Assembly: GCA_964016885.1 (NCBI GenBank)
Contig: OZ024740.1
Span: 105,834,001-105,898,000 of the forward strand
DNA from: Eledone cirrhosa
Taxonomy: Eukaryota
Length of the DNA stretch: 64,000 nucleotides
Direction of reading: 5' to 3'
Part shown: piece after piece, positions 1-64,000 of the stretch
Numbering within the stretch: the stretch's first letter is position 1
Layout: each line of letters starts with the position of its first letter
Position numbers and translations under genes: made by a program
Notes under the pieces: model-generated
Seen by the model: only the letters and a program-made list of their open reading frames with translations
The model's database searches: none
Told to the model about the DNA's origin: nothing

Positions 1-289
1 GTACGGAGGTATAAAGGGCGACCACATCAAGACTGAAGGCATATCCGTTGTCCTTTCTGGTGTTGGGCGCCAGATGGTGTAGTCGCTCCAAGACCTCCTT
101 TGAGCTGCAGACGTGGGCTCGTAGTGTGTGTAGAATGGGTTTCAGTAGTGTGAAGAGCAGCCACGTTATTTTGTAAAGTGGGCCCTCCACGCTAGAGACA
201 ATGGGCCTGATTTTCAAATCGGGTCCTTGTTTATGGGTTTTCACCAGGTGGTAGAAGGTGGGTAGTTTGCTGTTTCTAGTCGTTATGTT
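1..289 (-). mobile_element. Penelope-like retroelement reverse transcriptase fragment, runs off the window edge
   Basis: Manual translation of the minus strand is open: NSKLPTFYHLVKTHK...KIRPIVSS...AFSLDVVALYTSV, matching PLE RT motifs (P.FY.L.K.HK, RPIVS, SLDV..LYT). Confidence 0.85.
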
Positions 290-647
290 ATATTTATATA
301 AGTATTGTTATGTATATATTTATATAAGTATTGAAGTTTCCGTTGAAAATTGAAAACGTCATAGGAGTGAAGAGTGCTCTATGTAAGTTACAGAGTTAAT
401 TTAATGTATAATAAAAAATACAATATAATTACCTCATTACCAGAGGTTTCCCGAATAAGCGAATACAAGAAAAGTCCGCATTCGTTCGCCAGACAAGGCA
501 ATTCAAGTATATATATATACATTTTGAGTATATGTTGGTTGAATACCAACACCTGAGTATGCAGATTGGAGCACTCAACGAAGTGCGCAGGTTGGTTTGG
601 TTACTCCGGAGTAATGTAAAATAAAATAAAATAAATAAGTCAAATGT

Positions 648-725
648 TTAACATTTAGCTTCGTTTTTTACTGCTATATATATTTCGGTGACAGCCATCT
701 TTGGCTGTGACCTCTTCAGGCAGAC
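648..725 (-). ncRNA. Hammerhead ribozyme-like core
   Basis: Minus strand: CUGAAGA, stem II GGUCACAGCC/GGCUGUCACC, then GAAA. Stem III is imperfect and stem I is not convincing. Confidence 0.55.
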
Positions 726-842
726 CGAATTAGTGTGGTATAGACAAGTACATATGTTGTTGAGGTGTATAACTTTGTCAATACTCTGATATGCCCAGTT
801 CCTGGTTGGGTTGTTATTTCACTGAGGAATTGGAACTGGAAC

Positions 843-940
843 TAGCTTGGTGGCGTTGCCGGTTCGTCGCCGACGACCCGACCATGGGTCAGGTTGTACT
901 GGGTTACATGTTACCAATAGCAGTTGAGAGCGACCTGACA
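843..940 (-). mobile_element. 5' part of the short RTE-derived structured repeat
   Basis: Matches the copies at 13057, 13975 and 30258 (GTAACCCAGTACAACCTG...GGTCGGGTCGTCGGCGAC...CCGGCAAC). Confidence 0.75.
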
Positions 941-1227
941 TAAACATACATACATATGTATGCTTGGTGTGTATGTATGTATATGTATATGTATATGTAT
1001 ATATGTATGTGTATAAGTATGTATTTATGTATGTATTAGTGCATGCATGTCTGTACATTTATAAATTAAATAATCTGTTATTATCCTTCTATATGTAAAT
1101 ATATTTTTAGAGTACGTTACAATGAAATACCCTATACCCAGCTCATTTTCACTCTAATATTTTGATGTAAAATATAAACTAGAGTTAAAATAACCTACGT
1201 TCAGTTTGACGTGTCAGTATTGAAAGA

Positions 1228-1405
1228 TAATAATTGTTTCTACTTTAAGCACAAGGCCAGCAATTACTCAGTACATTACTGGTACTTTATTTTATCGACA
1301 CCGTAAGGATGAAAGCCAAAGTTAACCTCGGCGGGATTTGAAACTGTAAAGGGATGTAACTATGCTAGAAAGCATGGAGTCCAACCCTCTACCGATACTG
1401 CCAAT
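1228..1405 (-). mobile_element. tRNA-derived SINE with Meta-like central domain
   Basis: A-box TGGCAGTATCGG, B-box-like TTCAAATCCC, central CTTTCATCCTTACGGTGTCGATAAAATAAAGTACCAG, tail AGTAGAAACAATT. Confidence 0.85.
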
Positions 1406-1815
1406 TCTGAAACATTGTACAGTCTCAGAACTGGTATTTTCTTTTCTGAAAGAAGATTCACTCACCTACCATAAGCATAATTAAATCGCCTTTTAGATGA
1501 CATTTCAACATTTTTAACAACTCCATTCACACCGCATGCAATGTTTAATATTTTGTTGCTAAAGAATTAAGACAATGACAAATAGCAAAAATTGTAGAAT
1601 AAATTCTTTCAACTCGCCATGTGATTAATACGGATTAAAGTTAATGTTTTAAAACCTATACATGTCAGCACACGTGATACTTGAACAGCTACAGTGGTTG
1701 TGGTTGTTGTAGTGCTGACATTTTGGTTTAATTGTGAGTGACTGTAGCTTTTAACATTACTATACTATCTAATGAGCGAAACCACACCGCGATTGTGTGC
1801 TCATTCAATAGGCAT

Positions 1816-1854
<39 letters not shown>

Positions 1855-1918
1855 TTTTATATAAATCAGGAAAGAAGAGTGACACGGTTTGCTATACAAA
1901 AAAGTTTTTAATCTCATT

Positions 1919-2024
1919 GCTGACAATTGTTTCTCTGAACTGGTAGGTCTAGAGATCGCTATCCGCTTATTTTTACGTTACTCGATCGCCAATAGAAAGT
2001 TATAACCAGTCAGTTCATCGGAGC
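1919..2024 (-). ncRNA. Degenerate type I hammerhead with long stem II
   Basis: GCU-CCGAUGA (U4 to C), extended stem II (ACUGACUGGU...CCAGUUCAG), GAAA-CAAUUG-UC-AGC; stem III ACAAUUGU is palindromic. Confidence 0.6.
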
Positions 2025-2959
2025 TTGCGAGAATGAAGAGAATATACAGGCATGAAAAGAATATACAGGCTACTATATGTAGTAGTAATGGCATTCAGTT
2101 AGAACAATAACAACAATATCAACAATGCTAGCAATAAATTATTTGAAATAATCACAACATCAATCTAGGTGGGAAGTATAGTATATCTATGATTTTAGCG
2201 TGTAAAACTAGCTGACATGAGGCAGATGTATAAAATTGACATGTAAAAACTGTCGTAGGGCGTATTATATCAAGTGTAAAGATAAGCTGATGTTTTTAAA
2301 CAATGTAGGTCAGGTGGCCGTAATAGTCGGTTTTTATATGACCGATGAAGCATTTATTACTGTAGTGAAATTTGTGTGGTCTATATTAGATGAGAGGGCT
2401 GTCTATCTTTCTCGTCCTCAATAACATACATGTATAAGACAACACTAACAAAGCTAAATAATGGGCAAGTTAATACAGAGGTTAAGGAGGCAATATATAT
2501 ATATATATACACATATATACACACACACATGCACACAAACATATATATATATATACACACACACATACAAATAATACATACATACAAAGAGAAATCATGC
2601 TGACTATAATTGTAGCAAGAGGTAGGTAAAGTTCTGTTGTAGTAGTATTTTGAAATGTTCTTGGATTTAGGATCAAGTGATGACAGCAGATGAGAAGAGA
2701 TAAGTTTATGGGTTGATGAGGTACTTACAGATATTAGTGTGGTATAGAACTAAGAAGGCTAGAATGTACTTAATAATTATATTTCTGTGGTGATTCGTGC
2801 AGAGTGGTGGGTATCCTAGTTGAAAGCTATGTTACGTCGGTTCGATTCATGGAGGTTTAAATCTTATGAATTTAGTGGCGATCCTGTGTCTGTAGAAGAT
2901 AGATCTTTCTAACTTGTTGTTAAGTAGCCTCTACTGTATATCCTTAGAAATGTAAAAAG

Positions 2960-3238
2960 GCTACTATTCCATAAACAAGTTCAGATTCGGGTGCCACTCC
3001 TTATTTTTAAGTTTCTCTTAAGCTAACAATGCCTATATTTCAGGTGTCTATACGATGGTTGGGGGTCGGTCATGGTTGATGGATTTAAAGAAAAGTTAAA
3101 TTCTTTAAAAGCTAATTCTTTAAAGCTCTACTGCGAGTGAAAAATGCCAAGAGAATTCTATAAACCAGTTCAAATATTGGGTGCCTATCATTATTGTCAT
3201 ATTTCTCTTAAGCTATATTCCAGATGTCAATAGACACA
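2960..3238 (-). repeat. Dispersed repeat with ~180-nt internal periodicity; inverted copy at 4596-4790
   Basis: 2970-3057 is the reverse complement of 4596-4685, and 3157-3238 is a diverged second unit. Confidence 0.7.
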
Positions 3239-3239
3239 T

Positions 3240-3260
3240 TCACATACACACACACATATA

Positions 3261-3318
<58 letters not shown>

Positions 3319-3337
3319 TATAAATATATATATATAC

Positions 3338-3434
<97 letters not shown>

Positions 3435-3564
3435 TATATATATGTGTGTGTATATATATATACATATATATATATACATATAAATATACACATATACAAA
3501 ATTATACAAACACACCTACAGAAATACACATATATACACATATACAAAATACATAAATACACAC

Positions 3565-3640
<76 letters not shown>

Positions 3641-3661
3641 GTATATATATATATACATACG

Positions 3662-3694
<33 letters not shown>

Positions 3695-3953
3695 GAATAA
3701 AGTTAGTCCTTCATCAGTGATCTTCCAACCATCATTGGTATTTCATCGCTTTAAAGACCATATACCTCCGGTTGGTGCGAGCAACGGCTAAAAAAAGTCG
3801 TTGGGACACGTAAATAAAGGGGACATGAGTGTATACAAACAAAGATGGTGAAGCAACGAAAAGTGAGGAAGAAGGAGTTAAGTCCCAAATTTCTATGAAT
3901 TTAAATTCGGTAAAATCGTGAACGAGAGAGAATAAATATATATACATACATAT

Positions 3954-4000
<47 letters not shown>

Positions 4001-4005
4001 CATAC

Positions 4006-4089
<84 letters not shown>

Positions 4090-4150
4090 CTGTGGTTACC
4101 TCCGATTCAACCCGGAATAACGTATATATATATATATATATATATATATA
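3240..4150. repeat. (TA)n/(CA)n microsatellite arrays with short inserts
   Basis: Read directly from the sequence. Confidence 0.95.
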
Positions 4151-4848
4151 CTATTAATAATGAGTTCAAATCTCAGGTAGTCCTTTACAATGAAATAGCT
4201 CAAAGAAAGAAGTATTTCTGAGCCGTGTAATACAAGCTAATATAAATTAATATATTTGATAAACACAAATACCAACATATCCATGTTTGTAATGTAAATG
4301 ACTAAGTTAGCTAGATTGAAAAATACTAATTATAATAATACAGTTTGCCTGTCTCGATTTAAAATAATAAATCAATAAAACAAAGTATATTGGCAAATGG
4401 CCGTGGTGCTTGGACAAATTTAAATTTCAAAATCAAACCTGTTCCGTAGACTGGTTTAAACCTTAAAATCAAAATAAGTTTCGAAAAATGAAAGTGAAAG
4501 AATACCGCATTTCTATCTCCTCGGCAAGCACCAGAAATATTGGCAAATGGCCATTTACCAATATACTTTGTTTTATTGATTTATTATTTTAAATCATCAT
4601 ATAGACATCTGAAATATAGGCATTGTTAGCTTAAGAGAAACTTAAAAATAAGGAGTGGCATCCCATTCTGAACTTGTTTATAGAATTCTTTCTGCCTTTG
4701 CCACTCTAAATATAAATTATAGCCTTAAAGAATTAGCTTTTAATGAAATTCCCTTTTCTTTCAACCAATGACCTCCAACCATCCCACTCCCCACCCTCTC
4801 CTACCACCTGAAAAGATATAAATACCACAACATTTATTTTGGAAAGCC

Positions 4849-4899
4849 AGATTCCTGATGATTTCTAAAGAATGAAACAGTTCTAGTCCTGTAGAATCT
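4849..4899 (+). ncRNA. Type I hammerhead ribozyme
   Basis: Stem I AGAUUC/GAAUCU; CUGAUGA; stem II UUC/GAA; GAAA; stem III ACAG/CUGU; predicted GUA cleavage triplet. A degenerate copy lies at 48708-48750. Confidence 0.75.
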
Positions 4900-4913
4900 C
4901 ATTTATATTAAAA

Positions 4914-4986
<73 letters not shown>

Positions 4987-5201
4987 TTATCTTGTGATTA
5001 ACTTGTAGTTACTAGCGGCGACGCTGGTCGAAGCATTCGGTGTTGTTACTGTGTCCGTCTCTCGTAGGGTTGTGCTCCAGGTTTTAGGCCGCTGTATTTT
5101 GTAGAGTATATATGAAGTGACAATAAGAATTGTAACTTTCTGTAAACTTTATTTCATATTACTATTGTTTCTATATCGATCAGCTTGTTGATGGATCACT
5201 C

Positions 5202-5280
<79 letters not shown>

Positions 5281-7687
5281 CAGTAATAATAAAATACGAA
5301 GGCTAGATTTCCATTATTTGTTTTATTACGTATTCTGCCTTGATATTCATTTTTGTGGTGCAGTCATTCCGCCATGATGCTATGACGTAATTCTTGAGAC
5401 GACGTCATTAGATATCCTCTTAGGTATAACATTTAATCATGAAATCCCTTTCTATTGGTATGGAGACAGACCTGTTTTCAATGTTGTTAATTCAAAAGTA
5501 TTTATTCATTAATCAACGCTCTGTATCATTCCAGTTTTAAGTTGGGATTTTTTTAAAAGAAGATTATATTGTTGCTAATTGTAGAAATATCGAACAACCA
5601 TATAAAGACATCTTTGTTGCCTCGAGCTCTCCCATTTATGTATTTAACTCTTTTCCTGATACCGGATAACGCCATGAGGAAAGACCAAGTTGAAAAAATA
5701 TTTGTATACGTATTCAAAAGGGATGGTTAGTTTCAGTTAGTGTTAAGAAAGCAAGAATAGATCACAACAGATACTTCATAAAATCTAGTGGAAATATAAA
5801 ATCTAGTGGAAATATACCAGAAGTTAATATAATCACAGGAATTTTCGACAAAAGATTTTTCTCTAATGAGGTTCAATTGATGTTAGACTCTTATTTTATA
5901 AGTTACCTATCTTCTAAACATTAATAAATGAATATTCTAATAACTTGTATTAACAATAACCTAAGTTATAATCGAAATACATTGTGTTGATATACCTTCA
6001 GTATTTAGAGTTGTAGCAGGAAGAAATATAAGGGTTCTGGATGACTAGTTTTGGGATTAAGAATCTATACCTTGTCATTATCTTGCACTTAATCGATAAC
6101 AATCAAATAACAATGATTTACATTATGTTAGCTTTCAGGGCTTATTTGAATTCCTTCTGTGGCTAAAGCTCAGAGATCGATGGGCACCGCTGCGAAACTG
6201 ATTGTCTAAAATTCACTGCATGTAAAAATAAAATCTTCAATACTTATTCTCGTAATGGTGATTTGAATAGTTAATTGATCTTTTCAACTAATATTCTCAT
6301 TGATATTTAGTTGAATTTCACCGAAATGAGCTTGCTAACGTTCTTTCACTAATATAACAGGATTGTGTAGTTTGAAACTTTCATGTTTGCATAAAACATA
6401 TTTTCCTTAATGTAGAAAGACTTTGCGTTAATACCCTCGTAATAGAAAGAACTGAACTAATACTGTATAATATCCATAAACATCCAGTATTAAAACCATC
6501 TACAGTACATATTTAACAGCTCTTTAATAGATATTTTCGAAAGAAAATAATCTCCACAATCACATATTTGTTCATTCCCTTGTAGAGGACTTTTATCTCA
6601 GCACCATAAATAACCAAAATAAATGTTGAATTGTTATAAATATGAGTTAAATATCCTTAATATTACCATATATATCCTTAATATCTACCACCGTGAAAAA
6701 GAAAAGAAAGCATTGCTTTACATCTGAGAAAAATTCAGAGTTAACTCGATTCATTTTTAGTTAGGTTGACTCTCCAACACCGAATCGATCACTATATATT
6801 TCCTATTTATAGGGTTCTGATAACTGTTCTATAGTAAAATAAGAGTGTTAGGATATATCAAATGCTTTATTTAAACTACAGTATATAGTTCGAAATAGAA
6901 ATTATGTTTCATGTTAAAGAGATCAAGAACTTAAGTACGAAGATAGTTATTAAATGAAAATTAAAACTGCCTGATTTTACTATTTCGTTGCTTCACCTAA
7001 GACACTGAGACACTAAGGCACAAGGAACTATTTGTGAGAGAATTGGAGGTACTGTGTTCGTTTTATTCGTCATATATATGTTTTTTGCTTTCCAGCCGTG
7101 GCTATACCATCTTATTTTAGGCATAGCGTATCTAGGACAACGTTAAGCAATGTATCTTTTCTTTTTAACGATACTAAGTGTGGTTACTATCGCAAGCAAA
7201 TCAAATAAATTCGTAAACAACATACATTTATGATGACATTTTAAACAACGATGTTCGTCGCTTTGATGAGTATCACTCCTTGCTCTCGGCTAATTCTATG
7301 ACGAAACAAAGAGGATTGAACGCTAGTAATAATTTTGTCCAGCAAATAACCAATTATGAGAGCGAAACGTACGAAATGACAATACAACGTGGCTTCCATA
7401 CCAGATACAATAACATAAGATAAACAGAAGAATGGGGATGATGTTATCCATTTCATCAATGAATTGAATATATATAATATCTGTTTTTCATATTATAAAT
7501 ATTTCTTTCAATCTCATATTCACTTCTCTACATCATTTTGCATTAATTTCTGTTTTCAACGACTTATCTAAATACTATAATCGAAATCCAATATGGCTGC
7601 TGCAACAAGATAGGCAATATGGCTTCCATAATTAGATAATGGAAGAAAATGAAAACTTCGTTCAACCCACTCGTTTTTAATCTACAT

Positions 7688-7878
7688 TAATTGTTTCTAC
7701 TTTTGGCACAAGGCCAGCAATTACCCAGTGTATTACTGGTACTTTATGTTATCGACCCCGTAAGGATGAAAGGCAAAGTTAACCTCGGCGGGATTTGAAC
7801 TCAGAATGGCAAGGGCCGTAACTCTATGCGTCAAAGCATGGCGTCCGACCCTCTACCGATACTGCCAATCCACCGCCC
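7688..7878 (-). mobile_element. Full-length tRNA-derived SINE with 15-bp TSD
   Basis: Same family as 1228; TTAATCTACATTAAT is present on both sides. Confidence 0.9.
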
Positions 7879-8565
7879 TTAATCTACATTAATGCTAACT
7901 GATATTAAAAGATACTTCCTTTATATTTTGAATTATGTCTCTCAAATAATATCGCTGTAGTTCTGCGGTGTAATATCGAAAATCAAACATATCTGAAGAA
8001 CATCATTATCAAATGGTTATTACACACTAAATTTGGTGTCGCTTCATATATTTATCTCAAATATTGTTGTTGTCTTTTTCTAAATGCAACATATATATAT
8101 TCAAATAGAACATTTTTTGAAATTGAGATAGTTATTGTTAGAGTTTAACTCAAGGTCAGTTGTGATTCAGCAGACCTATGATTAAAGGCATTCTACTTGT
8201 TTCAGGTATCTAACATTACGTTATATCTGTACCTCTTAGTGTACCTCTTAATGAGAGAAGATGGGCTTGAGTGCGTGTTCTGAAAATCAGGGAATCACTG
8301 TTAGGAGCACCAACTATTTCTAGTTTTTCTTTTAGATCATTAAGCAAACAGCTTTGCTTCCAAGGCGTCATGTACATTTATACTTCCATCTCTGAGTAAG
8401 GCTACGTTGGTCGGAAAAAGAAAGATGATCGAGATGTTATTTATCTCTATTGTTTCTTTGATTGACTTCACCAAAGCTCTATTTTTTACAGTATTAGAAT
8501 AGCACCCGACGCTGCATCTGTGTATTTGTGTTTGTCAAGAAATATATTCTGATTGATGTACATAG

Positions 8566-9585
8566 ATGATGGCTGCAACTCGATTTCCAGCAATTCCATC
8601 GCTTGACATTCCTCTTAAGGATGAGGAACACGGACGTGGCTTTTTAGTCCCACTAGGGATTCACACAAGTGGCAACAATGTTTTTTTTTTTTTTTTTGCA
8701 GTAGGCGTTAAGGAGCTGCTTTGGTTCACTTTTATATGACGTTTCACACCACTAATTGAAGGACATTCTTTTCCAGAGTCCCTGCAAACAGAATGCCATA
8801 CAATGCATAGTTGACAGGGTCCATCTGCATGCGGCATCTTAGATGATATCTAAGGCCTGCCTTTCCTATGCATAACCGGTCACATTTTTTACAAGTTAAA
8901 TTGACCAACATGCCAAGATGCTCAGATAAACTGACCACAAGCACAGTGTGTCAGCTATTCATCCTCAACATGTTTTATTTTCAAATTCTTCCATCTCATC
9001 GTGCTCCAGGAATCTAGAGCGAGGCTCTCAGTCATTCTCCGAAGATTTCCATCCTCAGTGTGTTTTTAATGTAATCCTGTACCTCAATTTCGGTTTGTGC
9101 GCTTTTTGTTTACCTTCGACTAGCTCACTGTACAGCAACTGCTTAGAAACGCGATCATCAATTCATTTTCACCAGTTGACCATTCCATCGTAAACAAGGC
9201 TCAACTATGAGAGAGTCTATACTGATAGACTGAGTGCGTTCGAGAACTTCAGTGTTACTCACGTATATTTTTAGTAGATGTTCTATATATATCGAAGACA
9301 CTGTAGGTGAAAGTACTCCAACCTTTTGAGAATCCTTCGGTAAGTCACCCATGCCTCACATGTATACAGCAAAGAAGATATCATATGTATTATATATACA
9401 CTTTCAATTTTGTCTCACTGGAAATACCATGCACAGACCAAAGACATTCACCCAGATTTCCAAATGCATCATTTGCTTTCGTGATTCGAATGGAGATTTC
9501 ATCATCCAGAGAATTGATCATATTTTCAGTACTGTCTAGATTCACAAACCTATCTACGTCTTTTGATCTCTGGCCATACACATAT
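8566..9585 (-). mobile_element. RTE-clade LINE 3' fragment, degenerate
   Basis: LDDEISIRITKANDAFGNL..LW..HGIS.ETKLKVY, VSNTEVLER, LRWNGQLVKM, C-terminal CKKC...HLR; ends in GCAGCCATCAT. Confidence 0.8.
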
Positions 9586-9589
9586 ACAA

Positions 9590-9953
9590 ATTAAAAATAC
9601 AATACATTAATGGAACAGGAAACTATGTAAAACATTCCCAAAATTCCTCATCTAATAACTGCATATACACTTGTACAGGTACAAAGCATATGCACATGCA
9701 CACACATTCACACATACAATAAAATCCATACCTGCACACACATGCATTCATGCAGGCATGCATACATATTTACCTAGTTGATGTTGTGTAAATTCCAATG
9801 AGAGAATTTTGTATCTATGTTAGAAACCGTCTCTCTCTCTCTATTGGCAAAAATTTGTGAAATTATAAAAGCAGAAGAACATACATACATACATACATAC
9901 ATACATACATACATACATACATACATACATACATACATACATACATACATACA

Positions 9954-9982
<29 letters not shown>
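9590..9982 (+). mobile_element. 5'-truncated 3' end of an R4/Dong-type LINE plus (CATA)n tail
   Basis: Homologous to 18375-18632, which is the ORF end and 3' UTR of the long copy. Confidence 0.8.
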
Positions 9983-9984
<2 letters not shown>

Positions 9985-10149
9985 CTTCAGATCCCATTAT
10001 CACCGCTCTTAATCATTAGAACTAACACTATTCAGTATCACATAATCACAACATTAGGATGTGTCACGAGACAAAGAAGATTTTCAAGGATGGCTGAACA
10101 TCCATCGTAAATCTAATCGAATAGAAATCAAACAGCAAATGTTATTGTA

Positions 10150-10960
10150 GTTATGTCTTGTTCTTCTTACCTATTGCAACTAATACCGCCATTACCATCG
10201 GTATATTCAGCACTATATCCACCGCCACCTCTGTCAGCACTACCTCCACAAATACCAGCGACATCGTATCGTCGCTTTTACTACTACACACGCTTCTCTC
10301 ACATCAGCTCTATAAACCCAACTACCAGCATCGCCATCACTAACACTATCAAGACAATTATCCTCAGCTCTACAACACACATCCCCACCGCCACAACCCC
10401 GACTATCCCAACCGCAACCATTACAACCATGACTAATAACTAAATCACCGCCACCACCATCATCAGGATCACCTTAACTATCGCTAGGTCTACAAAACAC
10501 ATCACTGCCACCACAACCCCAACAACCACAACCACTACTATCTCAACCATGACTTCGACTAATATTACCACCAGCACCACCGCAACCATCATCACCATCA
10601 TCATCATCACTACTACCACTACCACCACCACCACCATCATCATCACCATAACTATCGCCAAGTCTATAACACATCAACGCCATCACAACCACCACTACCA
10701 CAACCACTACCATCACAACCATGACTACTACCAATATCACCACCGCCACCACCACCATTATCACCACCACCACTCTCGTCCTCTTTCCAACCTCCGCAGT
10801 CACCATTACACCATTATGACGACGGACGAAGAGGATGGCGAAGACGACGAAGACCACCACCAACACCACCACCACCACTGCCAACACCATCATCAACATA
10901 ATAATCAATAATAGAGTCAACAATAACGGCAACATATTAATAACATTCCTTCATAACTAT
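10150..10960. repeat. Degenerate ACC/ATC/ACT trinucleotide low-complexity tract
   Basis: Read directly; accounts for the poly-T/H/V ORFs. Confidence 0.85.
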
Positions 10961-11134
10961 TGTCATTAATCATTGCGATATTATGTAGTAAATGTTCCGA
11001 TCAAACATGGCGGCATCAATAGAAGTATTTCCGGTTTAATGATGAAATTCATTTTCTTCTTGGAGGCAATCATGCTGTAATAGGCAATCTCCCACCCTTA
11101 ACCAAATAGATTTTGATAACCTTTCTCAAAATAG

Positions 11135-11159
11135 TTTATCTATTTACCTATCTATTTAC

Positions 11160-11249
<90 letters not shown>

Positions 11250-11400
11250 GTCTATCTATCTGTCTGTGTGTCTGCAAATCTGTCTCTCTGTCTCTCTTTC
11301 TATCTCACACTCTCTCTCTTTTTCTCTCTCTTTCTCTCTTTCTCTTATATATATATATATGTATATGTGTGTGTGTGTGTTAGTGTGTGTGTGTGTGTAT
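11135..11400. repeat. (TATC)n, (TC)n, (TA)n, (TG)n compound microsatellite
   Basis: Read directly from the sequence. Confidence 0.95.
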
Positions 11401-11867
11401 ATCTTCTATATCCATATATCCAAATATACATATGTATGTACGTATTTAAGTGAGGTAGACATTGAGGGTCTAGTTGGTTCTGTGATTTGGTGTATATAGT
11501 AGGTTAAAATGGTTGTCATGAATACCCTTGGTTTTAAGTACAAAGGTTATAAGTCACCAAGTTACGTTCATTCGAGTTTAATACAGGACTAATCATCCGT
11601 TAAAAGATTCTGCGGAAGAAAGGTCAAATAATCATTTATCACATACACACATATACACATTCACATATGCCCATGCATTCACACACTCTCACTCACACGT
11701 ACATACGTACACACTCACAGCTATATACACAAACAATAACATACGAGACACAAACACACATGCATATGTATATAAGAGTTAGTCGGTTAGGTGAGTATAT
11801 ATGATCATGGCTCACGCACCGAGATTGTTATCATTGTGAGAACGGTCTAACACATGACTACCTGAAA

Positions 11868-12065
11868 TACGAGGGTCTGCTGAAAAGTTCATAGCCTGAC
11901 CAAGAAAGTCTCATGGAATGACGAAATGAGATTTATATTTCAACATAGTCCATGGAAAAAGACAATGCAGTTATCAATAAGAATATTTGAAATTAATGCA
12001 AGATTTCACAGAACTAACATCACTTATTCATAGTCCGCCTATGAACATTTCAGCCAACCCTCGTA
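11868..12065. mobile_element. mariner-type MITE
   Basis: TA-CGAGGGTCTGCTGAAAAGTTCATAG ... CTATGAACATTTCAGCCAACCCTCG-TA: imperfect TIRs with TA duplication. Confidence 0.8.
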
Positions 12066-12896
12066 TCTGTAAATCGACGTATTCGGGGAAAACTTTTCTA
12101 GGCAGGAATATAAGAAACTGTCGTTATTTTTATTGATTTGTTTAGGATGTAGGATTAACTGTGTTCATGGCCTTCACCCGCTTTGCGAGACCGATCAGAT
12201 TAATCCAATTATTGTACCTCTTACAAAGTTGCAAGATTAGAAAAACATGGGTAAAAAGAAATGGAAAAGTAGATGATATAAAGATCAGTTAAGGAGATGC
12301 ATTATGAGTGACGAAAAGGGAGGGGGAGGATTGTTGTGTCGAGATGGCTTGGTTAAAGGATCTGGCATGTAAGGATGAGTAGAGTAAATAGGTACCTTTT
12401 AAGCCAGATGAAACAACACTATGTTGGTTAAAACACTCAGATGTCTAATTTTTAGCCACAGATATTCAGCAAACACCATCTAGGACTCCATAGCATGCTG
12501 GTTAACGTATTTTCCTGTCATCCAAGAAAAACGTGGTTCGATTCTTCAACCGATTTTTTCAACTGATATTTATAGTGATAATCTATAATTATAGTTATCT
12601 GCACTGAGACCCCTACATTTTCAAATTCCAGATATCCAAACGCTTCATAAGCCAACAAGATGTTTATGTTCTAGACACGAGTTTGGATCTTCAAAAATAA
12701 ATTATAAGTACGGCGAGAAGACATTAAGGCAGTTGTTAACAGTCACTCGGAAGAGATGCAAACATAGTACGATACCTCGGGGGCGACTCAATCCATTTTC
12801 CCCCCATAATCATGGCTAATTTAACTGATATTCTTTTCACGGTGACAATTATAGCTATCTGCATATTCATACAGATAAATTTACATATATATATAT

Positions 12897-12969
12897 GTTG
12901 CCGGTTTAGTCGCCGATGACCCGACCATGAGACAGGTAGTAGTTTGTTACATGTTACATTTGGGTTACA

Positions 12970-13059
<90 letters not shown>

Positions 13060-13240
13060 AGGTCGCTCTCAAGTGTTACAGGTAACATGTAACCCAGTAC
13101 AACATGTCTCATGGTCGGGTCATCGGTGACTAAACCGGCAACGCCACCAAGCTTGCTTGGTGAAGGCATGATATTTGGACACTCTGTGGGATGAAATACA
13201 AGACCCGGAAAATGGCGGAGGAACTCACGACCATCCAAAT
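12897..13240. mobile_element. Two head-to-head copies of the RTE-derived repeat 5' region around a (GT)n tract
   Basis: 12897-12970 is the reverse complement of about 13088-13142. Confidence 0.75.
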
Positions 13241-13436
13241 AGTATTTTTTATTTTAGGGCTGGCGTATTTTCCGTGCCAAACGTTTGCACTGAAGATATG
13301 TGTCGTCAGTTCAAAAAAGTGTGGTTGGTCCTACACAAGCCTTCACCACTTAAAACAAAACTTTGTGTGGGTAGTTCAAAATCAGTTCACATTTTAATTT
13401 TTTGGACACTCATACGTCGGATATTGACGGGAGAGT

Positions 13437-13509
<73 letters not shown>

Positions 13510-13552
13510 AGTAAGATTATTTTCGAAACAGCGAGCGAGTTTGAAATTATAA

Positions 13553-13715
13553 ATATAAGCTATCGCCGTATTTTGACTAAAGAAATTAAAGAAATTATTT
13601 AGCCTGATAGTGGGGTTAAGAACTGTCATCTTTTTCCATTTCTCCGAGGGTTCTTAACCCCACTATCAGGCTAAATAATTTCTTTAATTTCTTTAGTCAA
13701 AATACGGTGATAGCT

Positions 13716-13720
<5 letters not shown>
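13553..13720. repeat. Fold-back hairpin with 71-bp arms and a 26-nt loop
   Basis: 13553-13623 versus 13650-13720, one mismatch seen. Confidence 0.9.
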
Positions 13721-13753
<33 letters not shown>

Positions 13754-13885
13754 CGTATTTCCGTGGCACTGACTTGATGCTGTCGTGCAATTGTTACAAA
13801 CGCGACCACACAACAGCTCAATGCTGGTGTCACGGAGATACATATAATAATAAATACGATTATGTAACTTCTGTCTTAACATTTA

Positions 13886-13962
<77 letters not shown>

Positions 13963-13974
13963 GCAGTAGCACTC

Positions 13975-14429
13975 AACAACCTGTACAACCCTGTAGGACC
14001 TGTATGATGGTCGGGTCGTCGGCGACTAAACCGGCTACCCCAACAAGTTGCTTGGTGAGGAGGGTGATATTTGGACACCCTGCGGGATGAAATACAAGAC
14101 TCGGCGAAGGGCGGAGGACCTCAGCAGAGTCAACGGCCATCCAAATAGTACCTTTTTTTTTCACCTGGGAGTGAAAGGCGTCCAGTTGTTGTCACAACAC
14201 CTTTCTAGGGGAGGGAAACTCTGAAAAAAAAAAGAAACCTGCGGCTTCGGAAGCATCCGAAGATGTTGACCAGTTCTCCTTTTCGGGTAGTGTTTTCGAT
14301 GCTCAGAGAGTGGGATTGGTCGAGTGCAAGGCCTTTCCCCACTGAAAAAATTTTCAAAGCACAGACATTGCTTGTTCAGGATCAGTTACAAGCGATTGCA
14401 ATACTCTTAGCAGAGTCTGCAGCCATCAT
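13975..14429 (+). mobile_element. Short non-autonomous RTE-derived element
   Basis: Structured 5' part, RTE-type CTAGGGGAGGGAAACTCTGA motif, and a 3' end GCAGCCATCAT shared with the RTE at 8566. Confidence 0.65.
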
Positions 14430-14432
14430 ATT

Positions 14433-14525
<93 letters not shown>

Positions 14526-14689
14526 GCGTGTGTGTGTGTGTGTGTGCGAAATCCTTGGTGCAGTTAGGTATATTTGATATACAAAATAATATTGTAAAAT
14601 TGTAATATTATAAAACTGAATTGTTTCATTGTTTAGAACTACAAATAAAGTCATTCTTTTCCTTTTTTCAAATATATATAAAAAGAAAC

Positions 14690-15280
14690 TTTTCACTCTA
14701 CATGGCTGAATACAATAAATGTAATCTGAAATTTTAAATATTAATAATAACATTCGATTTGTTTGCAATTATGCAAACAAGCCTCAATTTTATAGCCATG
14801 TCAGTAGAATGAACACTTCATTCTTGCTCTTGTGTTGGCATGTGAACAGAACTGCAGACACTAATATTTCTGGGTATCAGCCTTCATCAGTACAGCTCAC
14901 TGTTCACCTGCCAAACTATCAAAGCTAGTGAAAATATATGCTCTTTTTAAAAATACACAGTGACTGATCGGCCTGATTTGCATATTAGAAGACTGGCTGA
15001 ACAGTCAGATCTGCATATTAGGAAATCCAGTGATCAGCCAGATTTGCATATTAGCAGACTGGTCAGTCAGTTACCTGTATACGAGCGATAAATGGCCGGC
15101 TTTGCCAACTGCAGTTCTGTTCACATGCCAACACAAGAGCAAGAATGAAGGATTCCTTCTACTGACATGGCTATAAAATTGAGGCTTCTTTGCATAATTG
15201 CAAACGAATCGAATGTTTTTATTAATATTCGAAAAACTCAGATTACATTTATTGTATTCAGCCATGTAGAGCGAAAAGTC
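14690..15280. mobile_element. Hammerhead-bearing inverted-repeat element
   Basis: Arms about 14690-14857 and 15109-15280; HHR on the minus strand at 14852-14895; three octamer repeats in the spacer. Confidence 0.8.
14852..14895 (-). ncRNA. Type I hammerhead ribozyme
   Basis: CUGUA-CUGAUGA-AGGCUGAUACCCA-GAAA-UAUUAGUG-UC-UGCAG; stem I extends to about 20 bp, stem II is weak. Confidence 0.65.
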
Positions 15281-15324
15281 TCTTTTTTGTTTGAATTTGG
15301 CAAAGCAGGCCATTCATCACTCGT

Positions 15325-15659
15325 ATAGTTAGGAAATTACAAGTACAATCCATTAATGGAACAGTAAAAATATGTAAAACATTCCAAAAATTTTGTATCT
15401 AATAACTGCATATACACATGTAGAGATACGAAGCATATACACATGCACACATACAACTCAAAACATCCACACATACAATAACATCCATACCTACACATGC
15501 ATGCATGCAGGCATGCATGCAGACATGCATACATATCTACCTAGTTGATGTTGTGTAAATTCCAATGAAAGAGTCTTGTAACTATGTTAGAAACCGACTC
15601 TCTCTCTATTGGTAAAAATTCGTGAAATTATAAAACCAGAAGAACATACATACATACAT
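15325..15659 (+). mobile_element. 5'-truncated R4/Dong-type LINE 3' end with CATA tail
   Basis: IVRKLQVQSINGTVKICKTFQKFCI-stop followed by the same 3' UTR as 18420-18632. Confidence 0.85.
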
Positions 15660-18632
15660 TTTGGCAAATCAACGCCTATTTATATGCCTTAGCAATGACA
15701 GTTAAGCATTATCTTAGTGACAGAAGAGATATTAACAGTAACTAAACACCACAAAAATACCATCATATATAACTAAAGTAGAAAAAAAAGATTGTTGACA
15801 TACGAAAAACTATAGGATATGTGACAATGCTCTATACATGCAAACAAAAACAAAAAAACTTCCCTCCTCACCAACAAAGAGTGACAAATAAAATAGAAAC
15901 GACGTTTGGTGACTGAACAACCAGAACTCTTCAATATAAACTGATCACCTTCAAACAAGAATTGGGTAGATGAAAGAAAAATACTTAATAAAAGATTCAG
16001 ACGAATCCCAACATCAGTCTATAGAGATATGAAGGGAAAAGTAATAAATATCACTGAAGCCCCATCACAGAAAGACATAGACACCTTCTGGAGAAAATTA
16101 TGGCGTGAAAAGAAGAATTTCAACCAAGATGCAGTGTGGCTCAAAGAAATCTAAAAGAACTATTGCTCCTACACTACAACAAAAGTATATGAAATAAATG
16201 AGGATACCCTTGGGACTGCGATAAGGAAACACCAAGAAAAGATTTTATTTCCGGCTACTGGTACAAAGAAACTGATATTCTATCGGATGTATTTTATCGA
16301 CCTCTACCAACAAGCTCTCAAGGTAGATGCACATATTCCAGAATGGTTGACATTAGCACACTCAATACAGGTCCTCAAGGGCAACGACACCGACTTTGCA
16401 AAAAACTACCGACCTATTGCATGCCAGAACCTGATTTACAAAATGTATACAGCATTGTGAAAATAGTAATATCATCACAGATGAACAAGCAGCTGGAAAA
16501 AACGTGTTAGGGTGTGTGTTGAACAATTCCTAATTAACAAAACTGCGATGTCCGAGGTGCGGCAACATAGGAGGATTATGGCTAAAGTCAGGCTGGACTA
16601 CAGGAAAGCATTTAAATCTATTCACAACTCTTGGGTGATAGAGGCCCTCCGTCTTGCTAAAGTTCCAGACATTATTATCAGAGTCACAGAGAAGCTGTCT
16701 TCTTGTTGGGCTACTAACCTAAAGTTGAAATCAGAGAAGGGGGACTCTATTTTCACTGATCGAATATAATATCGCAGGGGTATATTTCAAGGAGACAGTC
16801 TCTCTGTGCTACTATTTATCATGTCATTAAACCCCTTATCCTTTCTGCTCAGGAAATGTGAAGGATACATCATTGCCTCACAGGAGGACGGAAATACGAA
16901 CTTAACCCATAATTTCTTTGTGGATGACCTGAAACTCTATTCCAAGAACATAAATAAGATGAAAAATATTAACTTGGTTACAACGTTCCTAAAGGATATA
17001 GAATGGAGTTTGGCCAAGATGAATATATGATAGTAATGCAGAGAAAAACTACAACCCAATCTAACAACATTTTTATCAATGGCTTAACTGTGTCACCGAT
17101 ACCTGGGGATAGATGAGAATATATCATATAATGGTATGTGTAATAAGAAATGCGTAACCAGGGAATATTACACCTGATTAAGAAAAATATGGGCATCGGA
17201 ACTCTCTGCGCACATTAAACCTTGGCTCACAATGTGTTTGCTGTGCCTGTCCTAACACCAACGTTTGGAATACTCGATTGGACGATAGACGAAATCCGAG
17301 TAATTGATGTTAAAAGTCGAAAAATTCTAAACAACACTGGAAACTTCCACATCAACAGTGACATAGACTGCCTTTACTTGAAACGTAAGCAGGGAGGCAG
17401 AGGTCTAACATCAGTCCAGACAGCAGTTGAATGTCGCATTATTACCCTCCGACAACATTTACGAACCTCGAAGCGTAGGAGCCCGTCTCTCGAGCAAGTC
17501 TATCTGCATGAGACAGATAATATCATGAGAGTTGGAAAGGAACTCCTTGAAAGATACTCCCTGCATGATATGCAAAAACTCACACCCAGGGAAATTGCCC
17601 CGCAATACCGTAGCGAATCCTTGGATGAAAAACTGCATGCTTATCAGCAAAAAGTCGTCGAAGGATATGTTGCCAGGAATCTCCAGAGTGAGAGTAATAT
17701 AGATAAGCAAAGTAGTTTATCTTAGACCAACAACCGCTATATTGACTCCCACTTTGAAGGATATGCTTTTGTAATCCAAGAATAGGAAATTAAACAAAAT
17801 ATCTGATTTACAAAAGAGCTAGGGATGCAGGCAAAACACCTAGATGCGACAACAAATGCAGACTCTGCAGAATTAACATCTACGATGTCTCCCATGTCAT
17901 AAGCAACTGTCCAAAGATGTTATCACGGTACTATCTGCCTATGGGGCATGATGTAGTGGCCAAAGCACTATACAATGCAATCCGTAGAAAAGATAACCCC
18001 GACAATAAACACATTAAAAGCTACAGCAATGTGGAAGACATACATATACATAATATGAAAGAGTACTGGTAGAATGTTCCAGTAAAAACCCCAATAAAAT
18101 GCAAACATAACAGACCAGATATCATATGGGACAGGAAAAAAAAGGCATGCACAATAGTGGAAATTAGCTGTCCACCAGATGCCAATATAATATCAAAAAT
18201 TAGCAAAAAAGGAAAATATCTATGCAGATAATGAGAAATCTACAGATATTCCTCCCCGACTATACCTTTAGATTTATGCCTGTGTTTATTGGGGCTCTGG
18301 GATATGTTAGAAACTGCCTCAATACAAATTTTGAGGAACTGAGCTTCACAGAAACAGAAAGAACACGACGAGTTAGGAACAGTAAAAATATGTAAAACAT
18401 TCCCAAAATTTTGCATCTAATAACTGCATATACACATATACAGATACAAAGCATATGCACATGCACACATATAACTCAAAACATACATATCCACACGCAT
18501 AATAACATCCATACCTGCACACACATGCATGCATGCAGACATGCAGGCATGCATACATATCTATGTTGGAAACCGACTCTCTCTCTCTATTGGTAAACAT
18601 TTTTTAAATTATAAAACCAGAAGAACATACAT
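15660..18632 (+). mobile_element. R4/Dong-clade non-LTR retrotransposon (RT, CCHC, restriction-like endonuclease), pseudogenised
   Basis: NYRPIAC, LDYRKAF, RGIFQGDSLS, HNFFVDDLKLY, SDIDCLYLKRKQGGRGL, CRLC...H...C, HDVVA, NRPDII, VEISCP; many stops and frameshifts. Confidence 0.9.
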
Positions 18633-18919
18633 ATGGAATTTTTTTCATATAGCATTCACACAAACAGGTACTTCACTACCTCCAATTATTTACATATGTA
18701 AAGACGTGTTTTTTTAATGTTCTTGTGTTTGTGCATTATTTATGAAAAAAACATTATTATTTATGAAACTTATCTACGTTTATATTAAATGCATAGAAAT
18801 ACGATTCTCTTATATTATACATATTGGAATTTCTGCTTGTATACATTTATATATTGATACGAAATATATAGACATATTAAATAATGGTATATTTATTATT
18901 ATTTGCAAGCCTAACAAAG

Positions 18920-19715
18920 AAGTTCATGGCCTGCCTGCGACTGGGATATATGCATACAGCTGGATTTCCAAAGGTGATCAGCCGAGCTCATGGATGTTAT
19001 CTGAACATCTTACTCTGGTCTACTCGTGGATTTCCTGCCTGTTGGCTTTCTCCAGCGATTCTTTCTTTTGGCATTCTAACCACATGACCGTAGTATCTAG
19101 CTAAAGCGACACTCTGATCTCCGAGCTACGCATTCTATCAAGTTATTCAGGAATAAATAACGTTACTTCAAGAATCCTTTCGAAAAATCCCATTTAAGCC
19201 GCTTGTATTCACGATCGTTTCTTGACCAAGATTCATGCTTCTAGGTAATGGATGGCACAAATACCGAATTGAATATAGCAAGTTTGGCTTTTACACCTAC
19301 CTTCCTTCTTTTGATGACCGAATGCTGAAACTGGCGTATCAAGCATTAATTCCTGCAATTCTTGCACTTAATTTAGCCTCTTGCCTTGCATCACTCATGA
19401 AAACTTGCATGAGATGTTTGAGTATCTGCTTGAGTGGAACTCCTTTCACATGCAGAGTGCAGTGTGCGGGTTCTTAGAGAGGACGAGTGTCTCGGTATTC
19501 GCAGCACTGATTTTCATTCCTGACGTGCAGCATTCGGCAGCAAAAATATCAAGTGCATGTCGCAGATTACCTTCCGACGAGTTAAGTAATACTATGTCGT
19601 CTTTAAATTCCAGCTGACTGTTGTTACTTCCACTAGTCCAGCTACCACTTCCAATCCTGTTCATAAAAATTATGTGTAGGAGAAGTGACAGTACGCAGAG
19701 AGTGGATAGCAACAC
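18920..19715 (-). mobile_element. Degenerate LINE RT fragment (RTE-like)
   Basis: LLHIIFMNRI...FKDDIVLL...LDIFAAEC...GMKISAANTE. Confidence 0.65.
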
Positions 19716-20924
19716 GGCAACCAGATATGATGATTAGTTACGATACAAGCGTATTTTTGCTGAACGAATAAACAATCCGGACCAACAAGGGTAAACTACT
19801 AGCGAAGATGGAGCAATTGGTGACACTGTTAACTACCAAGAAAACAAATTCCATCTAAATTAGAAGCTAATATGCAACTTCAATGTAAACAACACTCAAT
19901 ATATACTATCGACGTGCCAGGTAGTATGAAATTTATTTTTATTTTCCGAAGTTCTAAACTCAGAAAGGACTGTAACAGCAGTCGATTGATATAGAGATTG
20001 GAACTCTGTATATATAAGATGTAAACGCACGACAGCGTGCTCTTAGTAGACACAAATTTATAGGATCAATGGTTAATGATACACGATATTTGAAATACAA
20101 AATGGTTACAGCTAGAATGCTATTCGTTCCAACCTTTCGCAGTCTGAGTTTAAATTCTGCTGTAGTCTTTTGGGTTAGCAGAATTGATCCGTCTAATCCC
20201 TCCTGAACTGTTGTAGCTTTCATCAGACTCCACTCTGTTGCAAGTATTCAGGCGACGTCTTTGGTTGAGTGCACCTTCCTACCACTACTCCTATAGGTAC
20301 CGAGAAAGATAGAAATGGTCATGGGCATTGCCTTTCCTTTCATGATCTAAATAAATCCGAAACTAAGATGAAACAGTCACGGTCAGAATGCTATTTGATC
20401 ATACGTTTTCTTAATTAGAGCTGACCTAGGAGTAAATAAAAACATTCCTGAAACAACTAAAAAGTCAATTTCTCAAAGCTACTCTTTCATCATACAATCA
20501 CTTAAAACAATAAAGAAATTCACCCACTTCTAAATGCCAGCATTTCATTTAACAATAGCCCTTACTTAAAGCGGTTAATGTTTCTTTCACCTTGCCCTGA
20601 CGGTGTGAAAAGACTATTGATTATTCCTTCAATTACATATGTGTTCATTAGCAGCGTAGTTATCTTCAAACATATACAATGGAGATCACTACTGACGAAT
20701 GTGTTTCATTGTTCGGCTCACTCCCCCTCCTCCCGTCTTTATTCATTTAACATGCATATAAGCACTATGTATCACACGCTTTCTCCATAATTACAAGTTG
20801 CTAGAACATTTCTCAGATTTTCACAGCTCTTTCTTACGACCTGATATAACCCATATGAATTGCTGCTTCAATGTATCTATGTATGTGTGTTTACATATAA
20901 GTATTTTGTGTGATTATATACGTG

Positions 20925-20972
<48 letters not shown>

Positions 20973-21194
20973 TATATAGAGATTTGTATATTATACATGC
21001 AAACATACGGACATATATACATACGGTATGCTTACATACATACATACATATATACATACTTACATACATGAGAATAAACATAAAAAGTTACATTGATGTT
21101 GAGGACATATTCACACATAATATGAATGAGTGCACACACACACACACAGACACTCACACACACGCGCGCTCGCGCGCACTCACAGACATACAGA

Positions 21195-22275
21195 CACATA
21201 TGTATTTACCTAGTTTGTGTCTAAATTCCAATGAAAGAGTCTTGTTAGAAATCGGCTCTCTCTATATATATACGTGGACATTTATAAAATAATAAAATGA
21301 GAAGATACATACATACTTACTTACTTACAGCAACCATCTTGCCCAGGCCTATGAATATGAAGGAAATGATATCATTAGGATAGCCACTGATCTCGAGGAG
21401 ATACGACCTGATATAAAATCCCTCTCTCAGGAACATTGGAAGATCCTATTCAATGCTCGAACAAGATAAACATGGACCAATTGACAGAGAAAGTTGTGCA
21501 AGGGACCCTGAGACGAAAAGCACAGACCATATACGGGATAAATCATTCAAAAAGCCTGGCATGGAGTTCCGACAAGTTTATGACATCCCACCTTGAAGAA
21601 TATCTCTATACAATACAGGAACAAGAAATCCCTACCAAATATCTTTTACAGAAATGAGGAGGACCATCAGTCGACATTAAATGTAGACTATGTAAAACAA
21701 AGGTCAAAGATGTTAGCCATATTATTGTCAACTGCGAAAGAATGTTGTCTCACTACTACCTCCTTATGAGACATGATGTGATAGCTAGAACCATCTGGAA
21801 CGCACTTAGGAAAATAAAATTAAAAACAAATGAGGAGGAATATATTGAGACAGATGGCACTAAATTATACTGCTGGTACCTGAAAATAAAAACTGCCACC
21901 AAATTAAAGCACAACGAGCCTGATATTGCTGTCTGGGACCACACGTGCTCTGTTGTAGAGATCAGCTGCCCACTTAATGTCCACTTAATCTACGGGCCAT
22001 TGATGAGGAGTTCATACCCATCATTATTGGAGCTACAGGTTATATACCAACCTGCTTGGACCAAAGTATAACTGAATTTGGATTTGTGGACAAAGAATGC
22101 AGCTCCCTAATTCATAGACTACAAATGGCTGCGATAGCTGGCAACTTCAAAATTCGGAAAACATTCTTGCGATTCAAGGGATGACAATTTGTTTTCTTTT
22201 ATAACCTTGCCACCAGGAAGGTGGCCGGTCAAAAATGTTCTCGAAATGAAGAGAAAGAGAGACATACATACATCT
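21195..22275 (+). mobile_element. R4/Dong 3' UTR remnant (21195-21316) followed head-to-tail by a related R4/Dong 3' fragment (21330-22275)
   Basis: QEQEIPTKY, CRLC..H...C, RHDVIAR, NEPDI, VEISCP; both pieces end in CATACAT. Confidence 0.85.
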
Positions 22276-22784
22276 ATACATATATCAACGCGACCAGTCG
22301 CACATATGACGTGGGAGATTATTCATTACCTATATTCAAGATGAATACTATCTCTGACAGTAATGCCACAACTACCACTCGTGTTGAATTACTGTATATT
22401 CTTTTAATTATATTTACTGAAGACATCTGTTATTCGAATTCCTAGAAATATCGGACTAAATACTAAATCTATTTTACAAGGATTTGCTACAAGTAGCATG
22501 ATTGAACACATCAACATCAACAATATTAGTGGAGAACCGAAGAAAAAAAAAAACAAGAAAGATAAACAATCGATTAATTGGTGAAATATATTTCTTTAAT
22601 GAAATATATACAAGGAAGATTAATCAATTTATAAGGTATCTATTTTTGAAGTTCTAGTTAAACTTTAATTAGTTACCCACATAGCTGTGTGTGCTTACAC
22701 ACTTTTACAGATTATCCCCTGTGATTGTTTCATATGTTTATTGTATATATATATATGTCAATCAATTTCTAGTTGATATCAAAT

Positions 22785-22861
<77 letters not shown>

Positions 22862-22899
22862 ATAGCTGTCTATCTATATTGTTGATGTCTCTCTATATT

Positions 22900-24900
22900 T
22901 GTATACTGTCGCAATATTTGAGGTGTGGGAGCATTGTTTCTAAGTAGATACTGTGGTTATCATTTTCAATAATGTTATCGATGTTAGAAAAATAACTGAA
23001 GCAGACTTTGATGTTCTAGTGATTATATTGTTAATGCAGTTTGATGCTAACGGCGAAATATTTGAATATCAAATTTAGAAAATGTTTCAAAATCAGAATT
23101 GGCGTTGAAGTTGACTATGGTGTTAAACAAATTAACATTTTCGTCAAACCCTTTTGTGTATCTTCTCTCCATCCCTTGCCTTATGAACATACCAAATATA
23201 TATTCCTGCATAAGTCACAGCTTTTCCCACGAAAATATAACGTGAAATGCGTGCATAGTCCCGTAACTCCAAGGGAAGTCGCAGGAGCGCAGTATTTATA
23301 TACAGCGTTTCTAGGGTATTTTTAAATGCCCAATCCTCTCCAGGTTTGAATACAGCAAATAAAAAGAAAGAGAGAGTGAGTGAATGGAAGTGTGAAAGAG
23401 ATATAGAAGAGGAATCGATCCTAGTACTTGACTGATACATTTTTATCGACCTTGAATGGATGAAAGGCAAAGTTGACCTCGAAGCAATTTGAACTCAGAT
23501 AGTCGAAATGAATACTGCAAAGCATTCTATCCGACCTTCTAACGATTCTGTCAATTTGTATGACGGGATATACCTCCATGTAAATTATTTATACCCCATT
23601 TCAAAATATATGGTAAATTGCAAATATTCTATGTAAACTGGTGATGCGACATGTCTACCAGTGGTACTTTGAGAAATGTTTATACGGTAATATTTTTCTT
23701 TGAATCCATTATAATTTAAGATATGTCTAAAATTCGTTCTCTCATATTTTAACAAGCGATTTGAAGAAGATAAGGAGGGTGATTGAAATATTCTGCGGCC
23801 GTTATGTTCATTGCTATCTATCGGGTTTAAAATTGCGTGTATCTAATATGATATCTAAACGTGTAAAATAGGTACAGTAATGTTAAATTTTAGTTTTTAA
23901 TTTGTTAAAGTATTTTCTTATCCAACATAAATTGTGCCTCTTAGAGAGATAAACTGTCGTCTCTGTACAGTCTGATATCTAAGGTCTGAAAGTTTGATTT
24001 CAATATGTCTATATTCTACAATGCCACTAACTCACAAATCTTAACGCTGAGATCAAAAGGACCATTGATGTTTTTCATTCAAGCTCCACATATGATGAAA
24101 TATGATGATTTTTACAATGCATGATAATGTATATATCTCTATTATAGTAAACAGCTTATATCCTTTAAGTGGACTTACGAACTTTCCTTCAAACACTAGA
24201 TATTCTATATTCCTTATGTGACGTATTTTGTTCTGTTGATGGCATTACTGGAAAACTTATGAGTGAGCTTTGAAATAGGTGAACTTTGAAAGAGGTTAAC
24301 TTTAATACAGGTGAGCTTTGAAACACGTGATCTTACCACTGGTTTTGAATTTTTGACCGCTGACTCAGGTTGTCTTTTAGCAATTAGGTAGTGATTTTGT
24401 TTGTTCCCAGTTTAAAATATTGGTGTGCTGCTTTTTGCATTATATTGTGTCATTAATATCGCTTCCATAATTAATCATCGAGTTGTGTGGGAAATTCTGT
24501 ATAAGATGGATATGTTATTTAGTAATGTTTTCCTATCAAGTTTATTTTTGTGTTGTGTGAAGCAGTGCATTGGAATTACAATTGGCAATGCATGGTGGTG
24601 GAGTGAGAAAATGTCATATTTGTTGGACTAATGTAAACGCTTGAGACGGAGTTTAAACCTTCACGGCTGCAAGCAGATTTGTAAATCCAATTCTTTCATC
24701 TGATACATTGATCTTTCGTAACATTTTAACGGGATTGCTATCTTGTGGTTTATTATTAATAAGGATGTATTTTAACATACTATTTTTATAGCATATTATT
24801 AGTACTAAACATAATTGGGGGAGTTACAACAAATCAATTAGAAAATAAATAATTAAAGCAAGAGTTTACACTTTTACTTTGTTTATTACAATATTTCATT
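22900..24900 (-). mobile_element. Possible very old PLE relic, with a degenerate SINE at about 23420-23550
   Basis: Only scattered motif traces (FEGKF..KG, F..LDI, GV.II) in plausible order. Confidence 0.3.
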
Positions 24901-25608
24901 CATAAAAAAACATTGACTATGGTTGAGGAGTGTGAATGAAGAACATCGTTGTTAGAGAAGTATTCCGACACACACAAATTCTGTTGGCTGTTGAGATTTG
25001 CTTTTAATGATAATTACATTACTCTCTATTAAGCGCGCAATGCATATTGTTTCTCTATTTTATAAGCTTGATATAAGATAATCATCTAATTTTATAGATA
25101 GTATCCATTTGAAGAATGTAATACATTTTACGTGTTATTTACGTGTTGTTTTAGTAGATGTACTCTCTGGTGCGTTTAGTGCATTCAATTGTGTCTGTAT
25201 TATTTTGTGGTTAGGCCTGCAAGTGTCTTTCTATACCCGTTGTTTGCTTATGTTTGTGTTCTACCTTAAATGTCTTTATGCTGTGATACTATGACTCGTT
25301 CGAAGTAGATCATATGAATGCATTTGATAAGTGTAGAATTTAACTATGACATTCTATATGTATTTGCATATTAATTGCCAGCATGTAACGCCAGACATTT
25401 ATTAATATAATAAATAAAGTGTAAAGGGGAGTGACATGCTGCCGAGAAAATATGAGAATGATATTAATCAAAAAGATAAAACGAGCTTACAATCCTGATA
25501 TTCAACATGTTCAACAGAATGAGCTGTACCTATTTTACAAATATGTATAAATCTCCCTTGCATTCTTTCTTTCTCTCTTTCACTTTCTTAGTCACCCCCT
25601 CTCTCTCT

Positions 25609-25708
<100 letters not shown>

Positions 25709-25790
25709 CAAAATGGATGCAGTAAAAACCGGTTAGGCCATTACTCACCAGACTACTCGATACTTGGGGTAGTAGAGTGGGTAATATGAA

Positions 25791-25900
25791 GAATTCGGGA
25801 CCCCGATGGCTGAGCTCCTGCCGTTTCAACAGCTACTTCCGAACTGTTTGGATCAAGCTGTTGAAACAGCAAGAGCTCAGCCGTCGTGGTCCCGAATTTC
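25791..25900. repeat. Fold-back hairpin built from a hammerhead 3' half
   Basis: Arms GAATTCGGGACC...CAACAGCT / AGCTGTTG...GGTCCCGAATT; GAAAC(A/G)GCA(A/G)GAGCTCAGCC(G/A)TC reads on both strands. Confidence 0.85.
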
Positions 25901-25925
25901 TCATATATATATATATATATATATA

Positions 25926-26200
25926 ATAATAAAAGGATGATTTGATATGTCTTCGTTACGTTTATTGAGTAGTGACGCTCGTTTTGCTATTGATCAGTTC
26001 AAGGTTCGATCTATATCGATCTAGCCTGACTCTGGAATCAAAAGCTCGTCAGACCTCTGCTGTCATTACCACAACAGATGTCCGACGAGCTTTTGATTCC
26101 ACAGTCGGGCCTTGAGATCGAACCTTGAGCTGATCAATAGTGAAACGTGCGTCGCTACACAATAAATGTAACGAGGACATAACAAATATCCTTTTGTTAT
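25926..26200. repeat. Imperfect fold-back hairpin with ~130-bp arms
   Basis: Complementarity is centred near 26065. Confidence 0.85.
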
Positions 26201-26324
26201 CATAATTGAACTCTGCTTAGTTCTACACCTCTTTACCGACTGGAAACTATGCATCGAGTGCTCACTCGAGTGAACCTACAGTAACTGCACGTTACATTCC
26301 TTATACCCCCCCCCCACACGCACC

Positions 26325-26355
<31 letters not shown>

Positions 26356-26400
26356 GAGATAATCATTTAATTCTATAGCTAGTATCCATTTGAAGGATTA

Positions 26401-26438
26401 CGAGCTGAGGATCTGCTAAGGTGAAACAATTGTTCTCG
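26401..26438 (+). ncRNA. Minimal type I hammerhead ribozyme
   Basis: CGAG-CUGAGGA-UCU GCUA AGG U-GAAA-CAAUUG-UU-CUCG; stem III ACAAUUGU is palindromic. Confidence 0.85.
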
Positions 26439-26640
26439 GTATGGTGAACTAACTGTTGTGTAACCACTTCTACCTAACTCGTCCCATCGACTGAGTACTC
26501 TACCACTACGGATATTACCTTCCAGTGTTCTACCACTATATATATATATGTAAAAGGTAAACAGAAATAACAACACAATCGGTACAGTATATCGGAAGGG
26601 ATATATTAGATTAACGCTTGATATAGCAGGAAGAGGGTGT

Positions 26641-26669
26641 TAACGTTTCGGACGCTAGTCTTTCATCAG
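26641..26669 (-). ncRNA. Minimal hammerhead-like core
   Basis: CUGAUGA-AAGAC UAGC GUCC-GAAACGUUA; no stem I found. Relatives at 29949-29980 (degenerate) and 3703-3717 (truncated). Confidence 0.55.
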
Positions 26670-26979
26670 AAAAAAGAAATAAGATAGTTTGAGGGGACGG
26701 GCGGGTTGGGATTGGAAAAAATGTCTTTAGATAAAAATAACAGGTCCATTCATGTTGACATCTTTTGCAAAACTGTTGGTGCTGGCGTTTTGTGTATGAT
26801 TTATTTTTTAGAAAAGTGGATGATGAAGCGCGTCTACCTGAAATAGAAAAAACCGTTTTGTAAAAAGAGGTATACTTGTTCACGTGCATAAGCATGTGTG
26901 TGTGTGTGTTATTATTATTATTGTTTTTATTTTCTTTCATTATTGTTTCTTAGATATATTCCGAGTGTCTTCCCGACAG

Positions 26980-27170
26980 GAGGTGGATTGGCAGTATCGG
27001 TAGAAGGTCGGGCGCCATGCTTTGACGCATATTTACGGCCCTTTCCATTCTGAGTTCCAATCCCGCCGAGGTTAACTTTGCCTTTCATCTTTATGGGGTC
27101 GATAAAATAAAGTACCAGTAATGCACTGATTAATTGCTGGCCTTGTTCCAAAAGTAGAAACAATTATTAT
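26980..27170 (+). mobile_element. tRNA-derived SINE
   Basis: Full family match. Confidence 0.9.
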
Positions 27171-27189
27171 TATTGTTTTTTATCACAAT

Positions 27190-28582
27190 TATTGTTTTTA
27201 TTTTCTTTCATTATTGTTTCTGAGATATATGCCGAGTGTCTTCCTGACACCTAGGGCAAATAAATTCACAGTGTGCATTGGTAAGCCAGTTAATACAGCA
27301 CATTGTTTATAATTAAAAAAAAGAAAAGAAAAAAAAACAGTATACACATATGCATATGCATATGTAAATACAAGGAGATAGTGCTCTTCTCAATACGTGT
27401 GCAGTACCAGTCAAAACAATTTTTTGCACCTCGTGCAGAGAGGGTAAACCAGGAATCATTCGCAAATATTGTTCTGTTCCCTTCTTGATCATTCCCAGTC
27501 CTCCAACAATCACTGGTATTGTAACGGTCTTGAGGTGCCACATTTTCTCAATTTCAATAAGCAGATCTTTATATTTTCATAGCTTGTGAAACTCTTTTGC
27601 CGCGATATTGTGATCACATGGTATGCTCATATCTATCAACAAACAGACCTTGTTATGTTATAATGATGTCAGGTCTATTTTCTTTTATGGTCCTGTCAGT
27701 ATGTACAGGAAAGTCCCAGAGAATTGTTACTTTTTCTCCTTCAGTTACAGCCTCAGGGTGATGATTGTACCACTTGTCTTCAGCTTTGATTTTGTAATGC
27801 CGACATATTACCCAGTGTAGATATTGGCCAAAACTGTCATATCTATATTTGTATTCTACTGGTGCTAAAACTTTACATCGAGAGACTAAGTGATCCACTG
27901 TTTCAACCCCAGCATTACAGAATCGGCAATTTGGGTTTATTCCGTTTCTCATCACATTGGCCTGGTAATTACGAGTCAATAAGCTTTGATCTTGGGCAGC
28001 TAAGATGAAGCCTTCACTCTCCGCCTTTAGCCTCGAACTGCGTAGCCACTGATGGGTGTGCTTTTGGTCAACATCAGCTTGTTTGCTACGGGCCACATAT
28101 TTGCCATGCAGAGGTTTCGGCACCCAATTTGATGCTAATTGTCCTTACCCTTTTGCTTTTGCCAGTGATTTTATGTGCCTAGCAGCATCAGTTGCAACAG
28201 TTTCTTTAGTCTGTCCAGCCTGGGTATCAAGCATGAGATCAGTAGCATATTTTTTGCTCTCCTTCAAGATAGAAGGAAGCTTCTTACTTCTCTCATGCTT
28301 TTCAAGAAATTTTAGCATACAGTCGTTAGTTGTTTCAAGGTATTTGGCCAGACCAATGATGGAGGTCTTGTAAGCAAGTTCAAATTGGATCAGGCCACGA
28401 CCTCCTTGAGTTCTAGGAAGGTAAAGACGATCCACATCTGCTTTTGGGTGGTGCATCCTATTACAGGTCAGTAGCTTACGGACTTTGGTGTCGATTCTTT
28501 TGATTTCACTCATATTCCAGTTCAACACAACGAAGCTATAAGTGACAACTGAGACTGCCAAGGAATTTATGGCTAGCACTCT
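27190..28582 (-). mobile_element. R4/Dong-clade LINE 3' portion with AAT-type tail
   Basis: HHPKADVDRLYLPRTQGGRGL, KPLHGKY, AAQDQSL, CRFC..ETVDHLVSRC, LWDF..TDRTIKENRPDI, IPVIVGGLG. Confidence 0.92.
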
Positions 28583-28594
28583 GTTAAAATACAG

Positions 28595-28639
<45 letters not shown>

Positions 28640-29217
28640 ATCAACGTTCTTTCGCCGCACATCTGCGACATCATCAGTGGTACTATTATGTTTCCTCCAA
28701 TTGTATTGTAATAACCTACGCCATTTTTATTTTATCTATTTATTTATTTCGTCTTGTCTCTGTCTCTGCGCATGCGTTTGCGTGTGTGTGTATAGTGTTC
28801 GGTGTGTGTGTTCGCGTTTGAGTGTATTTGTTTTTGTTTTTGTATTCTATATTTGTTCACTAGTTGGTGTTTATATGTGTTTGTTGTTATTGTACTTGTG
28901 TATAAGACAAGACGAAATAAATAAATAAATAAAATAAAAATGGCATAGACATTACGATACAATGAAGAGAAACATAATAGTACCATTGATAATGTCGCAC
29001 ATGTGTGAAGAAAAAACTTTGATAGACTATATATATATATTTATATCTGTATTTTTAAACGCTGGTCAATCAATGATAAACATTAATTGCCAAATAAATT
29101 AAATATGGAGATATAAAAGATATAGAAGCTAAAACCAACCCAAACCAAACAGTCAGTGTGTTCTGTTATTTTTTCTGCCAATATTATACCAATATGACCC
29201 TCCCCAAGTATCACAAT
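28583..29217. mobile_element. PLE 3' UTR present as an inverted pair, with hammerhead motifs at 28650-28680 (-) and about 28985-29020 (+)
   Basis: Homologous to 60960-61456, which follows a GIY-YIG ORF. Confidence 0.8.
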
Positions 29218-29647
29218 ATATATATATATACATATCTCTGACGATATGGGATCGATTGTGCATTGGATATCGAATGCTCTACTAAATATATAATATTATA
29301 GATGTAGCGAGATCTAGGCAAATTGATGTCTATTGAAACGTACGTAAGAACCGAATAAATCTCTTTTACTGCATCTTTCTATTCTTTTTAATTCTTTATA
29401 CACGCCCCGGAATATAGCTAAACTGGAATATACACCTTTTTTCTGCATTTCGTTGAGCACCACTCTGTTGTAAGCTGACATTCCACTACACGGTACATAA
29501 CACTGTGTCCTGGAAAACATTAATGCACTCGGGCATAACCAACTATATATATATATATATATATATATAACGAAGGAAATGTGGTAAGGAACCAAGTGGA
29601 CCATAACGTACCAAAGTACTCAATACTTAGGGTCGTAGAGTGGGTAA

Positions 29648-29758
29648 TAGGAACGAGTAGGACCCCGACGGCTGAGCTCAAGCCGTTTCGACGGCTAATT
29701 CTGGACGCATTAGCCGCCGAAACGGCTTGAGCTCGGCCGTCGGGGTCTTACTCGTTCC

Positions 29759-29760
<2 letters not shown>
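29648..29760. repeat. Fold-back hairpin built from a hammerhead 3' half
   Basis: ~52-bp arms with loop TCTGGACGC; GAAACGGCTTGAGCTC(A/G)GCCGTC reads on both strands. Confidence 0.9.
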
Positions 29761-29851
<91 letters not shown>

Positions 29852-29999
29852 ATATGCGTGAGTGTGTGTGTATACATATCATCCAAGATGCCTGACTAAC
29901 AACAACACGTGCTTATCTCCTCCCTACACTTCCATCTTTCTCTATCTTCTGATTAAGGACTAGCACCCAAACGGTTAACACGTTTCTCTACCTATATCG

Positions 30000-30192
30000 A
30001 GGGCGGTGGATTGGCAGTATCGTTAGAAGGTTGGACGTCATATTTTGCAGCATAGAGTTACGGCCCTTTATGATCTGAGTTCAAATCCCGCCGAGGTTAA
30101 CTTTGCCTTTCATCCTTACGGGGTCGATAAAATAAAGTACCAGTAATGCACTGGAATAATTGCTGGCCTTGTGCCAAAAGTAGAAACAATTA
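30000..30192 (+). mobile_element. tRNA-derived SINE, full length
   Basis: Family match. Confidence 0.9.
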
Positions 30193-30257
30193 TATTATTT
30201 AGTTTTCCAATGTTGTTTTCTCTATTTGACTATATACACACACACACACACACACAT

Positions 30258-30762
30258 ATATGTAACCCAGTACAACCTGTCTCATGGTCGGGTCGTCGGC
30301 CACTAAACCGGCAACCCCACCAAGTTTACTTGGTGAGGAGGGTGATTTTGGACACGCTGCAGGACAAAAAACAAAACCTGACAACGGGCGGAAGAACTCA
30401 TCAGAGTCAACGGCCGAAAGTGTGTAAATATGTATATACACATGTACCGCGCAGTTAAACCACTGGGAGTGAAGGACCCCTAGCCCTTGTCAGGGCATTC
30501 TTCTAAGAGAAGGCAACTCAGGAAACTGGGATAACTCCGATATAAAATCTGCGGCTCAGTAGTTACTGATGATGTTGATCTTTTCTTCTTTTCGGGTTAT
30601 AGCTACTGTCGCTCAGAGAGTGGGATTGGCTCAGTGCACAGTCTTTCCTCACTTTAAAAAATACCTTCACGCACAGGCATTGCACGATAGAATTAATTAA
30701 TATTTATTAATAATGGTATATCGTGCAATGGCCATACTCGATAACGAGGGGGCAGCCATCAT
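30258..30762 (+). mobile_element. Short non-autonomous RTE-derived element
   Basis: Collinear with 13975-14429 and ends in GCAGCCATCAT. Confidence 0.7.
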
Positions 30763-30811
30763 GTGTGTATGTATGTATATGCATATATACATAAACATAT
30801 ATATATATATA

Positions 30812-31093
30812 AAAGAAATATGATTTCGCTTCAAGCATAGCTTTATACAAATATGTCTAGAAATTTCGTATTTCTAAAGAAACACGGTTTTAGGAAGCCG
30901 TAGCTATGCAAACACCGGGGCTATCGGTCTCTGGTGGTGTCCAGCCGAAGTAAGGGGGACAACCATCTATGCATTTCAGGCTTGACTGGCCTTCTTCAGA
31001 ATGATCCCTCCCACCGCTTGCTACTGCTGGACTTGAAAACAGTCGAGAATATATAGTTTTCTCGTCTGTGTAAATGAGGTGATTAATCTCATT

Positions 31094-31098
<5 letters not shown>
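30812..31098 (-). mobile_element. Retrozyme-like element, partial monomer of the 323-nt family
   Basis: Circularly permuted relative to 60235-60583; flanked by (TA)n. Confidence 0.75.
30961..31007 (-). ncRNA. Intact minimal type I hammerhead ribozyme
   Basis: GAUCAUU-CUGAAGA-AGGC CAGUCAA GCCU-GAAA-UGCA-UA-GAUGGUU: 7-bp stem I, 4-bp stem II, palindromic stem III AUGCAU. Confidence 0.9.
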
Positions 31099-31145
<47 letters not shown>

Positions 31146-31274
31146 TATATACATATATATATGTGTGTGTGTGTGTATATATATAAAGGAATAAGGATTA
31201 ACAAGGATTTAAGTTAAAACGTTTAATTGATTTACGACAGTTGCGTTTGAATAACACACACACACACACCACAC

Positions 31275-31329
<55 letters not shown>

Positions 31330-31799
31330 CATACATAAACTCACGCACAGGCACACCACACACACATAAAGACAAGGACATACATAGATTCACACATACA
31401 TGTAAATGCATGTGTGTTTATATGTATTTGTTGTGTCCATGCGTCTGATACCTACACATGTATCCACACATCGATCTATATATATTTATCTCACAATTCT
31501 TACTACTCTCTCTCTCCGTTTTGCATATTTCATTTTCTGCCCCAATCTTTCTCTCCGCCAGACCTTCACTCTCTCTATCTCGGCGTTTGGTTGGCTCAGT
31601 CTACCCTCAAATTATTTATTTTTAACACAGTAGTCTTGGCGCTTTTATTAATAATTTCGATAGATTATTGATTTTTACCATTTTGACATCTATCAATAGA
31701 CATGTGTAAGCATTTATGTGTAACATATGTTAATATATAAATATACAAGAAAATACATGAATGCATACCAATGCATACAAATAGGTCCACACATATTTA

Positions 31800-32780
<981 letters not shown>

Positions 32781-33195
32781 TTACATAACAATTTCTAATT
32801 TAGGTACAAGTACTGTAATTTAGATGGAGGGGAAATTCCATTATACTAGCATTACTTTATTTTACTGTCATCGGAAGGATGAAGAGCAAAGTCGACTTCG
32901 GAAGGATGAAAGGTAAAATAGACCTTGATAAGATTATTATAAAATTGACCTTGATAAGATTATTTCAAGACTTGAAATAAATAACACGAAGCATTTTCTC
33001 TGATGCTCTAACGATTCTATCTATATATGCCGCCCTTGCGATCATCAGATCGAACCAACGAAACAAAACTTCTGTTGGTCTTTTCGTTGCTGAATCTATC
33101 TGCCGGTCGCCACTGCCGGTAGAAGAAATTATGTTGGCCGGCGCTCTACCGCTCTTGCCTAACCACTGCACTTACAATACTATTACATGATGCTT

Positions 33196-33408
33196 TATAA
33201 TTTAGGCACATAGCTAACAATGTTAGGAGAGGCGAAAATCTATTTAATTGACCCTAGTGTGTTACTGGTACTTTATTTCAACGACCCTCTAAGGATGAAA
33301 AGCAAAACTAACCTCGGTGACATTTGAACTCAGAACGTAAAGGGCCATATCTATATGCCGTAAAGTATGTTGTCCGTCCCTCCACCGCTTACTGCCAAAC
33401 CATCCCTT
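33196..33408 (-). mobile_element. Older variant of the SINE; a further fragment lies at about 32790-32930
   Basis: Family match with a longer 3' part. Confidence 0.8.
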
Positions 33409-34367
33409 ACAATTCTACTACATAATAATGCCTCATACACCAAGTTAGTAGAGAATCACCTTCTGCTGTTTGGACGGCGCACATAGCACCTCTAATAATT
33501 AGTAACTTTAACTAATTAACGGTTTATAGATGCCTATCTATTGTCTCGGTTGCCCCGTTTGTTCGGAGATCTAGGCCTCCCTAATTTTTGTTGTTTCGCA
33601 TCCACTTTGAGAGATTAACATATGTATACACCTTGTGTGTAAGAATGTTTCACCTATCATGTCTCACTCACTCACACGAAGAAATCGGGCCAGCACATAA
33701 TGGATCCCACTTTCTCAAAATCAATCCCATAAGCATCTTACGTTTTATCCGAACCACGATGTTTTTCAAATGATGTGGATCATAATACATAAGCTGTCGG
33801 TAGACACTTCATCTGGCTTTCAACAGCCATATATCCTACTTCGGTTTGATACACTCGTCCGCTATGCCTAAAGATTACTGTATTTCATTGCATATTTTAC
33901 CTTCAGTATTAATTGTCCATAGAACCGATATATTCCCAATACATATTCCCATACATTTTTGAGATTCAGTACTGTGGAGAGAAAACTAAAAAAAAAAAAT
34001 ATATATCAGTGTTTTCAAGAATATGTACTATCGAAATATGTTGGGAGTGAGACAACGCAGAAATGATAACGCTAGAAAGAAGATTAAATTTCCAAGTGAT
34101 TAGCTCTTAGCTTACGTAAAAATACATAACAGAAACTACGAGATTTTGGTTGTGATAAATGTGATGGGATGGAAAGGAGTGTATTCAGGACGCTTATTTG
34201 TGAAATGAGGGAAAGCAATATATAGATGGAAAAAGAGTGACAGATGCTTTCAATTCAATGGAAAAACCCTGAAAGATTGCACCAATCAGAACATGATATT
34301 TACCTGCTGGGATATTATATGATGAATAAATCAGTTACATTATATATATATATAACGTAACTGATAT

Positions 34368-34550
34368 GGTGGATTGGCAGTATCGGTAGAGGGTCGGACG
34401 CCATTCTTTCTAGCATAGTTACGTCCCTTTACGATCTGAGTTCAAATCCCGCCGAGGTTGACTTTGCCTTTCATCCTTACTGGGTCGATAAAATGAAGTA
34501 CCAGTAATGCGCTAGGTAATTGCTATCCTTGTGCCTAAAGTAGAAACAAT

Positions 34551-34552
<2 letters not shown>
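34368..34552 (+). mobile_element. tRNA-derived SINE
   Basis: Family match. Confidence 0.9.
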
Positions 34553-34601
<49 letters not shown>

Positions 34602-34603
<2 letters not shown>

Positions 34604-35117
34604 TGGTAAACGGAAAAGAAAATGCTGACAAATTGTTCCCAGTGAAAAATAGTTTAATTAGGAATATGTAAAAGTTAGTAATAGTATTGGTTAGTATTCA
34701 GTTTTAGTTTTAAGTTTTACCGGTTGCGCATTTCTAATGCTTTTCAAAAATAATTTTGAGATAGAGCGCCCGTGATGTTTGCTCTAATCTGATTAGTTTT
34801 CGAAATTCTACCTGTTTTATGTGAAAAAAGTGGCTCAGCGGTATTAAAATAAGTTTCGCGCCAATTCGTGTTGCAAAAATTCTTGTGGTCAAAACAATTT
34901 TGATTGGTCGGTAGAGGTCATGTGAATGTTAAAAATTGATTTTGCGCCAAATGATTTTGTGTCGGCTGATTGAGAAGTCACTGAAAAATAAGTCTTTCAA
35001 AACAAATATGTGCGTGTGTGTGTGTAGTAGTAGTAAAGAGGTTCGTTGTTGTGATAATGGTCAGCAGGGATGCGTGTGCGAACCGCAGCCTGTTGACAGT
35101 TCAAATGCCTATTAAGA

Positions 35118-35188
<71 letters not shown>

Positions 35189-36930
35189 CAGAGTAATTCG
35201 TGGTACAGGGATGGTCAGTAGGAATGTGTCTGTACTTGTGTGGGGGATATTTTTAACATGTTAAAAGATATTTTTCAGCTCTTGTCTTATACGGAGAAGT
35301 GTGTGTATGTCACTTTGTATGTTAATGTACGCGTGTGTATGTGTGTGTGTATATATGTGTGTGTGTGTATATATATGTGTGTGTGTGTGTGAGAATATGT
35401 GTGTGTGGGGGGGGGGGGACCAGTATTTTTGTGATACTGGTAAAAATGGTGTACATTATTCGATATTTTCAGTAAAAACGATTCTCTCAATAGAACATCA
35501 AAAACCTTAATAATAAAAGGTGTGAAATGATATATAGTATTGGCATAATACCAGGTGTGTGTGAGTGTCCAGATTGTACGTACTGCAAGGGGAATCCATT
35601 AGGCCTTGCCGTATTGGAATACTTGTGTACAAATATGTATGTGCCCATCAGTGTGCAATGCATGTGTGCGTTTATGTATGTGTGTCGGCATGTTTATATC
35701 TATAGACATCAAAATTTGTGTATATTTGTGCAAATTTGTGTATATTTGTGTTGCACCATAGAACATGTGTGTTTACGTATGTCATTGTGTTTATATGTGG
35801 ATAGAGATGTATGCTGATGTAGGTATGTATGTTGACGTGTGTATGTTGTGGGTTCGTCTTAGGGAGAAGTGTTTGGACGGGGTCCGTATTTGTTAATAAA
35901 GTGAGATTCCTTGCTGATGCGCTGGGTGTGGGTGGCATTATCTTTAAATTTGTAGAGGGGAAAGATTCTGAAGTTGGGATGATTTTGGGCGGGACAGGTA
36001 TCAATGTGTTCACTCAGTGGTATTTTCCTGTATTCCCGTATTTTAATTTGGGATCTATGGACAGTCATGCGTTGGTGGAGGCTGTTTTTGGTCTGGCCTA
36101 TGTGTTGATCTCGACAAACTGAGCAAGTTAATACATATATTAGATTTTCTGATGCGCATGTGAAATTGTGTTTTACTATAAAACGTTTTCCGAACCCTCT
36201 ATTAGGTTGATGCATATGCCACAGTTGCGTCTATCGCATTTTTTTACTGTGGGTTTCGTTGTTGTGGTTGGCAGTACTTTGGCATGTGTTAGGATGTTTT
36301 TCATTGACTTAGATTGTCTTTTGCTCTTTATGATATCGTGTGTTCGTAGGATTTGGTTCATTCTATGGTCCTTTTTCAACACAAGGATGTTCTGGAGGAT
36401 GGTGTCAAAGGCCTCATTGTTGAGGGAGTTGTGTGTGGAGATGTATGGATGAGATTTTAGTTTCGGTTGATTTACTTTAGAGTGTCTAAGGTCCTGGGTA
36501 CTGAGTTTTAGGGCACGTTGGATTCCATTGTCAATTAGTGATGCAGGGTAGTCCCTGCCTATGAGTATGTCCTTTAGTTCTTGTAGCCGTAAATAGCAGG
36601 TGTTTTTATTGGAGACTATAGTACAGATTCTCTAGTTCAGATGGCTAAGTTGTAGGTAATATTAATTTTAACGTGTCTAGGGTGGCAAGAGTTGAAAGGA
36701 AGATATTGCTTGGAGTCTGTGGGCTTGTAGTATATGTCTGTTTCTATTTTTTTGTTATGGATCTTAATGAGGATGTCGAGGAAGGGGAGTTGTTGATGGC
36801 TGTATTACATCGTGAAGTTAATATTCGTGTTGAGCCCATTTATAAGGGTGTGAAGTATCCCCCACACACGTACAGACACATTCCTACAGACACATTCCTA
36901 CTGACCATCCCTCTACCACGAATTACTCTG

Positions 36931-37019
<89 letters not shown>

Positions 37020-37536
37020 TCTTAATAGGCATTTGAACTGTCAACAGGCTGCGGTTCGCACACACATCCCTGCTGACCATTATCACAACAACGAACCTCT
37101 TTACTACTACTACACACACACACACACATTTGTTTTGAAAGACTTATTTTTCAGTGACTTCTCAATCAGCCGACATACACCTACATTTGGCGCAAAATCA
37201 ATTTTTAACATTCACATGACCTCTACCGACCAATCAAAATTGTTTTGACCACAAGAATTTTTGCGACACAAATTGGCGCGAAACTAATTTTAATACATCT
37301 GGAGCCACTTTTTTCACATAAAACAGGTAGAATTTCCAAAACTAATCAGATTAGAGCAAACATCACGGGCGCTCTATCTCAAAATTATTTTTGAAAAGCA
37401 TTAGAAATGCGCAACCGGTAAAACTTAAAACCAAAACTGAATACTAACCAATACTATTACTAATTTTTACATATTCCTAATTAAACTATTTTTCACTGGG
37501 AACAATTTGTCAGCATTTTCTTTTCCGTTTACCAAT
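34602..37536 (-). mobile_element. 5'-truncated Penelope-like element (Neptune-like) with ~650-bp inverted arms
   Basis: RT end LPFLDI...TDIYYKPTDSKQYLPFNSCHP, Cys linker CDRRNCGIC, GIY-YIG NLIYVLTC..C..HIGQT...RMTVHR...KESHFI; arms 34602-35250 and 36856-37536. Confidence 0.9.
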
Positions 37537-37570
37537 ATATCATAACTCGTGTGTTACACCTCTATTCTTT

Positions 37571-37615
<45 letters not shown>

Positions 37616-38149
37616 TACATATATACATGCATATATGTGCCTTATGATACACATATATGCATGTACACTAAAGTTGACTTAAGAGAAAGGACTATCGGTT
37701 TCTTTTCTGGTCACTTGTGTGCGCCATCCTTTTATTGATATATATAAATACACACACACACACACACACATATTTACGATGAAACAAATGAAAATGTTAT
37801 TGAGTAGAAAAGAAAATATAATGAGAATTCACACGTCTATTGTCTCACCCGGCATGCACACTAAGAATCGTTAACATCTACAAGGATTCTCTATAAATGT
37901 TCTTCCTTCTCTGAAGACACTCCATTTTGTGTTCTCGTTAAAGCCTGAACTTTACTTGAATGCAATGCAAACAAATGACATTAACGAACATACTTGTCTT
38001 GTTATCGCATGAAATACCAACGTTTCACATCTACACGATAATGTTATTCATTGATATTTTATGCGATGTACGATAATCTTGACGTTATAATGTTATCTGA
38101 ATGCCAACATCTCTAACTTCACTCAACTTCGTCTGCTGTACAATAATAA

Positions 38150-38602
38150 TAGTGATTTCTGATTTAGGCACAAGGCCAGCAATTTTTGGGGAGGGGAAAG
38201 TCGATTAAATCGACCCCAGTGTATTATTGGTGTTTTATTATTATTGGTGTTTTATTTTATCGACCGCGTAAGGTAAAGCTAACCTCGGCGGGATTATAAT
38301 AATTGTTTCTACTTTTTGGCATAAGGCCAGCAATTAACCAGTGCATTACTGGTACTTTATTTTATCGACCCCGTAAGGATGAAAAGCTAAGTTAACCTCG
38401 GCGGGATTCGAACTCAGAATGGCAAGGACCGTAACTCTAGGCGTCAAAGCATAGCGTCTAACCCTCTACCGATACTGCCAATCCACCACCCTTTGCGGGA
38501 TTATTATAATGATTTCTTATATTGACACAAGGCCAGCAATTTGGAGTGAGGGGAAAGTCGATTAAATCGAACCCAGTGCGTGACTGGTACTTTATTTTAT
38601 CG
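38150..38602 (-). mobile_element. Nested SINE cluster: a full copy at 38298-38492 between two older fragments
   Basis: Family match; GCGGGATTAT is duplicated on both sides of the full copy. Confidence 0.85.
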
Positions 38603-38799
38603 AGAAGAGACAACGGTTATTCTGTGCCAGTTGTTACAATCATTTAAAACTCCTTTTGGGGGGATAATGTAGAATATATTCATCCTACTTTTGGACTATT
38701 ATTTCTCAGTAATTGATATATTTGCAGACCTGATTTACGCCTTTCGTTGGATACAATGTATGATCTGTCAACTCTCATATCAAAACTTTAGAACAGCCT

Positions 38800-39770
38800 A
38801 CTTTTCATCCATAGACCTCCTCTAGAATTTTTCGGTCATTTGACAGCATGCTATAAAAGAGGGTGAACATTTCAGCCTTTTCATGAATCTACTCGATTCT
38901 TCGTGGATTCGTACTTGCCGGATTCCTAATCAACTCTTGCTACGCCTTCTCTCAATAACGCAATGTTGTGTCGGTGTTCTTTAGGTGTAAGAGAATTATA
39001 TATTTACAAGGTATTTAAAACTTAATCTAACATTCAATAATACTTAAAAAATTGAATACACTCGCCGCATTATTTGAGGTATTCAGTATACCACCTTTTC
39101 TACATAATGTTAAGGTAATCTAATGTAGTGAAAATAATAGAGATTGCAAATTTGTGTAGAGTCAGCCTCGCTTGTTTAATTATTAGACATCCTATTGTCT
39201 TTGTGATTTCCTCATATTAAGGTTTTCTCTTGCACGTATTCACTACACTATTACTATTACACCACCTGAAGCTTTGACGATTTCCTCCTCATACCAGATT
39301 AACTTGTAAACTAACTCAACTTTTTTATGGTGACATCTCCTACATGCTTAAACAATTCTGTATTTATCCCGTCTAAGCAAGCTGCCATGTTGTTCTTTAA
39401 ACAACGAATGAGTTTTGGTGACTCAGTCCATTGAGATGCCCTCAACTGTCACGCGCAGATGACTTTTCTTTCAACGCCTAAAACCAGTAAGGCACAAAGC
39501 TACACTTGTAAATGTTAATCGTTGTGCTTATGGCGATTTATGATGAGCAGAGTCTACAGACTTAGTATTTCTTGGCGTTGCCGCATCACGAATGAAGTCA
39601 GTCAGAAAAAAAGCTGCTTTGAGTAATCTGCGGGATAGATTCACCGTACGACAGTGGAAGATGATTGGCCTTGTAGTAAACATATCCACGAAGTAACCAG
39701 TGAAGACCTATCTCCAATTGTCGTTGTCGCATTAGTATGAACTTTGAGGTAAATATTGTCATGTTTTCCA
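38800..39770 (-). mobile_element. Highly decayed PLE RT relic
   Basis: Traces LP-KVH, RPII and ICNLY in the expected order. Confidence 0.4.
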
Positions 39771-42652
39771 AAACAATAATGTTTTGGAAATTATGAGCTA
39801 TATTGAGGATATAAACAATAAAACTTCATAATTTCAGCTTTTAATATGCTGGAATTTTCTACTAATTAATTGTATGATTAATTATTTAATTAACTAACAA
39901 TATATTGTACAATTAATTATACATTAGTTAAACTTTGCCTCTCTTTTTAACTAATTCAGTATTTCGTTTATATAGTGACAATGTGTATAGTTTTGTGTGT
40001 GTATGTGTTTCTTCATGTGTGTAGACGCGTGTGTTAATGTGTGCGGATGTATGCATTTGTGTGTGGATGCGCGTGTGTTCGTTGTGTGGTTGCATGTGTC
40101 TATGTGTGTGTAGATGTGTGTGTGTGTTAGTGTGTGTGGATGTGGGTGTATTTGTGTTTGTGTGCATGTGTTTTATATTGACTATTTAATATTTAGTCAA
40201 TGATTGATGAAGATGTTCGTAACATTTTATTTATTTGTTGAAAGTTGAAACTTCAGTTTTATGTCTCCTTTAGTGAATCCTCTAAAGTCAAAAGAATGTG
40301 TGCGTGTGTGTGGGTGGGTGTGGGTGTGTGGGTGTGGGTGCGCGCGCGCGTGTGTGTGTGTGTGAGTGAGTGTGTGCGTGTGTGTGTGTGCGTGTATGTG
40401 TGTAGATAGATAGTTAGGTGTGGACGGGTTAGTTGCTACTGTCCCCTTTTTTCTGTCTCGAAAGGTATTTTACATGATTTTATAAAATTATTGTTACATT
40501 ATTTATAGTGATCGACTGATTTTAGTTATTATCTGCGTTTCTATTCCCACATTTCAATTTTCAAATCATCCATATAACTTTATATTTTTGCATCCCTGTG
40601 TTTTTATGAACTCCCCCCCCCCTCTCTCTCTCTCTCTCTTTATATATATATAGAGAGAGAGATATATATATATATTTCGTTGACAAATATATCAATATGC
40701 CCATACATGCAGATATATTGCCCTTGGTATGACAGTGTGGTTTTAGCTCAATGTAGGATAACTAGTATACTACAGAGCCGTTATAATTATAGGAATAACC
40801 AAAGAATACTTAGAAATACATTGTTTTATTAGCTAACAGTGTTTAATCCATACACCCTGGCAGGGATCATCAGAGCCTATAAACATGAGTATATATCAGT
40901 AGTTGCATGCTCTATCGAGCTGCGTCACAAGAACAAGGTTAAAGGACCAGCAGGGGGGTCCCGAGGCCAGCGCTTTATGGAAAAATGTCTTAAAAATTTA
41001 AAAATGAAAAATGAAAAATTACACCAAAAATTTATCACTTAAATGGTGCAATAGATGATAAAGAGGTTGGGAGAGGGTAGCAAGGGAAGAGTGAGGGTAT
41101 TACTCAGCATGATCAGAAACAATAAGAAAATAATAAAAAAATAATAAAAAAGTGCAAAAGTACAGGGATAATAAAAGAGATAAATATAAAGATACAAAAC
41201 AATAAAGGAACAAAAAGCCCGGAGACCCCAAAGAAATATAAGACAAAGCAAAGCATAGATGCATCAAAGCACCAGCAATGCAAAATGAGAGTGTAAAGGC
41301 AGATCAAGAGAGTTTGAAGCATGAGTCTGAGAAAATAATAGTTGGTTAGCATTGGTGTAGCCTTACATGTATGATAATCCATATGAGGGATGGTGTACTC
41401 CAATTATATCGCCTTGTAACAGGTCGATTCTCCTTATCATATCCGCGCCCTACTAACCACTGGTATATAATAAAGCACTATAATAAAGCACTAGCAAAGA
41501 CGGGTTTTAGAGAAAAAATATACTACATACATAATAACGCCCAAACCACCAGGGCCGGACAATATAATGTAATCACACACAATATGGTTTTGCCTAATAG
41601 AAGCGGACACAAAAATAGGAACTACACGGGTACTGTAGGCGGCCCTGACCAACCCCAAGGGACTCCATTTAACACGCCTCACGGTATGGCAATAACACTA
41701 ACACTAGGATAAAAGCTAGAAAATTGAAGTGCATCAGGAAAGACAGGGAAGCCTATGAATCCCTCCGGGTAAGTGTACCACCCCAGTTTCTCTCTACCAC
41801 GGAAGATGGGTTGTCTATGCCCAGGGCCAACTCTTCCCCTAGTACAAAAAATAAGGAAAGTAGACGAAGATCCAATTCCTACTTTAATCCACCTTACAAC
41901 TCGGAGGTATCAACCAATATAAAGAAAGGCATTCTTCTCGATCTTGGACGCCCCCCCCCCCCCCCCCGGAAGTAAATACCATAGTAATCATCAATAAAAA
42001 TACAATTAAGCTATCATTCTCCACTACTCCAAATCTAGCTCGTCACCTAGCCATAACGAACAACAAAAACATTAGAGGGTTTCGATACCATTGCAGCTGC
42101 GGCACACCGGCAACTACTAGATGGACCTGATGCGGAGTCACCCACCAATACTATCCACACATCCGATGTACGGTTGCCAAATCTGGAATGCACGGAAAAC
42201 CAAACATCTCCTGTGCCGCAGACTCACATACACCGAAAATGTAACTGCAGACGAAAGGCGGAGTGCCCCTAAAGGGACAATGCCTTATAAACAATATTGT
42301 CTACGCATGTGATGTTACTACTCGGACCTCCTCCAAAACATATATAGGGTCTACATCGACCCCCTTTAAGACTAGATACAACTCCCATCGCTATACATTT
42401 AGACATGATAGACTTAAGAATACCACATCCCTAGCTAGTTACATATCCCTCCTGAAGAACATTGATATTCAATACACGCTTGATTGGAGAATCATCACTA
42501 AATCATCGCAGTACAGACCCCCTATCAAGACCTGTGACCTTTGTCTCTCTGAATCACACGCCATAATACACTCCAAACTGAACCTGCTAAATAGGAAGTC
42601 GGAGATATTCTCTTCTTGCCCGCACATAAATCTTAGCTCCTTCTATTATTTT

Positions 42653-42841
42653 AGGGTGGTGAATTGGCAGTATCGGTAGAGGGTCGGACGCCATGCTTTG
42701 CAGCACGGTTACGTCCCTTTACGGACTCAGTTCAAATCCCGCCGAGGTTAACTTTGCCTTTCATCCTTACGGGGTCGATAAAATAAAGTACCAATAATGC
42801 ACTGGGTAATTGCTGGCCTTGTGCCAAAAGTAGAAACAATT
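42653..42841 (+). mobile_element. SINE inserted at the end of the PLE GIY-YIG ORF
   Basis: Family match; TTATTTTAG duplicated. Confidence 0.9.
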
Positions 42842-44810
42842 ATTTTAGACCAATTAGCTACCGCTGTAGGACCTGCATACATCCGTCCTGTCTGGCCTAC
42901 GTAAAACCACGTCGCACTGCATCCTGGTTCCTTTGTGACGTTAACTGCCCTTCAGGTGCATATAGACTACTCTAATACCTCTTCTCTTCTCCCCCCTATC
43001 TTACTTTTCTTCCTCTCTTCCCTGGTTCATCTTATTGGACCACAAGCCAAGTACCCTGAGGTAGTACCTACTTAAGGCTTTTCACTATACCTAGCACAGC
43101 TTGACCCTATATAGGCGCATACCCACACTAACCATGTTAGTATGGTTTATAAACACACCCATTGTGCGCTAACTGATAGCACAGAACAATAGTCTGTCGA
43201 AAGCCCAGAAAACCCCGCCGCAGCCATAAAGCGGCTGAATTGGGCACCCAGGGTCTAGTTAACCTTAACCCTAAAGTGTGTAATAGATCTAACCTAGTAT
43301 AGTGAACTATGGTAGAAAATCGTGTGGGCTGGGTGCCGCTGAATCGACCTAGCCCCAGGAGGAAGGGGAGGTTGATCGCCGAGGGCTTCGAATCAAACAA
43401 AAGACTCGCCCGTAGCATCCCGTTGGATATCTAATGAATCCGCCCTTTATGACGCGAATTGCCTCCCATACCTTTCATACGTACACTACGACTTCCTGTG
43501 TTTATATTCAGACTACCGTTGTGTCACAAGGCAAAGTGCAGTACTGGATATTGAACTCCCGCCGACCCAGGAGGGGTCACACCCGACTGTGAATGGATTG
43601 CAACCTCTGGAGTCAATAATCTAAACGAAAACCACGTAGCGGAAATATAAATAACATAGCTGTCATTGACAGGTTTAGTTGTGAGTTCTCCCTTCTATAT
43701 ATATCTATATATCCTACAGAAATATGCACTCACTATAATAAACCCGCCTATTATTATAACAATATATGCTCATTTTGCCATATGTGATTCTGGAAGCGGA
43801 GTTTCCTATATACCTATATACACTTTTTCTCTATATGTAACGGCATAGCCATCACGATTTGTAATTACTGTGGTACAGTTGTATGCGGTACAGTACATTG
43901 GTTGAACGCCAACTTGGACATACAGTGAATTTCACCTGGCACGTTGGATTGAGCGACCGAACGTGAGGATTTTGGGGAATGCCAGTTTCTGCGGACCTGG
44001 CGTGTTTTCAATTTCCTCACATCTGTGCCGGCTGTATATGTATCACACATTTCTTTAACTCGTCGTACTTTATTTTATTTTTTATTTTAGATTTTTGGGT
44101 GTATATCCCAGACCGCCTATGGTGATAAATCCCCTGGGTATAGGTTTTGGAAAAATAGTGTTATCTCACTTAACGTTCGGAACTGGAACATATCGATGTG
44201 GTTAGTAGGGCGCGGATATGATAAGGAGAATCGACCTGTTACAGGCGATATAATTGGAGTACACCATCCCTCATATGGACTATCATACATGTAAGGCTGC
44301 ACCAATGCTAACCAACTATTCTTCTCACAGACTCATGCTTCAAACTCTCTTGATCTGCCTTTACACCCTCTTTTTGCACTACTGGTGCTTTGATGCATCT
44401 ATGCTTTGCTTTGTCTTATATTTCTTTGGGGTCTCCGGGCTTTTTGTTCCTTTATTGTTTTGTATCTTTATATTTATCTCTTTTATTATCCCTGTATTTT
44501 TGCACTTTTTTATTATTTTTTTTATTATTTTCTTATTGTTTCTGATCATGCTGAGTAATACTCTCACTCTTCCCTTGCTACCCTCTCCCAACCTCTTTAT
44601 CATCTATTGCACCATTTAAGTGATACATTTTTGGTGTAATTTTTCATTTTTAATTTTTTAATTTTTAAGACATTTTATGACATTATGTGCATCATGTATT
44701 CTGCCTTTTTCCATATAGCGCTGGCCTTGGGGCCCCCTGCTGGTCCTTTAACCTTGTTCTCGTGACGCAGCTCGATGGAGCATGCAACTACTGATATACT
44801 CATATTTATA

Positions 44811-44857
44811 GGCTCTGATGATTCCTGCCATGGTGTATGGATGAACCACTGTTAGCT
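44811..44857 (+). ncRNA. Hammerhead in the PLE terminal repeat; second copy at 40831-40877 (-)
   Basis: GGCU-CUGAUGA-stem II UCC/GGA-U-GAAC (UAAA in the other arm)-CACUG-UU-AGCU; the consensus of the two arms restores GAAA. Confidence 0.7.
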
Positions 44858-44898
44858 AATAAAACAATGTATTTCTAAGTACTCTTTGGTTATTCCTA

Positions 44899-44956
<58 letters not shown>

Positions 44957-44957
<1 letters not shown>

Positions 44958-45937
44958 CTATATATATATAAATGCAAGTTTACGATTCTGTGTGTCCGCC
45001 TAAATCTAGCAAACTACCGGACCAAACTCCTCATAGTTACATATAAATATTCACCATACACTTGGACAGGTAACGGTCGAAAAAGTTTTACTTTGCAAAG
45101 CAAGGAATTCATTTAAATTCAATTTATCTTATTTTCTAATGAATATAAAAAGAGATCATCCATTTTGTTTTTTATGTCCTCCAGTCTGTAGATAAGAGAG
45201 TGAGGGATGGAAGAGAGAAAGAGAGAGAGTAAGTGATCAGAGAGAAAGAGAGAGAGTGGGAGATGGGAGAGAGAGTAAGGGATGAGAGAGAAAGAGAGAG
45301 AGAGTGGATTGGAGAGAGAGAGTAAGGGGATGTGAGAGAGAAAGAAAGAGAGTAAGGGATGAGAGAGAGAGAGTGGGAGATGGGCGAGTGAGAGTAAGGG
45401 GATGTGAGAGAGAAAGAAAGAGAGTAAGGGGATGATAGAGAAAGACGATGAAAGAGAGAGAGAGGGAAAGTAACCAGCGTTCTTAACTTTTATTTATTTA
45501 TTATTTTTACACACTTTTTAACTCTCCCGCTTCCTTAACGATATTTATCTTTTCTTTATTTTTTGTTCTCTATTCCGTAGAGAGAGGGGGTATGTGAGAG
45601 AGAAATAAAAGAGCGAGAGAGTAATGAGATGGGAGAGAGAGAGAGGGAAAGTGGCTAGCGTTCATTAACTTTTATTTATTTATTATTTTTACACTCTTCT
45701 TAACTCTCCCAATGTTATTTATCTTTTATTTATTTTTTGTTTGCTATTGTGTAGAGGATAAGTGAGAGAAAGAAAGAGAGGAGATGAGAAAGAGAAAAGG
45801 AGTGAGGCGGATGGGGAGAGAAAGACAATAAGAAAAGAGAAAAGATGGGAGAGAGAAAAAAGGTAAAGAGGCAGGAGAGAGGGAGGGTGATTGGAGGGAT
45901 TCTTTAACTAACGGGTGTCCGCGTATATATATACTAG
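44957..45937 (+). mobile_element. Non-autonomous Helitron with internal GA-rich repeats
   Basis: A|TCTATATATATATAAA 5' end; 3' GC palindrome CGGGTGTCCGCG followed by CTAG. Confidence 0.65.
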
Positions 45938-46888
45938 ACATGAAAAATGCGCAAGCTCAAAAGTGCCACAGAATGTTATAATAAACCTTCAAAAGTGTGG
46001 GACTAGAGTTGTTGCTAAAAAATATTGTAATCATTATATATCGTACATTCTGTGGCATCCTTTATAAAAATAGCTTAAACCAACGAAGCCTTTATTTTTA
46101 CGCTATTTCACTTAGTTAATTCTTAGAGTGTAACATATAAAAATATGATTTACAACTATAAAATAAATTAATTAATATAATAACAGAGCTGCGGAGCTGA
46201 AATTTAGGAAATAATGGAGTATCGGATCTTGAGTTGGAGCCAGTCAATTTTTGGCCGACTCCGCAGCCCTGTATAATACATTTCATATTAAAGTTATTAA
46301 TAAACCTATTTTACACTTCATGCAAATTACCACGAGATATTGATATTAGATATAAGATACAGCGCAATATCTACAGCTGTAAAAGTACGAAAGCGAAGTA
46401 ATAATAAGTGGCTTAAGGTAATTCCAATATGAAAGTTTGTAGTGATAAAAATTTGATAATGCAATACGATTGTTAATATTATAGTTCTATGAAAATGTAA
46501 CAATAGATAACTAAATTATTTTACTATTAGTATATTTAAGAAATTATCATTATAGATTTGATCGTTCATATAAGCATCATATTAAGTTTCAACACAATTA
46601 TTTTGTTACTATGAGTATATGATAATAATATTACGTAATTATTTATAGCTGTTATTACATTAAACATAGATGTATTTATTTTTATATGTTACACTCTAAG
46701 AATTAACTAAGTGAAATAGCGTAAAAATAAAGGCTTCGTTGGTTTAAGCTATTTTTATAAAGGATGCCACAGAATGTACGATATATAATGATTACAATAT
46801 TTTTTAGCAACAACTCTAGTCCCACACTTTTGAAGGTTTATTATAACATTCTGTGGCACTTTTGAGCTTGCGCATTTTTCATGTCTAG
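45934..46888. mobile_element. CTAG-bounded element with 212-bp apparently perfect inverted repeats
   Basis: 45934-46145 versus 46677-46888. Confidence 0.85.
46184..46271. mobile_element. Small hAT-like MITE
   Basis: TIR CAGAGCTGCGGAG / CTCCGCAGCCCTG; 8-bp flanks TATAATAA and TATAATAC. Confidence 0.65.
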
Positions 46889-47439
46889 TTTAATATTTTT
46901 TTAAGGCAACGCTTGTAATAACTCTAGTTAAACAGGATATATATTAATAATAAATTATCGTTGTAATGTAATTAGATTATGTAATTGTTATTATAAATTA
47001 TCTTATAAATATTAGTGTAAGATGTATAAAAATATTTTCAGACTTTTAATATAAACAACTACAAAAAACAATCAATATTAAATCAATATATTATACATAA
47101 TAGAAAACATAAAATATACAATACAAAAACAAAATATTTACATACAATTGCAATTATCAGTGTATATACATTTTCTTTATATTCCCTGAGCAAATTAATA
47201 AGATTTGTTTTTATTGTACATAATTTGATGACTTGTTGGAGTGTATTAAAAGATAGCAACAATTTGTGATTAAATTGTTATCTTAAGCAACTCACTTTTT
47301 AATAGTTGTTGGCTGAGCGAAATTGTAAAAGCCTATGAGCAAATATAAAAAAAAATACACAAACAACATTTCCTTGTGTTATTACAACATTAGATAAAAT
47401 AATTGAGCAATGTCGTTATATTTTGCTCTTATTGCACAT

Positions 47440-47610
47440 TAATAGTGTTTCTATTTTTCGGCACAAATCCATTACGGCAGTCCATTACTGGTACTTTATT
47501 TTATCGAATTAGTAAGTATGAAAGTCGAAGTTAACCTCGGCAGGATTTGAACTTAGAATGCAAAGGACCATAACAATACTGCAAAGCATGGTGTCTGACG
47601 CTCTACCAAT
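47440..47610 (-). mobile_element. Diverged SINE copy; a further fragment lies at 48448-48500
   Basis: Family match. Confidence 0.8.
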
Positions 47611-48003
47611 ACTTGTGTTGAGCTGGTCATTAATTTATGGTGGTCGTGCGTGGAGTAGAGCAATCGCTAGTTGAAATATTATGAACAAAACATTTTTATT
47701 TGCCGAAGAACATATTTTCAATACTGTTTGTGAATGTGACGAAGGAAATACATTCTGATATGGAACAGTGTACAAAGTGTGTCTGTGAATAACATAATGT
47801 TACCTCATGTTGTTGTCAAGACATAATGGATTTCGTATATCCAGTTAGAAGATGAAACCTAGCCATCTCGGATTAGTTATATTTCATGCCATGTGTAAAC
47901 GTGTTTGAGGATAGCAAAATATGCGCGTTAATTATAATAATTAGTTAATAATATTACAAAATATACCTAATTAAACTCTTTGCTTGAAATTTTATCATTC
48001 TTC

Positions 48004-48074
<71 letters not shown>

Positions 48075-49896
48075 GAGAGAGAGAGAGATGTATCTAGTCC
48101 TTCGCTCAAGATTAATCTATAAGTTTAGATGTTTGCCTTCGTTTAAGTAAATATTACAGTAAGATTTTTAATATAAACAACTACAAAAAACAATTAATAT
48201 TAAAACGAAAAAATTATCAATGATAAAAGAAGCGGATGCAACTTTTTTTTTTATAAAGTTATATTCCTGTTTCTTTAAAGAACATTTCATTTTTGTTCTA
48301 TTGTAGGCGAAATAATGCAATGGTTTAATAGGGAAGATATAACTTACGAATTATGTCTCTAACCGTGTAACGCTTTTTAAGTAGATAACTACAATTGAAA
48401 ATACTAAAGAAATGGAACCAACAATTCAATTTGAAAGTCGTCTAGTGACAGTGTATTACTGGTACTTTATTTTATCGACCCCGTAACGATGAAAGGCAAA
48501 TGCTTAAAATTTAAATTGCCTTAATTCTATCGTCTGCTGTTTCATTAAAGGGAGATTATCGTCTGTATTTAATTCTATCGTCTACTGTTCCACTAAACAG
48601 ATATACCTCCACTATCGTCTCTATTTATACATTTTAACTTATAACTTATACACATTTGATTTGAAATATTTTATCTAGCCCCCCCCCCCCCCCCCCCTCT
48701 CAATATTATGATGATTTCTTTCGAATGAAACAGTTCTAGTCCTGTAGAAGCCATTTATATATATAATTGAACTGAGTTAAAAATTCACAATATTTATAAT
48801 TAAATAAGCTCATATATATATGTGTGTATTTATCTGTTTATTGTATTATATATAATGTGTGTATATACAGGATGTCCCCCAAAAATATACACACACTTCA
48901 ACAGCATTCTAATAACTATTGCCTGTACAGGTAATCAAAGTGTCAATCGAATGTTAGTTTCGTGTTTTAACAGTACAAATTTACAATACACACATAAAAC
49001 CAGTGTATATACATACATGAGTGTGTATACACATACATGAATGTGTATATACAATATATATGTATATATATATAGACACATATATTCACGGTGCAACGGT
49101 ACATTAAAATATAGATGCGGGAGAGGGGGGGTGTATATATAGGGGCGCTGGGGATAAAGGAGTGTAAAGCGTGTGTAATTGATATATTGAAGGAGAGGAG
49201 CGTGCAGCGATAGAGTAACAAATATATAGAGAGGGGGAGAGATGGTATTGAAGGGGAGGAGTGCAAAGCGAAAGAGTAAGAGATATATATAGAGACGGAA
49301 CAGATAGAGAGAAACAGGCGTAAGTAACAGTGGAAGAGATATAGAGAGAGGTACTCTGATTGGTTGAAAATTAGCCAATGACATACGATCACCACCACCA
49401 CGGCTATCCCCGAAAAATGTTTAAAGAAGCTAGGCATATATGTTAGAACACGAAAAGTGAACATTCTGTTGTTTCACACTTTTCGTGTTCTAACAGATAT
49501 ATTTACACACATATGTGTGTTATGGCGGCGGGGGGGGGGGCGTTCTTTAGTAGACGATATATGTTACCATCAAAGCTTATTTTCTACATATGTCTAAAGA
49601 AATCACAGATGCTTTTATAGAAGTTGTATATAACAGACAAAAAAAAAAACGGCATTTTTAAAAGATATTATTTGAATATATTATTTTCCGCTGTTATTTG
49701 AATTAACACAGAAAATATTGTTTTTGTAGTGTCTGTCGTTTTTTGGGATACAATCTGAAATCCCAATATTTTCTACATATGTCTAAAATTAATTACACCT
49801 AATATACATTCATATAAAGAGATAATTTAAAACAACTTTACTGAGTGAACAATACATTCTATAGTTGTTTCTATTTCGGAAAGAGTGTGGTGTGTA

Positions 49897-49965
49897 ATAA
49901 TTGTTTCTACTTTTGGCACAAGGCCAGCAATTATTCCAGTGCATTACTGGTACTTTATTTTATCG
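49897..49965 (-). mobile_element. 5'-truncated SINE with 17-bp TSD
   Basis: GTGTGGTGTGTAATAAT on both sides. Confidence 0.9.
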
Positions 49966-49991
49966 TGTGGTGTGTAATAATATCACTTCAA

Positions 49992-52900
49992 ATGCCTAGA
50001 AAACGTTCCAGATCATTATATGGAAGGTCATCTTCAGGGGTTAAGAGAAAGAAAACATGCCCGTCTAGCTGCTAACAGAGCCCAAACAGCTTTAGCACGA
50101 GCACACTGTTTGGATGAAAGGGAACAAAGGACTGCTGCTACACGAGAACAACAAATCAAGGAACAGCAGCAAATCAGACGAAATGATAATCAATCACATC
50201 GTTCTACTGCCCGAGCAGGAGAACAAGCCACAAGTAAAATGAACTGGCTGATGGGTGCTTTTTCTTATGACTCCCAAAAGGACTACAGCAGTAATCCACA
50301 AATCAACATTGGGAAAATTAACAAATGCTGCCAGTATTGTGTTGCCAGGAAGTGGGCAACAGAAACACCAAGTCTATGCTGCTCAAAAGGCAAAGTGAGC
50401 CTTAAAACAATACAAGAACTTCCTGAATTTCTGAAGAATCTGCTCCTTCAGCATACACCAGAATCACGACACTTCAATAAATACAACATAAAATATAATT
50501 CTGCCTTTCAAATGACATCTTTTGGGGCTGACAGGGATGTCACTGACTTTAGATTCTGTACAACTTATAAAATTCAGGGACAGTGTTACCACTTAATGGG
50601 TGGCCTTCTGCCACTTTCACAGGAGCCTCAAATTTGTGCAGGTTTATGGGTGGAGATGAAACAAAGGCACAACAAAGATGTACCAATGTCCATGGTGGAT
50701 TGCAGTTCTACATAGTCATAAAGTTACAAGAAAGGCTTCACCAACGTATCATGTACGTCAGTGTATTTAAATATGCACTGGAGCATATGAACAACACCAG
50801 AGATCGTAAAATCATCATTAGGGCAGATAAACGCCCAGCTTCAGAACATGAACGCAGATTCAATGCACCTGTCACTGATGAAGTTGGAATCATAATGGTT
50901 GATGAACAGCATGAACGACGTGACATTGTTTTGCAAAAACGAAGTGGACATTTGGAGCAAATTTGTGAAACTCATAGAGCCTATGATTCACTCCAATATC
51001 CGCTCATCTTTTGGACTGGTCAATAGGGATATCATTTTCAGCTACGGCATATCAGCCGAGGAACGGGACAAGAAACTGGCCGATCAATCAGCTGCAAAGA
51101 ATTCTATGCTTATCATTTCATGGTACGTGACCACTTCAACCAAGTTCTGCGATTCAAAGAAGTAACCAGCCAGTTCATGGTGGACATGTATGCCAAAATT
51201 GAAACAGAAATATTGGGTTTTCTGCGAAGGAATCAAACTAAGTTGAGGGCAGATAACTACATCCACCTTAGAGATGCCATCAATTCTGATGTTGACCCAA
51301 GAAATATTGGCCAGCCAGTCATACTACCATCAAGCTTCACGGGAGGACCACGTTACATGCATGAACGTACGCAAGATGCAATGGCCTATGTCAGAATGTT
51401 TGGCCGGCCAGATCTCTTCATTACATTTACATGCAATTCAAACTGGTCAGAAATATCAAATGAATTATTTCAAAATCAAAAACCAAAGGATCGACAAAAA
51501 GCAAAAGAAACTCATCTGACTCCTAAAAGAAGGAAGAATCTTTGGTGAGCTTAGTGCTTGGATGACCACTATTAAGTGGCAGAAGAGAGATCTTCCTCAC
51601 TCTCACACACTAATCTGGTGCAAGGAGAAGATAAGACCAGATGATGTTGATAAGATCATTTCAGCAGAGTTGCCCGATAAAGGTGGTGATCCAGAGCTCT
51701 TTGAAACCATCAAGTCCAAACTCATTCATGGTCCATGTGGAGTCATCAATCCAGCCTCTCCCTGCACGAAAGATCAAAAATGCAGCAAACATTATCCTAG
51801 AGCTTTTATTCGGGAATCTCCGACTGACAATAATGGATACCCCCTTTATCGTAGGCGTAGACCAGAACATGGAGGCAATACTGCAAGTTCGAGGAGAGGA
51901 GCTGACCATAAATAATCAGTGGGTCGTCCCACACAACAAATTGTTGTGTAAACTTTTAAAAGCTCATATCAATGTTGAGTATTGCAGCTCCGTCAAGGCA
52001 ATCCTATATGTTACAAAATATATCAACAAGGGCAGTGACATGGCTACCTTTATTACTGACAAAAAACTCATTGATAGTGGGCTGGATGAGGTCAAACGGT
52101 ATCAAACAGGTCGATACATCTCCAGCATTGAAGCTATCTGGCGAATCTTTGGGTTTGATATCCACCAACGCCACCCAACAGTGGTCAACCTCGCAGGCCA
52201 TCTGGAAAATGGACAGAGAGTGTACTTCACTGAGATTACTGCTCATCAGTTGGCACAAGCAATCACATGACACTACACTAACTGCTTTCTTTAAACTCTG
52301 CCAAAATAATGAATTTGCTCGATCCCTCCTATATGCTGAAGTCCCAACATACTTCCCCTGGACCAATTGCAAGACCTGGAATCGAAGAAAGCAGGGTCAT
52401 TTAGTGGAAGGTCATGAAGTCAAGTCAAGTGATGCTATTGGGCGTGTTTACAATGTCCATCCCAACAACAGAGAATGTTTTTATTTACAGCTACTTCTGC
52501 ATAGTGTTCGAGGACCAACGTCATTTGAGGATCTTAGAGGCTTCAGTGGAATGGAGTGCGCAACATACCAAGAAGCATGTAACCAGCATGGACTCCTGCA
52601 TGACAATGGACACTGGAAGAAGTGTCTAGATGAAGCAGCAATCACTCAAGTAGCCAGTCAAATAAGACAATTATTTGCTATTATGCTCACAGCATGTGGA
52701 ATTGATGAAGCTCATCTACTCTGGAAGGAGTACAAAAACAATATGTCGGACGACTATCTACATCTAGCCCGAAGACATCATGGCAATATGTATATGGAAT
52801 ATACCCCCAGGATTTACAATGAAGCTCTCTGTGACCTGTCCCATCGAGATCAGGCAATGAATAGCACATTAGCTAACTACGGGATGCCAGAGCCAGATGA

Positions 52901-54347
52901 AGAAATGGAGGTAACACAAGACATTTTTCAGGAGACAAACTACGATATTCAAGCATTTCGTAAGTTTGTGGATGAAAATGAACCTCGATTGATGGATGAC
53001 CAGAAATACGCCTACCACAATATCATCAAAAACATTCAAAATGGCAGGGGAGGACTTTTCTTCATCGATGCTCCTGCTGGCACAGGCAAGACATTCCTCA
53101 TAAATCTCCTGCTTGCAAAAGTTCGCCAAAAGCAACATATTGCCTTTGCTGTGGCTTCAGGTGGCATTGCAGCAACACTTCTGGATAGAGGAAGAACTGC
53201 ACAGTACATGTTTAAGCTGCCCATAGATCTCACACGGCATGAACAATCTTTTTGCAACATCAAGAAGAACTCAGCCAAGGGCAAGCTTCTGCAAACATGC
53301 AAGATGATAATTTGGGATGAAGCTACTATGAGCCACAAAGGAGCAATTGAAGCTTTGGACCGGACGATAAGGGATCAGAGAAAAAATTGTTGCACAATGG
53401 GAGGAGTGACAATGGTTCTTGATGGTGATTTCAGACAAACTCTGCCTGTAATTCTTCGAAGGACTCGAGCTGATCAGGTCAATGCCTGTCTGAAAACATC
53501 CTATCTCTGGCCCCACTTTCAGCTGCTGAACCTTACACCCAACATGCGAGTGCACTTAACTGGTGACGAAGGTGTCAGTGAGTTTGCCATCCAACTACTT
53601 AAATTGGGAAGTGGACTTCTTGAAAAGGACTCCAATGACCATATTCAGTTGTCATTTGTCCATACCCTTGACACAGAACAAGAACTGATTGCCAGAGTGT
53701 TTCCAAACATTCATACCAGGCAATGTGATCCGAAATGGCTCTGTGAACGAGCAATCTTAGCACCTAAAAATGTTGCCGTGAAAGAAATCAACAGAAGGCT
53801 GCTGGAGATGTTACCGGGAGAGAAAATATGCTACAAATCAGTTGACACAATTACTTCTCAAGACCAGGTTGTAAACTATCCAACTGAATTTTTGAACAGT
53901 CTTGAACAAGCGGGAGTTCCTCCACACAACCTGATACTGAAGCTTGGAGCATCAGTTATGCTACTTCACAATCTGGATCCTCCAAACTTTTGTAATGGCA
54001 CAAGACTCATCATCAAAAATATGATGTCCAATGTTCTAGAAGTTGCAATCATGTCAGGAAAACTTGCTGGTGACAATTGTTTCATTCCCAGAATACCTCT
54101 GAAGCCAACTGATTTGCCATTTGAATTTCAAAGACTTCAATTTCCGATCAGGCTCAGTTTTCCCATGACCATTAATAAATCTCAAGGGAAATCATTGAAA
54201 GTCGTTGGGTTGAATGTGGCAGATCCTGTCTTTTTGCATGGTCAAATCTATGTTGGCACAACAAGGGTTGGCAATCGTGATTGTCTCTTCATTATGGCAC
54301 CACAGGGCAAAACCAAGAATGTTGTTTATCCAGAGGCTTTGGAATGA
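49992..54347 (+). pseudogene. Helitron Rep/helicase (HUH-Y2 endonuclease plus PIF1-family helicase), intronless, with several frameshifts and stops
   Basis: MPRKRS start; CQYC..W..E....CC..GKV; YNSAFQMTSFG; LQYPL; LPSSFTGGPRYM; PDLFITFTCN; WQKRDLPHSH; YVTKY; APAGTGKT; IIWDE; DFRQTLPV; TINKSQG. Confidence 0.95.
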
Positions 54348-55220
54348 GCAATGTCGTAATTCCTCATTCAATGACAATCCACACAGATCCTAATTCCTTA
54401 GTCATGTAGTTTGCAAGGAATTCTGAAGCCGCAAATTTACTGCACGGTGTTACTTTGGAAGAATATGCAGGCATTCCCGGGTACCTCTGCTATATAAAGT
54501 AGTATAAGTGACAACTTTGTTGGGTAGAGATAACAGCCAAATTTCCGTCAAATCCCACCTTACTTTCTCAAGTATGTATATATGTATGAAGCAAAAAGGA
54601 ATGGTTGTATGTGATAACTCGATCTACTAGAAATATTAGCAAAATCCATTTCAAATCACAAAAAACTGTCTTACACACATACATGTGTATGTATCTATAT
54701 ATGTCATGTGAGCCACTATAACTGTTGGTATAGCTAATAGAAATAGAAAACAAATCTCCCTCAAACAAGATCCTACTGCCATAGAGGCAAAGATTGGTGA
54801 AAGCTACAGTGTACAAATTTAAATACACTTTCCCCGAATTACAGAAATGAGTAAGTAAATGCTTCATTCAATCATAAACCAATGCTAAAAATATTTTTTA
54901 ATAATGGTTTTTAAAATAGTCTTTACATGTTGTTTCAATAAATAAAAAAAATCTAAATGTATTTTTTTTGGTCATGCCCTGACAACATACCTAATGATCC
55001 ATCTATGAGTAAAGCATTATATATGCTGACTGTAATAGGGAGCAGTATTCAAAAAAATCACCACTGGAAAAAACTAATATTTTTATCTAGATGATTTACT
55101 TTGACCAAACGGCAATAAATATTCTGCTATAATTCCTACTTTGGTTAAAATTCAGCAATCATATTTGAACGGTCAAATATTTTGTATTGTGTGCCAAATA
55201 TATTGTAACTTTCATAAAAT

Positions 55221-55248
55221 ATCCGGGTATCACCGGGTAGCTCAGCTA

Positions 55249-55249
<1 letters not shown>
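55221..55249 (+). mobile_element. Helitron 3' terminus
   Basis: Hairpin ATCCGG-GTATCA-CCGGGT, then CTAG|T. Confidence 0.85.
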
Positions 55250-55301
<52 letters not shown>

Positions 55302-55303
<2 letters not shown>

Positions 55304-55872
55304 TGTATATAAATAGTGTATTTGGTAACACACTGTATGCTTAATTTAAAGCATTTTGAAGACCTTACGCTATTATTTTAAAGTAGTGACTATGTCACTT
55401 ACTTCTTTTTTCAACAAACAAAGACACATAAGCTGACAGATCTCTGGTTCATACTGTTGGTATTCCTCAGAGCTTAGCACTCTCCTTGTCTGTTGAAAAT
55501 TATGAATGTTGGATTCTTATAGAATTCTAGTAATAATCAGAAACTGATTATACAGAGAGGTTGCCGGTCCAGCAAAAATTTAAAATTAGAATTGGTGCTC
55601 TGAAATAGCGATGTATATATGAATGTATATATAATGTATTTGGTAATACACTGTATGCTTAATTAAAAGCATTTTGAAAACCTTACGCTATTGTTTTAAA
55701 GTATTAACTATGTCACTTACTTCTTTTTTCAACAAACAAATACACTATATATTAGCGTAAAACAATAGCGTAAAGTCTCTTCAAACTGCTTTTAATTAAG
55801 CATACAGTGTATTACCAAATACACTATATATACATTCATATATACATCGCTATTTCAGAGCACCAATTCTAA
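55302..55872 (-). mobile_element. Retrozyme-like 318-nt tandem monomer (about 1.4 units) with an inverted tail
   Basis: Direct repeat 55317 versus 55635; inverted 55757-55872; HHR at 55429-55476. Confidence 0.75.
55429..55476 (-). ncRNA. Type I hammerhead with one core deviation (GAAC)
   Basis: UAAGCU-CUGAGGA-AUAC CAACA GUAU-GAAC-CAGA GA UCUG-UC-AGCUUA. Confidence 0.8.
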
Positions 55873-55996
55873 TATATATATATCACGATAAATTAACGGA
55901 GCCACAGACTCTCGCTATTCCCTGTCATTAATGTGCTCACGTGTGGCTGGACGGTCGCTTTAGATTCTTTTAGTGTTGTCTGAAATGTATAGCCTT

Positions 55997-56079
55997 ACAC
56001 ACGCTGATGAACCTTAGGCTAATCATTTCTGTCAAGAAATTAGTTGGTTAAACAGATCCTGTTGGATTTGTACGTGTGT
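55997..56079 (+). ncRNA. Degenerate hammerhead
   Basis: CUGAUGA-ACC...GGU-UAAA (G12U)-CAG AUC CUG-UU; possible stem I ACACACG/CGUGUGU. Confidence 0.5.
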
Positions 56080-56277
56080 GTTAGATAGTTATCAAGGTAC
56101 GTATTTGAACTTTTATTTATACTTTTAATTATTGTGTGTCTACTTTGCCTTCCATGGGCTATAGATTCCATACACTGGTGGTTTTTCCCTGTTTGACTGA
56201 TGGCGCACTATCTCTCTCTCTGGTGTGTTATCTTTTCTACATATTGTATTATATATATATCTATCTATCTATCTATC

Positions 56278-56304
<27 letters not shown>

Positions 56305-56311
<7 letters not shown>

Positions 56312-56857
56312 ACATAGAAATAAAAATAGAATCCACACACAGAAAAGATGCAATGTTTAGGCAAATTACAGAGGCAGTAAGCATAAAAGAATTACAACCA
56401 AAATTAAATAGAAAATATGAGTGGAACAACAACATCACAACTTACAATTAAGGACAAAATGAAAACACACACACACATAGAACAAACAACCAACCAACAA
56501 CATGTAAATAAATAAACAAATAGATAAATGAACACAAACACACACAGACACCCGGATGTGGCGCATGCGCAAACTGAGCACACAACACACACACAGAAAC
56601 AAAATGGCGTAGGACAGAAGAAAAGAAAGGCACAGAAACAAAGAAAGGAATCCCCAGTCACTGAAGAGGTCACAGAGTGTGTGACGAAAGGACTATGACT
56701 ATATATAAACAACTATCTGGTTGTGGAACCAACCAACCAACCAGAATTTATAAGTTTATGGATTTGTAAATTTATAAATTTATAAATATATAATAAATTG
56801 AAGTGAAAGCAACTGGTGCGTGTGTTTCTTATTGGCAACATGATCCTCCCAAAGTAT

Positions 56858-56863
<6 letters not shown>
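56305..56863 (+). mobile_element. PLE 3' end: GIY-YIG C-terminus and 3' UTR
   Basis: RQITEAVSIKELQPKLNRKYEW; tail ATGATCCTCCCAAAGTATAACAAT shared with 29195 and 61433. Confidence 0.8.
56656..56700 (+). ncRNA. Minimal hammerhead with a 1-nt insertion after the core
   Basis: AGUCA-CUGAAGA-G-GUCACA GAGUG UGUGAC-GAAA-G GA C-UA-UGACU. Confidence 0.8.
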
Positions 56864-56902
<39 letters not shown>

Positions 56903-56990
56903 AATATATATTTATGTATATATATATACTTATATGTATGTCTATATATATATATATATATATATGTTTATATTTACATATACATATATG

Positions 56991-57025
<35 letters not shown>

Positions 57026-57028
57026 ATT

Positions 57029-57064
<36 letters not shown>

Positions 57065-57113
57065 CATACATATTTGTATATCTATCTATCTATCTATATT
57101 TATATATAAATAC

Positions 57114-57178
<65 letters not shown>

Positions 57179-57194
57179 TAAATTTACATATACA

Positions 57195-57237
<43 letters not shown>

Positions 57238-57296
57238 ATGTATATATGTATATATATATGTATATATATGTATATATATATATGTATATATATATG

Positions 57297-57342
<46 letters not shown>

Positions 57343-57439
57343 GATATATATATATATATTTATATATATATATATTTATATATATATACATACATATATG
57401 TATATCTATCTATCTATCTATATTTATATATATAAATAC

Positions 57440-57493
<54 letters not shown>

Positions 57494-57545
57494 GTGTGTA
57501 TGTATGCCTATATATGAGTGTGTTTGTGTGTACGTATGTATATGT
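56864..57545. repeat. Long degenerate (TA)n array
   Basis: Read directly from the sequence. Confidence 0.95.
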
Positions 57546-58039
57546 GCGACTGCGTTGTGTGTATAAACATATAATGTAAACTGAACGAAAACATAATAAA
57601 TCATGGCTTACATATCAAAATATTTATTTTTTCACGCTGGGCATAATGATCTTACTGCGAGATAGATGCTTGTAAAATAATAGACATAATTATACTTGCT
57701 ATCAGCAGGGATCTCCAAAGACATATTTGCTCGAGATAGATTCATTTATATATTCTTGGCGACGTAAATCCGAACACAAGATATGATAAACAAATGAGAT
57801 ATTTCGTAGGAATCAAATCTCTTTGGGAATAGAAATTCTCTATACTACAACTGTTCTGTAAATTCATGTATAAAATTAAACCACATAATTGAAGCTTCAT
57901 CTATAAATATTTGTTATACTAGCTTGTTTTATCGCAGTGTCGCTTTTAGCTTTTCATTTTATTTGTGCTCTGTGGGATAGAGCTGTTAAAGTTTGTATTT
58001 TTATATTCTGCGTGCAAATCTTTGTGTTGAATCTCCGTC

Positions 58040-58322
58040 GGTTCCGACTATGAGCCTTTCAGTTGGGTCAATCAATGGAATAGCTTGATCGTGAAATTAA
58101 TATGCAAAAAGCTGAACATTCTACAATGATGGTTATATTTAACGTAGTTCTCAGGGAGATTCAGCATAACACAGAGTGTGGCAAGGTTAACTATTTCGAT
58201 TAGAACTCATTTTGTCCGAGTAGACTGGGGTAAAGAGAAATAAAGTGTCTGGCTTGAGAACACAACGTGCCTCAGGGAGTCGTGTTCATGACCTTACGAT
58301 CGTGGGCCGACCACCCTAACAA
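58040..58322 (-). mobile_element. Second, older tRNA-derived SINE family (CORE-like)
   Basis: Minus strand GTTAGGGTGGTCGGCCCACGATCGTAAGGTC...TGTGTTCTCAAGCCAGACACTTTA. Confidence 0.5.
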
Positions 58323-58424
58323 CAAAGTACCCTTTAGAGCCATGAAAAATTCTCATCTCACAACTTTTTTAATTTAAAAAAACTGATTTATTTGAATTAA
58401 TGTCTTCATCTTAGTTGTTATAAT

Positions 58425-58466
58425 CACGACGTTTCGGCCTTTGTACCATCCCAGATTCTTCAAGTG
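58425..58466 (-). ncRNA. Degenerate minimal hammerhead
   Basis: CAC-UUGAAGA-...GGCC-GAAACGUC-GUG; stem II is weak. Confidence 0.5.
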
Positions 58467-59970
58467 TCTGTCGTATTTGATAATATTCTTGAAATACCGA
58501 ACACCCTCAAGCAAAATAACAAATATAAAATTACACATACATTATTTCGAGAATATATACAACTACATTTTCTGATGAGAAAAATACAATTAGATCATCT
58601 GGAATGTTACCCGCTGTTTTATCAATCTGATATCCTCTTATCACTATGTAATCAGAGCTTGGCAACAAAACCTTGTGAGCTTTTTGTGATAACAGAGGTA
58701 ACTAGTTATTTACCGCAACAAAATCTCATTTCTTTAAAACGACATTCTCATTAAATAGCATCCTTCAACCCTATTATTTATATTTCCTTCATGCTCAGAT
58801 ATATTCTATATGAAACATTTGACGAATAAAATATAGTTTCTTTTCTCTAATAATAAAATCTCTTGCAGCGCAAAGTCGTAGATCATATTCTTTTGTATCA
58901 CACCATCAATAAAATAAATGCTATTTTCACATCAAATAATATTGATTTCTATCTTACGAACAAAATATATTTAGAGATCTTGACGGAGTAAACATTCGAC
59001 TATATTGACCCCATTATTTGATTGGTACTTGTTATATAGATATTGGAACGATTAAAGGAAGATCAACTTAGGAAGCATTAGAATTCTAAAGATAAAGTTG
59101 TTATGGCTGATACTTTTGTAAGTATAACCAGTTACCTATGAGGTTTTGTGCATTATATATTACAAGAGCCCTGGTATTATCATGTTACCATTTCTTCTCT
59201 GAAAGGAGGCTGATTTTAACTCTGAACGCATGGAGCCTCAAAAGATACTGCAATGCTCTAACAGTTCCATCAATCTACTACCCTGGACTTTTATAATATT
59301 TATGATCCTAAAAAGATTAAAGGTAATGTTGAAAATTGCGGAATTTTAACTGAGAACACAGAGTACCTGAACAAACAACACTATGTCTACTGACTATCGC
59401 TCGATATTCCATCAGTGTTTTTACCATTCGATTTTAACATGAAAGAGAATATATTATTTCAATTTGGTATAAATTTCCAGGATTCATAAGAAGACAAAGG
59501 AAATAGACATGTTTTGATGTTCATAGTTTTCAGAAATAGTAGCATAAGTCAAGACGAAAATCTTCAATCGCTGTATTTGAAAATAACTAAGATATTCCCA
59601 GGGACATGTTGTGTTAACAACTTATCGCTGGAAATATTTTAGTTATTTTTAAACAAAAAACGTAAAGCGAAATTTGAACCACAAAACTTAGAATCATTCG
59701 AGACTTCGTTTGATACTCGAATGAACTACTCTCAGATATACGTTAACCGAATTCTTTAGTATAAAGACCAAGAAGTGGGAAGGAGTCCGAGAAATAATAC
59801 AACAATGATATAGCTACATTGTGCATATCACCGTTTTGGTATTTTGTTTATCTCTGAATAGATTCTGTCTTGCATTACCATTTTAATCATGGTTACCAAT
59901 TTAGACATAAGGTCAGCAGGGAGAGCATATTGGTATGTTAGATATTTGAACTCGACTAAAGAGATATGCG

Positions 59971-60199
<229 letters not shown>

Positions 60200-60234
60200 G
60201 TGTATGTATATATGAATATATATATATATATAGT

Positions 60235-60633
60235 TGTATAAATATTTCGTATCTCCAAAGAAATACGGTTTTAGGAAGCCGTAGCTATGCAAACACCGTG
60301 GGGCTAACGCCCTCTGGTGATGTCCAGCAGAAGCAAGGGGGACAACCGTCTATGCATTTCAGGGTTAACTGGCCATCGTCAGGATGGTCCCTGCCACCGC
60401 TTGCGACTGGTGGACTAGAAGACAGGCGAGAATATATAGTTTTCTCGTCTGTGTAAATGAGGTAATTAATCTCATTTGCATATGAAGCTGCATAAGTTGG
60501 CTCAATTTATAATAGTAAAGAAATAGGATTTCGCTTCAAGCATAGCTTTATACAATATGTATAAATATTTCGTATCTCCAAAGCCTGAAATGCATAGACG
60601 GTTGTTCCCTTTGCTTCTGCTGGACATCACCAG
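60235..60633 (-). mobile_element. Retrozyme-like 323-nt monomer with terminal redundancy and a 50-nt inverted piece; HHR at 60344-60390
   Basis: 26-nt direct repeat 60235-60260 and 60558-60583; 60584-60633 is the reverse complement of 60314-60363. Confidence 0.8.
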
Positions 60634-60968
60634 TCTATAGCATAATATGTACAGAGGGTACTTGCAGAAACATGACAACAACATACATAGGTGAGACAGT
60701 TCAAAGCATGGGAGAAAGAATAGACCAACACTGGTGGAATTAAAAGGACAAAAAAGCGGTACAGTACTTTACGAAGACGCTAGACAACAACATGATGGTA
60801 ACATAGACAAAACAGAAATTAAAATAATATCTAAACATATAAATGACCCAACAGGTAGGCAAATCAGAGAAGCAAGCGAAATAGAGCTTAGAAAGCTAAA
60901 GCTAAACAGAAAAAAATGAATCGAATAACAACAACACCCAAACAAACAATACTGACTTAAGAGAAATA

Positions 60969-60999
<31 letters not shown>

Positions 61000-61456
61000 A
61001 TATATACACAAGCACAAACAACAAACACATATAAACACACACTAATAATCTAAGATAGAATACAATAACCAAAACACAGTGACCCAAATGCAAACACACA
61101 CACCAAACACTATACACACACGCAAACACATGTGCACAGACCAAGACAAAAATAAATAAATAAATAAACAGATAAAATAAAATTGGCGTAGATATACAAT
61201 ACAACAAGAGGAAACATAAGAGTACCACTGATGATGTTGCAGATGTGCAACGAAAGAACTTTGTTAGACTATATATATGTATTTATATCTATATGTTTAA
61301 CCTTTGGTCAAGCAGTGATAAACATTGATGGCCAAATGAATTAACTATCGAGATATAAATGATGCAGAAGCGAAAACCAACCAAACAGTGAGTGTGTTCT
61401 GTTATTTTTTCTGGCAATATTATTACAACAATATGACCCTCCCCAAGTATAACAAT
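60632..61456 (+). mobile_element. PLE 3' portion: GIY-YIG endonuclease remnant and 3' UTR with hammerhead at 61221-61270
   Basis: VYSIICTEGTC....YIGET...GERIDQH then RQIREASEI....LNRK; CUGAUGA-U-GUUGCA GAUG UGCAAC-GAAA. Confidence 0.85.
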
Positions 61457-61463
61457 ATATATA

Positions 61464-62580
61464 CTAGACCGAAAAATGCGGGCGCATGTGTATTAATATT
61501 CTTAAATAATAATAAACCTGGAAAAGTACAGGACAAGGAGAATTAACTCTTAAAATATTGAAGCTGGAATTTGAATTTGATGAATTCAATGTACAGTAAA
61601 ATTAGCAATGCCAAGAGATAATAAGAAATAATAATAAATTAGGGGATTTATTAGATATTAAGTCATCAGTTTGCCTAAGTCAGCAATCACCATTTTGCCA
61701 ACCAAATGCAATTAATGTCATCAATCTTTTGTACATAAATTGTCAGTTCATTTAAGTTGTCACTTTTTTTGTCCCTTTAGTGGGTTAATTATACTGTATT
61801 ACTTTAAAAATTGACATTAAAAATTAATTGAAATTAATAGTAAAAAGTAATGAGCTAAATTATGCATAAATTGTCATCATATTAAAATTATTAATCTAAT
61901 TTCATTTAAAAAAAAGTTAAGCCAAAATTTGTCAAGATCGAATTACAGTTGACTCTCCCTAATTGTCAGCGCCATTTTTTACTCAACTTTTATTTTTTGT
62001 GACTCTCCCTAATTGTGAGTCATTTTTACAGTTCCTTTGAGTGACAATTAGAGATAGTCAACTGTATTTCAAAGAGAAAATTTAGTGATCAAGTGCGATA
62101 TCATTCTGATTGATAATCTGGATTACTGTTCCTTTCTTATGAGGAAAGCAGAGACTATCTTTTAGAGATTAGCACCAAAGATTAACTAGGCCATTCCTAA
62201 TGAATCAAGGTGATTTCTAGATCGTTTCTTATTATTTAATTAATAATTAAAGTAAAAAATTATCTTGGTTGTCTTTAGGTCATTCTTGTTTTATTCTAAA
62301 TCTATCCATGAAAGAGCTAGGAATGACCATTCCACATGCCAGTGCCGAAACGCTGGCACAGAAATGCCTGCACCGAAACTTCCTGTTCCATGCCATCTTA
62401 ACACCCTTCACCTCCTTGTGATTAAGTGTGATGTCATAGGCTTATTATTGTACATTTAATTCATCAAATTCAAATTCCAGCTTCAATATTTTAAGAGTTA
62501 ATTGTACTTGTCCTGTATTTTTCCAGGTTTATTATTATTTAAGAATATTAATACACATGCGCCCGCATTTTTCGGTCTAG
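61464..62580. mobile_element. CTAG-bounded element with ~135-bp inverted repeats
   Basis: 61464-61599 versus 62445-62580; terminus resembles that at 45934. Confidence 0.8.
61944..62066. mobile_element. Tc1/pogo-type MITE
   Basis: TA-CAGTTGACTCTCCCTAATTGTCA ... TGACAATTAGAGATAGTCAACTG-TA. Confidence 0.8.
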
Positions 62581-63123
62581 CCCCCCCCCCCCTTTTTTTT
62601 TAGGTATTGCAGCAAATTATTTTATTTAAATTACCTTCACCATTTGCTAAGGCATTTACAATCCGTTTTTCATCAATAAAAATTAATTTTTCATTTCAAT
62701 ATTTCTATAAAATCCAAAATATTAAAATTGAAAAGGTTTTTGTAGAATATAATCAATAGAGACATTTGCCTTTTCTGAACACCCTTACTACAAGCCTTCA
62801 AGTGTGCCCATAGAGACAAAGCTATAATTGACTATACTCCAATGATCAATTTAGAGTTTAACTTAACAAGTGAAGTTATTAAAGATGCTAGAAAAACAAG
62901 CAATTAAAATAACTGAGTCAAAAATAAATAAAATTAAGTAGTAAATAAATTAAATGCCAATAAACAGTGAGCTCAAATTCAACAATAATTTGTCCAGAAT
63001 TAGCATTTAGTCCAAAATAAGCAGCAAGTAGTCAAAAATAAAATTAAGTAGTCCAGAATTAGCAGTAGTCCTAATTATAAGTTAGTAGTCCTAATTATAA
63101 GTTAGTAGTCCAAAATCAAAAAT

Positions 63124-63520
63124 CTAAATTTTTTCCATAAACAAATCAACCACATTAGGTAACTTAGGAGGAAATTTATTGTGCCTTTTTTTGATAATGT
63201 TGTCACTAATTTCATCCCAATTTTCAGCACCACTTTTTACCAGACAAGTATAATGGCCTCCCGTAAATGATACTCCTTCATGAAGAATAGCAGCTTTTAA
63301 TATGAAATTTGTGCCATATATTTGCTGCTTTTTTGAGCTAAAGTTCATAATATCACAATTAATTCTTTGTTCTCCTTCATTATTAATCAAAAATCTACTA
63401 ATTGAGATGACAAGATATTTGAAATCGTTAGTAAATTCAATTCTTGAAGTTATTTGATGCTCTGTATTTTTAGAACAAGTATCACAGTATTTAGTGAAAG
63501 TATTTGTTGTTGAAAACCCC
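63124..63520 (-). pseudogene. C-terminal fragment of a USP/peptidase C19-like cysteine protease domain
   Basis: Open frame: YCDTC...KYLVSSISRF...FILKAAILHEGVSFTGGHYTCLVK....WDEISD (CxxC, His box, Asp). Confidence 0.7.
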
Positions 63521-64000
63521 AGGCCCAGGATCTGACTGACCCCCCCCCACCAATAATAAGAAGCATTAGTATTATTAAAGCATGCGATTTATGTTTATTA
63601 TAATAAAATGAGTGTTTATTGTTAGACAATTGAAAGATATTTTAGCGTATAACTTTTTTACTACTGACCCAAAATTCAATTTCCTTATACCAAAATGTAG
63701 CCTAGGATGAGTCCATTCTAGTGCAAAAGACCTGATCAAATTCGGTTGAGAACTGAATTACTGACAAGTCCTAGAAGTGGCTATCGTTGGGAAAAAGTTG
63801 ACCTTATAAGAATATTATATTCACACACTACCGTGTGTCAATGATATGGCGCGTGGCTGAGTGGTTAGAGAGTTATAATAAATAAAGAAGCGCCCAATAG
63901 TATTATTAAAGTATTTATTTTATATATAGATGTTTCTGTATTTATGTATAAAAGATATAAAACTTACTTTGACATAGACAACTGGGTAATTTACTAGTTT

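Follow-up and report, generated by a model that had tools for sequence, protein, structure and literature searches.

The 323-nt sequence that begins at position 60,235 of the analysed stretch of the Eledone cirrhosa genome (64,000 nt of contig OZ024740.1, hereafter the window) raises the question of what kind of element it is, since an earlier note had found it with repeated ends at this place and with a different start point at position 30,812, and had proposed a non-LTR retrozyme copied around a circular or multimeric RNA. The reading preferred here, to which a probability of about 0.55 is given, is that of an ORF-less element of the non-LTR retrozyme type, likely inserted in trans by the reverse transcriptase (RT) and endonuclease of a Penelope-like element (PLE), and probably copied from a circular monomer RNA.

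Two copies of the unit were considered in the window, here called copy A and copy B (Table 1). Copy A shows 97% identity to the majority sequence of the family, and its left end is tail-less and lies at a fixed start site, P, described below. The repeat reported for this copy was exact, as a 26-mer occurs twice in the window, at 60235 and 60558 and hence 323 nt apart, and the identity stops beyond these 26 nt; this 'terminal redundancy' is only the stopping point of one arm. It is followed by an inverted fragment of the unit, which shares a 3-nt overlap with the direct arm, and then by the endonuclease end and the terminal repeat of a PLE family, here called F2; both the inverted fragment and the adjoining PLE 3′ end were absent from the earlier note. 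Copy B, which belongs to a second young subfamily, does read across the unit junction as had been stated, with 89% identity to the unit and continuous sequence over the junction. The (TA)n flanks were found on both sides of copy B and to the left of copy A, but to its right there is no TA and the F2 composite follows instead. Moreover, the absence of a credible ORF held, the longest stop-free frame round the unit being 77 codons. On the minus strand, 35 nt at 18856-18890 also match the part of the unit round the P site and may be a very small stump.

Table 1. Features of copy A, copy B and the adjoining PLE end (positions in the window; unit positions 1-323 of copy A are counted on the plus strand).
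Feature	Position	Strand	Basis or remark
Left (TA)n microsatellite target of copy A	59971..60232	.	TRF
Copy A, 323-nt monomer (unit 1-323)	60235..60557	-	hammerhead on minus strand
Putative type I hammerhead of copy A	60345..60388	-	core CUGACGA intact, stem II 2/4 pairs, predicted cleavage after 60351
41-nt tail between fixed start sites T (unit 283) and P (unit 1)	60517..60557	-	
Hairpin at the P start site, 8 bp, 3-nt loop	60547..60565	.	sequence and folds
Start of second pass round the unit, 26 nt ('terminal redundancy')	60558..60583	-	ends at inversion junction
Inverted fragment, unit 132 to 80 (3′ half of hammerhead)	60581..60633	+	sequence comparison
GIY-YIG endonuclease, C-terminal fragment of F2, frameshifted	60630..60916	+	Pfam PF01541, E 0.0068, below curated cut-off
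F2 terminal repeat, right arm of composite insertion	60920..61463	+	ends in TA
Copy B, single arm from tail site T (unit 283-323, then 1-247)	30812..31098	-	
Putative type I hammerhead of copy B, intact	30962..31005	-	predicted cleavage after 30968

Across the 3.0-Gb genome the 323-nt unit is dispersed and ORF-less, with a GC content of 0.43. An 18-nt half-motif of the hammerhead gave 1,586 exact matches and a 31-mer of the unit gave 611, with none for the reversed control in either case, and the family would accordingly number several thousand copies. Random sampling of twenty 10-kb stretches yielded one weak unit fragment and was too sparse for phase counts, so the loci were drawn from exact-motif matches. 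The first 100 listed matches to the 31-mer, all of them on contig C1, represent 85 distinct loci, of which 83 entered the end statistics, three overlapping records having been dropped and two loci of the best-hit set left out; this sample is biased to young copies containing unit positions 33-63, and the median identity of the sampled copies to the majority sequence was 93%. Furthermore, motif searches identified older subfamilies, whose units of ~340 nt share 75-91% identity with the young ones and do not differ from them in tandem organisation or in the kinds of ends. An older hammerhead variant was also seen in contigs from four runs of unrecorded kind, which carry no information on expression. 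As for features of tRNA-derived SINEs, no tRNA, A box or B box match was found in the unit.

The start points of the arms were tabulated in the 83 loci, and they were not freely permuted: of 149 arms, 126 began at either of two fixed positions separated by 41 nt, with 66 at T and 60 at P, where ~19 would be expected if starts were uniform, and the others were scattered. Site T lies at about unit position 283 and was scored over 268-291, since the flanking TA blurs the alignment, while site P is unit position 1 and was scored over 312-5. Thus, the view that different start points reflect free circular permutation was not sustained, and what remained of it is a template longer than the unit, as 29 of the 149 arms exceed 375 nt (unit plus tail), with the longest reaching 868 nt. 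Inverted two-arm insertions appeared at 53 of the 83 loci. In the 38 pairs with both ends fixed, the combination of one P and one T end was found in 36, and in 15 further inverted pairs at least one end lay elsewhere. The same combination accounted for 57 of 60 pairs when 153 distinct loci were taken (p 6e-14), and for 67 of 72 pairs among 177 loci with a slightly wider P window. In addition, the overlap at the inversion junctions was mostly 0-4 nt, and TA was present within 20 nt of 168 of 247 outer ends.

PLE insertions are described as partial tandems with an inverted truncated copy at microsatellite targets, and their tail as 30-40 bp long and often present at one end only (PMC8557442, PMC3846280). 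In vitro, AT-rich DNA is cut and extended on both strands by purified PLE protein, which initiates reverse transcription at two internal sites flanking the tail (PMC11167929). Considering the fixed T and P ends together with these tail features, copy B corresponds to a T arm and copy A to a P arm, and their apparent permutation is therefore the tail. The insertions of the unit, judged by their end sequences, carry the tail and inverted-repeat footprint of PLEs, and the unit is very probably a retroelement mobilised by PLE enzymes. Its RNA template would be the hammerhead strand, by polarity, as in F2, where the ORF and the hammerhead are on one strand.

A minus-strand type I hammerhead had been claimed for both copies. 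In copy B, a descriptor scan located it intact, with the core at 30999-30993, stem II AGGC/GCCU and stem III A-UGCA-U, while in copy A the core was intact but stem II was damaged. No hammerhead was reported by Rfam for the window (E up to 1) or for 30800-31110 (E up to 10), and the identification of this putative ribozyme rests on the descriptor scan and on covariation. The latter was scored in 22 hand-picked copies, in which the core letters were part of the selecting pattern and few independent events are represented: 6 of the 11 hammerhead pairs had changed on both sides and 93% of the cells were paired, compared with at most 41% in a slid control. The core, whose letters had served for selection, was invariant in these copies, and stem II took the forms AGGC/GCCU, AGAC/GUCU and GAAC/GUUC; the covariation of the stems extends over subfamilies with as little as 75% identity. 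Such compensatory changes in both stems point to ribozyme selection. By a simple integrity test, 62 of 99 hammerheads in the locus sample passed and 37 failed. The motif consists of a helix I of 6 bp, a helix II of 4 bp and a helix III of 1 bp with a palindromic loop, and in the young subfamilies the base of stem II is A-U, not the conserved G-C. The canonical metazoan type I hammerhead, which works as a dimer, is distinct from the minimal form of PLEs (PMC4209133), and by its predicted helices the unit hammerhead is of the canonical metazoan type, not of the minimal PLE type.

The majority units of five subfamilies, 75-96% alike, had folding z-scores from -6 to -9 on the hammerhead strand, and in their joint predicted structure helices I and II were formed, together with a hairpin at P; by folding, a hairpin of this kind is kept in the older subfamilies. 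The predicted fold also pairs the tail with the sequence just beyond T, so that initiation at T would need an RNA that spans the junction. In the young subfamilies, the strand opposite the hammerhead folds better (z -12 vs. -8) and has more G-U pairs. The antisense strand was considered as a possible functional RNA, its more stable fold being found in the young subfamilies and not in the old ones.

The form of the template was approached through the inner ends and the shared variants. The predicted cleavage site, which lies after unit position 117, was crossed by arms 116 times and only 4 of 126 ends stopped within unit positions 110-122, with no excess over the neighbourhood; thus, a cut linear monomer copied to its end would not be the usual template. 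In 57 P+T insertions, the two arms agreed at 460 of 482 diagnostic sites, compared with a mean of 74% and a maximum of 83% after shuffling, and 16% of their rarer changes were common to both (2.3% shuffled). Likewise, two passes within 75 arms agreed at 459 of 481 diagnostic sites (62% shuffled), with 14% of the rarer changes in common (2.6% shuffled). This agreement suggests that each insertion involved repeated reading of one sequence, which a circle would predict, although shared variants could also result from gene conversion, from the succession of subfamilies or from a few source arrays that are homogeneous. No A-to-G editing mark common to the passes was found on the hammerhead strand (3 of 52 distinct shared variants), and an apparent U-to-C excess among shared variants was discarded, as 20 of 85 fell to 9 of 52 once distinct variants were counted. 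Against a circle, most copies are shorter than two units, unlike the long products of rolling-circle copying, and arms with two or more hammerheads amounted to 3 of 149. Uncleaved RNA is moreover reported as the main substrate of a PLE protein (PMC11167929), and eight of nine Xenopus dimers as showing no cleavage (bioRxiv 10.64898/2026.07.22.740005).

The explanation that survives best beside the preferred one also takes the unit as a non-autonomous element mobilised by PLEs, with a template that is either an uncut linear multimer transcribed from a small number of tandem loci or a linear RNA that is entered again through template jumps, and with a hammerhead that is retained for another step or carried along as a passenger; this explanation is judged possible rather than probable. 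Dimers and an array of ~10 units exist as possible sources. The array (L258:5630-8934, G000:C2) carries a private variant in 10 of 10 readings, and the same internal deletion in two units ~1.56 kb apart indicates that part of it arose by duplication at the DNA level. Tandem copies with two or more hammerheads are present in a minority of loci, and two exact motifs a unit apart were found at 61 places genome-wide, among which no run of consecutive exact dimers, as expected of long satellites, was detected. The lack of a pile-up of ends at the cleavage site fits a linear multimer too, as does the frequency of arm ends, which rose near one unit length, from 0.06-0.12 per 26 nt before position 272 to 0.23-0.27 over 272-349, and hammerhead mutants left PLE insertion unimpaired in vitro (PMC11167929). 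Purely linear inheritance should, however, shorten the arms and let tandem units drift, yet the passes within an arm agree at 95% of diagnostic sites; tandem read-through persists in the old subfamilies, and the compensatory changes described above speak for selection on the ribozyme. Overall, a circle is somewhat favoured as the template over a linear multimer.

It was also considered whether the copies could be 5′-truncated ends (pseudo-LTR plus tail) of an undiscovered autonomous PLE. In their ends, inversions and targets they match PLE stumps exactly, and the search covered some hundreds of loci with nine protein fragments from a few PLE families as queries. Nevertheless, the long arms enter another unit copy and never an ORF. 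No PLE ORF in pseudo-LTR orientation was found at 72 free inner ends, no parent ORF at 53 loci of old subfamilies, and in 267 locus records (overlaps included) the only same-sense PLE neighbours were nested insertions or copy A itself. Together with a hammerhead that lacks the minimal PLE shape, this makes such an origin improbable. In line with the earlier note, in none of the loci examined was the unit the terminal repeat of an ORF of its own, and with good probability no autonomous parent carries the unit repeat.

The PLE at copy A was itself examined as a candidate parent. Positions 60630-60916 have 91-93% DNA identity to F2 copies that run into an RT, and the other F2 endonuclease copies show a CX4CX2C linker and RT upstream and the same F2 repeat downstream; hence, 60630-61463 represents the 3′ terminus of a different PLE family, assigned to the Neptune type on the basis of its linker (PMC8557442). 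The F2 terminal repeat carries its own hammerhead-like motif at 61228. As a parent of the unit, F2 was rejected, since it has its own repeat and 28 of 29 other F2 endonuclease loci are without the unit, the remaining one having a unit nested at its TA end. No sequence similarity was detected between the unit and F2 or the other PLEs of the window, which are a sample of the PLE families of the genome. The joint of unit and F2 at copy A has a 2-nt microhomology and occurs once in the genome. Arms joined head to head to a truncated PLE were found at copy A and at four other loci (L131, L163, L183 and L204), involving at least three PLE families, which fits two target ends primed on different RNAs. 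By automatic count, joints of unit and PLE ORF (3 of 73, p 0.48) were not significantly enriched and singled out no partner family; at non-microsatellite ends they amounted to 5 of 40, two of them added by eye, all head to head (p 0.013). As PLE ORFs are common, with 7% of random sequence near one, this excess is weak.

Spread of a satellite or of duplicated DNA by recombination, with no RNA step, is highly improbable: one array with an internal duplication and a few clustered near-identical loci would suit it, but it is largely refuted by the end statistics, given dispersed copies with unrelated flanks, fixed outer and variable inner ends, and inverted arms. The clustered loci (L263-L265, G000:C1, about 143.3-143.5 Mb) are near-identical single-arm loci that recur every 60-160 kb, probably within a large segmental tandem duplication.

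Other elements were observed along the way. An inverted two-arm insertion of the F2 terminal repeat occupies 28611-29224, with a hammerhead-like motif at 28677 (minus), and its ends differ by ~190 nt, an offset much longer than the usual tail. Positions 56300-56870 resemble a PLE end, with a hammerhead-like motif at 56661 (plus) and weak similarity to the F2 endonuclease region, and decayed PLE ORFs of two further families lie at 35859-36631 (minus) and 41350-42679 (plus), with GIY-YIG Pfam E-values of 3e-5 and 0.02, respectively. Directly after the F2 end, 61464-62580 holds a MITE-like element with 136-nt terminal inverted repeats that are 96% identical, and 13574-13699 is a long near-perfect inverted repeat for which Rfam microRNA matches were far below thresholds. 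The reading frames at 49981-54347 (plus) are presumably those of a broken Helitron-like Rep/helicase. Elsewhere in the genome, at L007:2070-2260, a unit arm is joined directly to a piece of another hammerhead repeat family, the one with the ~530-nt unit of L320, as a chimera of two non-coding families.

For the circular monomer inserted by PLE enzymes, the following course may be proposed. A tandem locus would be transcribed on the hammerhead strand, and paired hammerheads would cut out monomers, to be ligated into a compact circle. A PLE protein would then nick both strands of a TA target, and on a single template one cDNA would be primed from T and a second from P; both would proceed round the unit for variable lengths before being joined head to head by microhomology. 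A wider proposal is advanced only tentatively, namely that a self-cleaving RNA circle has been maintained over a sequence turnover of 25% or more without a parent transposon by offering PLE proteins a two-site initiation structure, so that one complex may prime both ends of the TA break on one circle, in every case one at T and the other at P, and may combine it with another PLE RNA at the opposite end, as in copy A. If the proposal is true, the family would offer a minimal substrate of 323 nt with which the formation of PLE tails and inversions could be resolved. Two countable rules follow from the loci: the start sites of the two ends almost always differ, and one source sequence underlies both arms. 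These rules constrain the integration mechanism of PLEs, and the unit would make a small construct for purified PLE protein. No report of this family, or of the P+T rule in retrozymes, was found in the open-access literature, and the 323-nt family could already have an entry, without a name, in a repeat catalogue.

Both the retrozyme class and its link to PLEs are already published proposals. Metazoan non-LTR retrozymes are described with monomers of 150-450 nt, a GC content under 50% and no ORF (PMC7229834), and the unit family, known here from DNA alone, shows every DNA-level feature of them. Like those of coral and mussel, axolotl Rtz331/353 and the newt satellite (PMC7229834), it is short (323 nt), with 43% GC, no ORF, a compact predicted fold and tandems, and its hammerhead resembles axolotl HHR_Amex1 in being predicted as canonical type I with a 1-bp helix III and a palindromic tetraloop (PMC7229834). 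The earlier proposal of a non-LTR retrozyme candidate therefore stands in monomer size, GC, hammerhead, tandems and lack of an ORF, but not in free circular permutation. The long direct arrays of metazoan non-LTR retrozymes differ from the unit, which occurs mostly as dispersed arms of 0.3-1.7 units in inverted pairs, and its fixed ends and TA targeting are not among the features described for these elements in PMC7229834.

The use of PLE enzymes by retrozymes was proposed in PMC7229834 and PMC4209133, and Li, Clavereau and Pollet argued for retrozymes as non-autonomous PLE derivatives (bioRxiv 10.64898/2026.07.22.740005). The unit is in line with the latter proposal in its PLE machinery, and many of their families are likewise largely monomers. 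Their evidence, from Xenopus, consists of co-occurrence and pseudo-LTR similarity, whereas here it is an insertion footprint, with no parent pseudo-LTR found; the footprint thus adds to a link so far argued, in the sources cited, from co-occurrence and similarity. With the Chlamys non-autonomous PLEs such as MRC1 (PMC8557442), the unit shares non-autonomy, formation of pseudo-LTRs and head-to-tail insertions; those elements share 3′-end similarity with an autonomous family and are mostly without hammerheads, as described in PMC8557442, while no such partner was found for the unit. Compared with endonuclease-bearing PLEs such as Poseidon PAc, Neptune and Adineta Pen2, the unit has no ORF, the whole element is the repeat, the tail is 41 nt long and the hammerhead appears canonical instead of minimal. 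What it has in common with them is a tail at one end (theirs of 30-40 nt), two internal RT start sites, a hammerhead within the repeat, partial tandems, an inverted 5′-truncated arm and AT-rich or microsatellite targets (PMC11167929, PMC8557442, PMC3846280).
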